Notes under the pieces: generated by a model
Database searches by the model: none
The model's input: only the letters and a program-made list of their open reading frames with translations
Told to the model about the DNA's origin: nothing
Shown here: positions 1-64,000 of the stretch, piece by piece
How positions within the stretch are numbered: position 1 is the stretch's first letter
How the letters are laid out: the number at the start of each line of letters is the position of its first letter
Made by a program: the position numbers and the translations under genes
Source: Candidatus Eiseniibacteriota bacterium
GTDB taxonomy: Bacteria > Eisenbacteria > RBG-16-71-46
Direction of reading: 5' to 3'
Length of the DNA stretch: 64,000 nucleotides
Assembly: GCA_963707915.1 (NCBI GenBank)
Contig: OY970178.1
Span: 2,464,001 to 2,528,000 of the forward strand

Positions 1-792
1 CGGGCGCAGCGCCGGCGGCGAGACCACGTAGCCGAGGCGCCAGCCGGTCATGGCGTAGGTCTTGGAGAACGAGTAGACGCTGACGGTGCGCGCGGACATG
101 CCGGACAGCGTCGCGATGCTCACGTGGGCGGCCCGGTCGAACAGGACGCTCTCGTAGGACTCGTCGCTCACCACCCACAGGTCGTGTTCGCGCGCCACCT
201 CGGCGATCGCCTCGAGCTGCTCGAGCGTGAGCACCGCGCCGGTCGGGTTGTTGGGGGTGTTGAGGTAGATGCCGCGGGTCTCGGGCCGCAGGCTGGTGCG
301 CAGCCGCGTGGCGAGTCCCTCGGGCGCGAGGCTGTCGTCCATGAGGTCGAGGTACGCCGGCACCGCGCGCCAGCGCGCGCCCTCGACCAGTCCGATCATG
401 CGCGGAAGCATCATCCAGTAGGGCGAGAGCAGCAGGATCTCGTCGCCGGGCGAGAGCAGCGCCTGGAAGACCAACGACAGCGCGTGCGTCGCGCCCACGG
501 TGATGACCACGTCCTCGGGGTGGCAGGAGATGCCGTTCTCGAGCGAGAGCTTCTCCGCCAGCGCCACGCGCAACGGCAGCACGCCGCCGGGATTGGCGTA
601 GTGGGTCTCGCCCGCGCGCGTGGCGGCGGCGAGCGCCTCGACGATGTGGGGCGGCGTCTCGAAGTCGGGCTCGCCGCGCTCCAGGTGCAGGATGTGCTGC
701 CCGGCGGCCTCGCGCACGGCTGCGGCGGCCATCACCTGGGCCAGGTCGGAAGGCGTGCGGAACACCTCGCGGTCGGCGACGAGCCGGGGCAT
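1..792 (-). CDS. PLP-dependent aminotransferase class I/II (aspartate aminotransferase-like), 3' end outside window
   Basis: Not in ORF track. Manual translation from ATG 792 (GGAGGA RBS upstream): MPRLVADREVF...HLERGEPDFETPPHIV, then YLNTPNNPTG, VSDESYE and the PLP-Lys motif YSFSKTYAMTGWRLGY. Confidence 0.92.
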   Translation of the reverse strand, partial: MPRLVADREVFRTPSDLAQVMAAAAVREAAGQHILHLERGEPDFETPPHIVEALAAATRAGETHYANPGGVLPLRVALAEKLSLENGISCHPEDVVITVGATHALSLVFQALLSPGDEILLLSPYWMMLPRMIGLVEGARWRAVPAYLDLMDDSLAPEGLATRLRTSLRPETRGIYLNTPNNPTGAVLTLEQLEAIAEVAREHDLWVVSDESYESVLFDRAAHVSIATLSGMSARTVSVYSFSKTYAMTGWRLGYVVSPPALRP

Positions 793-887
793 GGGGCCAT
801 TCCTCCGGGGGGAGCGCAAGTGGAGAACGGCGAGAATCTTAGCACGGGCGGCGCCCGGCGCCGCCGGGAACCCGCCGGGCCCGGCGG

Positions 888-902
888 CGGCACACGCTTT
901 GC
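888..902 (+). promoter_or_regulatory. putative sigma54 (-24/-12) promoter
   Basis: CGGCACACGCTTTGC: GG-N10-GC spacing, close to TGGCAC-N5-TTGC, about 50 nt upstream of the GAF-protein start. Confidence 0.6.
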
Positions 903-951
903 CTTTCCCGGGCGTCCTCTATCGACTGGCACCCTCCGGAGGGAATCACCC

Positions 952-2313
952 GTGTCCAAGTTCGACCTGCGCGACATCTCGGACCGTCTGACCGGGTCCC
1001 GGGACACCGAGGCCCTGGTCTACGAGTTCCTGGGCTATCTGCAAGCGGTACAACCGGATTGGCGCGCCTCGCTGGCGTTCTACGAGGTCAGCCGGGACGC
1101 CCTGGTCAGCGTCTACCACCGGGCGGGCCAGCGACTCGTCCGCCGGGACATCAACCTGCCGGTGGACGAGTTGCCCGCCCGGCTCGTGCGGAAGTTCTTC
1201 CACCCCAGTGCATTTTTCAATCCCGCCGAGCGCCGCAGCCTGCTGACCCACGTCTTCGGCAGCTCGCCGGCCTACGAACCCGACCCGCTCGAGGCCCCCG
1301 GATTGACCACCCTGACCGCCACCGATTTCTGGCACGCCTGCGTCTGCCTGCCGATGGCCGACGCCGAGGACGTGCTCGCGCTGCTGGTGATCGTGAGCGA
1401 GAAGCGCGGCGCCTTCGGCGGCAAGGCGGTCGCCGACCTCATCCCGGTCAAGAGCATGGCCGCGCTCGCGCTGTCCCAGCACCTCCACCGCGCGGGGCGC
1501 ACGCGCTCGACCGACCCGGCCGTGCCCGCGTCCGCCGCCGAGTTCCAGGACCGCATCCAGCAACTGCACGCGCGCAGCGAGAAGCTCGAGGCGGAGAACC
1601 AGACCAAGGCCCAGCAGCTCGAGGCGCTGACGCAGGAGATCGAGCATCTCGACAAGAGCTCGACCCAGTACCAGCAGGAACTGGACCGCGTGAAGACCGC
1701 GCTGTTCGCGCTCGAGGAACAGGCGGGGGCCGCGACCGAGCACCTGACCGACGCCTACTCCGAGCTGAACTCGACGCGCGCCACGGCCGCCGAGCTGAAG
1801 CGCACCGTGGGCTTCATGAAGGAGGTCTTCGAGCTGCTCTCGCAGGAGCACGACCCGGCCGCCCTGCCCGACACGCTGGTCCAGTGGCTCTGCGAGCAGT
1901 TCCAGATCGAGCGCTGCAGCATGATGCTGCTCGACGCGCAGAAGGAGACGCTCTCCATCGCCGCCCAGCGCGGCATCGACCCGAACGTGGCGGGCAAGGC
2001 GAAGATGCGGGTGGGGCAGGGCATCGCCGGCTGGGTCGCGCACAACCGCAAGCCGCTGTTCGTGCGGGTGCGCGACGAGGCCGATCCGGCGCCGCACACC
2101 GACCAGGACGCCTACAACTCGGATTCGTTCATCTGCGTGCCGGTCACCCACAACAGCCAGGTGTGCGGCGTGCTCAACCTGAGCAACAAGCGGGACGGCG
2201 AGGCCTTCGACGAGTTCGACCTCGACCGCGCGATGCTGGCGGGCTCGATCATCGCCATGACGCTGGCCAGCCAGGAGCAGGTGCGCCGCGCGGCCAGCAC
2301 GACCTGGGCCTAG
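952..2313 (+). CDS. GAF-domain / coiled-coil protein without output domain
   Basis: GTG 952 after GGAGGG. Long heptad-rich Q/E/L segment, then a C-terminal GAF (RVGQGIAGWVA...SFICVPV...GVLNLSNKRDGEAFDEFD). The N-terminal part is also GAF-like. Confidence 0.8.
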   Translation: MSKFDLRDISDRLTGSRDTEALVYEFLGYLQAVQPDWRASLAFYEVSRDALVSVYHRAGQRLVRRDINLPVDELPARLVRKFFHPSAFFNPAERRSLLTHVFGSSPAYEPDPLEAPGLTTLTATDFWHACVCLPMADAEDVLALLVIVSEKRGAFGGKAVADLIPVKSMAALALSQHLHRAGRTRSTDPAVPASAAEFQDRIQQLHARSEKLEAENQTKAQQLEALTQEIEHLDKSSTQYQQELDRVKTALFALEEQAGAATEHLTDAYSELNSTRATAAELKRTVGFMKEVFELLSQEHDPAALPDTLVQWLCEQFQIERCSMMLLDAQKETLSIAAQRGIDPNVAGKAKMRVGQGIAGWVAHNRKPLFVRVRDEADPAPHTDQDAYNSDSFICVPVTHNSQVCGVLNLSNKRDGEAFDEFDLDRAMLAGSIIAMTLASQEQVRRAASTTWA

Positions 2314-2409
2314 ACCCCCGCTCGCTCCCGCGGCAAGACCGCGGCCCGGCGCCATCCTGGTGCCGGGCCGCGTCGTTCGGGACGGGCTGGGTGCGCGCGA
2401 ATCCCTTCT

Positions 2410-2955
2410 CTACATGGCCTTCCGACCCGAGATCACGACGGCGTCGAGCTTGCTGATGGTCACCGTCATGTCGGTGACCGCGGTGGTGATGTTGACCTGG
2501 TCCAGGACCACTCTCAACTGGAGTTCCTTCCGCGTGAACAGCCGGGCCACGTCCGGGCCGCCGTCGGTGGTGACATCGACGATCGCGGGCTGCCCCGCGG
2601 CGAACGTCACGGGCACGTCCATGACCGGAGTGGTCGATGAGGTGCCCACCTCGCTCAGGTAGAGCTTGAACCGGCCGGAACCGGCACCGCTCACGACGGT
2701 CACGCTGCCGCCCAGCGAGAGCGTGACGGACTTGACCTCGGCCGCCTTGTCCAGCCCTTCGATCAGGTTGATGGGCATGTCCAGGATCGGCACCTGGCCC
2801 TCGACCCCGACCGCCGGCACGGACGGCACGTTGATGACCCGCTGCGCGGCGTCGAGGTAGCTCAACACGTCGACCTTGAGCACCAGGTTGTGGTCGCCGC
2901 AGCCGGCCAGGGCCAGCGCGGCCACCGCGATGACGACGAAAACACGCGTGCGCAT
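2410..2955 (-). CDS. hypothetical lipoprotein
   Basis: Signal peptide with lipobox LALAGC; beta-strand-rich mature part; RBS AGGAG. Confidence 0.8.
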   Translation of the reverse strand: MRTRVFVVIAVAALALAGCGDHNLVLKVDVLSYLDAAQRVINVPSVPAVGVEGQVPILDMPINLIEGLDKAAEVKSVTLSLGGSVTVVSGAGSGRFKLYLSEVGTSSTTPVMDVPVTFAAGQPAIVDVTTDGGPDVARLFTRKELQLRVVLDQVNITTAVTDMTVTISKLDAVVISGRKAM

Positions 2956-2963
2956 GGCTCCTC

Positions 2964-4265
2964 CTAGCGGTAGAACGCGAGCCCGGCCCCGAGCTCGAGG
3001 CCGCGTTCACGCGAGAGATTGCGACTGTTGCTGGCGACGGCGAGGTCCACGCCGAAGTTGCCGAGGCGCAGCCCGGTCCCCACGGAATACTGGATCAGTT
3101 CGTTCGCGTCGAGGCACGTGCCGGCCCGCAGCGCGATGCCCTTGCTCAGCCACGTCTCGGCGCCCAGGTGCCCCGTCGTCTCGTGGACGCCGCGCACGAC
3201 GTCGCCCGCGACCAGGAAGCGCCCCAGGCGCACCGCGGCGTTCGCCACCGCGGTGGTGGGCACCGTGCTCGTCCGGGAGACGTCCGGCGTCTTGACCTCG
3301 TCCTCGTCGTTCCGGGACACCGTCTTCTCCGTGGTCCAGTCGAAGGTCGTGCCGATGTCGTTGACGCCCAGGCCGACCTCGGCGCCCCCGGCCATCCAGA
3401 CCGCGCCCAGGTCGAGGCCACGGCCCATGCCGCCGCCCTCGGGGCCGGTGGTGTAGGTCGTGCTCTCGTAGTTGGCGTCCAGCGCCGCCGCGAACAGCGT
3501 GTCGCCGGTGGTGAAGGCCACCGAGTTCTCCACGCTCGCGTAGGCGAGGCCGCGCATCAGCTTCACGCGCGCGCCGGCGTAGAGCCCCATGCCCTTGCCG
3601 CGGGGATCGCCCACCTGCATCAGCGGCGCGGCCCAGCCCAGGTGCACGCCGGCCGCGGCCTGCCCCACGCCCTGGTCGCGCATCTCGTAGGCGGTGTGGG
3701 GGCGGAACTCCTCGCCGTTGATCGCGCCGCGCAGGTTGTCGTTGAAGGAGAGCTCGTTGTCGTAGTGGACCAGCGGAGCGGCGGAGAGGAAGAAGCGCTT
3801 GACGCCGAAGCCCAGCGCCGGGCCGTTGACGACCGCGCCCGTCCGGCTCTCGTCCTTGGGCAGGACGTTCCGCACCTCGCCCAGGTCCACCGCGAGGTGG
3901 TCCTTGCCGATCTCGATCGTGATGTCGTTGCCCGGCACGGCGGGCGGGGAGAGCTGCAGGTTCCAGGGCGGGTTGTAGAGCAGGTTCGCCAGCTCGTAGA
4001 CGTTGAAGTCGGCGTTGTCGGGATCGAATTCGGGCGGGTCGGCGAGGAGCTGGACCACGCCGATCGGCAGCGGCAGCACGCTGCACGAGTTGGGGGCCCT
4101 CGGAACGGCCCGGTAGGCCACGTTCGCCCCCGAGCTGCCGGCTCCGCCGCCGGCCAGAATCACACCGCCCATGGCCATGCGCCTTGCGCTGAAGGTCTGG
4201 GCTTCGGCCACCCCACCACCCAACAGGGCGACCAGCAGGAAGAGCGGCAACACACGACGGAACAT
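2964..4265 (-). CDS. putative outer-membrane beta-barrel protein (FadL/PorV/TraF-like)
   Basis: Start refined to MFRRVLPLFLL (AAGGAG RBS). Signal peptide, SARRMAMGG N-terminal motif, alternating amphipathic strands, aromatic C-terminus GAGLAFYR. Confidence 0.65.
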   Translation of the reverse strand: MFRRVLPLFLLVALLGGGVAEAQTFSARRMAMGGVILAGGGAGSSGANVAYRAVPRAPNSCSVLPLPIGVVQLLADPPEFDPDNADFNVYELANLLYNPPWNLQLSPPAVPGNDITIEIGKDHLAVDLGEVRNVLPKDESRTGAVVNGPALGFGVKRFFLSAAPLVHYDNELSFNDNLRGAINGEEFRPHTAYEMRDQGVGQAAAGVHLGWAAPLMQVGDPRGKGMGLYAGARVKLMRGLAYASVENSVAFTTGDTLFAAALDANYESTTYTTGPEGGGMGRGLDLGAVWMAGGAEVGLGVNDIGTTFDWTTEKTVSRNDEDEVKTPDVSRTSTVPTTAVANAAVRLGRFLVAGDVVRGVHETTGHLGAETWLSKGIALRAGTCLDANELIQYSVGTGLRLGNFGVDLAVASNSRNLSRERGLELGAGLAFYR

Positions 4266-4411
4266 GCGCTTGAACTCCTTGGATAGGGTGGTCCCGGGGC
4301 CAATCCAGCGTTCAACCGGCAGCGGAGACAGCAAGGACCAGTCCAACGCGCAGGAGCCTCCGCCGCCCCGCGGCACGGGCGGACTGCCGGGCCGCGCCCG
4401 GCCGGTCCAGG

Positions 4412-4918
4412 CTAGTGCCGTCCGAAATGGTCCTTCAGCGCCTGGCGGTGCGCGGCGAACGCGATCGCCTTCGGGAGGCGGGCGCGCGGGAACCACCGGG
4501 CCTCCAGCGCGTCGTCGCCCGCGCGCAGCCGCCCGCCCGCACGCTCGGCGGAGTAGAGGATGAGCACGGCGCGGGCGCGCGGATCGTCCATGCCGGCGTA
4601 GACCCCGAAGAGACCGGTGAGCCGGACCACCAGGCCGGTCTCCTCTTCGACCTCGCGCACCGCGCAGTGCTCCGGGGTCTCGCCGGATTCCATGAAGCCC
4701 GCCGGCAGGCACCACGCCCCGGCGCGCGGCGCGTACCTGCGCTTCACCATGAGCACCTCGCCCGCGCGCTCGAGGATCACGCCCGCCGCGGGCACCGGGT
4801 TGTGGTAGTGGACCCAGCCGCACAGCGGGCAGGTCGGGCGCGCGTGGCCGTGGTCGTCGAGCTTCTCGAGCGGGGTGGCACAGCACGGGCAGTAGCGGAA
4901 CGGCAGGCGCTTCGGCAT
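4412..4918 (-). CDS. NUDIX hydrolase with N-terminal zinc ribbon
   Basis: CPCC...CPLC zinc ribbon; Nudix box GFMESGETPEHCAVREVEEETG. Confidence 0.92.
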   Translation of the reverse strand: MPKRLPFRYCPCCATPLEKLDDHGHARPTCPLCGWVHYHNPVPAAGVILERAGEVLMVKRRYAPRAGAWCLPAGFMESGETPEHCAVREVEEETGLVVRLTGLFGVYAGMDDPRARAVLILYSAERAGGRLRAGDDALEARWFPRARLPKAIAFAAHRQALKDHFGRH

Positions 4919-4959
4919 GGGAGGACGACACTACGCGCCGCCCGACGCTCCCCGCAACC

Positions 4960-4994
4960 AAGGAAGAAGACCCGGCCGCTGTTCTGGCCGGGTC
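4960..4994 (-). terminator. probable intrinsic terminator downstream of the PDZ-protein gene
   Basis: 9-bp inverted repeat GACCCGGCC/GGCCGGGTC followed on the minus strand by TTCTTCCTT. Confidence 0.55.
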
Positions 4995-5124
4995 CCTCCG
5001 GCGCAACCGGTTCGGGACGTCGCGCTGCACCTTCCCGCTCGATCAGACACCCCGTCTGACGCCTTCTCGAGGATGCGGGTCGGATCGATCGTCCTTCCGT
5101 GTCGCGCTCGCTGTTCGGCGCCGG

Positions 5125-6249
5125 CTAGTCCTTGCCGGCGTCCTGCCGCGGTTCGTCGAGCCGCTGCCGCAGCTCTTCCAACCGCTCCTTCAGTTGGTCC
5201 AGCTCGTGTCGCAGATCGCTGCGGTCCGTCCCCCGCAGGATGATCCGCTTCTGGACCCCGGGGCGGTCCCCGAGCTCATCTCCGAAGACCCGGATGCTGG
5301 TTGGCTCGGTCCTCTCGAGTTCCGCCTCGATGGTGCGCGGCGTGCCGTGACGAACGACCCGCAGCGCGACCCTGCCATCCTTACCCCGCAAGGCGGCCAC
5401 GAGGTCCGTCCCTTCCGCCACGGTCTCCTGGTCGACCCCGGTGACGACATCTCCCGCCTCGAGGCCGGCCCGTGCGGCCGGGGTGTCCTTCAGGACCTCG
5501 AGCACCAGCACCCCCTTGCCATCCTTGAGCCCGAAGTATTCACCCAGCTTGGGGTTGAGCGATTCGATGCGCACCCCGAGCCGCCCGCGGGGCGCCATGC
5601 CCATGGCGCCGAGGGCGCCCCCCGAAAGGTCGAGTCCCTGGAGCCCTTCGAGCCCCTTGAGCTCGTCGAGCTTCTCGAGATCCTTCAGGCCGTCGGGGCC
5701 GCGGACGACGATCCGCTTCACGCGCCGCTGTCCGTCCGGCGACGGGAGCGCGTGCCCGTGCGGGTTCACCAGCACGTGCGGAGATTCGGGGGCTTCGGGC
5801 GCTTCGGGCGCTTCGGGCGCCTCGGGGGCCTCGGGGGCCTCGGGCGCTTCCTCGCGGTACCTCTCCTCGTCGGGGCGGGCGGCCGGCCACACCGAGACGA
5901 TGCGCCGCTCGCCGTCGCGGAAGACCTCGACCGACAGGCTCCGGCCCACCCGGCCCGCGCGGACGATCTCCTGCAGCCGGGCGGGCGAATCCACCGTGCG
6001 CGAGTCGACGCGCACGATCACGTCGCCCTGCCGCAGTCCGGCCCGGTCCGCGGGACCGTCCGCGACGACGCGGCTCAGGAGCACGCCGCCGTCCCCCCGG
6101 TAGCCCAGCCCCTCGCGCAGCTCGGGCGTGAGCTGCTGCATGTAGACTCCCAGCCACGGGGTCTGCTCGACAGCGGCGCGGGCGTGATCCGCTCCCGCGA
6201 GCCCGACGACGAGCAGCAACCCCGTGATCAGCGCGGTGTTCTTTCGCAT
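5125..6249 (-). CDS. secreted tandem-PDZ protein with APE repeat linker and C-terminal coiled coil
   Basis: Signal peptide; two PDZ domains (WLGV...GPADRAGLRQGDVIV; RLGV...TPAARAGLEAGDVV); no trypsin domain visible. Confidence 0.85.
   Translation of the reverse strand: MRKNTALITGLLLVVGLAGADHARAAVEQTPWLGVYMQQLTPELREGLGYRGDGGVLLSRVVADGPADRAGLRQGDVIVRVDSRTVDSPARLQEIVRAGRVGRSLSVEVFRDGERRIVSVWPAARPDEERYREEAPEAPEAPEAPEAPEAPEAPESPHVLVNPHGHALPSPDGQRRVKRIVVRGPDGLKDLEKLDELKGLEGLQGLDLSGGALGAMGMAPRGRLGVRIESLNPKLGEYFGLKDGKGVLVLEVLKDTPAARAGLEAGDVVTGVDQETVAEGTDLVAALRGKDGRVALRVVRHGTPRTIEAELERTEPTSIRVFGDELGDRPGVQKRIILRGTDRSDLRHELDQLKERLEELRQRLDEPRQDAGKD
5785..5847 (-). repeat. 9-bp in-frame tandem repeat x7 encoding (APE)7
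   Basis: Consecutive units YTCGGGSGC on the + strand; protein reads EAPEAPEAPEAPEAPEAPEAPES. Confidence 0.9.
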
Positions 6250-6390
6250 GGCTTTCCTCCTGTGCTAGCGTCCCAGCCCGGACGACCCGATAGCCCGCGC
6301 CTGCGAGCGCGATCGTCCCGGCATCGGCGGGGTCGTTCGACCGGCCGCCTGTTCGGCGCGTCGGCAGGTCGGACGACCGCTGTCACCCAG

Positions 6391-6420
6391 TCTGACACGG
6401 CGAACCGGCGAATCGTTGCC
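6391..6420 (-). promoter_or_regulatory. possible ECF/sigmaE-type promoter for the PDZ gene
   Basis: Minus strand GCAACGA-N16-GTCAGA resembles GGAACTT-N16-GTCnnA. Confidence 0.35.
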
Positions 6421-6459
6421 AATACCCTCCCACCGCGGATTCTCCCGCGCCCCGACGCG

Positions 6460-7875
6460 ATGAAGGTCAATGAAGTGTTAGAACTCGACGTCGCGGACGT
6501 CGTGCTGGGCGGAAAGGCCCTCGCCCGGCACGAGGGCCGCGCCGTGTTCGTCGACCGCGGCCTGCCCGGCGACCGCGTGCGGGCGCGCGTGACCCGCGTC
6601 AAGCGCGCGTGGGCCGAGGCGCGGCTCGAGCACGTCGTGTCGTCGTCGGCGCCGCGGGTCGACGCCGCGTGCCCGCATTTCGTCTCGGGAGTCTGCGGCG
6701 GCTGCCGCTTCCAGGACCTGCGCTACGAGGAGCAACTCGCCCTCAAGGAGCGCCAGGTGCGCGAGACCCTCGTGCACCTCGGCGGCATCCCCGCGCCGCG
6801 GGTGCGGCCCATCCACCCCGCGCCCGCGACCCGCGGCTACCGCAACAAGATGGAGTTCAGCTTCGCCCCCGCCGCCGACGGGACCGCCGTGCTCGGCTTG
6901 CACGAGCGCGGCACCTTCGAGGGCGTCTTCGCGCTCGAGACCTGCATCCTGCCCAGCGCGCTGACGCTCGAGGTCGTGCGCCTGACGCAGCGCTTCGCGC
7001 GCGAGCACCGCTGGCGCGCCTACCATCCGCGGCGCCACGACGGCGTGGTGCGCTACCTCACCGTGCGGCACCTCCCGCACACCGGGCAGTGCGGCGTGCA
7101 CCTGGTCGCCGCGTCGGAGGACGTGCCCGGTCTCGCGGAGTGGGCGCGGCAGGTGGCCGCGCTCTCGGACGAGGTGCGCACCGTGACGCTGCTGCTCAAC
7201 CGCTCGCGCTCGAACGTCGCGTTCGGCGAGGAGGAACGCGCGCTGAGCGGCGAGGGCGCGATCGTCGAGCGGCTGCTCGGGCTCGAGTTCGAGGCCACCG
7301 CCAGCACCTTCCTGCAGACCAACAGCCGCCAGGCCGAGGCGCTCTACGCCGCCGCCGTCGAGGCCGCCGCGCCCCGGCCGCACGAGACCGTGCTCGACCT
7401 GTACTGCGGCACCGGCACGCTCACGCTGCTGATGGCGCGCGCCGCCGGCGCCGCCGTGGGCGTCGAGTCGGTGGGCGAGGCGATCGAGCGGGCGCGCCGC
7501 AACGCGCGCCGCAACGGCGTCGGCAACGCGCACTTCTTCACCGGCGAGGCGCGCCCCGTGATGCGCGAGTGGGCGCGCGGCGACCGCCCCGCGCCCTGGT
7601 CGGCGGAGAGCGCGGCGACGCGCGCCGCCGGCACGCCCGGGCCGCACGTCGTGGTGGTGGATCCGCCGCGCGCCGGGCTGCACCCGCGCGTCGTCTTCCG
7701 CGTCGCCGAGCTGGCGCCCGAGCGCATCGTCTACGTCTCGTGCAATCCCGCCACGCTGGCGCGCGACCTCAAGGACTTCGCCCAGTACGGCTGGAGCCTG
7801 GCCGAGGCCACGCCCTTCGACATGTTCCCGCACACCCCGCACATCGAGTGCGTGGCGCGGCTGGTGAAGGGGTAG
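6460..7875 (+). CDS. rlmD: 23S rRNA (uracil-5)-methyltransferase
   Basis: TRAM domain, CPHF..CGGC Fe-S motif, YRNKMEF, FLQTN, LDLYCGTG, VDPPRAG, YVSCNPATLARD, DMFPHTPHIEC. Start refined to ATG 6460. Confidence 0.93.
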   Translation: MKVNEVLELDVADVVLGGKALARHEGRAVFVDRGLPGDRVRARVTRVKRAWAEARLEHVVSSSAPRVDAACPHFVSGVCGGCRFQDLRYEEQLALKERQVRETLVHLGGIPAPRVRPIHPAPATRGYRNKMEFSFAPAADGTAVLGLHERGTFEGVFALETCILPSALTLEVVRLTQRFAREHRWRAYHPRRHDGVVRYLTVRHLPHTGQCGVHLVAASEDVPGLAEWARQVAALSDEVRTVTLLLNRSRSNVAFGEEERALSGEGAIVERLLGLEFEATASTFLQTNSRQAEALYAAAVEAAAPRPHETVLDLYCGTGTLTLLMARAAGAAVGVESVGEAIERARRNARRNGVGNAHFFTGEARPVMREWARGDRPAPWSAESAATRAAGTPGPHVVVVDPPRAGLHPRVVFRVAELAPERIVYVSCNPATLARDLKDFAQYGWSLAEATPFDMFPHTPHIECVARLVKG

Positions 7876-8062
7876 GCGGGGGGCCTTCCCGGGCACGCAC
7901 CACCGGGTCCCCGGGCTTCGAGCCGGGGATGGATGGCTTCGTTCGCGGATCCGAGTTGCGGCCCGGTCTCGAGTCGCGGCGTCCACGGACCGCCGACCGG
8001 CCGTGATCGAACGGCGGGTCGTGCCATCCACCCCGGTGACCGGCGATCGGGCCCCGCTTCGG

Positions 8063-8290
8063 TCAGGCTGCCGACTTGCTCCTCAGCGAATGGCTGATCT
8101 CCCGCAGGAGCAGCGCGATCACGAAGAGCAGGCCGATCGCCGCGAGCTCGAGCAGCCGGCCGGCTGCGATGGAGTTCCGCAGGACGGTCTGGCCCGTCAG
8201 GTTCGCGAGCTTCTCCCACACGGCGAAGCCCGCCAGGACGAAGGACACGACGAACAGGATCCGGCAGATCAGGCTCCCGAGCGTCTTCAT
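8063..8290 (-). CDS. small two-TM membrane protein (75 aa)
   Basis: MKTLGSLICRILFVVSF... with GGAGG RBS; two hydrophobic helices. Confidence 0.7.
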   Translation of the reverse strand: MKTLGSLICRILFVVSFVLAGFAVWEKLANLTGQTVLRNSIAAGRLLELAAIGLLFVIALLLREISHSLRSKSAA

Positions 8291-8301
8291 GACGGCACCT
8301 C

Positions 8302-8601
8302 CTACTTCCGGTTGATCGCGTGGGCGTTGAGGATCTCGTGGGAGCGCAGGCTGACGACCGCGTACCGGACGGTGCCGTCGGTCCCCTGGAACCAGAGCTG
8401 CGCGAGATCCGGGTACTCGGCCACGCTCGAGACCGAGACCAGGTTGCCCCACTCCGCCGGCACGCTGGCGCGGGACGCCAGCACCTCGCTGGGGATCCCG
8501 CCCGGGGCCTGTGTCGGAGTCGAGATCTTGGCGCACGACACGACGGACAGGGCCACGATCACGAGGACGAGGGTCCCCGCGACACGGACACGACCTGACA
8601 T
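8302..8601 (-). CDS. small lipoprotein (99 aa)
   Basis: ATG 8601 after AAAGGAGGAG; hydrophobic signal ending VVSC. Confidence 0.7.
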   Translation of the reverse strand: MSGRVRVAGTLVLVIVALSVVSCAKISTPTQAPGGIPSEVLASRASVPAEWGNLVSVSSVAEYPDLAQLWFQGTDGTVRYAVVSLRSHEILNAHAINRK

Positions 8602-8805
8602 CGCACTCCTCCTTTCGCGAGCGAATGCATCCCGCTCCGCCGCGGGCCGATCGGGCCCGGGCGCCGGGACAAGGAGGAGTCGGTCGAGGATGCGAAGGAA
8701 CGCGAGATCCCTTGCCCTGGGAACGTCGGTGCCCTCTACCGGAGGCGCGGCGCAGCGAGATCGCATGGGCCCCGCGCGGCCCCCTCGAGGGCCGCCGGGC
8801 GCACG

Positions 8806-8820
8806 GCATGCGCAGGGCCA
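8806..8820 (-). promoter_or_regulatory. possible sigma54 promoter
   Basis: Minus strand TGGCCCTGCGCATGC, GG-N10-GC; -12 element is ATGC rather than TTGC. Confidence 0.35.
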
Positions 8821-8928
8821 TGCTAGCCACGGGGGATGGCCGCGTCCACCGAAATCGCCCGGGCCCCTTCGGCCATCGTGATGCGCCCCGGCGGGCCTGC
8901 CGTCGCGCCGGAGCGGCCCCGGCCCGCG

Positions 8929-9228
8929 TCAGCCCAGCTTCGACTCCACGCTGCGGACCTTGTCCTCGAGCGTCTGGTCGCGGTCGGTGCGCGTGCCCAC
9001 CTGGAGGGTGGTCGTGACGCGCGGCGCGCCCATCGCGTGCAGCGTCTCGTGGCAGCGCCGGAGCGCGGCGAAGACCACGTCCCACTCGCCCTCGACGTTC
9101 GTGCCGTTGGCGTGCAGCTGCGGGCGCAGGCCGGCCTCGGCGAGGATCCGCTCGCAGGCGGCGACGTAGGGCGACAGCGACACGCCGACCCCGAGCGGCA
9201 CGACCGTGAGACCGGCCAGGACCTTCAT
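8929..9228 (-). CDS. MTH1187/YkoF family thiamine-binding protein
   Basis: VVPLGVGVSLSPYVAAC...LHANGTNVEGEWD...PRV...GTRTDR, typical of this family. Confidence 0.88.
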   Translation of the reverse strand: MKVLAGLTVVPLGVGVSLSPYVAACERILAEAGLRPQLHANGTNVEGEWDVVFAALRRCHETLHAMGAPRVTTTLQVGTRTDRDQTLEDKVRSVESKLG

Positions 9229-9244
9229 GACCCTCCCGTCCGCA

Positions 9245-11200
9245 TCAGCGCAGCCGCACCAGCCGCTGCGAGAGCACGCGGTCCTCGGCCACGAGCCGCA
9301 CGAAGTAGAGCCCCGCGGGCGCCGTGCCCTGCCCGGTGCGCCCGTCCCACGTCGCCGTGTGGCGGCCGGCCGGGAACACGCCGTCGGCCAGCACCGCGAC
9401 CTCGCGACCCTGCAGGTCGAGGATGCTGACCCGCGCGCCGGCCTCGCGCGGCAGGACGAAGCCAATCCGCCCCGTGCCCCGCATCGGGCTGGGACGCACC
9501 GGGTCGAGCGCCAGCGCCACGGCCCGCCCGGCCGCCGGGCCGTTCGCGTCCTTCACGTCCAGGACGAAAGCCCGCACGTCGGGGTTCAGGTCGAGCGTGA
9601 TGTTCCCGCCGGATTCCACGATGTTCGTCGCGGAGACCACTCCGGCGCAGTCGTTGGCGGTGTAGTAGGAACTGGTGTTCGGCACGGTCGCGGGAGTGAA
9701 CGACGCGACCCCGGTCGCGCTCGAGTAGAAATCCGTCCAGCCGCCGCCGTTGGCGTTCAGCTCGAGCTGGTAGAGCCCGTCCGCCTGTTCCACCGAGATC
9801 CCGTACCATCGCTCGCCGTTCGACGGGTTGGCGGGCAGCGTGTCGCAATCGCAGTTCCGCTGGCCCCGGTAGACGCCGCCGCTCACGCACTCCGCCTCGT
9901 TCGGCCGCCAGAAGCTGCGCGCCAGGACGTTCTCGTCCACGTGGTAGATGCACAGGCCGTGGGCGTTCGCGCCCATGCGCGAGAACCCCGCGTCGTAGCC
10001 GATCTGCTGGCGGTTCTCGAACAGCCAGTACTCCATCCCGCCCGACCCGGGCTGGACCACCTTGACGATCGCCCCGGGGCCGGTGGTCTCGCTGGGCGGG
10101 ATCGTGACGCCGGCCGCGAAGGTGGCCACCTCGATCGGCGTGACGAAGCCGAGGTAGGCCATGCCCCACGCACTGGGCTGGGCGGGGGAGTTGCCCGCGC
10201 AATCGGGATAGACGTTGGGCGTCCGGCTCCAGCTGCCGCCCGCCATCAGGCTGAAGTAGCCGGTGCCGGCGGATTCGTAGCCGTAGTCGTACTCGTCGGG
10301 AAGCCCCAGCACGTGGCCGAACTCGTGGGCGTAGACCCCGACCGTGGGAAGCAGCGGGCCGGAGACCGGGCTGCTGTTCTCGCCCAGCGTGTTCCCGCCG
10401 GCTTCCGGCTCCATCGAGTAGCCATCGACCCGGACGCCGTCCACGAAGAGCGGTGGCGGCGTGTTGCCGAATCCGTCGTCGCCGGCGATGCCCCAGGCGT
10501 GCGACCAGATCAGGTCGCCGCCGCCACTCCACTCCGCGCCGGAGCCGGCGTGCACGACGAAGAGGTTCTGCACCACGCCCCCGACCGCGTACTGGGAGAA
10601 GTCCACGGTGGGATCCGCCGCGATCACCGCGTCCATGACCAGGCGCTGGACGTTGCGCGGGTAGGGACCGAAGCCGTTGTCGTGCGTGCCGTCGTGCTCG
10701 CAGTAGTAGGTGTAGATGTTCGGCGCGGTCAGCCAGCCGGTCGCGCTCGGCAGGTTCAGCGTCACCACGTCCACGGTGCCGTGGGAGACGGTGTTGTAGA
10801 AGTTCTTCAGCGTGCGCGTCGTCGTGGTGTCGGCCCCGCCGCGGAGGTAGTTGTCGCGGAACAGCATGCTGTCCCAGATCGTGGAGCGGAACCGGGTCGC
10901 GGGCCCGCCCGGGGCGGCGTCCGCGAACTGCACCAGCAGCACGAGCGCCTTCACGCTGGTGGCGGCGAGCGCGGCGGGGCGCGCGAGCCGGTTGATGCGC
11001 AGGCCGGGCCGGCCGGCGAAGCGGGCTTCCGCGCTGGAGCGCGGCACCTGGCGGCCCATCGCCTCGTAGGACTGGACGATCTCCGGGTCGAGCGGCATGA
11101 GGTCGGGCGCGGCGTCCGGCCGGGCGGACGAGCGGCCCGGGGCCGCGCACGCGAGCACGAGACCGAGGAGCAGGAACGAGGCGAGGTGGCGGGGCTTCAT
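9245..11200 (-). CDS. secreted M6 family (immune inhibitor A-like) metalloprotease with C-terminal FlgD/T9SS-type domain
   Basis: Signal peptide; VVHAG, IWSH, HEFGHVLGLPDEYD, SLMAGGSW, EYWLFENRQ; C-terminal domain PSPM...ILDLQGREV...WDGR...AGLYFVRL. Confidence 0.9.
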   Translation of the reverse strand: MKPRHLASFLLLGLVLACAAPGRSSARPDAAPDLMPLDPEIVQSYEAMGRQVPRSSAEARFAGRPGLRINRLARPAALAATSVKALVLLVQFADAAPGGPATRFRSTIWDSMLFRDNYLRGGADTTTTRTLKNFYNTVSHGTVDVVTLNLPSATGWLTAPNIYTYYCEHDGTHDNGFGPYPRNVQRLVMDAVIAADPTVDFSQYAVGGVVQNLFVVHAGSGAEWSGGGDLIWSHAWGIAGDDGFGNTPPPLFVDGVRVDGYSMEPEAGGNTLGENSSPVSGPLLPTVGVYAHEFGHVLGLPDEYDYGYESAGTGYFSLMAGGSWSRTPNVYPDCAGNSPAQPSAWGMAYLGFVTPIEVATFAAGVTIPPSETTGPGAIVKVVQPGSGGMEYWLFENRQQIGYDAGFSRMGANAHGLCIYHVDENVLARSFWRPNEAECVSGGVYRGQRNCDCDTLPANPSNGERWYGISVEQADGLYQLELNANGGGWTDFYSSATGVASFTPATVPNTSSYYTANDCAGVVSATNIVESGGNITLDLNPDVRAFVLDVKDANGPAAGRAVALALDPVRPSPMRGTGRIGFVLPREAGARVSILDLQGREVAVLADGVFPAGRHTATWDGRTGQGTAPAGLYFVRLVAEDRVLSQRLVRLR

Positions 11201-11327
11201 CGGCTGCCTGCTTTCGCGGATCGAGGGTGTCGGGACGGGCGGGCGGACGGGCGTCCCCATGATTCTCCCGCTTCCGGCAGACGCGTTCAAATCCCCGCGG
11301 AAACGGGCCGCGGGGCGCGGCGGCGGC

Positions 11328-13505
11328 TCACCGGCGGGCGGGCAGGGGCCCGGGGACGCGGGTGGAATCCACCCACGCGCGGCCGCGCTCGAACGATGCG
11401 AGCCGGCCGCGGATGGCGGCGGCCAGCGTGTCGTTCCCGGCGCGCTGCGCCAGCTCCAGCGCCCGGCGCGCGGTGGCGACCGCCGCGCCGGTCCGCCCGG
11501 CCGCCGCCTGCGCCGCGGCCTGCGTGTCGAGCAGACCCGGATCGGCGCCGCCGCCGGCCTGCAGAGCCCGCCCGGCCAGCCGCTCGGCCTCCCGGCCGTC
11601 GCGCAGCGCGGGATCCGGGCTGGTCGCCAGGAGCCACGCCAGGCCGTTGAGCGCCTCGCCACTCGCGGGTCGTTGTCGGATGACGCGGCGCAGGTGCTCC
11701 ATCGCCTCGGCGTCGTGGCCGGGCTGCGTGAGCAGGGCCGAGGCGAACAGCAGGTTCAGGTCCGCGTCGTCGGGGGTCGCCGCCGTGGCCTGGCGCAACA
11801 GGCCGAGCCCCTCTTCGGCACGGCCCCGGAGCAGGACGATCACGCCGAGTTGGCGCAGCGCGAACCCGCGGCTGTCGCCCCGGCTCTGCACCGCGCGGCG
11901 GAACAGGGCCTCGGCCTCCTCGAGCCCTCCCTGCCCCTGGACGGCGAGACCCAGGCCGACGAGCGCGTCCTGGTTCATCGGTTGCCGGTCGAGGACCCGT
12001 CGGAACTGGCGGATGGCCTCGTCGATCTGCCCTTCCCGCGCCAGCACCAGGCCGAGATTGATGCGGGAACGGAGGTAGTTCGAGTCCAGCTCGACCGCCC
12101 GGCGCAGGTGCCGGATCGCCTCGACGCGCTGCGAATCCGCGTCGAACGCGTTCCCCAGGACCTGTTCGACCACGACGTTCTCGCCGGTGACGCGCCGGGC
12201 GTGGGTGAACAGCGTGCGCGTGTCCCGCCACAGCGCCACCTGCCGCGCCGTCGCCACGCCGAGCGCCGCCAGCGCGACCACCACCCCCGCCACCGCCACC
12301 CGCCGCGCCCGCGCGTGCCCGGCCAGCCCGTCCGACACCCCCCACACCCCCGCCACCAGCAGCCCGATCCCCGGCAGGTAGGTGTAACGGTCGGCGTGAG
12401 CCTGCATCCCGACCTGCACCAGCCCCAGCACCGGCACCAGCATCCCCACGTACCACAGCCACCCCACCGCCAGGTACGGCCGCTCGCCCCGCCAGCGCAG
12501 CGCCAGCGCCGTCACCACCGCCAGCCCCACCGCCGCCGCCCCCACCGCCCACGGATCCACCGTCACCCGCAGCGGGTAGAACGCCGCCAGCCCCGCCGGC
12601 CACAGCGTCGCGCCCGCGTAGCGCCAGATCGACAGCAGCGCGTTGCCCGCCCGCGCCCCCGCGCCCACCGTCTCCAGCGCCGCCACCGCCCCGCTCTGCC
12701 GCTGCACCACGAAGGTCACCACCGCCGCCGCCGCCGCCAGCGCGAACAGCGGCCACTTCTCCGCCATCAGCCCCGCCAGCGGCCGCGCCCCCACCCCGCC
12801 CGCCCCGCACCACCCGCCCCGCAGCCGCCCCAGCGGCCACACGTCCACCAGCACCAGCACGCACGGCACCGTCACCAGCATCGGCTTCGACATCAGTCCC
12901 AGCCCCAGCGCCACCACCACCAGCGCGTAGCGCCCCGCGCCCGGCCGCGCCGCCCAGCGCGCGTAGCTCCACAACACCAGCAGGAAGAACAGCCCGCTCA
13001 ACACGTCCTTGCGCTCCGCCACCCACGCCACCGACTCGACCCGCAGCGGGTGCAGCCCGAACAGCGCCCCCACCAGCAGGCTGCGCCACCACGCCCCGCT
13101 CAGCCGCTGCAGCACCACCACCAGCAGCAGCACGTTCACCAGGTGCAGCGCCAGGCTCACCGCGTGGTGCCCCGCCGGCGCCAGCCCGAACAGTTGCACG
13201 TCGACCAGGTGCGACAGCGAGGTCAGCGGGTGCCAGTTGCCGCCGTGCGGCTGCCGCAGGAACCACTCCAGCCCGCGCGCCGTCAGACCGCCCGTGACGT
13301 ACGGGTTCTGCGTCACGTAGGCCGGGTCGTCGACCAAGACCCAGCCGTTGCGCAGCACCCCGGCGAACGCCGCCAGCACCGCCGCCCCCAGCAGCCCCAG
13401 CGAGAGCGCGCGGACCCGCGGCCCCGGCGGCGCGCCGGGCGGCGCGGGGGCGGCGTCCCCTGCGGCGGGCGGGCGGGCGGCGGGCCGCCGGTCAGCGCGT
13501 CGCAA
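11328..13505 (-). CDS. TMTC-like GT-C membrane glycosyltransferase with C-terminal TPRs (start uncertain)
   Basis: VDDPAYV, WHPLTSLSH, HPLRVESVAWVAERKDVL, SKPMLVT, ADRYTYLP; many TM helices followed by TPR repeats. Confidence 0.85.
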   Translation of the reverse strand: MRRADRRPAARPPAAGDAAPAPPGAPPGPRVRALSLGLLGAAVLAAFAGVLRNGWVLVDDPAYVTQNPYVTGGLTARGLEWFLRQPHGGNWHPLTSLSHLVDVQLFGLAPAGHHAVSLALHLVNVLLLVVVLQRLSGAWWRSLLVGALFGLHPLRVESVAWVAERKDVLSGLFFLLVLWSYARWAARPGAGRYALVVVALGLGLMSKPMLVTVPCVLVLVDVWPLGRLRGGWCGAGGVGARPLAGLMAEKWPLFALAAAAAVVTFVVQRQSGAVAALETVGAGARAGNALLSIWRYAGATLWPAGLAAFYPLRVTVDPWAVGAAAVGLAVVTALALRWRGERPYLAVGWLWYVGMLVPVLGLVQVGMQAHADRYTYLPGIGLLVAGVWGVSDGLAGHARARRVAVAGVVVALAALGVATARQVALWRDTRTLFTHARRVTGENVVVEQVLGNAFDADSQRVEAIRHLRRAVELDSNYLRSRINLGLVLAREGQIDEAIRQFRRVLDRQPMNQDALVGLGLAVQGQGGLEEAEALFRRAVQSRGDSRGFALRQLGVIVLLRGRAEEGLGLLRQATAATPDDADLNLLFASALLTQPGHDAEAMEHLRRVIRQRPASGEALNGLAWLLATSPDPALRDGREAERLAGRALQAGGGADPGLLDTQAAAQAAAGRTGAAVATARRALELAQRAGNDTLAAAIRGRLASFERGRAWVDSTRVPGPLPARR

Positions 13506-13989
13506 GCGGCACGCGCACGACGATCCGGTCTCCGACGCGCGCGATCAACGCGGAGAACGACTCGGTCGAGACCCGGCGCAGCGGCAGCACCTTCCCCCCG
13601 GCCGGGGTCACGTCCACGACCAGCGGCGCGGTCGTGTCGGCCGGCACCTCGAAGCAGGCGGTCAGGTCCGCGCGCCCGTCACCGTCCAGGTCCACCTCGT
13701 CCGAGACCTGCGCGGGGAGCGCGCGCACCGGCTCCCACGCCAGCTGCACGTAGGGCGCGGGCCGCGCCAGCAGGGCCCGCGAGCGGACCGGCCCGTTCAC
13801 GACGATGCGGTAGCCGCCCCGTTCGATGGTCCGGACCGCCGCGCCGCCCGAATAGACCGGGTCCACCTCGACGCCGGTGGCGGCGACCACGCCCTGGAAC
13901 AGCGGGAAGAGCACGAAGGGCATCACCAGCATGGCCACCACGGTCAGGACCGCGCCGGTGTATCCGAGGGCCGCCCGGAGTCGCGCCAT
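13492..13989 (-). CDS. hypothetical membrane-anchored protein
   Basis: N-terminal TM helix; DLDGDGRAD Ca-binding-like motif; starts directly after the upstream stop. Confidence 0.7.
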   Translation of the reverse strand: MARLRAALGYTGAVLTVVAMLVMPFVLFPLFQGVVAATGVEVDPVYSGGAAVRTIERGGYRIVVNGPVRSRALLARPAPYVQLAWEPVRALPAQVSDEVDLDGDGRADLTACFEVPADTTAPLVVDVTPAGGKVLPLRRVSTESFSALIARVGDRIVVRVPLATR

Positions 13990-13990
13990 G

Positions 13991-15163
13991 TCAGTGTGCG
14001 AGCTGGAGCAGCTTCGTCAGCGTGCCGGCGATGATGCTGCCGCCGAACAGGATGGCGAAGGCCCACGCGGGGAACAGGTAGAGCAGCCGCGCGGTCTCCG
14101 GCGCGGCGGTGAGCGGCGTGCCCTTGATGTGCCAGCGTGCGGCGCCCTTCGGGCACGCGTCGACGCAGGCGCCGCACTTCATGCAGGACATGCCGGCGCG
14201 GCCCTTCGCGACCGACCCCGCGTCCAGCACCAGCGTCGGGCAGGCGCGGCGGCAGGTGACGCAGTCGGTGCACGCCGTCCGGTCCATGCGGATCTCGAAG
14301 ACGCTGAGCCGGTTCGAGAGCGCCTGGAACGGGCCGAACGGGCAGAAGAAGGCGCACTGGGTGCGGAGCCTGGTCAGGAACGGGAGCACCAGGACCAGGC
14401 CGGCGAACAGCGAGCCGAAGATGCCGGCCTGCAGCGCGGTCTGGGCCGAGCGCACCTCGGGATACTCGGTGACCGCCTTGAACGGGCAGAGCCAGGCGCA
14501 GTAGACCGCCTCGTAGGTCGCGGCCGAGAGCAGCACCACGGCCGCGAGCACCGCCCACGGCGCCGCGCGCCAGCGCGGGTCCACGTTGCGGATGCGCGGC
14601 TTCCTCGCCAGCGCGGCGCTGCCCTCCTCGATGCCGCCGAAGAAGCAGCCGTAGGCGCACCAGCCCTTGCCCAGCACCAGCGTGGCCGAGAGCCACAGGG
14701 CGATCATCGGCGCCACCGCGTGCGGGTTCGCGGCGGTCGGCAGGATCGAGCCCGGGAAGATGATGGTCTTCGAGAGCGCCGCGGGCACGATCATCATCGG
14801 GATGGCGAGGAAGCAGAACGGCGTGTTGCCGCCGATCATCTGCGCGACCGAGATGGACATGGAGCCGCGCACGGCGATCAGGTCCCAGACGAATCCGACC
14901 GGAAAGAGCAGGCCGAGCGTGACGAAGAAGACGCGCCGCCAGCGGTGGGTCTCCCCGGTGCGCAGCATCAGGAAGAACAGCCCGGTCATGAAGAGGAAGG
15001 TCAGCAGCGCCGCCAGTTGCGGGGCCGGCCCGGGCAACTGGAGCGAGCGCGAGAACAGGAGCAGGCCCCAGAGCGCGATCGGCAGCGTCAGCAGCAGGGA
15101 CCTGCCGATCGAGCGGCCCGCGGCCCCCGGCGCGGCGGCGCCGGGGGGGATCGTGCCAGGCAT
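13991..15163 (-). CDS. polytopic 4Fe-4S binding membrane protein (NapH/MauN/CcoG-like)
   Basis: WCAYGCFFG, YCAWLCP, CAFFCPFG and two ferredoxin motifs, CTDCVTCRRACP and CMKCGACVDACP. Confidence 0.88.
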   Translation of the reverse strand: MPGTIPPGAAAPGAAGRSIGRSLLLTLPIALWGLLLFSRSLQLPGPAPQLAALLTFLFMTGLFFLMLRTGETHRWRRVFFVTLGLLFPVGFVWDLIAVRGSMSISVAQMIGGNTPFCFLAIPMMIVPAALSKTIIFPGSILPTAANPHAVAPMIALWLSATLVLGKGWCAYGCFFGGIEEGSAALARKPRIRNVDPRWRAAPWAVLAAVVLLSAATYEAVYCAWLCPFKAVTEYPEVRSAQTALQAGIFGSLFAGLVLVLPFLTRLRTQCAFFCPFGPFQALSNRLSVFEIRMDRTACTDCVTCRRACPTLVLDAGSVAKGRAGMSCMKCGACVDACPKGAARWHIKGTPLTAAPETARLLYLFPAWAFAILFGGSIIAGTLTKLLQLAH

Positions 15164-15325
15164 GGAAGCGCGCTCCTCCTGGTGGGACGGTGGCGAGACG
15201 GCATCATACGGCGCGACCCGCCCGGGCGTGAAGCCGGCGGGGCGCCGCGCCGCCGCGCGTCGCGGGCCGCTCGCACCTGGGGTGCGCCCGTGCGGCCCGC
15301 CCGCCGGCTGTGATAGGCTTGCTCC

Positions 15326-16153
15326 ATGCCACGTCACTTGCGGGCCCACCACGCGCTCCGCGCGGCCCTCGTCGCGGCCCTGGCGGCGCTCCTGGCCGTG
15401 TCCGCCCCGTCGCGCGCCGGCGCCCAGCCCACCACGACCGATGGAGACAGGCTCGAGAGCCTCTCGAAGCTGCGCGGCTACGTCGTCGACGAGGGCACCT
15501 TCATCATCTCCCAGTTCGGGCAGCCGGTGCGGGCCGAGGACTTCGCCATCGAGCGGCAGCCCGACACGCTCTTCGTGCGGGCCGCCAGCATCCAGTCGCT
15601 CCCCGGGGAGGAGCCCTCGCCCCCGGACAAGGTCATGGTCCTCATGGTCGGGCCGCTCGACTTCGCCATGGGAAGCTACTGGTCGCAGCACTCGGTGGGC
15701 CCCGACACGCTTCGGCGCGGCGTCGACGTCACGGCCGGCGACACGGTCATGACGGTCTGGCGCGAGATCAACCGGTCCGGGACCGGCACGAGGGTGGTGC
15801 AGCCGCCCGGGCGCATGTACATCCTCGATCCGCCGCTCTTCACCGTGTTCAACTACCTCGGGTGGACCCTGAACGGGAAGGTCTGCGACCGGCGACCGAT
15901 CAATTTCTTCGTCCTCGGGGAGCGGGACTCGGTGGTGGAGGCCACGGTCACCGACGTCGGCAACGAGACCATCCGCTGGGGCGGCCGGCCGGTGCTGGCG
16001 CGCAAGCTCGTCATCGCCGACCAGCGGACGTCCTTCACCGGCTGGTACTCGCCCGAGGACGGCCGCATGTTCCGGCTCGAGCAGGCCCGGGACAGCATCC
16101 GCGTGGAGCGCAAGGCGCCGCCGCTCAAGCGCCAGCCGCCGCGCAAGCGGTAG
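15326..16153 (+). CDS. hypothetical exported protein
   Basis: Signal peptide (ALLAVSAPSRAGA-Q); coding-like codon usage; beta-rich. Confidence 0.75.
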   Translation: MPRHLRAHHALRAALVAALAALLAVSAPSRAGAQPTTTDGDRLESLSKLRGYVVDEGTFIISQFGQPVRAEDFAIERQPDTLFVRAASIQSLPGEEPSPPDKVMVLMVGPLDFAMGSYWSQHSVGPDTLRRGVDVTAGDTVMTVWREINRSGTGTRVVQPPGRMYILDPPLFTVFNYLGWTLNGKVCDRRPINFFVLGERDSVVEATVTDVGNETIRWGGRPVLARKLVIADQRTSFTGWYSPEDGRMFRLEQARDSIRVERKAPPLKRQPPRKR

Positions 16154-16177
16154 CCGCAGCGCGGAGCCGCGGACCGG

Positions 16178-17683
16178 CTACACCCCGGCGGCCCGCCGCG
16201 CCAGCCACTCCAGCAGCAATCGCACGCCGTAGCCGGTGGGGCCGCGTCGTTCGTGCGGCCGGTCCGCGGGCGCCCAGGCCGTGCCGGCGATGTCGAGGTG
16301 CGCCCAGCGCAGGTGTCCGGCGAAGTGCTTGAGGAAACGCGCCGCGACGCAGGCGCCACCGTCGCGGGTCGACGCCGCGTTGACCAGGTCGGCCGTGTCG
16401 CTCTCGAGGTCCTTCTCGTACTCGTCCCACAGGGGCATGCGCCACAACCGCTCGCCGGCCACCTCGCCCGCCGCGAGCAACTCGGCGGCCAGGCCGTCGT
16501 CGGCGGTGAACAGTCCCGCCACGTAGGGGCCCAGCGCGATCCCGATCGCCCCGGTCAGCGTCGCGAGATCCACGACCGTCGCGCCCTCGTAGCGCCTCGC
16601 GTAGACCAGCGCGTCGGCCAGCAGCAGCCTCCCCTCGGCGTCGGTGTTGGTGATCTCGACGAAGGTGCCGTTCATCGCGCGCAGCACGTCGCCGGGCTTG
16701 AGCGCCCGTCCGCCGGGCATGTTCTCGGCCGCGGCGACGAGCCCGACGATGCGCAGCGGCAGCGGCTCCGCGGGCAGGGCCGCGAACAACCCGAGCACGG
16801 CGGCGGCGCCGGCCATGTCGGACTTCATCTCGTGCAGGCCCTCGCGCGGCTTGAGCGAGATGCCGCCCGAGTCGAAGGTCACGCCCTTGCCCACCACGAC
16901 GACCGTGGGCGGCCGCTTGCCGCGCGACGCCCTCGCCCCGCGTTCGAGCACGATGAAGCGCGGCGGGTGCGCGCTGCCGCGCCCCACGCCCAGGATGCCG
17001 TTCATGCCGAGGCGCTCCATCGCGGGCACGTCGAGCACCTCGAGCTTCGCCCCCGCGGCGTGCGCCACCTCCTTCGCGCGGTCCGCCAGCCGCTCCGGGG
17101 TGAGGTCGCTGCCCGGCGTGCAGGTCAGGTCGCGCGCCAGCACCGCGCCCCGGGCCCAACGCGCGCCGCGCTCGACCGCCGCCGCGAGCAGCGCCGCACG
17201 CTCCTTGCCGGGCTCGATCACCTCGACCCGCTTGAGCGCCGGGGCCCCGGGCCGGGTCCGGTAGGCGGTGAAGCGCCAGGGCCCCAGCACGGCGCCCTCG
17301 GCGGTGGCCTGCGCGGCCGCGGCCGGATCGAGCCGGTCCGCGCCGAGCGCGGGGAGCACGACGGTGCCGGCGCGCGACTCGCGGGCCTTGCGCACCGCGG
17401 CCGCGGCGGCGAGCCGGACGCGCTGGAGCGAGAACCCGGTCCGCGGTCCGAGCCCCACGACCAGGACGCACCGGGCCTTGAGGCCCTTCGGGTAGAGCAC
17501 CGCGATCTCGGCGTGCGCCCCGCCGAAGTCGCGGCGGGCGATCAGGGCCGCGAGGGCGCCGTGGGTCACGCGGTCCACTTCCGCCGCGGCGCCGGCGAGC
17601 TTCCGCTCGCCCTTGAGGAGGCCGACGACCAGCGCCCCGGCCGGGCGTTGCACGAGGTTCCCGCAGCGGAAGACGACGTCCAT
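16178..17683 (-). CDS. pepA: leucyl aminopeptidase (M17)
   Basis: VGKGVTFDSGGISLK, MKSDMAG, NTDAEGRLLLAD, DLATLTGA, WAHLDIAG. Confidence 0.95.
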   Translation of the reverse strand: MDVVFRCGNLVQRPAGALVVGLLKGERKLAGAAAEVDRVTHGALAALIARRDFGGAHAEIAVLYPKGLKARCVLVVGLGPRTGFSLQRVRLAAAAAVRKARESRAGTVVLPALGADRLDPAAAAQATAEGAVLGPWRFTAYRTRPGAPALKRVEVIEPGKERAALLAAAVERGARWARGAVLARDLTCTPGSDLTPERLADRAKEVAHAAGAKLEVLDVPAMERLGMNGILGVGRGSAHPPRFIVLERGARASRGKRPPTVVVVGKGVTFDSGGISLKPREGLHEMKSDMAGAAAVLGLFAALPAEPLPLRIVGLVAAAENMPGGRALKPGDVLRAMNGTFVEITNTDAEGRLLLADALVYARRYEGATVVDLATLTGAIGIALGPYVAGLFTADDGLAAELLAAGEVAGERLWRMPLWDEYEKDLESDTADLVNAASTRDGGACVAARFLKHFAGHLRWAHLDIAGTAWAPADRPHERRGPTGYGVRLLLEWLARRAAGV

Positions 17684-18009
17684 GAGACGGCCCTCATCGG
17701 ATGGGGCGGAGCGGCGGCGGACCGCGGCAGACTAGCGGATGCGGAGCGGTTCCCCAACAGGCACTTACGCGGCTTTCGCCCGCGCGCGCCGGGGGCCTCG
17801 CACCACCCGCGCGCGCGACGCATCCAACCGGGAGCGCCGGAGCGCTTGCGTCGCTTGAGGGCCCGCTGCATCCTGTGGCCGGACGGCCCGGATCCGTGAT
17901 CCGGGCGAGCGTGCCCGTGGCGCACCAGGGACCGGATGCGGAGATGCACACCCGCCGGCGGGCAAACGAGCCCCGAAGGGAATCCGGGGCGACACCAAGG
18001 AGAGACGAC

Positions 18010-18795
18010 ATGCGACTTCGTCCGTGGATCATCCTCAGCCTGGCCGTCGTGATGGCTGCTTCCGTCGCCGGCTGCGGCGCCAAGAAGGACGCGCAGACCA
18101 CGATGGCCGACAGCACGGCCTTCGCGACCAACCCGACGGAACAGGGCCAGGGCGGCCTCGCCCCGCAGGGACAGGTCCCGCCGCCCGAGCCGGTGGCGGA
18201 GCCCCGGGCGGAGACGCCCAGGAAGTCCCCGGCACCGGCGCCGAAGGCCGCGGCGCCCAGGCCGGCCGCCTCGCCCGCACCGAACCCCGGCCTCACCGTG
18301 CCCGCGGGCACGGCCATCACCATCACCGTCAGCACGCCGATCTCCTCGGAGACCGCGCAGGTCGGTGACACGTGGAGCGGCGTGGTGAAGGACAACGTCG
18401 TCGTCGGCGACAAGACCGTGATCCCGTCGGGCAGCACCGTCAGCGGGACGGTGAGCGCGGTGAAGTCCGCCGCCAAGGGCGACCGCGCCATGCTCGACCT
18501 GGCCATCGGCTCGATGACCGTCGAAGGCGCGGGCTACCAGGCGCATGCCACCACCCAGGCGATCGAGGCCGGCTCCACGCGCGCGCGCAACCTCGGCGCC
18601 ATCGCGGGCGGCGCGGGCGCCGGAGCGCTCATCGGCGGAGCGATCGGCGGCAAGAAGGGCGCCGTGATCGGCGGACTGCTCGGCGGAGCGGGCGCCGGCA
18701 CCGCGGTGGCGAAGTCGAAGGGCTACCAGGTGGTGCTCAAGGAGGGCACGGAGCTCACCTTCTCGACCAGCGACCCGGTGAACATCAAGCGCTGA
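18010..18795 (+). CDS. lipoprotein with Pro-rich linker and glycine zipper
   Basis: Lipobox VAGC; AAGGAG RBS; GAIAGGAGAGALIGGAIGGKKGAVIGGLLGGAGAG. Confidence 0.85.
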   Translation: MRLRPWIILSLAVVMAASVAGCGAKKDAQTTMADSTAFATNPTEQGQGGLAPQGQVPPPEPVAEPRAETPRKSPAPAPKAAAPRPAASPAPNPGLTVPAGTAITITVSTPISSETAQVGDTWSGVVKDNVVVGDKTVIPSGSTVSGTVSAVKSAAKGDRAMLDLAIGSMTVEGAGYQAHATTQAIEAGSTRARNLGAIAGGAGAGALIGGAIGGKKGAVIGGLLGGAGAGTAVAKSKGYQVVLKEGTELTFSTSDPVNIKR

Positions 18796-18822
18796 TCCGC
18801 AGGACGCCGGCGCACCACGACG

Positions 18823-18852
18823 CGGCCCCGGGGCATCGCCCCGGGGCCGTTG
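18823..18852 (+). terminator. GC-rich hairpin, possible terminator
   Basis: 12-bp inverted repeat CGGCCCCGGGGC/GCCCCGGGGCCG just after the stop codon; weak U tract. Confidence 0.45.
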
Positions 18853-19021
18853 CCGTCCCCGCCGACGCGGCGCATCGAGCGGGCCGCGCGCCCGCGGGTC
18901 GCTCGATGCGCTGTCCCGGACCGGTACCCGCCGTGGCGAACGGTGGCCCGCCGGGTACACCCCGGATCGCGGGCCGGATGGCCCGGCGTTGGGGCCCTTG
19001 GGGTTCGCCGCTCGCGGCGCG

Positions 19022-19037
19022 TGGCACGCGGACTGCT
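19022..19037 (+). promoter_or_regulatory. putative sigma54 promoter
   Basis: TGGCACGCGGACTGCT, GG-N10-GC, about 80 nt upstream of the lipoprotein start. Confidence 0.6.
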
Positions 19038-19114
19038 GGGTTCACCGACCGGGTGCGGTCTCCCCCTGGTCGGTTCACCGCCGCGGCCGCCGGGCCGGGC
19101 ACAACGGAGGATCC

Positions 19115-20086
19115 ATGCGAAACAGAATCCTGCTGGCAGCGTCCCTGCTCGCGGCCGTCGGCCTGTTCGCCGGCTGCGGGAAGAACACCGTGAACTCCCC
19201 CGTCGCGAAGACCGACGCGCCCTCGCTCGACCAGGCCGAGGTCGCGGCCGTGGTCGCGATGGCGCCCGAGGTGGTCGAGGACGGGCAGTTCGAGAGCACC
19301 GACGTCACCACCATGGACTCGGGCACGGGCACCCCGGGGGCGCTCGCCGCGATCAGCCCGCTGCGCTTCTGGCGCGTCATCACCGACTCGGAGCGCCGCT
19401 GCGAGTTCGCCTTCGCCGACCCCGACTCGAACGGGCGGCCCACGACCGCCGTGGTCACGGTCTACAAGGCGCTCGCCGGGCGCTTCAACATTCTGACCGG
19501 CGTGCCGGGCGGCGACAGCACGGCCTTCGACTCGTCGCTCAGCGTCGTCCGCAAGCCGCTGGCCGACCGCTGGGTGCGCCGCATCCTGCTCCAGCGCGTC
19601 CCCGCCGCCGACTCCGCCGGCCGCGTGTGGCGCGTGGTGGCGACCTCCGGGGCGAGGGTCACCTCGCGCGACGCGACGACCCGGATCGCGAGCCTGCGCG
19701 TCCAGGCCGCGGGGACGGACACCACGATCGCCGAACCGCTGGGCTTCTTCCACCTGCGCCGCATCCTGAAGCTCGAGCCCGGCACCCCGGTCACGCTCAC
19801 CGTGACCACGCTGAAGAACGACGACGTCGTCGTGCTGTGCCGCTTCGGGCACCGGTTCCGTTTCCGCAACAACGGCGACAACACCTACACCGCGACCTGG
19901 CTGGTGCCGGACCTGCGCGCGGGGAACGGGCCGCAGCCGGGCCCGGGCCGCCCGCCCATCTTCCACTTCGGCGTGAACGCGCTCTCGCACGGGACGCTGT
20001 TCGACGACCAGGCGCCGTACGATTCGCAGGCCTGGCTGCTGCCCGTGATCCTCGCGCCCGACCAGGTCCCGGACGCGCTGCCCTAG
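19115..20086 (+). CDS. hypothetical lipoprotein
   Basis: ATG 19115 after GGAGG; lipobox FAGC; beta-rich body. Confidence 0.82.
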   Translation: MRNRILLAASLLAAVGLFAGCGKNTVNSPVAKTDAPSLDQAEVAAVVAMAPEVVEDGQFESTDVTTMDSGTGTPGALAAISPLRFWRVITDSERRCEFAFADPDSNGRPTTAVVTVYKALAGRFNILTGVPGGDSTAFDSSLSVVRKPLADRWVRRILLQRVPAADSAGRVWRVVATSGARVTSRDATTRIASLRVQAAGTDTTIAEPLGFFHLRRILKLEPGTPVTLTVTTLKNDDVVVLCRFGHRFRFRNNGDNTYTATWLVPDLRAGNGPQPGPGRPPIFHFGVNALSHGTLFDDQAPYDSQAWLLPVILAPDQVPDALP

Positions 20087-20113
20087 GCTTCGCACGGGAC
20101 GACCATCAACGAA

Positions 20114-20143
20114 CCGGTCCGGCCCCCTCGGGGACCGGACCGG
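20114..20143. terminator. hairpin between convergent genes
   Basis: CCGGTCCGG...CCGGACCGG inverted repeat with inner CCCC/GGGG. Confidence 0.45.
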
Positions 20144-20185
20144 CGCACGATCGCGGGGGATCCGGCACGCGGCCGCACCGCCCCC

Positions 20186-20731
20186 CTAGTTCTCCTCCTC
20201 CTGCTCGTCGTCCACGCCGTCGTCCACCTCTTCCGGCTCCAGCTCGTCGCTCACGCGCCCCTGGCGGAAGATCTCGGCCCACTCCTCGATCTCCTTCTTG
20301 GAGAGCGCGACCGGCTGCGCGGGATTCTTCGGCGACACCGGTCCCATCACGCTCGCCAGGAACAGGTCCGAGAGCGAGACGTCGGCGCCCATGGCGCGCG
20401 CATGGCGCGCGACCTCGAGGTCGGAGGTCACCACGGTGATCCGGTCGATCCGCCTCATCTGCTCCTCGACCAGTCCGCGGATCACGTCGTCGGCCGACTT
20501 CGGCGGGCGCGAGTAACGGACCTCGACGCGGCCCTGGCGCTCCTCCGAACTGATGCCCTCGGCGCCGTCGAAGACCACGAGGAACTTCGCGTCGCCCGAG
20601 CCCACCGCCCACGAGAGCAGGTTCACGAGCTTCTCGCGGGCCTGGCGCAGCGTGCGATCCGGCCCGGGCCGCAGGGCCGCCGAGCGGTGGATGAGGTTGT
20701 AGCCGTCCACGATGATGAGGCGGTCACCCAT
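20186..20731 (-). CDS. NYN/YacP-like PIN-domain ribonuclease
   Basis: IIVDGYNLI, VVFDG, SADDVI, VVTSD. Confidence 0.88.
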   Translation of the reverse strand: MGDRLIIVDGYNLIHRSAALRPGPDRTLRQAREKLVNLLSWAVGSGDAKFLVVFDGAEGISSEERQGRVEVRYSRPPKSADDVIRGLVEEQMRRIDRITVVTSDLEVARHARAMGADVSLSDLFLASVMGPVSPKNPAQPVALSKKEIEEWAEIFRQGRVSDELEPEEVDDGVDDEQEEEN

Positions 20732-20789
20732 GGTGAGCTCCGGGAAGATGGCGGTCGGGGGATCGGGCCCGGAGTATAGCGCAGAGCGG

Positions 20790-21434
20790 CTACGCCGCGG
20801 TCTGGCCGTCGGCGAACGGGTGCCGCGCCACGAGTTGAGCCACCACGCCGCGTGCCTCCAGCGGGTCGAGCGCGACGCCGAAGCGCACCGGCCGGCTCGC
20901 GTAGGTGAAGCAGATGCCCGGCCCGCCGATCCCGATGGCCCGCAGCACCGTCTTCGCCTGCTCCGCCGGCACGGCCTGGGTCCCGCCGTTCACCGGTGCG
21001 CCATGGGCCACCGGCGCCGCCGTGAGTGGCGGGATCGGCTGCGCGCGGAGGTTGCGGATCCGGTCGAGCTCGTAGGCCCGCGTCGGCCCCAGCCCGAACG
21101 CCTCGCGCTGGATGGTGAGCGCGTCCGGACGCAATCGCACGCGCTCGTGGCCGACCAGCATCCACAGGCAGACGGAGAGCGCCGCGGTGCCACCAAAGGT
21201 CCAGAACGCGAGCCAGACGGCGAGGAACGCCTTCGCCGGGGCGGGCGCGGGCGAGAGGAGCTGCCGCAGCGCGAACGCCTCGCCGGTCGCCCAGCCTGCC
21301 AGCCACAACCCCAGGAAGACGATCATCGGCCAGACGCGCGGGGCCGGGATGACGAACTCCAGCCCCTCGGCGCTGTCGTTCACGACCGCGCGCGGCGCGG
21401 GGGTTCCGCCGTAGTCCGCGAGTCCCACACCCAT
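20790..21434 (-). CDS. hypothetical membrane protein
   Basis: Two TM helices with FLGLWLAGWATGE and WLAFWTFGG; start directly after the upstream stop. Confidence 0.75.
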   Translation of the reverse strand: MGVGLADYGGTPAPRAVVNDSAEGLEFVIPAPRVWPMIVFLGLWLAGWATGEAFALRQLLSPAPAPAKAFLAVWLAFWTFGGTAALSVCLWMLVGHERVRLRPDALTIQREAFGLGPTRAYELDRIRNLRAQPIPPLTAAPVAHGAPVNGGTQAVPAEQAKTVLRAIGIGGPGICFTYASRPVRFGVALDPLEARGVVAQLVARHPFADGQTAA

Positions 21435-21436
21435 CG

Positions 21437-22672
21437 CTACTCCCCGCCCGACGCCGTGTGGCGGATGGTCCCGTTGTCCCCCACGGCCCAGCCGCGCCGC
21501 GCGTCGAGGAAGAACACGGCCCGCAGGCGGAACGGGCTGTTCGAGACCTGCGGAGTCCAGGAGGCGCCGGCGTCGGAGGTGCGCAGCACGGCGCCCGTGG
21601 TGTTCACGCCCACCGCGAATCCGGTCAGCGTGTCCACCAGGCACACGCCTTCGAGCTGGTAGAGGCTCCCCGCGTTGCCGAGCTCCCACGCGACGGAATC
21701 CGGCGTGGCCGAGGTGCGCAGCACCACGCCCATCTCGCCGACCGCCACGGCCCGCTCCGCGTCGAGACGCCACAGACCCTTGAGCGGCTGCGAGGTGAGA
21801 TAGGGCGCCGTGAACCACGTGACACCGCGATCGTGCGTGCCCAGGACGATGCCGTTGTCGCCGACCGCCCAGCCGTCCTTCGTGCCGGAGAAGCCGACGC
21901 TGTTGATCGTCATGCCGCCGCGCAGGGTCCGCCGCCAGTTCAGCCCGCGGTCGACGGTCGACAGGATCAGGCCGCCCGCACCCACGACCCAGCCGGTGTC
22001 GCGGCTGGCGAAGGTGACGGACGTCAGGTTCTCGCTGCTGGCCACGCTGGTGACCTGCGTCCAGGTCGCGCCGGAGTCCAGCGTGTGAAGCACGGTGCCG
22101 GCGTGTCCCACGGCCCAGCCCTCCAGGGCGCTGGTGAACCAGACTCCGCGCAACGTGACGGTGGTCGGCACGCGACGCGTCCAGGTGGCGCCGGCGTCGG
22201 TGGTCGAGAGCACGACTCCGCCGCTGCCGACGGCCCAGCCGAGCCGTCCGGCGCCGTCGAAGTAGACACCGTAGAGGTCCTCGGCGGCATTGCTCGTCTG
22301 CAGCAGCCAGCCCGGCGCCGTGGGATAGACCAGCACCGTGGCGGTGTCGGCCTTGCCGCCGCCCGAGACGACGAGCAGCGCACTGCCCTCCCCGACCGCG
22401 GTCACACCGCCGGTCGAGGTGACGGTGAACACGCCCCGGTTGTTCGAGGCCCAGTCGAGCGGGCCGGTGTAGGGGACGCCGTCGGTGCCCACGGCCACGG
22501 CCGTGAACTGGCTGGCCTGGCCCACGTTGAGCGTGTCGGCGTGGACGGAAAGGACCAGGGACCGGAGCGGCGGGACGACGGGGGTCGTGACCGGTTTCGT
22601 CGCCTTCCCGCAGCCTGCCAGCAGGACCAGCAGGCCGAGGAACAGCGTCAGACGCTTGAGGGTCGGTTTCAT
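21437..22672 (-). CDS. lipoprotein with Ig-like (Big_2) domain and YCF48/BNR beta-propeller
   Basis: Lipobox LAGC; WASNN...TVTSTGGVTAVGEG; repeated GWAVG..G...T.D.G.TW motifs. Confidence 0.88.
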   Translation of the reverse strand: MKPTLKRLTLFLGLLVLLAGCGKATKPVTTPVVPPLRSLVLSVHADTLNVGQASQFTAVAVGTDGVPYTGPLDWASNNRGVFTVTSTGGVTAVGEGSALLVVSGGGKADTATVLVYPTAPGWLLQTSNAAEDLYGVYFDGAGRLGWAVGSGGVVLSTTDAGATWTRRVPTTVTLRGVWFTSALEGWAVGHAGTVLHTLDSGATWTQVTSVASSENLTSVTFASRDTGWVVGAGGLILSTVDRGLNWRRTLRGGMTINSVGFSGTKDGWAVGDNGIVLGTHDRGVTWFTAPYLTSQPLKGLWRLDAERAVAVGEMGVVLRTSATPDSVAWELGNAGSLYQLEGVCLVDTLTGFAVGVNTTGAVLRTSDAGASWTPQVSNSPFRLRAVFFLDARRGWAVGDNGTIRHTASGGE

Positions 22673-22738
22673 GGCTCGCTTGGGGTTCGGGTGACGCGGG
22701 GCGAGCGGACGTGCCGCCGCCGGGACCAACCGATGGGG

Positions 22739-22755
22739 TGCAATTCCAGGGCCGG
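22739..22755 (-). promoter_or_regulatory. putative sigma54 promoter
   Basis: Minus strand CCGGCCCTGGAATTGCA, GG-N10-GC with TTGCA, about 65 nt upstream of the start. Confidence 0.55.
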
Positions 22756-22996
22756 ATGTCCCCGTTGCAGGCACGCAGGTTAGCACGGTCCGACGATGCA
22801 GGATGCGGGAGGGCGGTCCAGTTTCTGCGCGGTCCGGCTCCGACTTGTCCGGCGCCCGGCCGCCGGCGGGCGGCCGACCGGGCCCCGGCGCGCGGCCCCG
22901 GGCGCCGGTCTTGAGCCGCGGGCGGGGTTCTTCTAGTCTGGCCATCCACGCTGCACCGCGCCCCACCGGGACCGCGGCCCACCCTGGAGACCCTCG

Positions 22997-23947
22997 ATGC
23001 TCGAAGTCCGCGACATCGTCAAGACCTTCGATGGCCGTGCGGCCGTCAACCGCGTGTCGTTCGAGGTCCGGCCCGGCGAGATCTTCGCCCTGCTGGGGCC
23101 CAACGGCGCCGGCAAGACCACGCTCATCCGCATGATCACCGACATCCTCAAGCCCGACTCGGGCGAGATCGTCCTCGACGGCAGCCGCGTCGGCGGCGAC
23201 TCGCGGCGGCAGATCGCCTACCTGCCCGAGGAGCGCGGACTGTACCGGCGCGTCTCGCCGATCGACGTGCTGGTCTACTACGGGCAGCTCAAGGGCCTCT
23301 CCCCGCACGCGGCGCACGCGGCCGGGCTCGCGCTGCTCGCTCGGATGGAACTCGCCGACTGGGCCACGAAGCAGGTCCAGGCCCTGTCGAAGGGCATGCA
23401 GCAGAAGGTGCAGTTCTGCACCGCGCTGATCGGGGACCCCCGGCTGCTGATCCTCGACGAGCCCTTCACCGGCCTCGACCCGCTCAACACGCAGCTCTTC
23501 GAGGAGATCCTCGCCGAGCGCCGGGCGGCGGGCAGCACGGTGCTGCTCTCGACCCACCAGATGAACAAGGTCGAGGAGCTGTGCGACCGCGCGCTGATGA
23601 TCAACCGCGGGCACATGGTGCTCTACGGCTCGGTGCGCGACTTCCGCCGCCAGTACGCGGACCACGCCGTGATGGTGCGCTGCGACCGGCGACCGGACGC
23701 GGTGGCCGGGGTCCACGCCGTCACCCCGGTGAACGGCGAGTGGAAGCTGATGCTCGAGCCTTCCGCCAGCCCGCAGTCGGTGCTGCAGGCACTGGTGGCG
23801 TCCGGACTGGGGATCGAGTCGTTCGCGATCGCGAACCTGCCGCTCGAGGACGTCTTCGTGAAGGTCGTGCGCGAGGGTCTCGGCCTCGACCACGGACAGA
23901 GCGGGCCGCTGCTGCCGGACGAGCCCGCGAAGGGGGCCGCACGATGA
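22997..23947 (+). CDS. ABC-2 type transporter ATP-binding protein (NatA/YhaQ-like)
   Basis: GPNGAGKTT, LSKGMQQKVQ, LILDEPFTGLD, STH. Confidence 0.93.
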   Translation: MLEVRDIVKTFDGRAAVNRVSFEVRPGEIFALLGPNGAGKTTLIRMITDILKPDSGEIVLDGSRVGGDSRRQIAYLPEERGLYRRVSPIDVLVYYGQLKGLSPHAAHAAGLALLARMELADWATKQVQALSKGMQQKVQFCTALIGDPRLLILDEPFTGLDPLNTQLFEEILAERRAAGSTVLLSTHQMNKVEELCDRALMINRGHMVLYGSVRDFRRQYADHAVMVRCDRRPDAVAGVHAVTPVNGEWKLMLEPSASPQSVLQALVASGLGIESFAIANLPLEDVFVKVVREGLGLDHGQSGPLLPDEPAKGAAR

Positions 23948-25233
23948 ACTTCTCCTGGAGACGCGCGTGGATCGTGGCACGGCGCGAGTTCCTCACCACC
24001 GTGAAGCGCAAGGCCTTCCTCTTCACCCTGATCGCGGTTCCGCTCTACTTCGGCGGCGTCATGACGCTGGCGAGCCGCGGCTCGATGTCGGTGCGCCGCG
24101 ACTCGATGCGGGCCTTCACGCGGCTGGGCGTGGTGGACTCCTCGGGGCTGCTCGCCGGCGCGGCGCGCGAGATCACGACCCGCATGGCGCCGGACCCGGA
24201 GTCCGCTCCCGGGACGCTGGAGACCTACCGCACCGCGGTCGTGTTCTACCCGGACCAGGCGGGCCTCGAGCAGGCCCTGCGCTCCGGCGCGATCGCCCAG
24301 GGCCTGACGGTCTCGGCGGACTACCTCGCCAGCGGCGTGACCCGGCGCTACGCCCGCTCGACCGGCACCTTCGGCTCGACCTCCTCGGTGCGCCCGATCG
24401 AGCGCTGGCTCGCGCGGAGCCTGCTCGCCGGCCACGCCGACTCCCTGCGCATCGAGCGCGCCACGCGGCCCGCGGGCGGCATGGACCTCTACACGCTCGG
24501 CAAGGACGACCGCTTCAAGGTCCGCGACGAACGCCGCGAGATGCTGGAGTTCATGGTGCCGTTCATGGTCTCGATCCTGCTGGGCGTGTGCATCATGACC
24601 GGCGGCCAGTACCTGCTGCAGGGCGTCAGCGAGGAGAAGGAGTCCCGCATCCTCGAGTCGCTGCTCTGCACGCTCTCGCCCGAGGACCTGCTGGCCGGGA
24701 AGTTGGTCGGCCTGGGCGGGGTCGGCTTCGCGCTGGTGGCCGTCTGGATGGGGGTGGGATTCGTGGTGAGCGCGCCGATGCTGGCGACGGCGCAGTTCCC
24801 GCTGTCGCCGGGACTGCTGGCGCTCGCGGTGGCGTACTTCATCCTCGGCTACGTGTTCTTCGCCAGCATCATGACGGGCATCGGGGCGGTCACCAACAAC
24901 ATGCGCGAGGCCCAGCAGTTCTCGATGATGTTCTCGTTCGCGAACCTGGTGCCCATCATCGTGCTGACCCAGATCCTCTCGAAGCCGGACGGCGCGCTCG
25001 CCGTGACGCTCTCGATGCTCCCGTTCACCGCCGCCACCGCCATGATGCTGCGGCTCGGCACGCCCTCGTCCGCCGTGCCGGCCTGGCAGATCGCCCTCTC
25101 GCTCGCGCTGCTCGGGCTCTCGGGCTGGCTGGTGCTGCGTGGCGCGGCCCGGGTGTTCCGCATCGGGCTGCTGATGACCGGCAAGACGCCGAACCTCCCG
25201 GAGATCCTGCGCTGGGCGCGCGCCGGCAAGTGA
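23944..25233 (+). CDS. ABC-2 type transporter permease (NatB/YhaP-like)
   Basis: VARREFLTTVK, EEKESRILESLL; multiple TM helices; ATGA overlap with the ATPase. Confidence 0.9.
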   Translation: MNFSWRRAWIVARREFLTTVKRKAFLFTLIAVPLYFGGVMTLASRGSMSVRRDSMRAFTRLGVVDSSGLLAGAAREITTRMAPDPESAPGTLETYRTAVVFYPDQAGLEQALRSGAIAQGLTVSADYLASGVTRRYARSTGTFGSTSSVRPIERWLARSLLAGHADSLRIERATRPAGGMDLYTLGKDDRFKVRDERREMLEFMVPFMVSILLGVCIMTGGQYLLQGVSEEKESRILESLLCTLSPEDLLAGKLVGLGGVGFALVAVWMGVGFVVSAPMLATAQFPLSPGLLALAVAYFILGYVFFASIMTGIGAVTNNMREAQQFSMMFSFANLVPIIVLTQILSKPDGALAVTLSMLPFTAATAMMLRLGTPSSAVPAWQIALSLALLGLSGWLVLRGAARVFRIGLLMTGKTPNLPEILRWARAGK

Positions 25234-26714
25234 CCGCAGCGCCCCCGGCGGCCCCGGCCCTGCCCCGCTGGCGGGTGTTCCCCGCGCTGGCGCTGGGCAC
25301 GGTCATGGCGGTGCTCGACATCAGCGTGGTCAACATCGCGCTGCCCACGCTGTCGCGCACGTTCGGCGTGCCGCTCACGTCGATCGAGTGGGTGGTGCTC
25401 GCCTACGTGCTCACGATCAGCGGACTGCTGCTCACCATGGGCCGGCTCGCGGACTTCGTGGGCCGCCGCCGCGTCTACGGCGCCGGGCTGACGCTGTTCA
25501 TGCTGGCCTCGGCGCTGTGCGCGGCCGCGCCTTCGGCCAACCTGCTGGTGGCCGCGCGGGCGCTGCAGGGCCTCGGCGCCGCCATGATGTCCGCCAACAG
25601 CACCGCGCTGCTCATCGCCGCCTTCGGGCCCGAGGAACGCGGGCGCGCGCTCGGCGCCTTCGGCGCGATGGTGGGCGTGGGGCTGGCGCTCGGCCCGCCG
25701 CTCGGCGGCATCCTGGTCGGGCACTTCTCGTGGCGCTGGATCTTCCTCATCAACCTGCCGGTCGGGCTCTTCGCCCAATGGCAGCTCTGGACGATGGTGC
25801 CGGGCGATCCCCCGGGCCGCCGCGAGAGCCTGAGCCTCGCGGCCGCCGCGCTCTGGTGCGGCGCGCTGGTGGCGGTGACGCTCGCGCTCTCGCGGGGCCC
25901 CGCGCACGGCTGGGGCGACACGGGCGTGTGGCCGCTCTTCGTGCTGGCCGTCGTGCTGCTGGCGCTGTTCGCCCGGGACGAGGCGCGCGCGCGGCACCCG
26001 CTGCTGCCGCTCGACCTGCTGCGCGGGCCGCTCGGGATCGCGACCACGCTGACGCTGGTCGTGAACGGGCTCTCGATCAGCGTCGGCTTCCACCTGCCGC
26101 TGTACCTCGAGGAGGTGCTGCGCTTCGACGCTGCCCGGAGCGGGCGCTGGCTCGCGGTGCTGCCGCTGCTCGCGCTCGTCCTGGCGCCGCTCGCCGGGCG
26201 CTGGTCCGATCGCATCGGGACGCGGGCGCTGTCGGTCGCCGGCATGCTGCTCGCCGCCGCGGGCTTCGCGGTGATGTCGCAGGTCGGCACGACCCCGCAT
26301 CCCGGCCACATCCTCGGCGGGATGGCGTTGATCGGCGCCGGCATCGGCATCTTCACGGTGCCCAACTCGAGCGCCGCGATGGGCAGCGTGCCGCCCGAGC
26401 GGCTGGGCCTGGCTTCGGGGCTGCAGGCGACCATGCGCAACCTCGGCATCGCCTCGGGCGCGGCGGCGATGGCCGCGATCGTGGCTTCGCGCTTCGCCGC
26501 GCACGGCGGCGGGACGCTGGCGGCGGCCGCGCACGGTGGGGCAACGCACCCACTGGCCTTCGCGCTGGCCACCCGCGACGCCTACCTGGTCATGGCGGCC
26601 GTCGCGGTGGCCGCGGCGGCGCTGTCCCTGCGGCAGGCGGGCGGGGCGCGGCAGGGCCCGGGGGCACGGCTCCAGCGCCACGATTTGTCCTTGGCGCCAC
26701 GGGCGGATCGCTGA
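25230..26714 (+). CDS. MFS drug:H+ antiporter (DHA2/EmrB-like)
   Basis: LDISVVNIALP, GRLADFVGRRR, RALQGLG, WRWIFLINLPVG; GTGA overlap with the permease. Confidence 0.92.
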   Translation: MTAAPPAAPALPRWRVFPALALGTVMAVLDISVVNIALPTLSRTFGVPLTSIEWVVLAYVLTISGLLLTMGRLADFVGRRRVYGAGLTLFMLASALCAAAPSANLLVAARALQGLGAAMMSANSTALLIAAFGPEERGRALGAFGAMVGVGLALGPPLGGILVGHFSWRWIFLINLPVGLFAQWQLWTMVPGDPPGRRESLSLAAAALWCGALVAVTLALSRGPAHGWGDTGVWPLFVLAVVLLALFARDEARARHPLLPLDLLRGPLGIATTLTLVVNGLSISVGFHLPLYLEEVLRFDAARSGRWLAVLPLLALVLAPLAGRWSDRIGTRALSVAGMLLAAAGFAVMSQVGTTPHPGHILGGMALIGAGIGIFTVPNSSAAMGSVPPERLGLASGLQATMRNLGIASGAAAMAAIVASRFAAHGGGTLAAAAHGGATHPLAFALATRDAYLVMAAVAVAAAALSLRQAGGARQGPGARLQRHDLSLAPRADR

Positions 26715-26723
26715 GACAATCAT

Positions 26724-26991
26724 GGGAGTGCTCTGAGGATCCGGGTCTCCACCGGCCCGCCACCCGCGTTTGGCAGACGCGGGAGGCCGGACCTGGGTCC
26801 GGTCCTTCGGGGCGAGTTCGGAGGCCACCCCGGGCAGTAAAGACGGGTCCGCACGACCCCTGCCCCGCGGCGGCGCGGAAGCAGCGATGCGCGGCGATCA
26901 AGCGTCGCCACCCTGCGTCCCTCCTGAACGGCACGGGCGGCTGCCCGCCCGCGAGCAGACGGGATCGCCCGGGTGTCTCCCGGGCGATTTT
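26724..26991 (+). ncRNA. candidate large structured ncRNA of unknown family
   Basis: Intergenic between convergent genes; nested stems with G-U pairs; TTGGCG-N18-GACAAT upstream; terminator at the 3' end (see findings). Confidence 0.55.
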
Positions 26992-26992
26992 C
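26964..26992 (+). terminator. intrinsic terminator
   Basis: ATCGCCCGGG-tgtct-CCCGGGCGAT followed by TTT. Confidence 0.7.
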
Positions 26993-27014
26993 GTCGCGGG
27001 GCGGGTCGCTCCCG

Positions 27015-27632
27015 TCAGGGTCGGCGCGTGGAGCGCTCGAGGAGCCCCGCGAGCAGCGCGAGCGCGACACCGGGCGCGGGCGGACGCCCGGTGCGGACCG
27101 TGCAGGGTCCCGCGACGGCATTGAGCAGGACCAGCGGCAGGCGATCGCCGGCGCGGAGCGGCGCGGGCACGGACGGCAGCGCCGAGCGCACCGCGGCCTC
27201 GGCCACCGAGGCCACGCGCGGACGGTCGTCCGGCGCGCAGACGAAGCGCGCCCCGTCCCAGCCGAGCACGGCGGCCACGCAACTCTCGTAGATCTCGTCC
27301 CCGTCCGACGAGGTGAGCAGCGTGGCCACCCCCGGCCGGCGCATGCCGTCGTACGGGCTCGGCGGGGCCGGCTTGGGGAACCCGCCGCGGCCCGCGGCGA
27401 ACGGCGAGACCGCGAAACGCACCGGCAGGCCGTCGGCGAGCCGCGAGCCGGCGCGCCGCTCGGCCCGCAGCTCACCGCCCGTCACGGTGACGGCGTAGAT
27501 GCCGGGCCGGGCCTCGCGCGCGAAGCGGGCGAACGCGGCCCGTCCCGCCGCGCCTTCCGGCGCGAGCCGGTCGACGTGGAAGTCGTGGAGCACCACGCCT
27601 GCGCCGGTCACCCGCAGGGTGGTGTACGTCAT
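27015..27632 (-). CDS. short aminotransferase class IV / aminodeoxychorismate lyase (PabC)-like protein
   Basis: YTTLRV...HVDRL fold-type IV N-terminal motif, candidate PLP Lys in FPKP, EIYES, LLNAV; coupled to pabB. Confidence 0.65.
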   Translation of the reverse strand: MTYTTLRVTGAGVVLHDFHVDRLAPEGAAGRAAFARFAREARPGIYAVTVTGGELRAERRAGSRLADGLPVRFAVSPFAAGRGGFPKPAPPSPYDGMRRPGVATLLTSSDGDEIYESCVAAVLGWDGARFVCAPDDRPRVASVAEAAVRSALPSVPAPLRAGDRLPLVLLNAVAGPCTVRTGRPPAPGVALALLAGLLERSTRRP

Positions 27633-28612
27633 CGCAGCGCCCCCAGCTTCACGTGCAGCTCCTCGCGCTCCCGGCCCGGGTTCGAGTCGTGGACGATGCC
27701 GCCGCCGACCCCGTAGACCCAGCCCGCGGCGTCGCGGACGGCGGTGCGGATCAGCAGGCTGGCGGTCGTCCGCCCGTCCGCCGTGAAGCCGAGCGCGCCG
27801 CAGTACGCGCCGCGCGGCGACGGCTCGAGCCGCCCGATCATCGCCCGGGCCGCCCGCTTCGGCGCGCCGGTGACGGAGCCGCCCGGGTGCAGCGCGTCGA
27901 GCGCGTCGAGCGCGGTCACGCCGGGCAGCAGCTCGCCCCCGACGTCGCTCACCGTCTGCGTCGCGTAGGGCAGGTGGACGAAGCGGCGCTCGTCGCTCAC
28001 CACGACGCTGCGCGGCCGGCACAGGGGCGTGAGATCGTGGCGCACCAGGTCGGTGATCATCGCCAGCTCGGCCCGGTCCTTGTCGCTGGCGGCCAGCGTC
28101 CCGGCGCCCTCCGGGCGCGCCGTGCCCTTCATCGGCTCCGAGCGGATCCGCCCGCCACCGGTCTCGAAGAGCAGCTCCGGCGAGGCCGAGACGAACTCCG
28201 CGCCGCCGGGCAGCCGCACCCACGCCGCGAAGCGCGGCAGGCCGCGGGCCGCCATCCGCGCCAGCAGCGCCGCACCCGGCACCGGCGCCAGCCGCGCACG
28301 GACCGTGAGGCACACCTGGTAGACGTCGCCCGCGGCGATGGCCTCGCGGATCTCCTCCACGGCCGCGGCGTGCCCGGTGGCGTCGAGCCGCGGCTCGAGC
28401 GTGGCGGGCGGCGGCAGCTCGAGCTCGTCCACCGAACGAAGGTCTCCGTCGAGGAGCACGGCGTCGCGGCCGCGGCCCTCGTAGGGCGCGAAGAAGAGCC
28501 GCGGCGCGCGCGGCGCGGCGCGCAGGCCGGTGAGCAGCACGGCTTCGCCCGCGCCGAAGCCCGGTCCCAGGAACGCGAACGCCGGCAGCGCATCGAGGTC
28601 CGCGAGCCTCAC
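27629..28612 (-). CDS. pabB: aminodeoxychorismate synthase component I (chorismate-binding)
   Basis: IAAGDVYQVCL, SASPELLF, PMKGT (Lys as in PabB PIKGT, not TrpE PIAGT), MITDLVRHDL, GSVTGAPK. Confidence 0.82.
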   Translation of the reverse strand: MRLADLDALPAFAFLGPGFGAGEAVLLTGLRAAPRAPRLFFAPYEGRGRDAVLLDGDLRSVDELELPPPATLEPRLDATGHAAAVEEIREAIAAGDVYQVCLTVRARLAPVPGAALLARMAARGLPRFAAWVRLPGGAEFVSASPELLFETGGGRIRSEPMKGTARPEGAGTLAASDKDRAELAMITDLVRHDLTPLCRPRSVVVSDERRFVHLPYATQTVSDVGGELLPGVTALDALDALHPGGSVTGAPKRAARAMIGRLEPSPRGAYCGALGFTADGRTTASLLIRTAVRDAAGWVYGVGGGIVHDSNPGREREELHVKLGALR

Positions 28613-29172
28613 GCGAGCCCCCGGAAGAACGCCTCGATCATCGCCGCGCCGCGGGGGGTCGCGTACGAGTCCGGGTGGAACTGCAGGCCGGCCATCGGCA
28701 GCTCCTCGTGCTCCACCGCCATGACGACGGCGTCCTCGCTGGTCGCGACCACGCGCAGCGGGCGGGCGACGTCCGCGAGGGCCAGCGAGTGGTAGCGCAT
28801 CACCGCCTGGGGGCCGGCGAACGCGGCGAACAGGCGCGCGCCCGCGAAGGTCGCCACCGACGGCTTCCCGTGCCGGGGCGGCGTGCGCACCAGGCGGGCC
28901 CCGAAGGCCAGGCCGATGGCCTGGTGCCCGAGGCAGATGCCGAGCGTGGGGAGCCGCCGCGCGGCCGCCGCGCGGGCCACGGCGACGAGCCCGGCGCGCT
29001 CCGGGTCGGTCGGGCCCGGACCGATGACCAGCGCGTCCGCGGCCGCCAGCAGGTCCGGGCGCGCCGCGACCTCGCGCCCGGGGACGACCGTCACCTCGTC
29101 CCGCCGGCACGGCAGCCGGTCGATCACGTTCCACGAGAAGGAATCCTCGTTCTCCAGGAAGAGCACGCGCAT
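28609..29172 (-). CDS. pabA: glutamine amidotransferase, ADC/anthranilate synthase component II
   Basis: NEDSFSWN, IGPGPTDP, GICLGHQ, HGK, RYHSL, QFHPDS. Confidence 0.85.
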   Translation of the reverse strand: MRVLFLENEDSFSWNVIDRLPCRRDEVTVVPGREVAARPDLLAAADALVIGPGPTDPERAGLVAVARAAAARRLPTLGICLGHQAIGLAFGARLVRTPPRHGKPSVATFAGARLFAAFAGPQAVMRYHSLALADVARPLRVVATSEDAVVMAVEHEELPMAGLQFHPDSYATPRGAAMIEAFFRGLA

Positions 29173-29292
29173 GGGACTGCAGGGAAGCGCAAGCGCGGGC
29201 CGGGCACAAGCCCGCGGACGCGCCCGGCCCGCCGATCCCCCCCCGCGGCGGCGCTTGCGCCCCCGTGCGCGACCCCGCACAATCGCGCCGCG

Positions 29293-31002
29293 ATGCGTTC
29301 CCTGCGACTCGGCCTGGCCCAGCTCAACCCGACGGTCGGCGACCTCGACGGCAACTTCGAGCGGATCGTCGCCGCCGTCGGGCGCGCCCGCGCCCTCGGG
29401 GTGGAGGTGCTGGCCTTCCCCGAGCTGGCGATCACCGGGTATCCGCCCGAGGACCTGCTGCTCAACCCCTCGTTCGTCGAGCGCGCGGTCCGGCGCACGC
29501 GCGACCTCGTCCCCCACTCGGCGGGCATGACCCTGGTGGTGGGCACGGTGGAGCGCGAGGCGGAACTGTTCGACGCGGCCGCGGTGCTTCACGACGGCCG
29601 CTGGGCGGGCAGCTATCGAAAGCACCACCTGCCCAACTACGGCGTCTTCGACGAGAAGCGCTACTTCACGCCGGGTCGCGGGAACGCGGTGTTCGTGCGT
29701 GACGGCGTGACGCTCGGCGTGAGCATCTGCGAGGACATCTGGTTCCCCGGCGATCCGATCGAGGAGCAGGCGGCGTGCGGCGCCGAGTTGCTGCTCAACC
29801 TGTCGGCCTCGCCGTACCATGCGGGCAAGGCCGGCGAGCGCCGCGGCATGCTGGGCACGCGCGCCACCGACTACCGGGCGATCGTCGCCTACGTGAACCT
29901 GGTGGGCGGGCAGGACGAGGTGCTCCACGACGGCGCGAGCATGGTCCTCGGGCCCCGGGGCGAGTCGTTGGCCGAGGGCGCGATGTTCGCGGAGGACCTG
30001 GTCGTCGTCGACCTCGACCTCGACGCGGTGTCGGCCGCCCGGCGCGGCGCTTCGCCGCCGCGGGAACGGGGGAACGCGGGGCCGGCGCGCATCGGGCTGG
30101 CGGCGTGCACGGGGACCGCGAAACCGGCGCTGGCCGCGCCCCCGGTCCCCGCGGCCCGCGCGCCCGAGGCCGAGGTCTACGACGCGCTGGTCCTCGCCAC
30201 ACGCGACTACGTGCGCAAGAACGGGTTCGACACGGTCGCGCTCGGACTCTCCGGGGGCATCGACTCGGCGCTCTGCGCCTGCATCGCCGCCGACGCGCTC
30301 GGACCGCGGCAGGTGGTGGGCGTGAGCATGCCCGGCCCGTACAGCGCGGGGATCTCGCGCGAGGACGCCGAGGCGCTGTGCCGCGCGCTCGGGCTGCGCT
30401 TCTACGCGATCCCGATCGGGGACGTCTTCGAGTCGTACGGCCGCGCGCTGGCGCCGGCCTTCGCGGGCCGCGCGCGCGACGTCACCGAGGAGAACCTGCA
30501 GGCGCGCATCCGCGGGAACCTGCTGATGGCGCTGTCGAACAAGTACGGCTGGCTGGTGCTCACGACCGGCAACAAGAGCGAGACCTCGGTGGGCTACAGC
30601 ACGCTCTACGGCGACACGGCGGGCGGCTTCGCGGTGCTGAAGGACGTCTACAAGACCATGGTCTACCGGCTCGCGCGGCACCGCAACGGGCGCTCCGCCG
30701 CGATCCCGGAGCGCACGCTCACGCGCCCGCCCACGGCGGAGCTCCGGCCGGACCAGCTGGACCAGGACACGCTGCCGCCCTACGAGGTGCTCGACGCGAT
30801 CCTCGAGGGCTACGTCGAGGAGGACCGCTCGGCGGCCGAACTGGTCGCGGCCGGCCACGACGAGGCGACCGTGCGCCGCGTGATGCGCATGGTGGACGCG
30901 TCCGAGTACAAGCGCCGCCAGAGCCCGCCGGGCGTGAAGATCACGCCGCGCGCCTTCGGCCGCGACCGCCGCCTGCCGATCACCAACCGCTGGCGGGGGT
31001 AG
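29293..31002 (+). CDS. nadE: glutamine-dependent NAD+ synthetase
   Basis: Nitrilase domain (FPEL, ICEDIW) fused to LSGGIDS, ENLQARIRG, TTGNKSE, YKRRQ. Confidence 0.96.
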   Translation: MRSLRLGLAQLNPTVGDLDGNFERIVAAVGRARALGVEVLAFPELAITGYPPEDLLLNPSFVERAVRRTRDLVPHSAGMTLVVGTVEREAELFDAAAVLHDGRWAGSYRKHHLPNYGVFDEKRYFTPGRGNAVFVRDGVTLGVSICEDIWFPGDPIEEQAACGAELLLNLSASPYHAGKAGERRGMLGTRATDYRAIVAYVNLVGGQDEVLHDGASMVLGPRGESLAEGAMFAEDLVVVDLDLDAVSAARRGASPPRERGNAGPARIGLAACTGTAKPALAAPPVPAARAPEAEVYDALVLATRDYVRKNGFDTVALGLSGGIDSALCACIAADALGPRQVVGVSMPGPYSAGISREDAEALCRALGLRFYAIPIGDVFESYGRALAPAFAGRARDVTEENLQARIRGNLLMALSNKYGWLVLTTGNKSETSVGYSTLYGDTAGGFAVLKDVYKTMVYRLARHRNGRSAAIPERTLTRPPTAELRPDQLDQDTLPPYEVLDAILEGYVEEDRSAAELVAAGHDEATVRRVMRMVDASEYKRRQSPPGVKITPRAFGRDRRLPITNRWRG

Positions 31003-31029
31003 GGCGCCGCCGGCGGGTCCCTCCCGGGA

Positions 31030-31572
31030 CTACTTCGCGGCGTCGATCACCGCGACCAGCGCGCCGCCGGTGAGGACGAACGAGTAGGAGCCGCTCTTGC
31101 CCAGGGCGTAGAGCGTGAAGACGCCGTCGCCCTTGATCTGCTCGACCAGCGCGGCCTTGCCCCCCAGGAAGAGCGCGGCCGACTGGTCCCAGCCGACCTG
31201 CTTCGACTCGCCGGCCGCGAGGTGGAGCGGGCCCCAGATCTTCACCGCGGTCGGATCGATGGCCAGGGTGGCCGCGTCCGCGTGTTCGGTGAGCCCCGGC
31301 GTCATCCACACTTCCACGTCCATCGCCGCGCCGGTGTTGGCGAACCGGCCGAGGATGGCGACGTCGGCGAGGTCCTTGAGCTCGGACTTGTGGTCCTTGT
31401 ACGCGCTCACGGTGTTCAGGTCCACGTCCATGTGCTGCATGGCCGTCTGGCTGATCGAGAGCGGCGACGGCAGGTCGTGGGAGACGACGAACTGGCCGGA
31501 GACGAGGAGGCAGCCGGCGGCGGACAGCGCGGCCAGCGCGAGGGTCGGGATGGTCCAGCGAAGGCTTCTCAT
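31030..31572 (-). CDS. hypothetical lipoprotein
   Basis: Lipobox AAGC; GGAGG RBS; beta-rich. Confidence 0.78.
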   Translation of the reverse strand: MRSLRWTIPTLALAALSAAGCLLVSGQFVVSHDLPSPLSISQTAMQHMDVDLNTVSAYKDHKSELKDLADVAILGRFANTGAAMDVEVWMTPGLTEHADAATLAIDPTAVKIWGPLHLAAGESKQVGWDQSAALFLGGKAALVEQIKGDGVFTLYALGKSGSYSFVLTGGALVAVIDAAK

Positions 31573-31585
31573 GGCAGGCCCCTCC

Positions 31586-32131
31586 TTACGGCAGGCTCAG
31601 GAAATGGTAGGACGCGCCGGCCGTCACGTTGACGAACTTCCGCGAGGTCTCACCCAGCGAGATCATGTTCAGCTCCCCGCGCACGTCCACGTCGAGCTTG
31701 GGGATGGCCGAGAAACCCAGGCCGAAACCGAAGTTGTAGCCCGTCTTGGTCAGGTCGTCCGCCGCCGTCCGGGTGAGCTTGTGCGAGCCGATGCCGACGA
31801 ACGGGTAGAAGCGCACCGGGCCGCCCGTCGCCAGCAGCGCGTTCACGCCGTAGGCGGTGATCTTCCCGCCGTCGCGCGTGTAGGTCAGACCGCCGAACGT
31901 CTCCTCGACGTCGCCGAGCGAGCTGGTGGCCCAGTAGGGCTCGACCTTCAGCAGGGGCAGCACGCTCACCGGCAGGCGCACGCCGTAGACCATGCCCTGC
32001 TTCGCGTCCTCCTGCAGGATGGGGATGCTGATGCCCCCGAACGGGCCGGCGCCGATCTTCACGCCGACGGCGCCCGCGGCGCCCGCGCCGAGGACGAGCG
32101 CGAGCAGAACGACCGGCAGGATCCTCTTCAT
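31586..32131 (-). CDS. small outer-membrane beta-barrel protein (OmpA/OMP_b-brl-like)
   Basis: Start MKRILPVVLL; signal peptide; FYPFVGIG, YNFGFGLGF, VTAGASYHF strands. Confidence 0.8.
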   Translation of the reverse strand: MKRILPVVLLALVLGAGAAGAVGVKIGAGPFGGISIPILQEDAKQGMVYGVRLPVSVLPLLKVEPYWATSSLGDVEETFGGLTYTRDGGKITAYGVNALLATGGPVRFYPFVGIGSHKLTRTAADDLTKTGYNFGFGLGFSAIPKLDVDVRGELNMISLGETSRKFVNVTAGASYHFLSLP

Positions 32132-32181
32132 GTGCCGTTCCCTCCTCTGGGTTGTCACCCCGGGACGCGTCCCGGGAGGAT

Positions 32182-32868
32182 TCACTTCACCACGCGCACG
32201 GCCACCACCCGGGCGGAGGCGTGGCGTGTGAGCCGGGCAGCGACGTGCTCCAGCATGAGCGACAGGTGGCCCTCGGCCCGCTCCGCCGGGCAGAACACCA
32301 CCACCAGCAGCCGCGTGGTGGTCGCGGCGACCGAGGTGCGCCCGGAATCCGACGTCGGCGCGCCGAAGGGCCCGTCCTCGTCGGCCAGCAGCAGGCGACC
32401 CGCGAGGTTCACCTGCTGCTTGCGGATCCCCGGGTAGCCCTCCCCCGCGCGGCCGGCCCGCGCCTGCACCGTGCCCCTGACGTGCTCGCGGTCGTACAGG
32501 CCGAGCGGCAGCTGGTGCTCGAGCGAGCACAGGTTGCACACGTCCACCGCGAGGTTCACCCGCGGCAGGCCCTTGCCCTGCACCACGCGGCGCAGCAGCG
32601 CCTCACTGCTCGGCCGGGTCTTGGTGGGGTCCACGCCGAGGCGGTGGAACAACGCGCGGGCCTCGGCGACACCGGGGATGGCGACCGGCGGACGGTCGGC
32701 GTGCTCGGCCGCGAGGCGGGCGCAGACCTGCGCGCATTCCTCGTCGAACGCCGGCGGCACCGGCTCCATCCGGAGGTCATCGGCCGCGAGCAGCCCCAGG
32801 GCGAGCACGCCGCGCAGCGAGTCCTCGACGGCGAGGCCCAGTTCGGGCGCGTGCGACTCCATCTCCAT
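32182..32868 (-). CDS. B3/B4 domain protein (PheT-related, tRNA-editing-like)
   Basis: GVDPTKTRPSSEALLRR, PRVNLAVDVCNLCSL...PLGLYD, DEDGPFGAPTSDS. Confidence 0.88.
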   Translation of the reverse strand: MEMESHAPELGLAVEDSLRGVLALGLLAADDLRMEPVPPAFDEECAQVCARLAAEHADRPPVAIPGVAEARALFHRLGVDPTKTRPSSEALLRRVVQGKGLPRVNLAVDVCNLCSLEHQLPLGLYDREHVRGTVQARAGRAGEGYPGIRKQQVNLAGRLLLADEDGPFGAPTSDSGRTSVAATTTRLLVVVFCPAERAEGHLSLMLEHVAARLTRHASARVVAVRVVK

Positions 32869-33235
32869 CGCGGTCACTCCGGCGCCGGGCCCCGCGGGTC
32901 CGGGCCACGGTCGAGACTCTACTGGAACGCCGGGACACGCGGCGCGGACGGCGATCGCATGACCCGGCGGGTTTCGGACGGACTTCTGCTGGCTACCGAG
33001 TGGGCGGCGGGAAATCCCTTTCCGACCCAACAGTCCGGACGACGATGTCGTCCTTCGCTGCGGCCAAACTTCATTGTCTTCGCCGCCCACGCGAAATTCC
33101 GATATCGGGTGAGCGCGGCTTCGATGGGTGCGCCCATCGCGTGGATCCACGACGGGCAGCAAGCTCAGGCGCCAACATAGCGTGAACGGCCGGAGTTTCC
33201 AAGCACGAATTCACCGACGCGGCGCGATCCGCTGC

Positions 33236-33250
33236 GCAATGAGCGTGCCG
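33236..33250 (-). promoter_or_regulatory. putative sigma54 promoter
   Basis: Minus strand CGGCACGCTCATTGC, near-consensus GGCACG-N4-TTGC. Confidence 0.65.
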
Positions 33251-33292
33251 GGGACGTTTTCACCCCGCCTCGCCGGATCCCGCGGACCGAGG

Positions 33293-36004
33293 TTACTTCT
33301 CGACCACGGGCAGCTTGCGCTCGACCGACACGACGCGCCAGCGCCGGGGCCCGGTCCCGTCCCCCAGCTCCACCTCGTCGCCGACCGAGTGGCCCATGAG
33401 CGCGCGGCCCACCGGAGTCTGGAAGGAGATCACGCTCTCGCCGTGGTGGTGCTCGTCCTCGCCCAGGATCCAGTAGCGGCGCGCCCCCTGGTCTCCACCC
33501 TCGAGCACGACCTCCGTGCCGAGGCCCACGACGCCCTCGCGGTACTCGGCGTCGTCCACGAACCGCGCCCGCGCCAGGCGCAACTGGAGCGAGGCGACCA
33601 TCTGGCTCACGTTGGCCTGCTTGAGCTTCGCCGAGTGGTACTCGGCGTTCTCGCTGAGGTCCCCCAGTTCCCGGGCCTTCTGGATCGCGGCCGGGATCGT
33701 CGTCCGCAACTCGCGCTCGAGCCGCCCGATCTCCTTCTGGAGACGCTCCCAGGTGGCCTGCGTCATGACCGGCAGCTCCGTCCCTTCGGCCTGCTGCCCC
33801 ACGCCCTCGAACAGCCGGTCCGTGCGCTTCTGCCGCTCGCCGCGGATCACCGCGACCTCCTCGGCGAGGCCGAGCTGCTCGAGCGCGTCGAGCGCCGGGA
33901 ACAGGTAGCGGTCGCTGGAGCGCCACCCGCGGAACAGGATGCGCACCTTGAGCTGCAGCTCCTCCGGACAGCGCTGGCCCTTCAGCAGGCGCTCGAAGGC
34001 CCCGCCCGGTTCCAGCCAGCGCTGCACCTTCTCGGCGACCGTGCGCTTGGGCCGGTCCTCGAGCAGCGCCAGCGCCGACCACAGCACGAGCCATCCGTCG
34101 GACGGGGCCACCGGGGCCCCCAGCTCGTCCTCGATGGAACGCAGCGCCGCGCCCGGGTAGCGCGCGGCGTGCAGCAGCAGCGTGCGCCGCAGGTCCGCCC
34201 GCCCCTCGTCGTCGAGCCGGGCGCTCAGCCGGGCGGCCTCCTCGCGCACCGCCGAGAAGCGCGAGTCGAGCGCGGAGAGGATCGCGTCGGACTCCACGCC
34301 GGGCGCGTGGGACACGGCGAGCAGCGCCAGCTGCTCCGCCTCGCCCGACAGGTCGGTGACCGCCAGGCCCTGCTCCCACAGGGTCCCGAGCACGCCGGTC
34401 CACTCGTCGCCGCGCTCGGGGAACCAGCGCGCGAAGTAGAGCCCGGCCCGGGCGCGGTCCACGCGCTCGCCCGCGTCGTCGATCATGGTGCGCTCGATGA
34501 ACCTCCCGAAGCGCTGCTTCAGCGCCGGCTCCGCGGCCGCGTGCTGCGAGAGGAACTTGCGCAGGGTCGTGAGGTTGGCGCGCGCCGGCTTGTTGACGGC
34601 GAGGCCCGGCAGCGGCGCCTCCGCCACCGCCGCCTCGGCGGTCGGGGCGACCTCGCCCTCGACCCGCAGGCGGTAGGACTGTTCGAAGGCGCGCGCGGCG
34701 TCGATGCGGGGATGTTTCGGGGCGGCGGCGCGCGCCTGCCGCCAGAACACGTTCCACTCCTTGAGCGGCACCAGGTCGGTTCCCACCAGGAACACCTTGA
34801 GCCGCTGCGCGTCGCCGGCGCCGCCGATCGCCCGGAGCGCGCGCGCCAGCACCTCGCCGGGCTCCTCGGCGCGCAGGCGCTTCATCTCGGCGGGCTGCGT
34901 GAGCTGCAGGAGCCGCAGGTCGTCCTCCGCCAGCGGGAGCAGCGACCGCTGCGCCGCGTCGTACGGCATGCGGTGGCGCTTCGAGCGCGCGAAGTCGAGC
35001 ACCACGACGTCGCCGTCGTTCGTGATCACGCGGCCGGCCTGCAGGGTCCCGTGCCAGACCGCGCGGCCCGGGGGCAGCGCGCCGATCCGGTCGAAGCGGG
35101 CGATCGCCTCGAGCAGCGGGCGCGTGCGCTCGGCCACTCCCGAGGCCGCGATCACCCCCGCCGCGTCGGGCAGGCCCGCGCCGGGGCCCTGGCGCAGGGC
35201 TTCGACCAGCGCGTCGCGGAAGCGCTCGCCGCCCGCGCCGCCCTCCTTCTCCACGGCGGCCCGGACCACCGCGCGCAGCGCCTCCTCGCACTCGCCGGTG
35301 CGGCCGGCGCGCGACAGCTCCGGCAGGGCGATGCGCACGAGCTGCTCGCACGGATCGAGCGCGCCGCGCTCGGCCGGCGCGGGCAGCGCCCGGACCAGGT
35401 CCACGAGGCCGTCCACGGCGCCGTGCTCGACGAATTCGAGCGCGGCCTCCTCGAGCCCGACGAAGCGGTCCTCGGCGGCGAACGCCGGCATCATCTCGGC
35501 CAGCAACTGGCGGCGCAGGTCGCCCTCGCCCGCCTCACCGAGACGTTGCGCGAGCAGCAGGCCGAGATCGAGGTCGTCGGTGAGGATGCGGAAGGCGCGC
35601 TCGAGCGCCTCGAGCCGGTCCGGGTCGCGCGCCAGGCCCTCGTGGGCGCGCACCAGCAGGCGGGCGCCGGCGTGGGTCTCCTCGAGCGACAGGCTCCGTT
35701 CGGCCACGGCGGCGAGCGGCTCCCACTCCCCCGTGGCGCCCAGCCGCTCTCCCAGCGCCAGCAGCGTCTGCAGGGCGCGTTCGGTCTCGCCGTTCAGGGC
35801 GCAGGCCAGGGCGAGGAGATACTCCACCCCGGGAGTGGCCCCGGACTGCCGCTGGCGGGCCGCGCACTCGTCGCGCACCATCGTCAGCGATCGTTCCGCG
35901 AGGGCCTGGGCGACGAAGGTCTCGAGGCGTTCGCGCGTCGGAGGCGTGAGTTCGGCGGCCTCCTCGCCGCGCAGGACGGAAGAAAGGTCGGCTCGAATGG
36001 TCAT
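33293..36004 (-). CDS. greA: large GreA/GreB-domain protein (903 aa)
   Basis: C-terminal GreA (AIQKARELGDLSENAEYHSAK...ISFQTPVGRALMG) preceded by about 740 aa of helical extension. Confidence 0.85.
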   Translation of the reverse strand: MTIRADLSSVLRGEEAAELTPPTRERLETFVAQALAERSLTMVRDECAARQRQSGATPGVEYLLALACALNGETERALQTLLALGERLGATGEWEPLAAVAERSLSLEETHAGARLLVRAHEGLARDPDRLEALERAFRILTDDLDLGLLLAQRLGEAGEGDLRRQLLAEMMPAFAAEDRFVGLEEAALEFVEHGAVDGLVDLVRALPAPAERGALDPCEQLVRIALPELSRAGRTGECEEALRAVVRAAVEKEGGAGGERFRDALVEALRQGPGAGLPDAAGVIAASGVAERTRPLLEAIARFDRIGALPPGRAVWHGTLQAGRVITNDGDVVVLDFARSKRHRMPYDAAQRSLLPLAEDDLRLLQLTQPAEMKRLRAEEPGEVLARALRAIGGAGDAQRLKVFLVGTDLVPLKEWNVFWRQARAAAPKHPRIDAARAFEQSYRLRVEGEVAPTAEAAVAEAPLPGLAVNKPARANLTTLRKFLSQHAAAEPALKQRFGRFIERTMIDDAGERVDRARAGLYFARWFPERGDEWTGVLGTLWEQGLAVTDLSGEAEQLALLAVSHAPGVESDAILSALDSRFSAVREEAARLSARLDDEGRADLRRTLLLHAARYPGAALRSIEDELGAPVAPSDGWLVLWSALALLEDRPKRTVAEKVQRWLEPGGAFERLLKGQRCPEELQLKVRILFRGWRSSDRYLFPALDALEQLGLAEEVAVIRGERQKRTDRLFEGVGQQAEGTELPVMTQATWERLQKEIGRLERELRTTIPAAIQKARELGDLSENAEYHSAKLKQANVSQMVASLQLRLARARFVDDAEYREGVVGLGTEVVLEGGDQGARRYWILGEDEHHHGESVISFQTPVGRALMGHSVGDEVELGDGTGPRRWRVVSVERKLPVVEK

Positions 36005-36133
36005 GGGAGTCCTGGGAGAGGTGTCCGGATGGCCGGAAGGGCACCCATCTTTGCTCAGTCGGGACCGCGAGGCAAGGCGGGTGCCGGACGAAGACCTTGT
36101 GCGGCCCGGCGGCGCCCCCTAGACTGCTGGCCC

Positions 36134-36685
36134 ATGAGGATCTACACCCGCACCGGCGACGACGGCACGACCGGGCTGCTGGGCCCCGGCCGGGTGTTGA
36201 AGAACGCGGCGCGGGTGGAGGCCTGCGGCGCCGTGGACGAGTTGAACGCGGCGCTGGGCGTGGTCCGCACCCTCGATCCCGACGGCTGGCTCGCCGCCGA
36301 GCTCGCCACGATCCAGTCCAGGCTCTTCCACGTCGGCGCCGAGCTGGCCGCCCTCACGCCGGATGTCCCGGCGCAGCGGGATCGCATCGGCGACGAGGAC
36401 GTGGCCGCGCTCGAACGGTGGATCGACCGGCTCGACGCCGAACTGGCCCCGCTCACGAGCTTCGTGCTGCCGGGCGGGTCCGCGCTCGCGGCCCAGCTGC
36501 ACGTCACGCGCGCGGTCTGTCGCCGCGCCGAGCGCCGGACCGTGTCGCTGCTCCAGGCCGAGCCGGTCGAACTGCGCCTGGTGCGCTACCTGAACCGTCT
36601 CGGGGACCTGCTCTTCGTCATGGCGCGCTGGTGCAACCGACGCGCGGGCGTCCCCGAGACGGAGTGGCACTCCCGGCGGCCCTGA
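36134..36685 (+). CDS. PduO-type ATP:cob(I)alamin adenosyltransferase
   Basis: IYTRTGDDGTT, GAVDELNA, RAVCRRAER, YLNRLGDLLF. Confidence 0.93.
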   Translation: MRIYTRTGDDGTTGLLGPGRVLKNAARVEACGAVDELNAALGVVRTLDPDGWLAAELATIQSRLFHVGAELAALTPDVPAQRDRIGDEDVAALERWIDRLDAELAPLTSFVLPGGSALAAQLHVTRAVCRRAERRTVSLLQAEPVELRLVRYLNRLGDLLFVMARWCNRRAGVPETEWHSRRP

Positions 36686-36736
36686 CCCCGCCGGACCCGC
36701 CCGCGGGCCCCGCCGATCGGGGCGGGACCGGGCCTC

Positions 36737-36765
36737 TGGACAAGCGATGGCCTGGCGGCGATAAT
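36737..36765 (+). promoter_or_regulatory. possible sigma70 promoter
   Basis: TGGACA-N17-GATAAT upstream of the GGAGG/ATG at 36795. Confidence 0.4.
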
Positions 36766-36794
36766 GGCCGCTGCACACCCTCCGAGGAGGATTC

Positions 36795-37979
36795 ATGCAG
36801 CGGATGCCCGGTTCCATCGCATCCGGCCGTTGCTCCCCTCGTGAGTGGCTCCCCACCCTGATCCTCGCGCTCCTGCTGTCCACCTCCGTGAGCGCGGACG
36901 TGGTGATCAAGGAGAAGTCCGTTTCCGAGGGCCTGGGCGGCTTCGGCAACGGGACCACCAGCCGCACGTTGATCGTGGCCGGGGACAAGAGCCGCTCCGA
37001 GGACGAGTTCACGTACACCGGCCGGTTCAAGACGCTGGCAGGCGGCGGCAAGCCCCGCACGACGGTCTCCATCACCCGGCTCGACCGCGAGGTCGTCTGG
37101 AACCTGGAGCCGCAGAAGAAGCAGTACACCGAGCTCACGTTCGCCCAGATGCGGGAGCTGATGCAGCAGGGCCTCGCCGCGGGCGAGCAGGCCGCGCGCG
37201 AATCCCGGGCCGAGGACGCGCGGGCGAAGGACGCCGAGATGACGTTCACGGTGGACGTCAAGCGCACCGGCGCGAAGGAGACGCTGAACGGCTTCCCGAC
37301 CGAGCAGGTCGTCATCACCTGCGTCGGCCGGCCGAAGAACCCGCAGAAGGGCGCGGAGAACGCCGAGATCCGCCTGGTGATGGACGAATGGCTCACGAAG
37401 AGCGCGCCGGGCGGGCAGGAACAGGCGGAGTTCCACCGCCGCTTCGCCGAGAAGCTCGGTCTCGATCCGCAGCTGTCGGGCGTCGGCGCCACGGCGCGGC
37501 AGATGTACGGCAACGGCATGAAGGAGCTGGCCGCGAAGATGAAGGAGCTGGGCGGAGTGGCGATCCGGAGCACCTTCACCATCGAGGGGCCGGCCGGGGC
37601 CCCCGGCGAGCCGGCGCCGACGGCCGCGCAACTCGAGGCGCGCCAGGCGGAGGCCGGGGCCGACCGCGAGAAGGCCCGGGAACAGGCCGCGGCCGACGAG
37701 AAGAAGCAGGACCAGGAAGACGCGAAGGACCTCGCCACCTCGGGCGGCGGCGTCAAGGGCAAGCTGGGCGGATTCCTCGGGCGCAAGCTCGCCGGCGCCG
37801 CGCAGAAGAAGGCCGAGGACAAGGTCGAGAAGAAGGCCGGGGAGACGTCCTCCCCGGGCACGACGGCGGGCGGCCCCCTGATGAAGGTGGTCACCGAGGT
37901 GTCCAGCATCACCACCTCGCCCGCACCGGCCGGCAGCTTCGACGTGCCGGCCGGCTACAAGCTGCAAGAGAGGAAGTGA
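36795..37979 (+). CDS. hypothetical exported protein (DUF4412-like)
   Basis: Signal peptide; SITRLDREVVWNL...KQYTE, KRTGAKETLNGF, C-terminal FDVPAGYK. Confidence 0.7.
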   Translation: MQRMPGSIASGRCSPREWLPTLILALLLSTSVSADVVIKEKSVSEGLGGFGNGTTSRTLIVAGDKSRSEDEFTYTGRFKTLAGGGKPRTTVSITRLDREVVWNLEPQKKQYTELTFAQMRELMQQGLAAGEQAARESRAEDARAKDAEMTFTVDVKRTGAKETLNGFPTEQVVITCVGRPKNPQKGAENAEIRLVMDEWLTKSAPGGQEQAEFHRRFAEKLGLDPQLSGVGATARQMYGNGMKELAAKMKELGGVAIRSTFTIEGPAGAPGEPAPTAAQLEARQAEAGADREKAREQAAADEKKQDQEDAKDLATSGGGVKGKLGGFLGRKLAGAAQKKAEDKVEKKAGETSSPGTTAGGPLMKVVTEVSSITTSPAPAGSFDVPAGYKLQERK

Positions 37980-38138
37980 GGATCGGCGGGTAGAGGCCCG
38001 CGGGCGCGGCGGAGTCCGTTCCGCGCCCGCGTGGGTTTCCCCGCGCGGTCCCGCAGTGAACACCCCGCGTCCATTCGGTGGCGCCCCTGCAGTCGCCTCA
38101 TCCGGCGCCGGAGCGATGGACCCGCAGAAGGAACGTCC

Positions 38139-39369
38139 ATGAGATCACGTCGTCGCCGGCCACGAGGACCACGCCCGCCCCAGCAGCCCGGGTCGGTCGC
38201 GGGTGACCCAGGTCTCCCCCAGGCTGGCGCGGAAGGCGAAGCGCCTTCCGATCCCGGCGGGCCCTCCCGTCCCGCGGGACAGCAGGGATCCGGCAATCGC
38301 CGGCGCAGCGGACGCCGCGGCGGGGGCCGGCCGCTCAGCAACGCGTCGCCCCAGCCCTACGCGAGCCCCCAGGGCGGCGCCCGCCAGCAGGGCCCGCGCC
38401 AGCGCCGTCGCGGTCGCACCGGTGGCGGTGGCGGCGGCGGGAACAACCAGCCGGCCCGGCGGCGCGGCCTCGAGTTGCTTCGCGACCTGCAGCAGGCGGG
38501 CGCGGCGCTCGATCCCGACGGAACGCTTCGTCCTCGAACTGCTGCCCGGCCAGGGCAACCCGCCGTACGGCGACCGCACCACCGGGCGCTGCATCGACAT
38601 CATCGCCCCGCTCGGCCGCGGCCAGCGCTGCCTGATCGTTTCGCCCCCGAAGGCCGGCAAGACCCGCATCCTGCAGAGCATCGCCGCCTCGATCGCGCAC
38701 AACCACCCCGAGGTGGCGATCTACGCGTTGCTCGTGGACGAACGGCCCGAGGAGGTCACCGACTTCCGCCGCAACACCCCGGCGGAGGTCATCGCCGCCT
38801 CGAGCGACATGACCATCCAGGAGCACATCGAGACCGCGGAGCGCGCCATGGAGACCGTGGCGGCCCAGGTGCTCGAAGGCAAGGACGTGGTGCTGTTGCT
38901 CGATTCGATCACCCGCCTCTCGCGCGCCTACAACAACGCCTCCGAGGGCTCGGGGCGCACGATGTCGGGCGGGCTCGACGCCACCACCATGCAGGCGCCG
39001 CGCATGATCTTCGGCGCCGCCCGCAAGATCGAGGGCAGCGGCTCGCTCACCATCGCGGGCACCGCGCTGATCGACACCGGCTCGCGCATGGACCAGGTCA
39101 TCTTCGAGGAGTTCAAGGGCACCGGGAACAGCGAGATCTACCTGTCGCGCGAGCTGGCGGAGCGCCGCATCTACCCGGCCATCGACGTCGCCAAGAGCGG
39201 CACGCGCAAGGAGGAGAAGCTCTACCCGCCCGAGATCGTCCCGCGGCTCCACATGCTGCGGCGCGGGCTCGCCGGACTGCACTCGCAGGAGGCGATGACC
39301 AAGCTGCTGGAGCTGATGAACCGCTGCAAGACCAACGCCGAGATCTTCGAGTTGCTGTCGCGGGCGTAG
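38139..39369 (+). CDS. rho: transcription termination factor Rho, short form, with apparent +1 frameshift at about 38514-38516
   Basis: ATPase core: IDIIAPLGRGQRCLIVSPPKAGKT, DERPEEVTD, LLDSITRL, FEEFKGTGN. The R/G/Q-rich N-terminus from ATG 38139 is in a different frame. Confidence 0.85.
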
Positions 39370-39445
39370 CGCGCACGCGGCACGGACGCGCGGGGACGGG
39401 GCCGGGCGGCTCCGGGCGCGCGCCGCGCGGGACCGGCGCGCCGGC

Positions 39446-40567
39446 CTACGAACCGGCCAGGGACGCGATCAGCGCCTCGACCTGATCGCATTGCCGGTGG
39501 TGCGAGAATCGTTCGGCCGCGGCGCAGGCCCGGCTGCCGTAGTCCCGGCGGAGCCGCTCGTCCCGGGCGAAGGCGGCGAGGGCCCGCGCGAGCGCGGCCG
39601 GGTCCGCCGGCGGGACCAGCAGGCCGGTGGCCCCGTCCTCGACGATCTCGGGGGTGCCGCCGCTCGCCGTGCCCACCACCGGAAGACCGGACGCCATCGC
39701 CTCGATGGTGACGAGCCCGTACGTCTCGGCGAGGCTGGTCAGCACGAAGATGTCGAGGGCGCGGTAGGCGGTCTCGACGTCCGCCCGGAAGGGCCTGAAG
39801 TGCACGCGGTCCGGCACGCCCTCCTCCGCCGCGATCCGCGCGAGCCGGTCGCCGTAGCCCTGCCGCTCGTCGCGCGTGTCCTCCCCGACCAGCAGCGCGT
39901 GGAGGTCGAGCCCCTCCCGCCGCAGGAGCGCCACCGCGCGGACCAGGTGCTCCTGCCCCTTCCCCCGGTCGTACCGGCCGACCGTCCCCGCCACCAGGAC
40001 CGACGGCGGCAGGCCGAGCGTCTCGCGCGCCTGTTCCCGGCTCCGGGCGCGGTCGCGGAAGCGCCCAAGATCGACGCCGTGCGGGATGACCCGGATCCGG
40101 CGTTCGTCCAGCGTGGTCCGCTCGCGGACCTGTCGTGCCAGCCATGGCAGCGGGGCGACCCAGGCGTCGATGGTGCGCTGTTCGATCCGGTGGAAGACGT
40201 CGCGCTTCGAGACGCCGAGCTGCATGTGCTGGAAGTGGACGAGGGCGAATCGCGCCCCGGTGAGCCGGGCGAGGGCCGCGGCGCGCAGGTCCCGCGACCC
40301 GTTCGTCAGGACGGCGACGCTGCGATCCTCGCGCACGGAACGTCGCACCTCCGCCACCGCCGCGGCGAGGGACCCGCGGCGGATGCCCCGGCCCGGCAGC
40401 CGCCGTTCCGCGCCGCGCCGGAGGAAGGGCGCGTCCCGCGCGCCCAGCAGCGTGCACGCATGGCCCCGGTCCCGCATCCACGAGGCGAGGTCGAGCGCGG
40501 CGAGCTCGGCGCCGCCGAGCGCCGTCGAGGTGCAGAGGATCGAGAGCCGGAGTGCCCCGTCGGTCAT
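39446..40567 (-). CDS. glycosyltransferase family 4
   Basis: GGAE, VGRYDRGKGQ, ETYGLVTIEAMASG. Confidence 0.92.
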   Translation of the reverse strand: MTDGALRLSILCTSTALGGAELAALDLASWMRDRGHACTLLGARDAPFLRRGAERRLPGRGIRRGSLAAAVAEVRRSVREDRSVAVLTNGSRDLRAAALARLTGARFALVHFQHMQLGVSKRDVFHRIEQRTIDAWVAPLPWLARQVRERTTLDERRIRVIPHGVDLGRFRDRARSREQARETLGLPPSVLVAGTVGRYDRGKGQEHLVRAVALLRREGLDLHALLVGEDTRDERQGYGDRLARIAAEEGVPDRVHFRPFRADVETAYRALDIFVLTSLAETYGLVTIEAMASGLPVVGTASGGTPEIVEDGATGLLVPPADPAALARALAAFARDERLRRDYGSRACAAAERFSHHRQCDQVEALIASLAGS

Positions 40568-40785
40568 TCCGGCACGTTGCGCAATGCGCCCGGGCGCGTC
40601 AAGCGCCGGTCCCGCGGCGCCCGGCGGTTCCCGGGGCCGCGACGGGCGCCGTCGACGGAGCGCGGCGCCCGCCGGTCCGGGCCGGGCGCGGCGCGGACGC
40701 TTGAACGGCCGTCCGCGGGTGGGCTAGGCTCGCGCCGGCACCGTGAGAGGAAGTCCCTGTCGGTCATCCGTGAACCGGGAGCGTG

Positions 40786-41793
40786 ATGCAGAGTTCCGAT
40801 CGGGAACCGGGGACCGGCCCCGCGACCGAACGAGTCGCCGCGGTGGTGCTCAACTGGAACGGCTGGCGCGACACGGTCGCCTGCCTCGAGTCTCTCCGGA
40901 GCCTGGACGAGGTTCCGCGCGTCGTCGTGGTCGACAACGGCTCGACCGACGACTCCCTCGACCGGATCCGCGCGGCGGCGCCCTGGGCCCGGCTCGTCGC
41001 GCTCCTGACGAACCGGGGCTTTAGCGGCGGCATGAACGCCGGCATCTCCGCCGCGCTGCGCGAGAAGCCCCCGGTGGACTACGTCTGGGTGCTGAACAAC
41101 GACACCCTCGCCGAGCCCGCGACCCTCGGGCGCATGGTGGCGCTCGCCGATTCCGACCCCCGGATCGGGATCGTGGGAGGGCGCCTGGTGGAGGCCGACG
41201 GCTCGGGCCGGGTCCAGGCGCTGGGCGGCGGGGACGTCCATCCCTGGATCGGGACGACGTCGCTCCGCGTGACGGCATCGCAGCGGGCGTACGACCACCT
41301 GGCCGGAGCGAGCCTCCTGGTGCGACGGGCGGTCCTCCACCGCGTCGGGGGCTTCGACGAGCGCTACTTCTTCTACCTGGAGGACATCGACCTGAGCCTC
41401 CGGGCGCGCCGGGCGGGCTGGCGGCTCGCGGTCGCCCACGACGCGACGATCGTCCATCGGCTCGGCGCGTCGGTCGGAGACGGCCCGGGACTGCGAGGGC
41501 TCCGCTCCGACCTGTTCTTCGCGCGCAGCTCGGGCATCTTCGTGGCGGGCCTGGACCTGCCCTGGCGGATCACCGCCGTCCCGCTGCGCCTGGCGGGCAT
41601 GCTGGTCAACCGGCTCGCCCGGGCGCAGGCCGACCGCCTCGTACCGATGACGCGGGCCTACCTCGAGGGGCTGAGCATCGGCCGCCTGCGCCCGGAGATC
41701 CCGCACTTCGGCATCGAGGAATCCCGCAGACCCGCGCGACCGGACCGGACCGCGCCGGTCGAGATCGACGCCGCGAGGACCCGCCAGGCCTGA
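40786..41793 (+). CDS. glycosyltransferase family 2
   Basis: VLNWNG, VVDNGSTD, NRGFSGGMN, LNND, GFDERYFFYLEDID. Confidence 0.92.
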   Translation: MQSSDREPGTGPATERVAAVVLNWNGWRDTVACLESLRSLDEVPRVVVVDNGSTDDSLDRIRAAAPWARLVALLTNRGFSGGMNAGISAALREKPPVDYVWVLNNDTLAEPATLGRMVALADSDPRIGIVGGRLVEADGSGRVQALGGGDVHPWIGTTSLRVTASQRAYDHLAGASLLVRRAVLHRVGGFDERYFFYLEDIDLSLRARRAGWRLAVAHDATIVHRLGASVGDGPGLRGLRSDLFFARSSGIFVAGLDLPWRITAVPLRLAGMLVNRLARAQADRLVPMTRAYLEGLSIGRLRPEIPHFGIEESRRPARPDRTAPVEIDAARTRQA

Positions 41794-41806
41794 CCGGGAC
41801 CGCCCT

Positions 41807-43026
<1,220 letters not shown>

Positions 43027-43027
<1 letters not shown>

Positions 43028-43821
43028 CACAGCTCGTCCACCATCTCGCCGGAGCGCTTGCGGAAGAGACGCCAGCTGAAGAAGCAGACGACGACGGCCA
43101 GCAGCGAGACCGGAAGCAGCGAGACCCAGTCCGGCCACTGCTTCGAGACCAGGATCGCCTGGCAGGCCATGATGATCGCCGCCATCGGATTGAAGACGAG
43201 CAGCCCGCGCGCGAAGCCCGGGAGGATCGAGGCCGGGTACACGACGGGCGTGAACCAGAACCAGAACTGCAGGACGATGCCGAACAGCAGCCCCACGTCC
43301 CGGAAGAACACGTTCAGCACGCCCAGGATGACGCCCAGCCCGATCGAGAACGCGATCAGGACCGCGAGCACCGGGAGCAGCGCCAGGTAGCTCCAGCCCG
43401 GGAAGTTCCCGGTGACGACGAGGAACCCGGAGAAGAGGCCGAAGACGATGGCGAAGTTGAGCAGCGCGTTGAGGACGGTGACGATCGGCAGGCAGAGGCG
43501 CGGGAAGCGGAGCTTCTTCAGCAGGTTCGCGTGTTCGAGGAACACCGACTGCGACCGGGTCACGATCTCGGTGAAGAGCCCCCAGCTCAGCAACCCGGCG
43601 CACACGTAGATGCTGTACGCGAAGCTTCCCTCCGCCCCGGGCAGCTTCGCCCGCATGACCTTCGAGAAGATCACGGTGTAGACGAAGATCATGGCCAGCG
43701 GATTGATCACGGTCCAGGCGGCGCCCAGCATGGAGTTCCGGTACTTCAGCTGGAACTCCCGCTTGACGCTGCCCAGGACGAACTCCCGGTACGTCCAGAT
43801 GCTTCTCAGCGTCCCGATCAT
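43027..43821 (-). CDS. wzm: polysaccharide ABC transporter permease
   Basis: KREFQLKYRNSMLGAAW..INPL, NVFFRDV, FWFTPVVY, NPM. Start at ATG 43821 or GTG 43827. Confidence 0.92.
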
Positions 43822-44250
43822 GGTCACCCGGGCGGGCGGGGCCCGCCCCGCGTCGTGGAGGAGAACAGGCGATCAGCGCACTGCACCCTACCGCATCGCG
43901 CAGCCGGCTGACCACCTCGCGCCGCGACCGCGACGCGCTCGCGCTTGAGGTTCCGCGGGCCCTGCCCCATACTGCGTTTCGCAACGATCTGCGGCGTGAG
44001 GGCGCCTCCCCCGCGTGGTCTGGCGAGAACCTCTCGAGTCCCCCCTCGCGCGCCCGACACGGACACCGAGCCATCACCCTGTCACCACGAGCCCTTGTCG
44101 CCCGGGAAGCGTAGCGAGACAATCACCCGGTTCCGCGTCCGTCCCGTCGACCCCGCGCCTTCACGCGAGAAGTCACGTCCGGGAGGGACGAGGACGCCTC
44201 ACCCGGTCGAACCGACGCCAGGCGCTCCGATGGTCCAGAGGAGCCAGAAG

Positions 44251-44547
44251 ATGCCGTTCAGGACTCTCTTCACGCACATCCCGGGGGCGATCTTCCGTCG
44301 AAGGCTGTTTCGATTCCTCAACCATCCCGCGCTCCGGCGGCGCGGGCCCGCGCTCCTGCGCCGCCTGGGCCTCTACCCCTTCGCCCGCACCCTCTACTGG
44401 AGGTTCTTCTCGGCGGACGGCAGGACCGGCGGGCGCAGCCCCTTCGACTCCTTCTCCACCGACGCCTCCACCCTCACGCCGCGCACTCGCCAGGTGCTCG
44501 CCGCCCTCAAGGCCGCCACCGATCACGCCCGGAAGGCCAGCCGCTGA
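44251..44547 (+). CDS. small basic protein, possible C-terminal remnant of an O-antigen methyltransferase
   Basis: GAGGAG RBS; ends LTPRTRQVLAALKAA; TGATG overlap with the next gene. Confidence 0.5.
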   Translation: MPFRTLFTHIPGAIFRRRLFRFLNHPALRRRGPALLRRLGLYPFARTLYWRFFSADGRTGGRSPFDSFSTDASTLTPRTRQVLAALKAATDHARKASR

Positions 44548-47500
44548 TGCGTGTCGTCATCGACATGCAGGGGGCACAGACCACCGGAAGCCGCGACCGG
44601 GGCATCGGCCGCTACTCCCTCGCCCTCGGCCGGGAGCTGTGCCGCCAGCGGGGTGGGCGCGAGGTCGTGCTGGTCCTGAACGGGATGTTCCCCGAGGCGG
44701 TCGACGCGCTCCGGGCGGCCTTCGCCGACCTGGTGCCCGACGAGGCGATCTCGGTGTGGGACGGCGCGGGCCCGGTCCGCGCGCGCGACGCCTCCGGCGC
44801 CTCGCGCCGCCGGGCGGCGGAACTGTCGCGGGAGGCGTTCCTCGGGAGCCTTCGGCCCGACATCGTCCTCGACACCTCGATCATCGAGGGCTTCGCCGAC
44901 GACGCCGTGACGAGCATCGGGCGCTTCCCCGGCCGATGGCCCACGGCCGCCGTGCTGTACGACCTCATCCCGCTCATCCACCGCGACCTCTACCTGGCGG
45001 ACCCGGTCGTCGAGGGCTGGTACCTCGAGAAGCTCGGACACCTGCGCCGGGCCGACCTGCTGCTCTCGATCTCGGAGTCGTCCGGAAGGGCGGCCGTCGA
45101 CCTCCTCGGGTTCCCGCCCGGGAACGTGGTGAACATCTCCACCGCGTGCGATCGCCGCTTCCGGCCGGTCCCGGTGGACGACGCCGCCCGGGCCCGGCTG
45201 CGCGACGCTCACGGGTTGCGGCGGCCCTTCCTCCTCTACACCGGCGGCATCGACCATCGGAAGAACATCGAGCGACTGGTCCGTGCCTACGCCGCCATCC
45301 CCGCGACGCTCCGGGCCGCGCACCAACTGGCGGTGGTGTGCGCGGTGCAGCCCGCCGAGCGGCTACGTCTCGCGCAGCTCGGTCGGGACGCGGGCCTCGA
45401 GGACGGCGAACTGGCGCTCACCGGCTACGTCCCGGACGACGACCTGGTCCTGCTCTACAACGCGTGCAAGCTGTTCGTCTTCCCGTCGTGGCACGAAGGC
45501 TTCGGCCTGCCGGCCCTCGAGGCCATGGCCTGCGGGCGCGCGGTGATCGGCTCGGACACGTCGAGCATCCCCGAGGTGATCGGCCGAGCCGACGCCCTCT
45601 TCGACCCGCGGGACGAAGCCGCCATCACGCGCAAGCTGGTCGAGACGCTGACCGACGACGGACTGCGCGCCGAGCTCGAGCGCTACGGCCTGGAGCGCGC
45701 CAAGGCGTTCTCCTGGGACGCGACCGCGCGACGGGCGTGGCAGGCGCTCGAGGGCTTCCTCCCGGGACGGGCGCCGGCCGCGGGGCGCCGCGTGCCCGTG
45801 GCCGCCGCGAGCCGCCCGCGTCTCGCCTACCTCTCCCCGCTGCCCCCGGCGCGGAGCGGCATCGCCGACTACAGCGCGGAGCTGCTGCCCCACCTCGCCC
45901 GGCACTACGACATCGAGGTCGTCGTCGCGCAGGACGAACGACCGGACGACTCGGTCGTCGCCAACCACCCGGTCCGCGACGTCGGGTGGTTCCGCGCCAA
46001 CGGCAGGTCGTTCGATCGCGTCCTGTACCACGTGGGCAACTCGCCGTTCCACGGCCACATGTTCCGCCTGATGCGCGACATCCCCGGCGTGGTCGTCCTG
46101 CACGACTTCTTCCTTTCCCACGTCGTCAGGGCCCTGGACCGGCCCGGCGGAAATCCGCACGGCTGGCCTCGCGCTCTCCTGCACGCGCATGGCTGGCCGG
46201 CGGTGCGGGCGCGCTTCGACTCGCGGGACGGCGCGGACGCGCTCTGGGGATTCCCCTGCAACCTCGAGGTGCTCCAGCACGCGCAGGGCGTGATCGTCCA
46301 CTCGGAGCACTCGTGCCGGCTGGCCCGCACATGGTACGGACCGGGTGCCGCGGACGACTGGGCGGTGATCCCCCTGCTGCGCGTCCCGGCGGCGGAACCC
46401 GACCGCGTCGCGGCGCGGCGCGCGCTGGGTGCCGGCGAGGACGAGTTCCGGGTCTGCAGCTTCGGGATGCTCGGCCCCGCCAAGCTCAATCACCGGCTGC
46501 TGTCGGCGTGGCTGGCGTCGCCGCTGGCGCAGGATCCACGCTGCCGCCTGGTGTTCGTCGGCGAGGGTCACGCCGGTGACTACGGGGCGGGGTTCGCCGC
46601 GGCGGTGCGGGCGAGCGGCCTGCAGGACCGCATCTCGGTCACCGGGTGGGTGGACCCGGCGGCCTTCCGGAGCCATCTCGCCGCGGCGGACGTCGCCGTG
46701 CAACTTCGCACCGATTCCCGCGGCGAGACTTCCAGCGCGGTGCTGGACTGCATGAACCACGCGCTGGCCACGATCGTCAACGCACACGGCGCGCTGGCGG
46801 CCCTGCCCGACGACGCGGTGGCGCGGCTGCCCGACGACTTCTCCGGGGCCGAGTTGGCCGGCGCGCTGGCCGCGCTCTGGCGCGACGCCGATCGGCGGCG
46901 CGCCCTCGGGCGGCGCGCCGCCGAGTGGATCCGGGCCGAGCACCAGCCGCACCGTTGCGCCGAGCAGTACGCGGAGGCCATCGAGCGCGGTCGGGCCGGG
47001 ATGGCGGCGGGGCTCCCGGGCGTGGTCGGCGCCATCGCGAAGATCGAGCCGCCCCTGCGCGCGCGGGACAGCCTGCACGTCGCCCACTCGCTCGCGAACG
47101 ACTTCCCGCCGCGGCCCCGGCGCAGGCAGGTGTTCCTCGACGTGTCCATCCTCGCCCAGCACGACGCGAGGAGCGGCATCCAGCGCACTGTCCGCGCGCT
47201 GGTGAGACAGCTCCTGCTCGACCCGCCCGCGGGGTGGGCGGTCGAGCCGGTGCTCGCCACCGCGGACGAACGCGGCTTCCGCTACGCCCGTCGCTTCACC
47301 TGCCGCTTCCTCGACATGCCGGACGACTGGGCCGAGGACGAGCCCATCGACGCGTGGCCGGGCGACGTGTTCGTCGGGCTCGACCTGCAGCACATCGTCG
47401 TCGCCTCCCAGAAGGACTACCTGCTGGCGTTGCGCCGCCGGGGCATCCGGGTCTGGTTCGTGGTCTACGACCTCCTGCCGGTACTGCTGCCGCAGGTGTT

Positions 47501-48293
47501 CGCCGAGCACGTCCACGCGATGCACCAGTCGTGGCTCGAGACGATCAGCCATTTCGACGGGGCGGTGTGCATCTCCCGGGCGGTGGCCACCGAGCTGGCG
47601 GACTGGCAGCGGACCCACGCGCCGCATCGCCTCCGCCCGTTCCGGGTCGAGTCGTTCCACCTCGGGGCCGACATCGAGAACTCGGTCCCCACGCTCGGCC
47701 TGCGTGACGACGTCGACCACGTGCTCCGCGCGCTGACGCGCCGCCCGGCGTTCCTGATGGTCGGCACCATCGAGCCGCGGAAGTGCCAGGCGCAGGCGCT
47801 GGCCGCCCTCGAGCTCCTGTGGGGCGAGGGGCTGGACGCCAACCTGGTGATCGTCGGCAACGAGGGCTGGATGGCGGAGTCGCTGATGGAGCGCCTGCGC
47901 CGGCACCCCGAGCTGGGCCGGCGGCTGTTCTGGCTCGAGGGCATCAGCGACGAGTACCTGGGAAGGGTCTACGCCGCGAGCAGTTGCCTGATCTGCGCCT
48001 CGCTGGGAGAGGGTTTCGGGCTGCCGCTGATCGAAGCCGCGCAGCACCGGCTGCCGATCATGGCCCGGGACATCCCGGTGTTCCGCGAGGTGGCCGGGGA
48101 GCACGCCTTCTACTTCAGCGGGCTGGAGCCGCGGGCGCTGGCCGACGCCATCCGGGAGTGGGTCGAGCTCTACCGGCAGGGTCGCATCCCGCGGTCGGAC
48201 GACCTGCCATGGCTCACGTGGAAGCAAAGCGCCGAACAGTTGACGCAGGTCCTGCTGGGTGATCCGGGCGGCCCGTCCGGACCGCTCGCGTAG
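44547..48293 (+). CDS. multidomain GT4 glycosyltransferase (three GT-B modules, WbdA-like)
   Basis: RGIGRYS...HEGFGLPALEAM; SPLPPARSGIADYS...RGETS; SGIQRTV...GEGFGLPLIEAA. Confidence 0.9.
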   Translation: MRVVIDMQGAQTTGSRDRGIGRYSLALGRELCRQRGGREVVLVLNGMFPEAVDALRAAFADLVPDEAISVWDGAGPVRARDASGASRRRAAELSREAFLGSLRPDIVLDTSIIEGFADDAVTSIGRFPGRWPTAAVLYDLIPLIHRDLYLADPVVEGWYLEKLGHLRRADLLLSISESSGRAAVDLLGFPPGNVVNISTACDRRFRPVPVDDAARARLRDAHGLRRPFLLYTGGIDHRKNIERLVRAYAAIPATLRAAHQLAVVCAVQPAERLRLAQLGRDAGLEDGELALTGYVPDDDLVLLYNACKLFVFPSWHEGFGLPALEAMACGRAVIGSDTSSIPEVIGRADALFDPRDEAAITRKLVETLTDDGLRAELERYGLERAKAFSWDATARRAWQALEGFLPGRAPAAGRRVPVAAASRPRLAYLSPLPPARSGIADYSAELLPHLARHYDIEVVVAQDERPDDSVVANHPVRDVGWFRANGRSFDRVLYHVGNSPFHGHMFRLMRDIPGVVVLHDFFLSHVVRALDRPGGNPHGWPRALLHAHGWPAVRARFDSRDGADALWGFPCNLEVLQHAQGVIVHSEHSCRLARTWYGPGAADDWAVIPLLRVPAAEPDRVAARRALGAGEDEFRVCSFGMLGPAKLNHRLLSAWLASPLAQDPRCRLVFVGEGHAGDYGAGFAAAVRASGLQDRISVTGWVDPAAFRSHLAAADVAVQLRTDSRGETSSAVLDCMNHALATIVNAHGALAALPDDAVARLPDDFSGAELAGALAALWRDADRRRALGRRAAEWIRAEHQPHRCAEQYAEAIERGRAGMAAGLPGVVGAIAKIEPPLRARDSLHVAHSLANDFPPRPRRRQVFLDVSILAQHDARSGIQRTVRALVRQLLLDPPAGWAVEPVLATADERGFRYARRFTCRFLDMPDDWAEDEPIDAWPGDVFVGLDLQHIVVASQKDYLLALRRRGIRVWFVVYDLLPVLLPQVFAEHVHAMHQSWLETISHFDGAVCISRAVATELADWQRTHAPHRLRPFRVESFHLGADIENSVPTLGLRDDVDHVLRALTRRPAFLMVGTIEPRKCQAQALAALELLWGEGLDANLVIVGNEGWMAESLMERLRRHPELGRRLFWLEGISDEYLGRVYAASSCLICASLGEGFGLPLIEAAQHRLPIMARDIPVFREVAGEHAFYFSGLEPRALADAIREWVELYRQGRIPRSDDLPWLTWKQSAEQLTQVLLGDPGGPSGPLA

Positions 48294-48316
48294 CAGGTCC
48301 TTCCTCCGGGGGACGG

Positions 48317-49423
48317 GTGGCCAAGGGATTCGAGAAGATCGGCAAGCGCACGCTCGCGCGCTTCATCTCGCTGTTCCTGTCGAGACGGCGCCTGACGGCC
48401 GCGGAGTTCGGCCGCGTGGAAGTGTCGCGGCTGCTCGTCATCCGGCAGCACCACCAGATGGGAGACATGCTCCTGGCCGTTCCCGCGTACCGGGGGCTGC
48501 GGGCGCGCTTCCCCGGCGCGCGGATCGAACTCCTGGCCTCGCGGATCAACGCCGAGTGCGTGCGGGGCAACCCGTACATCGACGAGGTGCTCGTCCTTCC
48601 GCGGAAGAAGGGCCCGGGCGGCCTGCTGGACCTGGTGCGGTTCATCGCGGACCTCCGGCGCCGCCGCTTCGACGCCGCGATCGTCCTCAACACCGTCTCC
48701 TTCTCGGTGACGAGCATGCTGCTGGCCGTCGCGAGCGGCGCACGGCTGCGCGCCGGCTCCACCAGCCGGCCGTTCGGTCACGACCTGACCTCGCGCTTCT
48801 ACCACCTCGAGCTGCCGCTGCCGTCGCCCGGGGAGCTCGCCGCGATGCACGAGAGCGCGCACAACCTCTACCCGCTCGCGGCGATCGGCGTGCAGGTGAC
48901 GGACCTGACCTCCGCGTTCGTGCCGGCGGCGGCGGACGAGCAGGAGTGCGAGCGGTTCCTCGCCGCCTCGTTCGGCGCGGGCGGACGATTCATCGTCGTC
49001 CACCCGGGAGCGGGCAAGCCGCGGAACGTGTGGCCGGGGAGCCGGTTCGCGGCGGCGGCGCGGACCCTCGCCGGGGCCCTCGGGTGCGGGGTGGTGGCGA
49101 CGGCGGGGCCCGCCGACGCGGCGACGCTCGAGGCGTTCCTCGCGGCGTGCGTCGAGCCCCCGTTCGTCCGCTCGTCCGTGTCCCTGGGGTTTCTCGGCGC
49201 CCTGCTGCGACGCTCGACCCTCACGCTCTGCAACGACACCGGCGTCATGCACATCGCGGGCGCGGTCGGCGCGAGATGCGTCGCCGTGTTCGGACCGACC
49301 GATCCGGCGCGGTGGAAGCCGGTCAACCGGGCGGTCGTCGCGGTGCAGGGCGAGGACGGCAGCGTCGACTCGGTGAGTGTCGAGCGGGTGGTCGCCGCCG
49401 CGCGGGCGCTCCTCGACGGCTGA
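48317..49423 (+). CDS. glycosyltransferase family 9 (heptosyltransferase-like)
   Basis: QMGDMLL, HPGAG...W, CNDTGVMHIA, FGPTDP..W. Confidence 0.9.
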   Translation: MAKGFEKIGKRTLARFISLFLSRRRLTAAEFGRVEVSRLLVIRQHHQMGDMLLAVPAYRGLRARFPGARIELLASRINAECVRGNPYIDEVLVLPRKKGPGGLLDLVRFIADLRRRRFDAAIVLNTVSFSVTSMLLAVASGARLRAGSTSRPFGHDLTSRFYHLELPLPSPGELAAMHESAHNLYPLAAIGVQVTDLTSAFVPAAADEQECERFLAASFGAGGRFIVVHPGAGKPRNVWPGSRFAAAARTLAGALGCGVVATAGPADAATLEAFLAACVEPPFVRSSVSLGFLGALLRRSTLTLCNDTGVMHIAGAVGARCVAVFGPTDPARWKPVNRAVVAVQGEDGSVDSVSVERVVAAARALLDG

Positions 49424-49656
49424 AGCGGCGGACGCGTGCGACCGCCGGGCACGCATCCCGGTGCGCCGCGGCGCGCGTCCGCGCCGCGCGCGGGCGTGGA
49501 CACCGGGGCGCGATCCGGGGCCGCTCCGCCAGCCCGCCGGGACCGCGGTTTGGCAGGCCTAACCGCGCGATGGTCCTTTCGGCGTGGTCCTTTTGGACCC
49601 CGATTCGTTTTCAATTCCTTGACGCACAAGGGACCGGGCGGGTGTACTTTGGTCTC

Positions 49657-49818
49657 GCAGCAGGATCCTCCTCGAATCCTTTTCGCGGAGGCGCCATCAG
49701 AACGGACAGGTTTGGGAGACGGTGTTCGAAGACCCTTGGGTGCGGCCCCCGAGACTTTGGATGCCTCTCCCGTTTTAACCGCCCCGCTCGCCCCACGGTG
49801 AGCGGGGCGGTTCGTTTC
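49657..49818 (+). ncRNA. candidate structured sRNA
   Basis: Three consecutive hairpins, the last terminator-like, in an AT-enriched intergenic region between convergent genes. Confidence 0.45.
49777..49818 (+). terminator. intrinsic terminator
   Basis: AACCGCCCCGCTC...GAGCGGGGCGGTT followed by CGTTT. Confidence 0.65.
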
Positions 49819-49892
49819 CGGGCGCCCGCCCCGCAAAGCGGACCGCCACCCCGGGGCATCCGGAGTGGCGGCGTCGTCGCGGCCGGGGCGCG

Positions 49893-50450
49893 CTACACGC
49901 GCTCGACGAAGTCCCCCGTGCGCGTGTCGATCTTCACGCGGTCGCCGATCTCGATGTAGGGCGGCACCTTGATCTCGTGCCCGGTCACCAGGATCGCGGG
50001 CTTCGAGGTGTTCTGCACCGCGGCGCCCTTGATGTTGGGCGTCGTCTCCTTCACCTCGAGCTCGACGAACATCGGCACCTCGATGCCCACCACGCGGCCC
50101 TCGTAGTACAGGGCCTCGATCATCATGCCCTCGGTGAGGTACCCGACGTTGTCGCCCAGCACGTCGGCGTGGAGCGACACCATCTCGTAGCTCTCGGTGT
50201 TCATGAAGTGGTAGTCGTCGCCGGCGCGGTACGAATACTGGAGCTTGTGCTCCTCGAGCGGGGCGCGGTCCACCTTGTCCTCGGAGCGGAACCGGTGCTC
50301 GGCGTTGGAGCCGGTCTCGATGTTCACCAGGCGGGTCTGCACCATGCCGCGCCAGTTGCCGGGCGTGACGTGCAGCACGTTCGTCACGCGGTGCGGCTTG
50401 CTGTTGTGCATGATGACCATGCCCACCTTGAGCTGGGTCGCTGCGATCAC
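49893..50450 (-). CDS. efp: elongation factor P
   Basis: GTG start after AGGAG; HVTPGNWRGMV, RFRSEDKV, FMNTESYE, KPAILVTG..IKVPPYI..GD.VKIDTR. Confidence 0.95.
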   Translation of the reverse strand: MIAATQLKVGMVIMHNSKPHRVTNVLHVTPGNWRGMVQTRLVNIETGSNAEHRFRSEDKVDRAPLEEHKLQYSYRAGDDYHFMNTESYEMVSLHADVLGDNVGYLTEGMMIEALYYEGRVVGIEVPMFVELEVKETTPNIKGAAVQNTSKPAILVTGHEIKVPPYIEIGDRVKIDTRTGDFVERV

Positions 50451-50633
50451 TTGGACTCCTTGAGGCTGGGATGGCGAGCGAGGGGACCACGGCCCCTCGA
50501 GGGCCTCCCCATGGATCACGCGGCCTATGAGTGTGCCCGATGGCGGCCCGGCGGCGCAAACGCGCCCCCGGGCCGCCCGCGCGAAGGGCCCCGGCTCGCG
50601 CCGGGGCCCCCGCGAGCTGCCGCTCGGTGAGGT

Positions 50634-52298
<1,665 letters not shown>

Positions 52299-52351
52299 TT
52301 AGGATGAGAACGGGCTCCGCCCGGCCGCGTGGCCGGGGAGCCGCGAATGGG

Positions 52352-52648
52352 CTACTTCGGGGACGACAGGATCCCGAGGACGTCGTCTTCGCGCAGGATC
52401 GTGTACTCGACGCCGTCGATCTTCACCTCCGTGCCGCTGTACTTGCCGATCAGCACGCGGTCGCCCTTCTTGACCTCCATGACGAAGCGCTTGCCATCGT
52501 CGCCCATGCGGCCGGGGCCCACGGCGACGACCTCACCCTCCTGGGGCTTCTCCTTGGCGGTGTCGGGGATGATGATGCCGCCCCGCACGGTCTCCTTCTC
52601 CTCGATGCGGCGGACCAGGATGCGGTCAGCGAGAGGCTGGATCTTCAT
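52352..52648 (-). CDS. groS: co-chaperonin GroES
   Basis: [32 protein letters not shown]. Confidence 0.98.
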
Positions 52649-52907
52649 GAACTCCTCCTCGTGGTTTCAGGTCGGCCCCCTCCGGGGCCACATGGAACTG
52701 GCTGCGCTCGGGCCCGCCCGGGAGCCTGCCCGGGCCGGACCGTGCCTGCACGCGCCATCGTTCCGCGATCGTTGCGCCGTCCTCGCCCTTGCTGCCGGGC
52801 GGCCACATCATTCACGCGAGCCAAGGTAGTTGGGCTGCGCCGGCCGGTCTGGATCGGAGGACGCCCCCGGATCGCCTCGCGAGCTTTGCCATAATGGCAC
52901 AAGTCGT

Positions 52908-52934
52908 CTGGCGGTCTCGTGTTGGGAGCGCCAA
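52908..52934 (-). promoter_or_regulatory. CIRCE-like HrcA operator upstream of groESL
   Basis: Minus strand TTGGCGCTC-N9-GACCGCCAG versus consensus TTAGCACTC-N9-GAGTGCTAA; TTGACA at 52956-52961 just upstream. Confidence 0.6.
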
Positions 52935-53041
52935 CCTCGCAGGAACGGAGCGGCGTGTCAAGCGGGCGGACCCGCGCGCCGGAAGTGGCCCGGGGAGGGC
53001 CCGGGAACGCCGGGCGGGAGGGTCCGCGGCGGCGGGAGAGC

Positions 53042-53947
53042 CTACTGCGGGGCGGCGGTGTCCTCGAAGAGGGCCTGGCGCGGGACGCCGTCGAGGAAGC
53101 CCGTGCTGACCTGCCCCTTCACCGTGATGACCGCGCGGGGGTTGGGCCTCTGGGACCGCGTGAAGGTCACGATCGTGTCGCGCCCCTGGACCAGGTAGAA
53201 GGCCCAGCCGGCGCCCACGGCGAAGATGTCGTCCCCGACCCGTCCACGCACCACCACGGTCCGGCCGTCGTAACGAGCCGGGTAGCTCCGCAACTCGGAC
53301 AGCGAGATGGTGCCCACGCCGCGCGGCCACGACCACCAGGCGACCAGGACGAGCGCGACCAACCCGGCGGCGACCCCGATCTGGACGGGACGCCTGGTCC
53401 TCACGCTGTCGAGCGCGATGACCCACCAGGGTTCGTGGAGCGGGGCGAGCGGAGGCGGGGCCGCGGCGGTGCGGAGCAGATCCTCGTTGCGTCCCGGCAG
53501 CCCCAGGACGCGCGGCGGCGGGGCCACTGTGGATGCGCTCTCGACCGGCTCGGGCCCGTCGGGCAGCGCCAGCCTGAGGACCGGCACGCTGCTCGCGACC
53601 GGCGCCCAGATCCCGGGCGGCGCGAGCCTTCGCGACGGGGCCGGCGGCGAGGCGGGTTCCTTCGCCAGCTTCTCCGCATCGGGCGCCGGCTTCGCGATCG
53701 CCTGATCGATGGCCGGCACGAGCTCGGGAAGCGGCGCGGGCGCCCCGGGCCGCCGCAACACGGGCTGCGGGAGCGACTCGGGAGGAGCCTCGTCGGTGGC
53801 GTCGTCGAGCGGGTCGAGGGCGGCGCCCAAGCCGTCCGCCGGCCCCGTCAACCAATCAGGGGCAGGCCGACCGGGGAACGACAGGATCTTCCCCGGCGGG
53901 GAAGGTCGGCCGTCGTCGGGCTTGGGGTCGTCTTCTTCCGTGAACAC
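53042..53947 (-). CDS. hypothetical protein: Pro-rich N-terminus, TM helix, C-terminal OB-fold-like domain
   Basis: GGAGG RBS; TM helix IGVAAGLVALVLVAWWSW; YDGRTVVVRGRV...ITVKGQV. Confidence 0.75.
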   Translation of the reverse strand: MFTEEDDPKPDDGRPSPPGKILSFPGRPAPDWLTGPADGLGAALDPLDDATDEAPPESLPQPVLRRPGAPAPLPELVPAIDQAIAKPAPDAEKLAKEPASPPAPSRRLAPPGIWAPVASSVPVLRLALPDGPEPVESASTVAPPPRVLGLPGRNEDLLRTAAAPPPLAPLHEPWWVIALDSVRTRRPVQIGVAAGLVALVLVAWWSWPRGVGTISLSELRSYPARYDGRTVVVRGRVGDDIFAVGAGWAFYLVQGRDTIVTFTRSQRPNPRAVITVKGQVSTGFLDGVPRQALFEDTAAPQ

Positions 53948-54015
53948 GCTCGTGACCTCCGGAGGTCAGGCGGGAGCCAGCGGCGGGAATGATCCATCCT
54001 CCCCACCTGGGCCCG

Positions 54016-54043
54016 TTATCGGCAACCCGGCCGGCGGGTCTTA
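54016..54043 (-). promoter_or_regulatory. sigma28/sigmaD-like promoter
   Basis: Minus strand TAAG-N16-GCCGATAA, with a perfect -10 element. Confidence 0.5.
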
Positions 54044-54090
54044 GCACCCAGTTGCGGGCCCCGCCCGGGGCATCCCGGTCCCGGCAGGGC

Positions 54091-55502
<1,412 letters not shown>

Positions 55503-55506
<4 letters not shown>

Positions 55507-55973
55507 GCCAGGGCCTCGAGGGCGGCGAGGGCGTCCTCGGTGCTGGGAATCTCCGCGGGCGTGGGGCTGATCTCGCGCCAGACGATGCGCCCCTGCTTGT
55601 CCACGACGAAGTAGGCGCGGTTGCTGTATCCCCGCTCGGGGATCAGCACGCCGTACGCGGCACAGGCCGCGCGGTCGAAGTCCGAGAGCAGCGGGAAGGA
55701 CAGGCCCAGCTTCCGCGCGAACTCCTGGTTCGAGTACCACGAGTCCACGCTGACCCCCAGCACCTCGGTGTCGAGCGCCCGGAACCGCGCCAGCTCCCGC
55801 TGCAACTCGGGCAACTGGTGCGCGCAGACCGGCGAGAACGCCAGCGGGAAGAAGGCCAGCAGGAGGTTCCGGCTCCCGCGGTACTCGGAGAGCGTGAACG
55901 GCTGCCCTCCCGGGCCCTTGAGCCTGAACTCCGGGGCGGGTTGTCCCGCCTCGGGCGGGTGGTTCACGTGCAT
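55503..55973 (-). CDS. peroxiredoxin (AhpE/BCP-like)
   Basis: FFPLAFSPVC, GVSVDS, FPLLSDF, RAYFVVDKQG. Confidence 0.92.
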
Positions 55974-56066
55974 GGCGCCTCCCACCGGAAAGTGCGCGAC
56001 CGAGCTCCGCGCCCCGCCATTATTCCGGGCCGCGCGATGCTGTCAACCAGGACGCCGCGGGCCCCG

Positions 56067-56675
56067 CTATCCGGCACGCGGGCGCCGGTTCGTGAGGCGG
56101 ATCGCGTCCAGGCTCGCGGCGGCCAGTTCCGCGACCGTGCGCACGCCCCGATCGCTCTCCCAGCGCGCCGCCAGCACGCGGAGCAACCGCGCGGTGGTGA
56201 GCGCGTCGCCCAGGGCGCGGTGCGCGGCCTCGGGCGGCAGCTTGAAGCGGGAAGCGAGGGCGACCAGCGAGTTGCTGCCCGGATCGCCCAGCCCTCGCGC
56301 CAGGCCGAGCGTGTCCACCACCGGGTGGGACAGCGGGAGGCGACCGCCGGCCCGCAGCAGCGCAGCCAGGAAGGGCAGGTCGAAGGCCGCGTTGTGGAAG
56401 ACGAGCGTGCGTCCGGCGCAGCGCCGCTCGAGCTCGGCCGCCACCGCCGCCGGGACCGGGGCGTCCCGCACCATCGGGTCCGTGATCCCGTGCACGGCCG
56501 AGGCGTCCGGCGGGATGGGCCGGCCCGGGTTCACGAGCGTGGTCCAGGTCTCCCCGATCTCGCCGTCGTCGAGCGCGACCCAGGCGACCTCGACCAGCCC
56601 GTGCCCCAGCCCGGGATCGAGCCCGGTGGTCTCGGTGTCGAGCACTGCGAGCCGGGCACCGTCCAGCAGGGTCAT
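56067..56675 (-). CDS. DEDDh 3'-5' exonuclease (DnaQ-like)
   Basis: LDTETTG, VHGIT, HNAAFD, HRALGDA. Confidence 0.92.
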   Translation of the reverse strand: MTLLDGARLAVLDTETTGLDPGLGHGLVEVAWVALDDGEIGETWTTLVNPGRPIPPDASAVHGITDPMVRDAPVPAAVAAELERRCAGRTLVFHNAAFDLPFLAALLRAGGRLPLSHPVVDTLGLARGLGDPGSNSLVALASRFKLPPEAAHRALGDALTTARLLRVLAARWESDRGVRTVAELAAASLDAIRLTNRRPRAG

Positions 56676-56706
56676 GCGCGCGCCGCCCGTCCCGCCACGA
56701 GCCGCA

Positions 56707-57225
56707 TCAGCGGCGCGGGCCGGCCCGGCCGGACTTCGCCGCGCGCTGGAAGTCCTCGAACCGCTCGCCGCGCTGGGCGTGGCCGTCCCCGATGAAGCGC
56801 AGCAGCAGGAGGAAGTCCTGGGGCGGCGAGTAACCCGGGACGGCCCCGAGGAGGACCCCCTTCGAGTCCAGGAACACGGTCGTCGGATAGCTGGTCGCGC
56901 CGAGACGCGCCGCGAGGGTCCGCGAGGTGTGCGTCCGCCCCTCGTAGCGCGCCGCGGCACGGCCCTCGGCATCGAGCTTCACCGTCACGAACTTCCGGGA
57001 GAGGTAGTCCTGCACGTCGGCCCGGGCGTAGACGTCCCGGTCCATGCGCTTACACCATCCGCACCAGTCCGTGTAGACGTCCACCAGCACCGGGCGGCCC
57101 GAGGTCGCGGCCTCGCGCAGGCCCGCGTCCCACGACCGCCACGCCGCGCCGGCCCAGGCGCTCGCGGGGTGGTAGGACAGCGTGACGGCCAGGGCGCAGA
57201 GCGCGGGGAAGAGAACTCGTCTCAT
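56707..57225 (-). CDS. exported thioredoxin-fold protein (SoxW/DUF255-like)
   Basis: Signal peptide; VDVYTDWCGWCKRMD; cis-Pro motif YPT. Confidence 0.88.
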   Translation of the reverse strand: MRRVLFPALCALAVTLSYHPASAWAGAAWRSWDAGLREAATSGRPVLVDVYTDWCGWCKRMDRDVYARADVQDYLSRKFVTVKLDAEGRAAARYEGRTHTSRTLAARLGATSYPTTVFLDSKGVLLGAVPGYSPPQDFLLLLRFIGDGHAQRGERFEDFQRAAKSGRAGPRR

Positions 57226-57362
57226 CGAAGCACCTCGAAGGTCCCGGGCAGCGTGGGGGAGCGGGGAGCGCACCCATCGTACCATGAGAGCCACGGGGCC
57301 CCCGCGGGGATCCGGGGCCGCGGGGCCCCGCCCCGGCCGGGCCCGCCGCGTTCCGGGAACGT

Positions 57363-58196
57363 TCAGCCGAACACCGTGTGCCGCAGCGTTTCCGCGATGC
57401 GCCGCGGGTCGAACCACGCCCCGCACAGGCGGACCGTGCCGAACTGGCCTGGGTTCACCACCACGGTGCGGCCGATCGTGTCGCGCCAGGCGCCCGAGAC
57501 CCGCGGCGCCTCGTGGATGTGGCCGCACAGGACGAGCGGCGGCTGGCGGCGCTCCACGAACGCCCGGATCGCGCGCGAGCCGACGTGGACCCGCGCGCCG
57601 ATCAGGTCGCAGCGGGTGTCGCGCGGCGGCGAGTGCAGCACGTAGAGCGTCTCCGGGCCGGCCAGCGCCGACAGCTCCTCGAGCGCGTCGGCGATCGTGG
57701 GCGTGCGCCGCGCGGGATCGAAGCGCATCGGCTCGATCCCGCCGGCGCGGCTCCGCCAGCCGTCCAGGCGCGGCGGGTCCTCCGCCGCGTCGTCCTCCCA
57801 GCGTTCCCAGTCCTTCATGCCGAAGGGGGTGATGGGGACCCACGACAGGCCGGCGACCTCCACGCCCGCCACCTCCGTCACCCGCCCGTGCAACGCGCGC
57901 CAGAGCGTCCCGTCGTGGGCCTCGAGCACGTCCTGGTTGGCGCTCCAGTCGTCGTTGCCCAGCAGCACGAGCAGCTCGAGCCCCGGGGCGGCCTCCCGCA
58001 CGCGGCGCGCGAACTCGACGAAGAAGCCCTGCAGGAAGAGCCGCTGGCGCCCCACGCCGTCCTCGCCCGCCCCGTGGGGCGCGAGGTCACCGCCCAGCAG
58101 CAGCGCCGCCGGGCGGTGGGCCGCCACGAGCGCCACGAGTTGCTCGTAGAGGGCGTTCTGGCCGTGCAGGTCGGAGGTGAACAGCCATTCGGACAT
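57363..58196 (-). CDS. metallophosphoesterase
   Basis: SDLHG, GGD, GNDD, HSPP, GHIHE, VNPG. Confidence 0.9.
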   Translation of the reverse strand: MSEWLFTSDLHGQNALYEQLVALVAAHRPAALLLGGDLAPHGAGEDGVGRQRLFLQGFFVEFARRVREAAPGLELLVLLGNDDWSANQDVLEAHDGTLWRALHGRVTEVAGVEVAGLSWVPITPFGMKDWERWEDDAAEDPPRLDGWRSRAGGIEPMRFDPARRTPTIADALEELSALAGPETLYVLHSPPRDTRCDLIGARVHVGSRAIRAFVERRQPPLVLCGHIHEAPRVSGAWRDTIGRTVVVNPGQFGTVRLCGAWFDPRRIAETLRHTVFG

Positions 58197-58425
58197 GCGG
58201 AGGTCCCTTCCCCGGGGTTTCGTGCCGGGCCCGACTCTATCGGAGCGGTTCCGGCACCGGCAATGGCGCCGGCGCTCCGGGACCCCGCCCGGCCCACGGC
58301 CGCCCGGACGGCCCGCGCCCCGGACTCCACGCCCCCTTGACCTTCGCGCCCCCGGCTTCTGATACTCTTGACGCCGAACCGCTGCGCTCTCGTGGTCCTT
58401 GCCGCCCTGCCGAAAGGAAGAATGC

Positions 58426-59667
58426 ATGTCCCCGACGCTGCGCACCCACGCAGTCCACCTGCTCGCCGCGCTGACGCTCGCGCTCGCCGCCGCCGCTCCG
58501 TGCGCGGCCGCAGGCCCGTCCGGCGAGTTGCTCCTGAATCCCGGGTTCGAGGACTCGCTCGAGGCCCATCCGTGGATGCCGTCGGCCTGGGACACGGCCC
58601 AGACCACGCTGCCCACGGTGTTCTTCGGCCGCGACACCTTCCTCGTGCACGGCGGCCGCTACGCGGTGAGCATCGCGAACACCAGCACGCTCGTGCCGGT
58701 CTGGCACAACTGGAACCAGATCGTCCTCGTGGGCCCCGAGTCGTGGGGCAAGGACCTGGTCCTCTCGGTGTGGACGCGGAGCAACGGGCTCCAGGGACGC
58801 GCCTACGTCCTGCTGCAGGCCTACCGCGACACCATCGGCAAGATGTCGAAGGTCTGGGGCGTGCCGCGCGAGCTGGCCGGGAAGCGTCTCGGCATCAACC
58901 CGCTGGACGACCCGATGATCGACCTGGGCTGGAAGCGCGTCTACTTCAGCGACCCCGAGACCGAGTGGGTGCGGCGCGAAGTGCGCACCTTCGTGCCGCG
59001 CAGCACGAACGTGGTCAACGTGCGCTGCGGGCTCGTGGGCACGGGCCAGGTGATCTTCGACGACGCATCGCTCAAGCTGGAGCCCGCGCGGCCCGCGCCC
59101 GTGCCGCCCGCGCACGTGAACCTGCTGCTGGACCCGGGCTTCGAGGGCGACGGCAACGACTGGGAGTACTCGATGCCGCCGTACGCCGGGCTGCGCATCG
59201 ACCGGGACACGACGGTGTCGCACTCGGGCAAGGCCTCCATCCGCTTCACGGCCAGCAAGGATGGGCTCTTCCAGTCCCGCGTCGGCGTCTGCCAGGTGCT
59301 GGGCAGGGGCTTCGCGGGCAAGCGCATGCGCCTCTCGGCCTGGGTGAAGACCGACAGCCTGCGGGGCAGCGTGACCTCGCTCCGGCTCTACGCGAACTGC
59401 CTCCAGCGCGGGATGGTCCAGAGCGAACCCGTGAAGGGATTCGACCTCACCAGCGACTGGTCGCCGGTCTCGCTCGAGATGGACGTGCCGTCGGACGCGG
59501 TCGAGTTGTGGGCGTGGCTCGCCTACACGGTGCCCTCGAGCGGGACCGTGTGGTACGACGACGCCTCGCTCGAAGTGCTGGGCCCGTCGAGCGAGGCGGG
59601 CAAGGCGCCCCGACCTCCCGCGAAGCGGCCGGGCGCGCCCGCCACGAAGCCGCCGGCCACCCGCTGA
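58426..59667 (+). CDS. secreted protein with two CBM4/9-like jelly-roll domains
   Basis: Signal peptide; two internal repeats LL.PGFE...(F/Y)DDASL. Confidence 0.75.
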   Translation: MSPTLRTHAVHLLAALTLALAAAAPCAAAGPSGELLLNPGFEDSLEAHPWMPSAWDTAQTTLPTVFFGRDTFLVHGGRYAVSIANTSTLVPVWHNWNQIVLVGPESWGKDLVLSVWTRSNGLQGRAYVLLQAYRDTIGKMSKVWGVPRELAGKRLGINPLDDPMIDLGWKRVYFSDPETEWVRREVRTFVPRSTNVVNVRCGLVGTGQVIFDDASLKLEPARPAPVPPAHVNLLLDPGFEGDGNDWEYSMPPYAGLRIDRDTTVSHSGKASIRFTASKDGLFQSRVGVCQVLGRGFAGKRMRLSAWVKTDSLRGSVTSLRLYANCLQRGMVQSEPVKGFDLTSDWSPVSLEMDVPSDAVELWAWLAYTVPSSGTVWYDDASLEVLGPSSEAGKAPRPPAKRPGAPATKPPATR

Positions 59668-59730
59668 AGCCACGACCGGGGCGCGCGCCCGCGAGCCGCG
59701 CCCCGGTCGCGCTTCGGCGCTCCCACGCCG

Positions 59731-59760
59731 TTGACAACGGTCAGACCCGGGGTACACACT
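59731..59760 (+). promoter_or_regulatory. orphan sigma70-like promoter
   Basis: TTGACA followed by TACACA at 16 nt or CACACT at 18 nt; no credible + strand CDS directly downstream. Confidence 0.5.
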
Positions 59761-60024
59761 CCGGATGCAGCCGGGCAGGAAGTCTCCTCTGGCAGGGAGC
59801 TTTCGAACCCGACCCGGGGTCGCGTTCGCTGCGCGCGACCAGTCGAGCGCTCGAACTCGCGGGATCTTCAAGAGCGAGGTGTTCCGCAGGGAGGGCGGTG
59901 CGGCCGAGCGGGCGGGGGCTGCGCGACGCACGAAACGCCGGCCCGGGCGATTCCCTCTCGTGTGGTCAGGAGCCTCCCCCCCCTCCACACGAAGCGCCGG
60001 TCGGCCGGAACGCGTCGAGCGCGG

Positions 60025-60933
60025 TCAGGTCCGGCGCGCCAGCGCGAAGGCCTGGCGGCACGTCGCCAGGTGGATCCGGATGGTGTCGTCGAGCCGCCGC
60101 GCGTAACCGCCTCCCAGCGTCACCGCCACCGGCACGCTGCGTCGCGCGCAGCCTTCCAGCACCATCACGTCGCGCGCCTCCAGCCCCTCGATCGACAGGG
60201 CCAGCCCGCCCAGTTGGTCCTCGCGGTAGGTGTCGGCGCCGGCCTGGTAGACCACGATCTCGGGAGCGGACTCCCAGACCCGGTCGAGCGCCCGCTCCAG
60301 CCGCTCGAGATATTCGGCGTCACCGGTCCCGTCCTCGAGCCCGACGTCGAGGTCGCCGGGCTCCTTCGGCGTGGGGTAGTTCCGCTGCTGGTGGACGGAG
60401 AACGTGAAGACCGTGTCGTCGCCGCGGAACACGCGCGCGGTGCCGTTGCCCTGGTGCACGTCGCAGTCCACCACCGCCGCCCGCCGCACCCGGCCCTCGT
60501 GCTGCAGGGTGCGGATGGCGACGGCGATGTCGTTGAGATAGCAGAAACCCTCGGCGTGGTCGGGATAGGCGTGGTGGAAGCCTCCGCCCAGGTTGATCCC
60601 GAAGCCGCGGGTCAGGGCCTCGCGCGCCGCGAGCGTGGTGCCGCCCGCGGCCAGCCGGTAGGCGTGCACGATCTCCCCGGTCAGCGGCAGCTCGGCGCTC
60701 ATGGTGCGCAGGGTCCAGCGCAGCTGCTCGAGGTCGTCCAGGTACTCGGCGCTGTGGACCCGCAGCAGGTCCTCGCGCGAGGCGGGCGCGGGCTCGAGGA
60801 AGGCGTCCCCCGCGACGTCGCCCGCGTCCACCAGGCGCTGCCGCAGGAGCCCGAACTTCTCCATCGGGAACACGTGGGTGCCGATGTCGCAGTGGTACCC
60901 GGACGAGTGGACGACGGCGGCTTCGCGGGCCAT
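60025..60933 (-). CDS. histone deacetylase family protein
   Basis: HVFPMEKF, GGGFHHA, GFCYLNDI, DCDVHQGNG, AGAD, GGGY. Confidence 0.94.
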   Translation of the reverse strand: MAREAAVVHSSGYHCDIGTHVFPMEKFGLLRQRLVDAGDVAGDAFLEPAPASREDLLRVHSAEYLDDLEQLRWTLRTMSAELPLTGEIVHAYRLAAGGTTLAAREALTRGFGINLGGGFHHAYPDHAEGFCYLNDIAVAIRTLQHEGRVRRAAVVDCDVHQGNGTARVFRGDDTVFTFSVHQQRNYPTPKEPGDLDVGLEDGTGDAEYLERLERALDRVWESAPEIVVYQAGADTYREDQLGGLALSIEGLEARDVMVLEGCARRSVPVAVTLGGGYARRLDDTIRIHLATCRQAFALARRT

Positions 60934-61067
60934 GGAACGCATCGTGCCACGCGGCCCCGCGCGGCGCAAAAGGGGCGCCCGCACGGGCCCCTGTGTCGGC
61001 GCGGCCGGCTCGGGTACAATCCTCCACCGGCCATGACCGACCCGACCCCATCGAGCGAGGAGCTTTC

Positions 61068-62570
61068 ATGAGATCCGCCACCCTGCTCTCCCTGCTGCTG
61101 CTCGTCTGCGCGCTGCCGGCGCGGGCGGCGCTCCCGGTCACGCCCGCGCGCGCGCTGCTGCTCGAGGCGGCCACCCCCGCCAGCCTGCGCTCGCAACTGC
61201 TCGACTACGCCGCCACCGCCAGCGACCGGCTGAGCGCCGGCGAGGCGTTGGGCTACGCGGGCACGAGCTATCAGCGCGAAGGCCGCGTGGACAGCGCCAT
61301 CGTCTGCCACCGGCGCGCCTTCGAGCTGCTCCGCGACGAGCCGTCGATGCTGGCGCTGGTGGACCAGTTGCTGTTGCGGCGCGGCGCGGGGGACGCCAGC
61401 GAGGCGATCCGGCTCCTCACGGCCGCGCGCGCGGCCTCGGAGTGGGACGCGCCGCCGGCCCTGGTCGGCCGGATCGCGTGGGCGCACTTCCTCCAGGGGA
61501 AGGCCGATACCGCGGCGAAGCTCTTCGCCCTCGTCGAGGCCCCGCTGCTGCCGCGCTACGAGTGGCGCTTTCGCATGGCCCGCGTGGCGTTCACGCTCAA
61601 GGACTACCGGCGGACCGTGGACCTGCTCCTGCCGCTCGCGATCCGCTCGCGCGGCACCGACGACGCGGTGATCGAGATGCTCGATCAGGCGGGCACGGAG
61701 GCCGGGGTCGGGTCCCGCATCCGTCCCGCGGTGATCCACGGGACGACGGTCCACGACACGTCCGAGGTCTCGCTGGCGTCCGCCCTCGGCGGGCAGTTGC
61801 TCGCGTTCAGCGCCTCGGACGGCTTCCCGCTCGGCGGCCTGCTCACGCCCGCGCCACGCGCCCGGGCCGCGCGCGCCGGGGTCACCGCGCGCCGCGCGCC
61901 CGCGCTGCTCGCGGTCGTGTTGCTGGCGCCGGACGACAGCCTCGCCTCCGGCGACAGCCTCGCGTTCGCCCTGCGCCGGCACGGCGTCACGACGCTGATG
62001 CTCTACCCGCGCGGGCACGGGGCCTCCGTGGACCCCTCCTGCCCCTCCCCCGACGCCTGGTTCGACCGCGAGGCGGCCCTGCAGGAGCTCGTCGCGCGCG
62101 ACGTGGTCGACGCCATGCGCACGGCCCGCCGCTCGACCCCGGTGGACAGCACGCGCTACCTGGTCGTGGGCGTGGGGGCCAGCGCCACCATGGCGGTCGA
62201 GGCGGCGGCCCTGGATCCGCGCGTGAAGGCGCTCCTGCTCGTGAGCCCCGCACCCGCGCCGGTGGACCGTGGAGCGACGCGCGCCCGCCTGGCGCAGCTC
62301 GGCCTGCCGGTCTTCTTCCAGGCCGCGCCGGACGATTTCGACCCGACCTGCGCGATCACCGACGTCCTCTACCAGGCCTCCGACCGCGCGGCCTCGCGCG
62401 TGGTGGAGTCCCGCAGGGGCGGGCGGGGCCTCACCCAGTTCCGCCACGACCCGACCCTCGCCGCGCGCTTCCTCGCCTGGCTCGACGTCACGTTGTCGCC
62501 CCCGGCGGCGCGGCCCGCGAGCGCTCCCGCGCCGCGTCCCACTCCACGCGCACCACGCCCGCGAAGATGA
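61068..62570 (+). CDS. exported TPR protein fused to a degenerate alpha/beta-hydrolase fold
   Basis: GAGGAG RBS; signal peptide; TPR-like helices; ASDGFPLGG, PRGHGAS, ALDPRVKALLLVSP. Confidence 0.75.
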   Translation: MRSATLLSLLLLVCALPARAALPVTPARALLLEAATPASLRSQLLDYAATASDRLSAGEALGYAGTSYQREGRVDSAIVCHRRAFELLRDEPSMLALVDQLLLRRGAGDASEAIRLLTAARAASEWDAPPALVGRIAWAHFLQGKADTAAKLFALVEAPLLPRYEWRFRMARVAFTLKDYRRTVDLLLPLAIRSRGTDDAVIEMLDQAGTEAGVGSRIRPAVIHGTTVHDTSEVSLASALGGQLLAFSASDGFPLGGLLTPAPRARAARAGVTARRAPALLAVVLLAPDDSLASGDSLAFALRRHGVTTLMLYPRGHGASVDPSCPSPDAWFDREAALQELVARDVVDAMRTARRSTPVDSTRYLVVGVGASATMAVEAAALDPRVKALLLVSPAPAPVDRGATRARLAQLGLPVFFQAAPDDFDPTCAITDVLYQASDRAASRVVESRRGGRGLTQFRHDPTLAARFLAWLDVTLSPPAARPASAPAPRPTPRAPRPRR

Positions 62571-63399
62571 GCGCCGCGCCCACCCACCAGCGGGGCGAGA
62601 AGCTCTCGCGACCCAGGGTGAGGGCGAAGACCACCGCGAAGACCGGCTCGAGCGCGAAGAGCAGCGCCACCCGGCCCGCGGGCAGCAGGCGCTGCGCGGA
62701 GATCTGCAGCAGCGGCGCCACGATGCTCCCCGCCGCGACGAGGTAGGCGAAGCGCCAGGCGTCCGCCGCCCCGAGCGCGGCGAAGGGCGTGGCCACGCCG
62801 CCGGTGAACGGCAGCAGGACGAGCGTCACGGTGAGGGCCTGGACCGCGCACAGCACCAGCCCGTCCGCGCCGGGGGCGAAACGCGCGAGCGTCACGATCT
62901 GCAGGCCGAAGATCGCCGCGCCGCACAGCGTCCACAACTCCCCCGCGCCCAGGCGCAGGCCCTGCGCCCCGGCCCCCAGCGACAGCAGCGCCGAGCCCGC
63001 CAGGGCCAGAAGCACCCCCTGCAGCAGCACGCCCGAGGGCCGCTGGCCGAGCAGCGGCCACGCGTAGAGGGCGACGAACAAGGTGCCCGCGCAGGTCAGG
63101 AAGGCCGAGCTGCCCGCGCTCGTCAGCGTGAGGCCGACGGCCTGCGCGAAGTAGCCCCCGGCGAAGCACGCGCCGGCGAGCACCCCGCCCAGGAGCGTGG
63201 AGCGCGTGAGCCGGCGCCGGCGCGGGAGCGCGAGCGCGACCAGCACGACGCTCGCGGCGGCGAAGCGGCCGAAGACCAGCGCCAGCGGCGGGATCGCGTG
63301 CAGGCTGTCGCGGATCACGACGAAGGTGGCGCCCCACAGCAGCGTGGCCGCCACCATCGCGCCCAGACCACGCAACTGGGTCCGGGGCACGCGTGTCAC
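62488..63399 (-). CDS. DMT/EamA family transporter
   Basis: LLWGATFVV, RFAAA, LFALEPVFA; about 10 TM helices. Confidence 0.9.
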   Translation of the reverse strand: MTRVPRTQLRGLGAMVAATLLWGATFVVIRDSLHAIPPLALVFGRFAAASVVLVALALPRRRRLTRSTLLGGVLAGACFAGGYFAQAVGLTLTSAGSSAFLTCAGTLFVALYAWPLLGQRPSGVLLQGVLLALAGSALLSLGAGAQGLRLGAGELWTLCGAAIFGLQIVTLARFAPGADGLVLCAVQALTVTLVLLPFTGGVATPFAALGAADAWRFAYLVAAGSIVAPLLQISAQRLLPAGRVALLFALEPVFAVVFALTLGRESFSPRWWVGAALIFAGVVRVEWDAARERSRAAPPGATT

Positions 63400-63400
63400 G

Positions 63401-64000
63401 CTACTCGCCGGGCTCCGCGATGGGGTCGGCCCCGTTGCCGCTGTCGGTCTCGTCGTCCTCGCTCACCACCCGCGTGACCCCCGCCACCACGTCCGGGAGC
63501 AGCTCGCCCTCGGTGGGAGTCAGGTTCACCAGCGTGACGCCCTGGGTGTTGCGGCCCATCACGCCGATGCCCTTCACCGGCATGCGGATGAGCTGGCCGG
63601 AGCGGGTCATGATCATCAGCTCGTCACCGTCCACGACCTCCTTCACGGCCACGATGCAGCCGTTCCGCTCGGTGGTCTTGATGGTGATGATGCCCTTCCC
63701 GCCGCGGTGGGAGACCCGGTACTCGGAGATCTCGCTGCGCTTGCCGAAGCCGTGCTCGGTGACGGCCAGGAGCGTCGACTGGCGCTTGACCCCGACCATG
63801 CTCACGACCTCGTCGTCGGCGTCGTCGAGCGTCACCGCCTTGACCCCGTAGGAGGTGCGGCCCATGGCGCGCACCTCGTTCTCGTGGAACCGGATGGCGA
63901 GGCCCTGCTTCTTCGCCAGGATGATGTCCTGCGAGCCGTCGGTGAGGATGGCCTCGATGAGGCCGTCGCCTTCCTCGAGCAGGATGGCGTTGATCCCGAT
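63401..64000 (-). CDS. gyrA: DNA gyrase subunit A, C-terminal beta-pinwheel (5' part outside window)
   Basis: VRAMGRTSYGVK, GFGKRS..SEYRVSHRGGKGIITIK, MGRNTQGV blade repeats. Confidence 0.92.
   Translation of the reverse strand: MGINAILLEEGDGLIEAILTDGSQDIILAKKQGLAIRFHENEVRAMGRTSYGVKAVTLDDADDEVVSMVGVKRQSTLLAVTEHGFGKRSEISEYRVSHRGGKGIITIKTTERNGCIVAVKEVVDGDELMIMTRSGQLIRMPVKGIGVMGRNTQGVTLVNLTPTEGELLPDVVAGVTRVVSEDDETDSGNGADPIAEPGE

Follow-up and report, generated by a model that had tools for sequence, protein, structure and literature searches.

On comparative sequence evidence, a gap between two convergent genes in a Candidatus Eisenbacteria genome holds a real, uncatalogued structured RNA gene. 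Within one family of Candidatus Eisenbacteria, a group of which we know no cultured member, nearly all genomes sampled keep one copy of the RNA. Its predicted fold has two domains: a variable 5′ domain, and a conserved 3′ three-way junction with GNRA-capped hairpins, a GUAAAG bulge and a CAAG loop. Our best reading, to which we give about even odds, is that the locus encodes a stand-alone, highly folded and stable non-coding RNA of ~268 nt that would act in trans. This reading draws on the distribution of the RNA, the covariation of its helices, its promoter and terminator, and its uncoupling from nadE in several genomes.

A single-copy RNA gene between convergent genes

The analysed DNA (the window) is a 64-kb stretch in which the gap at 26715-27014, between the end of an MFS transporter gene and a minus-strand ORF, holds the RNA gene (Table 1). 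Both ends of the RNA were inferred from the positions of the promoter and the terminator, which places the predicted transcript at 2490727-2490993 in genome coordinates. Its length of ~268 nt lies at the median of its homologs (268 nt, range 257-288). All the features listed by the initial annotation, which was made from the letters of the window alone, were found where it had placed them, and each of the 62 pairs in its nine proposed helices is a canonical or G-U pair in the window. It had also raised the possibility that the element is a MITE present in many genomic copies. In the 3.62-Mb genome there is one full-length copy, and the remaining matches are at most 41 nt long with E values of 0.0018 or worse; the RNA is thus a single-copy gene, and the repeat reading is ruled out.

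Table 1. Positions of the RNA, its parts and neighbouring elements in the window; genome positions are marked as such.
Feature	Position	Strand	Remarks
MFS transporter gene	stop TGA 26712-14		upstream of gap, convergent with minus-strand ORF
A/T-richer tract ACGATTTGTC	26680-26689	+	directly upstream of −35, UP-element position
−35 element CTTGGCG	26690-26696	+	TTGGCG at 26691-96
Extended −10, TGA-GACAAT	26712-26720	+	TGA doubles as MFS stop codon
RNA	26727-26993	+	predicted start 7 nt after −10, to end of U-tract
5′ domain	26730-26813	+	P1 and apical hairpin; P3 nested
P1	26730-39/26803-13	+	contains outer helix of initial annotation
Apical hairpin	26763-69/26777-83	+	loop TTTGGCA
P3 hairpin CCGGAC-CTGG-GTCCGG	26787-26802	+	pairs 26787-92/26797-802
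3′ domain, three-way junction	26816-26929	+	closed by H1
H1	26816-24/26920-29	+	U26925 bulged
Arm A	26825-26878	+	H2, H3, bulge, H4
H2	26825-29/26873-78	+	3 compensatory pairs
H3 GGGCAG/CTGCCC	26832-37/26860-65	+	4 compensatory pairs
Bulge TAAAGAC	26838-44	+	conserved
H4 GGGTC/GACCC	26845-49/26855-59	+	3 compensatory pairs
Arm B rod	26877-26920	+	base GGAAGCAG/CTGCGTCC, loop GATCAAGC with invariant CAAG
Arm B apical stem	26891-95/26904-08	+	87% of cells paired
H6 hairpin CGGGCGG-CTGC-CCGCCCG	26934-26951	+	downstream of 3′ domain
Intrinsic terminator ACGGGATCGCCCGGG-TGTCT-CCCGGGCGATTTTCG	26960-26993	+	unusually invariant stem
ORF	ending 27015	−	opposite side of gap
nadE promoter-like element CTTGCGC-N17-CACAAT-N9-ATG	29243-29295	+	context, outside RNA
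6S RNA (RF00013)	genome, C1:810963-811183		71.2 bits
SRP RNA (RF00169)	genome, 3389774		above cut-off
RNase P RNA (RF00010)	genome, 554071		above cut-off
tmRNA (RF00023)	genome, 2978832		above cut-off

Distribution in Eisenbacteria

Collecting homologs, which had been proposed as a check, reached every sampled genus of the family to which the window belongs. A covariance model of the 181-position 3′ domain (R1), used for the genome searches, matches 58 of the 61 sampled genomes of this family and 28/28 genera; the three genomes without a match are 65%, 92% and 83% complete. Two later samples gave the RNA in 25/25 and 29/29 genomes of the family. Outside it, R1 matched 0/95 and 0/51 genomes of other families in two samples, and an unfiltered search of 16 nadE loci from 15 genomes of 10 other families returned noise (best match 13.9 bits, E 0.11). 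All seven congeners carry the RNA, with 70-81% identity across its full length. The named homologous records are Candidatus Eisenbacteria MAGs, and all 22 titled homologs are MAGs.

Selection at the RNA level

To judge whether the helices are maintained, we counted paired cells and compensatory changes across the homologs. The 3′ domain has 92.5% of its cells paired and compensatory changes in 25 of its 45 pairs, counts that were made on an alignment (A3) fitted to model R1 and are therefore biased toward the modelled structure. The covariation score of this domain is 0.281; sliding the partners gives 0.068 or less, and none of 500 shuffles reaches the native score, although shuffle counts overstate significance because the sequences are related. 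The compensatory changes support both the 3′ domain and the P3 hairpin described below.

The strand can be read from the wobble pairs. Across the helices G-U is found in 190 cells and A-C in 31 (81 and 31 without the terminator), and this excess implies an RNA on the + strand, as the initial annotation had argued from the G-U pairs of the window itself. Folding energy is weak evidence: the z-score is −2.22 on the + strand, no better than the −2.44 of the − strand, and on each strand 3/200 shuffles fold as well. The locus is not coding; its G+C content is flat over the three codon positions (0.72/0.76/0.73), compared with 0.75/0.56/0.96 in the neighbouring gene. A test by stop codons was uninformative because of the high G+C content, and only 4/50 homologs have stops in all six frames.

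Architecture of the 3′ domain

The best-supported part of the molecule is the three-way junction. Its closing helix H1, first proposed as the closing stem of a multibranch domain, has compensatory changes in 7/7 pairs and is paired in 94.1% of cells. Within arm A, helices H2, H3 and H4 are paired in 82-99% of cells, and the arrangement that had been seen in the window, with GGGCAG pairing CTGCCC, a TAAAGAC bulge and a GGGTC/GACCC hairpin, holds across the family. The motif GTAAAG is present in 42/50 homologs, against 0.03 occurrences per shuffled RNA. The CGCAC loop that caps this arm in the window is another matter: it is not conserved, being GNRA-type in most relatives (by eye), and so the pseudoknots proposed between this loop and GTGC or TGCG are unsupported.

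Arm B is moderately supported. Its minimum-free-energy fold is one hairpin of 9 bp or more in 44/50 homologs, and the CAAG columns of its loop are conserved in 48-50 of 50 sequences. In a partner-swap test, its mean z was −1.0 and the native pair ranked in the top three in 16/50 sequences. Two rival registers for its base helix pair in 57% and 67% of cells of a MAFFT alignment (A1), neither of them clear. The registers originally drawn for this arm fared poorly, with GGCGAT/GTCGCC pairing in 62% of cells compared with 87% for GCGGC/GTCGC. Downstream of the junction, H6 is paired in 90.4% of cells, with compensatory changes in 4/7 pairs. ANTAR-type dual hexaloops were considered for H6 and rejected, since its loops vary from 3 to 8 nt and are not conserved (by eye).

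A variable 5′ domain

The 5′ domain is poorly resolved, and its topology differs among genera. Its clearest element is the P3 hairpin, which in a sequence-only alignment of 50 homologs is paired in 84.9% of cells, with 5/6 pairs compensatory. The covariation score of P3 is 0.370, with at most 0.103 for slid partners and 0/500 shuffles reaching it. The loops of P3 are mostly C-GUGA or C-GAGA and thus GNRA-capped (by eye), and RNAalifold on MAFFT alignments of the 5′ domain recovers P3 only.

Only around half of the sequences show a clear P1. Among 11 sequences, 71% of its cells are paired and 6/10 pairs are compensatory, and the apical helix is paired in 81% of cells. When strands were swapped between partners, the native P1 strands ranked in the top three in 17/50 sequences, with ~3 expected, and z fell below −1 in 25/50 and above 0 in 15/50. 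Against mononucleotide shuffles, the P1 duplex energy gave a mean z of −0.83, with 11/50 sequences below −2, in a comparison in which P3 was mis-detected in several sequences.

The initial annotation had drawn this domain as one long rod. Its outer helix survives within P1 and its apical helix also stands, but P3 excludes the two middle helices (26737-46/26791-800 and 26752-57/26785-90), and the rod as a whole is paired in 49.3% of cells over 50 sequences, compared with 47.4% in shuffles. The motif GGAACGGGACTTGCG, conserved in most genera, is absent from the window's own RNA.

Promoter and terminator

Upstream of the RNA lies a conserved sigma-70-type promoter, with −35 CTTGGCG and an extended −10 TGnGACAAT; the pattern noticed in the window, TTGGCG-N18-GACAAT, is conserved across homologs in 28 genera. 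The spacer of 18 nt runs from TTGGCG to GACAAT at 26715-20. By script, TTG is found 17-19 nt from the −10 in 41/50 homologs, and a correctly spaced TTG is absent in 7/50; the commonest −35 form is CTTGGCA. The −10 columns are invariant in alignment A1, GACAAT or CACAAT is present in 40/50 homologs, and TG precedes it by two bases in 23/50. The A/T-richer tract directly upstream presumably acts as an UP element: homologs have AAATTT- or AAAAA-type tracts at this position, with a mean A+T of 0.41 over 21 nt in genomes of ~0.3.

A simple consensus scan of the window, stricter than the comparison of homologs, returned no promoters. Genome-wide, a strict form of the motif, CTTG-N20-23-ACAAT, matches at just 13 sites, 11 of them outside a crude coding mask. 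Of six permuted controls, five matched 2-8 times and one 52 times; 13 sites are too few for a regulon to be defined from the promoter motif. Upstream of the 6S, SRP, RNase P and tmRNA genes, no promoter resembling that of the RNA was found.

The RNA is predicted to end at an intrinsic terminator, earlier described as a U-tailed hairpin and now seen to be near-invariant across homologs. The hairpin GATCGCCCGGG/CCCGGGCGATT at 26963-89 is followed by TTTCG; after its 11-bp stem the window has ATTTTCG and relatives have GTTTTCGTTT. It is paired in 99.1% of cells; 7 of its 13 pairs are identical in all 49 distinct sequences, and covariation is seen in the pair that closes the loop. The consensus scan omitted this + strand terminator from its listing, probably because the extension of the stem consumes part of the T-run. 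The 7-bp palindrome of the terminator occurs 33 times in the genome, with a T-tail at only ~3 of these sites (by eye).

Relation to nadE

The initial annotation had set aside a riboswitch leader on the ground that no + strand gene lies downstream. This is true of the window's lineage, but in relatives nadE is the next same-strand gene in 45/50 loci, at a distance of 53-190 nt in 37 of them, and the argument against a riboswitch therefore has to rest on the promoter of nadE and on gene insertions instead. The synteny is strong, and together with a terminator at the end of the element, directly before nadE, and a 3′ junction whose conserved unpaired nucleotides are aptamer-like, it speaks for a cis-acting leader, either a riboswitch or a protein-controlled attenuator. 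Such a leader would sense an NAD-pathway metabolite or glutamine status and set transcription past the terminator into nadE, and read-through into nadE may occur; the RNA of the window's lineage would then have been orphaned by an insertion of pab genes.

Several observations weigh against this, and we regard a nadE leader as unlikely. Specifically, between the terminator and the ATG there is a promoter-like element of fixed geometry, TTGNNN-N17/18-(C/G)A(C/G)A(A/C)T-N6-12-ATG, in 44/45 nadE loci, and it is kept where the RNA lies 302-2300 nt away. Sister families that lack the RNA have a comparable −10-like box, TAGGAT, at an equal distance from the nadE ATG (by eye). In addition, minus-strand genes separate the RNA from nadE in at least seven genomes, namely a pab cassette in the window and in loci L040 and L042 and a cytochrome c gene in L060, L068, L073 and L087, and yet the RNA is retained under selection in these loci, with scores of 79-163 bits. 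No conserved antiterminator pairing was seen in alignment A3 (by eye); the closest candidate, between the 5′ strands of H6 and of the terminator, contains an A-C mismatch in the majority of genera. The terminator has an invariant stem, not a tuned one, and there is no Rfam riboswitch match. From the sequences of these loci we infer that the RNA is not a nadE leader.

Comparison with known RNAs

No Rfam 15 model matches the 64-kb window at its gathering threshold. At E ≤10, the region 26500-27200 gives only sub-threshold terminator or hairpin matches, the best being ftsZ-DE (20.8 bits, cut-off 72.2) and Rhizobiales-2 (22.1 bits, cut-off 40), and 20 homologous loci likewise have no family match; the search thus bears out the initial judgement that the RNA is undescribed. 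The literature search for Eisenbacteria RNA motifs found none, and no described non-coding RNA of Eisenbacteria was located. As had been surmised, the RNA is not tmRNA, RNase P, SRP or 6S RNA, each of which matches above its cut-off once, elsewhere in the genome, and not at 2490727-2490993. A Y RNA of a Ro RNP was also considered and rejected; the Ro (TROVE) protein, PF05731, was not found in the genome.

Some known RNAs are nevertheless instructive. The raiA motif RNA is an orphan structured non-coding RNA of Firmicutes and Actinobacteria that resembles the window RNA in standing alone, in its size of ~200 nt or more, in its strong covariation and in having one habitual neighbour gene. The two differ in phylum, fold and neighbour gene; the window RNA is confined to one family and matches no model of Rfam 15, which presumably includes one for raiA. 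Like 6S RNA, the window RNA is single-copy, stable and housekeeping-like, and 6S binds protein, as we propose below for the window RNA; however, 6S RNA folds as a rod with a central bubble, whereas the window RNA is built on a junction, has no RF00013 match and shares its genome with a 6S RNA encoded elsewhere. CsrB, RsmY and RsmZ are also promoter-to-terminator units, and the genome encodes CsrA, but they fold as a series of GGA hairpins, in contrast to the conserved junction of the window RNA, which shows no A(N)GGA enrichment. The NAD+-I riboswitch (nadA motif) consists of tandem ~50-nt domains and is much smaller than the window RNA. Like other NAD-pathway leaders, it adjoins an NAD biosynthesis gene and has a terminator at its end, as does the window RNA. 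The window RNA differs in having no Rfam match, in the promoter-like element that precedes nadE, and in persisting where it is uncoupled from nadE.

Function and alternative explanations

In the reading that we prefer, the RNA would be transcribed alone, end at its own terminator and work in trans through its folded 3′ domain. It would most likely be the RNA part of an RNA-protein complex or a protein decoy, of which 6S RNA, Y RNAs and the raiA motif RNA are examples. This proposal is reached by exclusion and analogy. Contacts would most likely be made by the terminator hairpin, which is invariant, and by two conserved unpaired motifs, GUAAAG and CAAG; the RNA would not be expected to act by long antisense pairing. 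A base-pairing sRNA, with the CAAG loop, the GUAAAG bulge or a 5′ CUUGCG motif as its seed and the remainder serving stability, would account for the promoter-to-terminator layout, for a 3′ hairpin with a U-tail typical of sRNAs, and for the short invariant unpaired motifs. We nonetheless think it rather improbable: the conserved unpaired stretches are just 4-6 nt long, at least 45 conserved pairs and GNRA-capped arms far exceed what a seed-type sRNA needs, and neither Hfq (PF17209) nor ProQ (PF04352) was found in the genome, which is 94.8% complete. An RNA that sequesters CsrA is highly improbable. It could draw on the CsrA gene (91 bits) and on AACGGGA at the terminator flank, with a second occurrence in 13/50 RNAs, but at 0.84 per RNA A(N)GGA is no commoner than in shuffles (0.92), GGA shows just a mild excess over them (7.2 vs 5.5), and GGA-type motifs are not presented in hairpin loops.

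The elaborate fold also invites more unusual explanations. A long shot, in our estimate, is that the 3′ junction is a trans-acting sensor of a ligand or protein, or that the RNA is a new ribozyme or RNA-only assembly; as a sensor it might, for example, have been recruited beside nadE as a free-standing detector of a metabolite of nitrogen or of the NAD pathway, and would control nadE or other genes from outside their mRNA. Taken by itself, catalysis or self-assembly, as a new ribozyme or as an RNA-only complex, is very unlikely. The multi-domain fold, GNRA loops, conserved bulge and possible loop-loop contacts would suit it, including a candidate 4-bp contact between CUUG in the 5′ domain and the CAAG loop that covariation cannot test because both sides are invariant; yet the window's own RNA has no CUUG in its 5′ domain, the molecule is of modest size, and a catalytic core would not vary as much as the 5′ domain does. 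That there is no functional RNA here at all, and that the locus is a DNA-level element or a decaying remnant, is scarcely credible. In principle a protein might use the terminator palindrome as its operator, but compensatory changes preserve RNA helices, G-U exceeds A-C, and the element is conserved in 28/28 genera.

Implications

In the window's group, nadE would be expressed from its own near-leaderless, predicted promoter. The covariance model R1 can be used to annotate the RNA in new MAGs. With its predicted strong promoter, GNRA-capped arms and extensive covariation, the RNA is well suited to biochemical study and to listing among the orphan structured RNAs. If the sensor or ribozyme reading were true, bacterial RNAs would gain a new functional class, present in a single family of an uncultured phylum. 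Its retention as a single copy in nearly every genome of a family of 28 genera makes a central role likely.

A structured RNA between convergent genes

The RNA studied here (window 26727-26993, plus strand) falls in a 300-nt gap, 26715-27014, between convergent genes, in a window of about 75% G+C. Every element drawn in the initial annotation was found in place, and each of the 62 base pairs it lists is either canonical or G-U. Folding energy by itself gave no decision: the z-score is -2.22 on the plus strand and -2.44 on the minus strand, and on each strand 3 of 200 shuffles were equally good. A simple consensus scan found no promoters and did not list the plus-strand terminator. We judged the reality of the RNA by comparison with its relatives.

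Features of the RNA, its flanks and related loci (window positions unless a locus is named)
Feature	Position	Strand	Remark
MFS transporter gene	ends TGA 26712-14	+	Pfam MFS_1, E 2e-60
Promoter TTGGCG-N18-GACAAT	26691-26720	+	seen in sequence
P3 hairpin	26787-92/26797-802	+	conserved family-wide, sequence-only alignment
H1, GTTCGGAGG/CCTCCTGAAC		+	closes junction; drawn in initial annotation
Arm A		+	H2; GGGCAG/CTGCCC with conserved GUAAAG bulge; GGGTC/GACCC hairpin
Arm B		+	rod; loop with invariant CAAG
H6, then terminator	H6 26934-26951	+	3′ of junction
G+C-rich hairpin, then TTTCG	26963-26993	+	seen in sequence
ORF without Pfam match	ends 27015	-	downstream of chorismate-binding (pabB-type) gene
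pab cluster	27015-29209	-	pabB-type chorismate-binding gene, downstream ORF without Pfam match, upstream glutamine amidotransferase (by eye)
nadE promoter-like CTTGCGC-N17-CACAAT	29243-29295	+	-10 ends 9 nt before ATG
c-type cytochrome gene (CxxCH motif)	L060 1741-2514; L068 1747-2529; L073 1712-2488; L087 1705-2364	-	between RNA and nadE

No model of Rfam 15 matched anywhere in the window at gathering thresholds; at E values up to 10, only sub-threshold small hairpin and terminator models appeared, at the 3′ end of the RNA, and 20 homologous loci likewise gave only sub-threshold matches, as expected from the initial claim that the RNA belongs to no known family. That claim had also set aside 6S, SRP, RNase P and tmRNA, and each of these scored above cut-off at another place in this genome, a single contig of 3.62 Mb. 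The RNA is present in a single genomic copy, which argues against a MITE. Its G+C content by codon position is flat (0.72/0.76/0.73, compared with 0.75/0.56/0.96 in the MFS gene), and it is not coding. A literature search on ‘Eisenbacteria’ with ‘RNA motif’ found no paper, and a 2026 preprint, reportedly mapping prokaryotic non-coding space (10.64898/2026.10.21.760802), might cover this family. For nadE together with structured RNAs, the literature search yielded only two leads: one paper places the M23 motif once upstream of nadE (PMC5737381), and a raiA study has nadE as a qPCR control (PMC10861870).

Distribution across genomes

Searched as DNA, the RNA matched over its full length in all seven congeners, at 70-81% identity, and in part in three other genera, 20 of 61 genomes in all. 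With R1, a covariance model of 181 positions covering only the 3′ domain, the RNA was found in 58 of 61 family genomes sampled and in 28/28 genera, nearly always once per genome; completeness is 65%, 92% and 83% for the three that gave no match. The same model found it in 25/25 family genomes and 0/95 genomes of 17 other families in a class sample, and in 29/29 family genomes and 0/51 others in a phylum sample. With filters off, 16 nadE loci from 10 other families (15 genomes) were also examined; the RNA was not found beside nadE there, and no score exceeded 13.9 bits. These no-match counts take in an unpublished genome, G038. When named public genomes were scanned for a pattern and the loci then tested with R1, at least 22 true matches emerged among 80 loci. 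Among the matches listed, 16 are titled Candidatus Eisenbacteria, 5 ‘uncultured bacterium’ and 1 Saccharimonadaceae; the remaining 58 loci were chance palindromes in other phyla. Homologs and covariation, both named as checks in the initial annotation, were obtained family-wide. The element is a real structured RNA gene, specific to this family and so far uncatalogued.

Second R1 matches above 50 bits occur in three genomes (G062:C104:18575-18707, 65 bits; G063:C5:14031-14227, 52 bits; G081:C491:2799-2972, 87 bits); paralogy, mixed strains or contamination of the MAGs could each account for them.

Fold of the two domains

The 3′ domain (26816-26929) is a three-way junction. In an alignment of 50 sequences, which are kin and were fitted to the model so that the alignment leans to its structure, pairing is kept in 92.5% of cells, and compensatory changes are seen at 25 of the 45 pairs. 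Covariation scores 0.281; slid partners give at most 0.068, and none of 500 shuffles comes up to the observed value. G-U cells number 190 and A-C cells 31, an excess that identifies the plus strand. These results bear out the proposed RNA-level structure, the multibranch domain, and H1 and the two arm A helices as drawn (GGGCAG/CTGCCC and GGGTC/GACCC). In 44/50 homologs arm B forms a single hairpin of 9 bp or more, and its strands suit each other better than strands exchanged between homologs do (mean z -1.0, with the native pair in the top three in 16/50). At its tip, the GGCGAT/GTCGCC stem originally proposed is 62% paired and gives way to a family register, GCGGC/GTCGC, that is 87% paired; for its base helix, a MAFFT alignment clearly favours neither register.

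The 5′ domain (26730-26813) evolves faster than the 3′ domain. In the sequence-only alignment, P3 is 84.9% paired with compensatory changes in 5 of 6 pairs, and its covariation is 0.370 versus at most 0.103 when slid (0/500 shuffles); its loop is usually of GNRA type, by eye. The long rod drawn for this domain survives in part: its outer and apical helices hold within the genus, but the two middle helices compete with P3. Family-wide, the whole rod is 49.3% paired versus 47.4% in shuffles, in a test blind to helices that shift position. A partner-swap test supports P1, a long-range helix: the native partner ranked in the top three in 17/50 sequences, against an expectation of about 3. Some 15 sequences show no evident P1, and the topology varies among genera. 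Most genera share a conserved GGAACGGGACTTGCG, which the window’s own RNA lacks. Two short repeats were also seen: ACTTGCG/ACTTACG lies directly after the -10 (RNA start) and within the 5′ domain in most genera (for example L055, L062 and L072), although not in the window, and AACGGGA is found both flanking the terminator and within the 5′ domain, with at least two copies in 13/50 RNAs. Overall, the main reading of the initial annotation stands, while parts of its drawn fold and its reasoning about the downstream gene need correction.

Transcription signals and the neighbouring nadE gene

The promoter and terminator proposed in the initial annotation are both conserved in homologs. All 10 sequencing runs listed as containing the locus were DNA metagenomes, and none was an RNA run. 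A script found TTG, a 17-19-nt spacer and a -10 in 41/50 (18 nt in 27, 17 nt in 12); GACAAT or CACAAT forms the -10 in 40/50, with TG two bases upstream in 23, an A/T-richer tract precedes the -35, and 7/50 lack TTG at proper spacing. The terminator is a hairpin with a U-tract whose stem is almost invariant (7 of 13 pairs never vary among 49 distinct sequences), and the pair adjoining the loop covaries freely. Predicted RNA length in homologs is 257-288 nt (median 268). Perfect 7-bp G+C-ended hairpins with a T-rich tail number just 24 across the 3.6 Mb of the window’s genome; canonical intrinsic terminators therefore seem rare there, and the RNA carries one.

The argument that no plus-strand gene lies downstream reflects a local accident, since in 45/50 loci the RNA is followed on its own strand by the gene for glutamine-dependent NAD synthetase (nadE), which starts 53-190 nt from the terminator in 37. 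The other five have no nadE in the sequence examined (two with the pab cassette, one at a contig end, two with none within 1.5 kb). Between terminator and nadE ATG, 44/45 loci carry TTGNNN-N17/18-(C/G)A(C/G)A(A/C)T, and in 34 of them 9 nt separate it from the ATG; this promoter-like element implies that the nadE mRNA is nearly leaderless. The element remains with nadE where the RNA sits 302-2300 nt off. In sister families that lack the RNA, a TAGGAT box lies equally far from the ATG (by eye).

Minus-strand genes have been inserted between RNA and nadE at least twice: the pab cassette (window, L040 and L042) and, at the same spot in four other genomes (L060, L068, L073 and L087), a c-type cytochrome gene. 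The window’s pab cluster is also in G004 and G005, is absent from other congeners, and looks like a lineage-specific insertion. At insertion loci the RNA is kept with compensatory changes, scoring 79-163 bits. With nadE’s own promoter-like element and the RNA kept across insertions, the RNA is best read as a separate, putative transcription unit. Separately, where nadE is close (L048, L062, L067, L070 and L076), the T-tract of the terminator (26960-26993 in the window) is separated from the nadE -35 by only about 10-20 nt and so sits, speculatively, at nadE’s UP-element position.

Possible functions

The promoter, fold, terminator, single copy and family-wide retention of the RNA are established; what it does must be weighed among several readings. 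Control of nadE by read-through, as in a leader, would suit the position of that gene, mostly close downstream, but the separate promoter-like element, the retention of the RNA despite inserted minus-strand genes and the lack of any conserved antiterminator seen by eye make it unlikely. A small RNA acting by seed pairing is somewhat less likely again: Hfq and ProQ were not found in the window’s genome (94.8% complete). Ro/TROVE was not found there either. That genome does have a CsrA gene (G000:C1:1186222-1186380, minus strand, 91 bits), yet A(N)GGA motifs are not enriched in the RNA, and a CsrA sponge is very improbable, more so than a ribozyme or RNA-only assembly, itself improbable; an element with no function as RNA is the least credible of all.

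We infer instead that the RNA would work in trans through its shape, because it combines much conserved structure, GNRA caps, short invariant unpaired motifs and an invariant terminator hairpin; that no Hfq, ProQ or Ro was found fits the same reading. Its likeliest form would be a partner or decoy of a protein, and we propose with moderate confidence that this family-wide RNA is such a trans-acting molecule.
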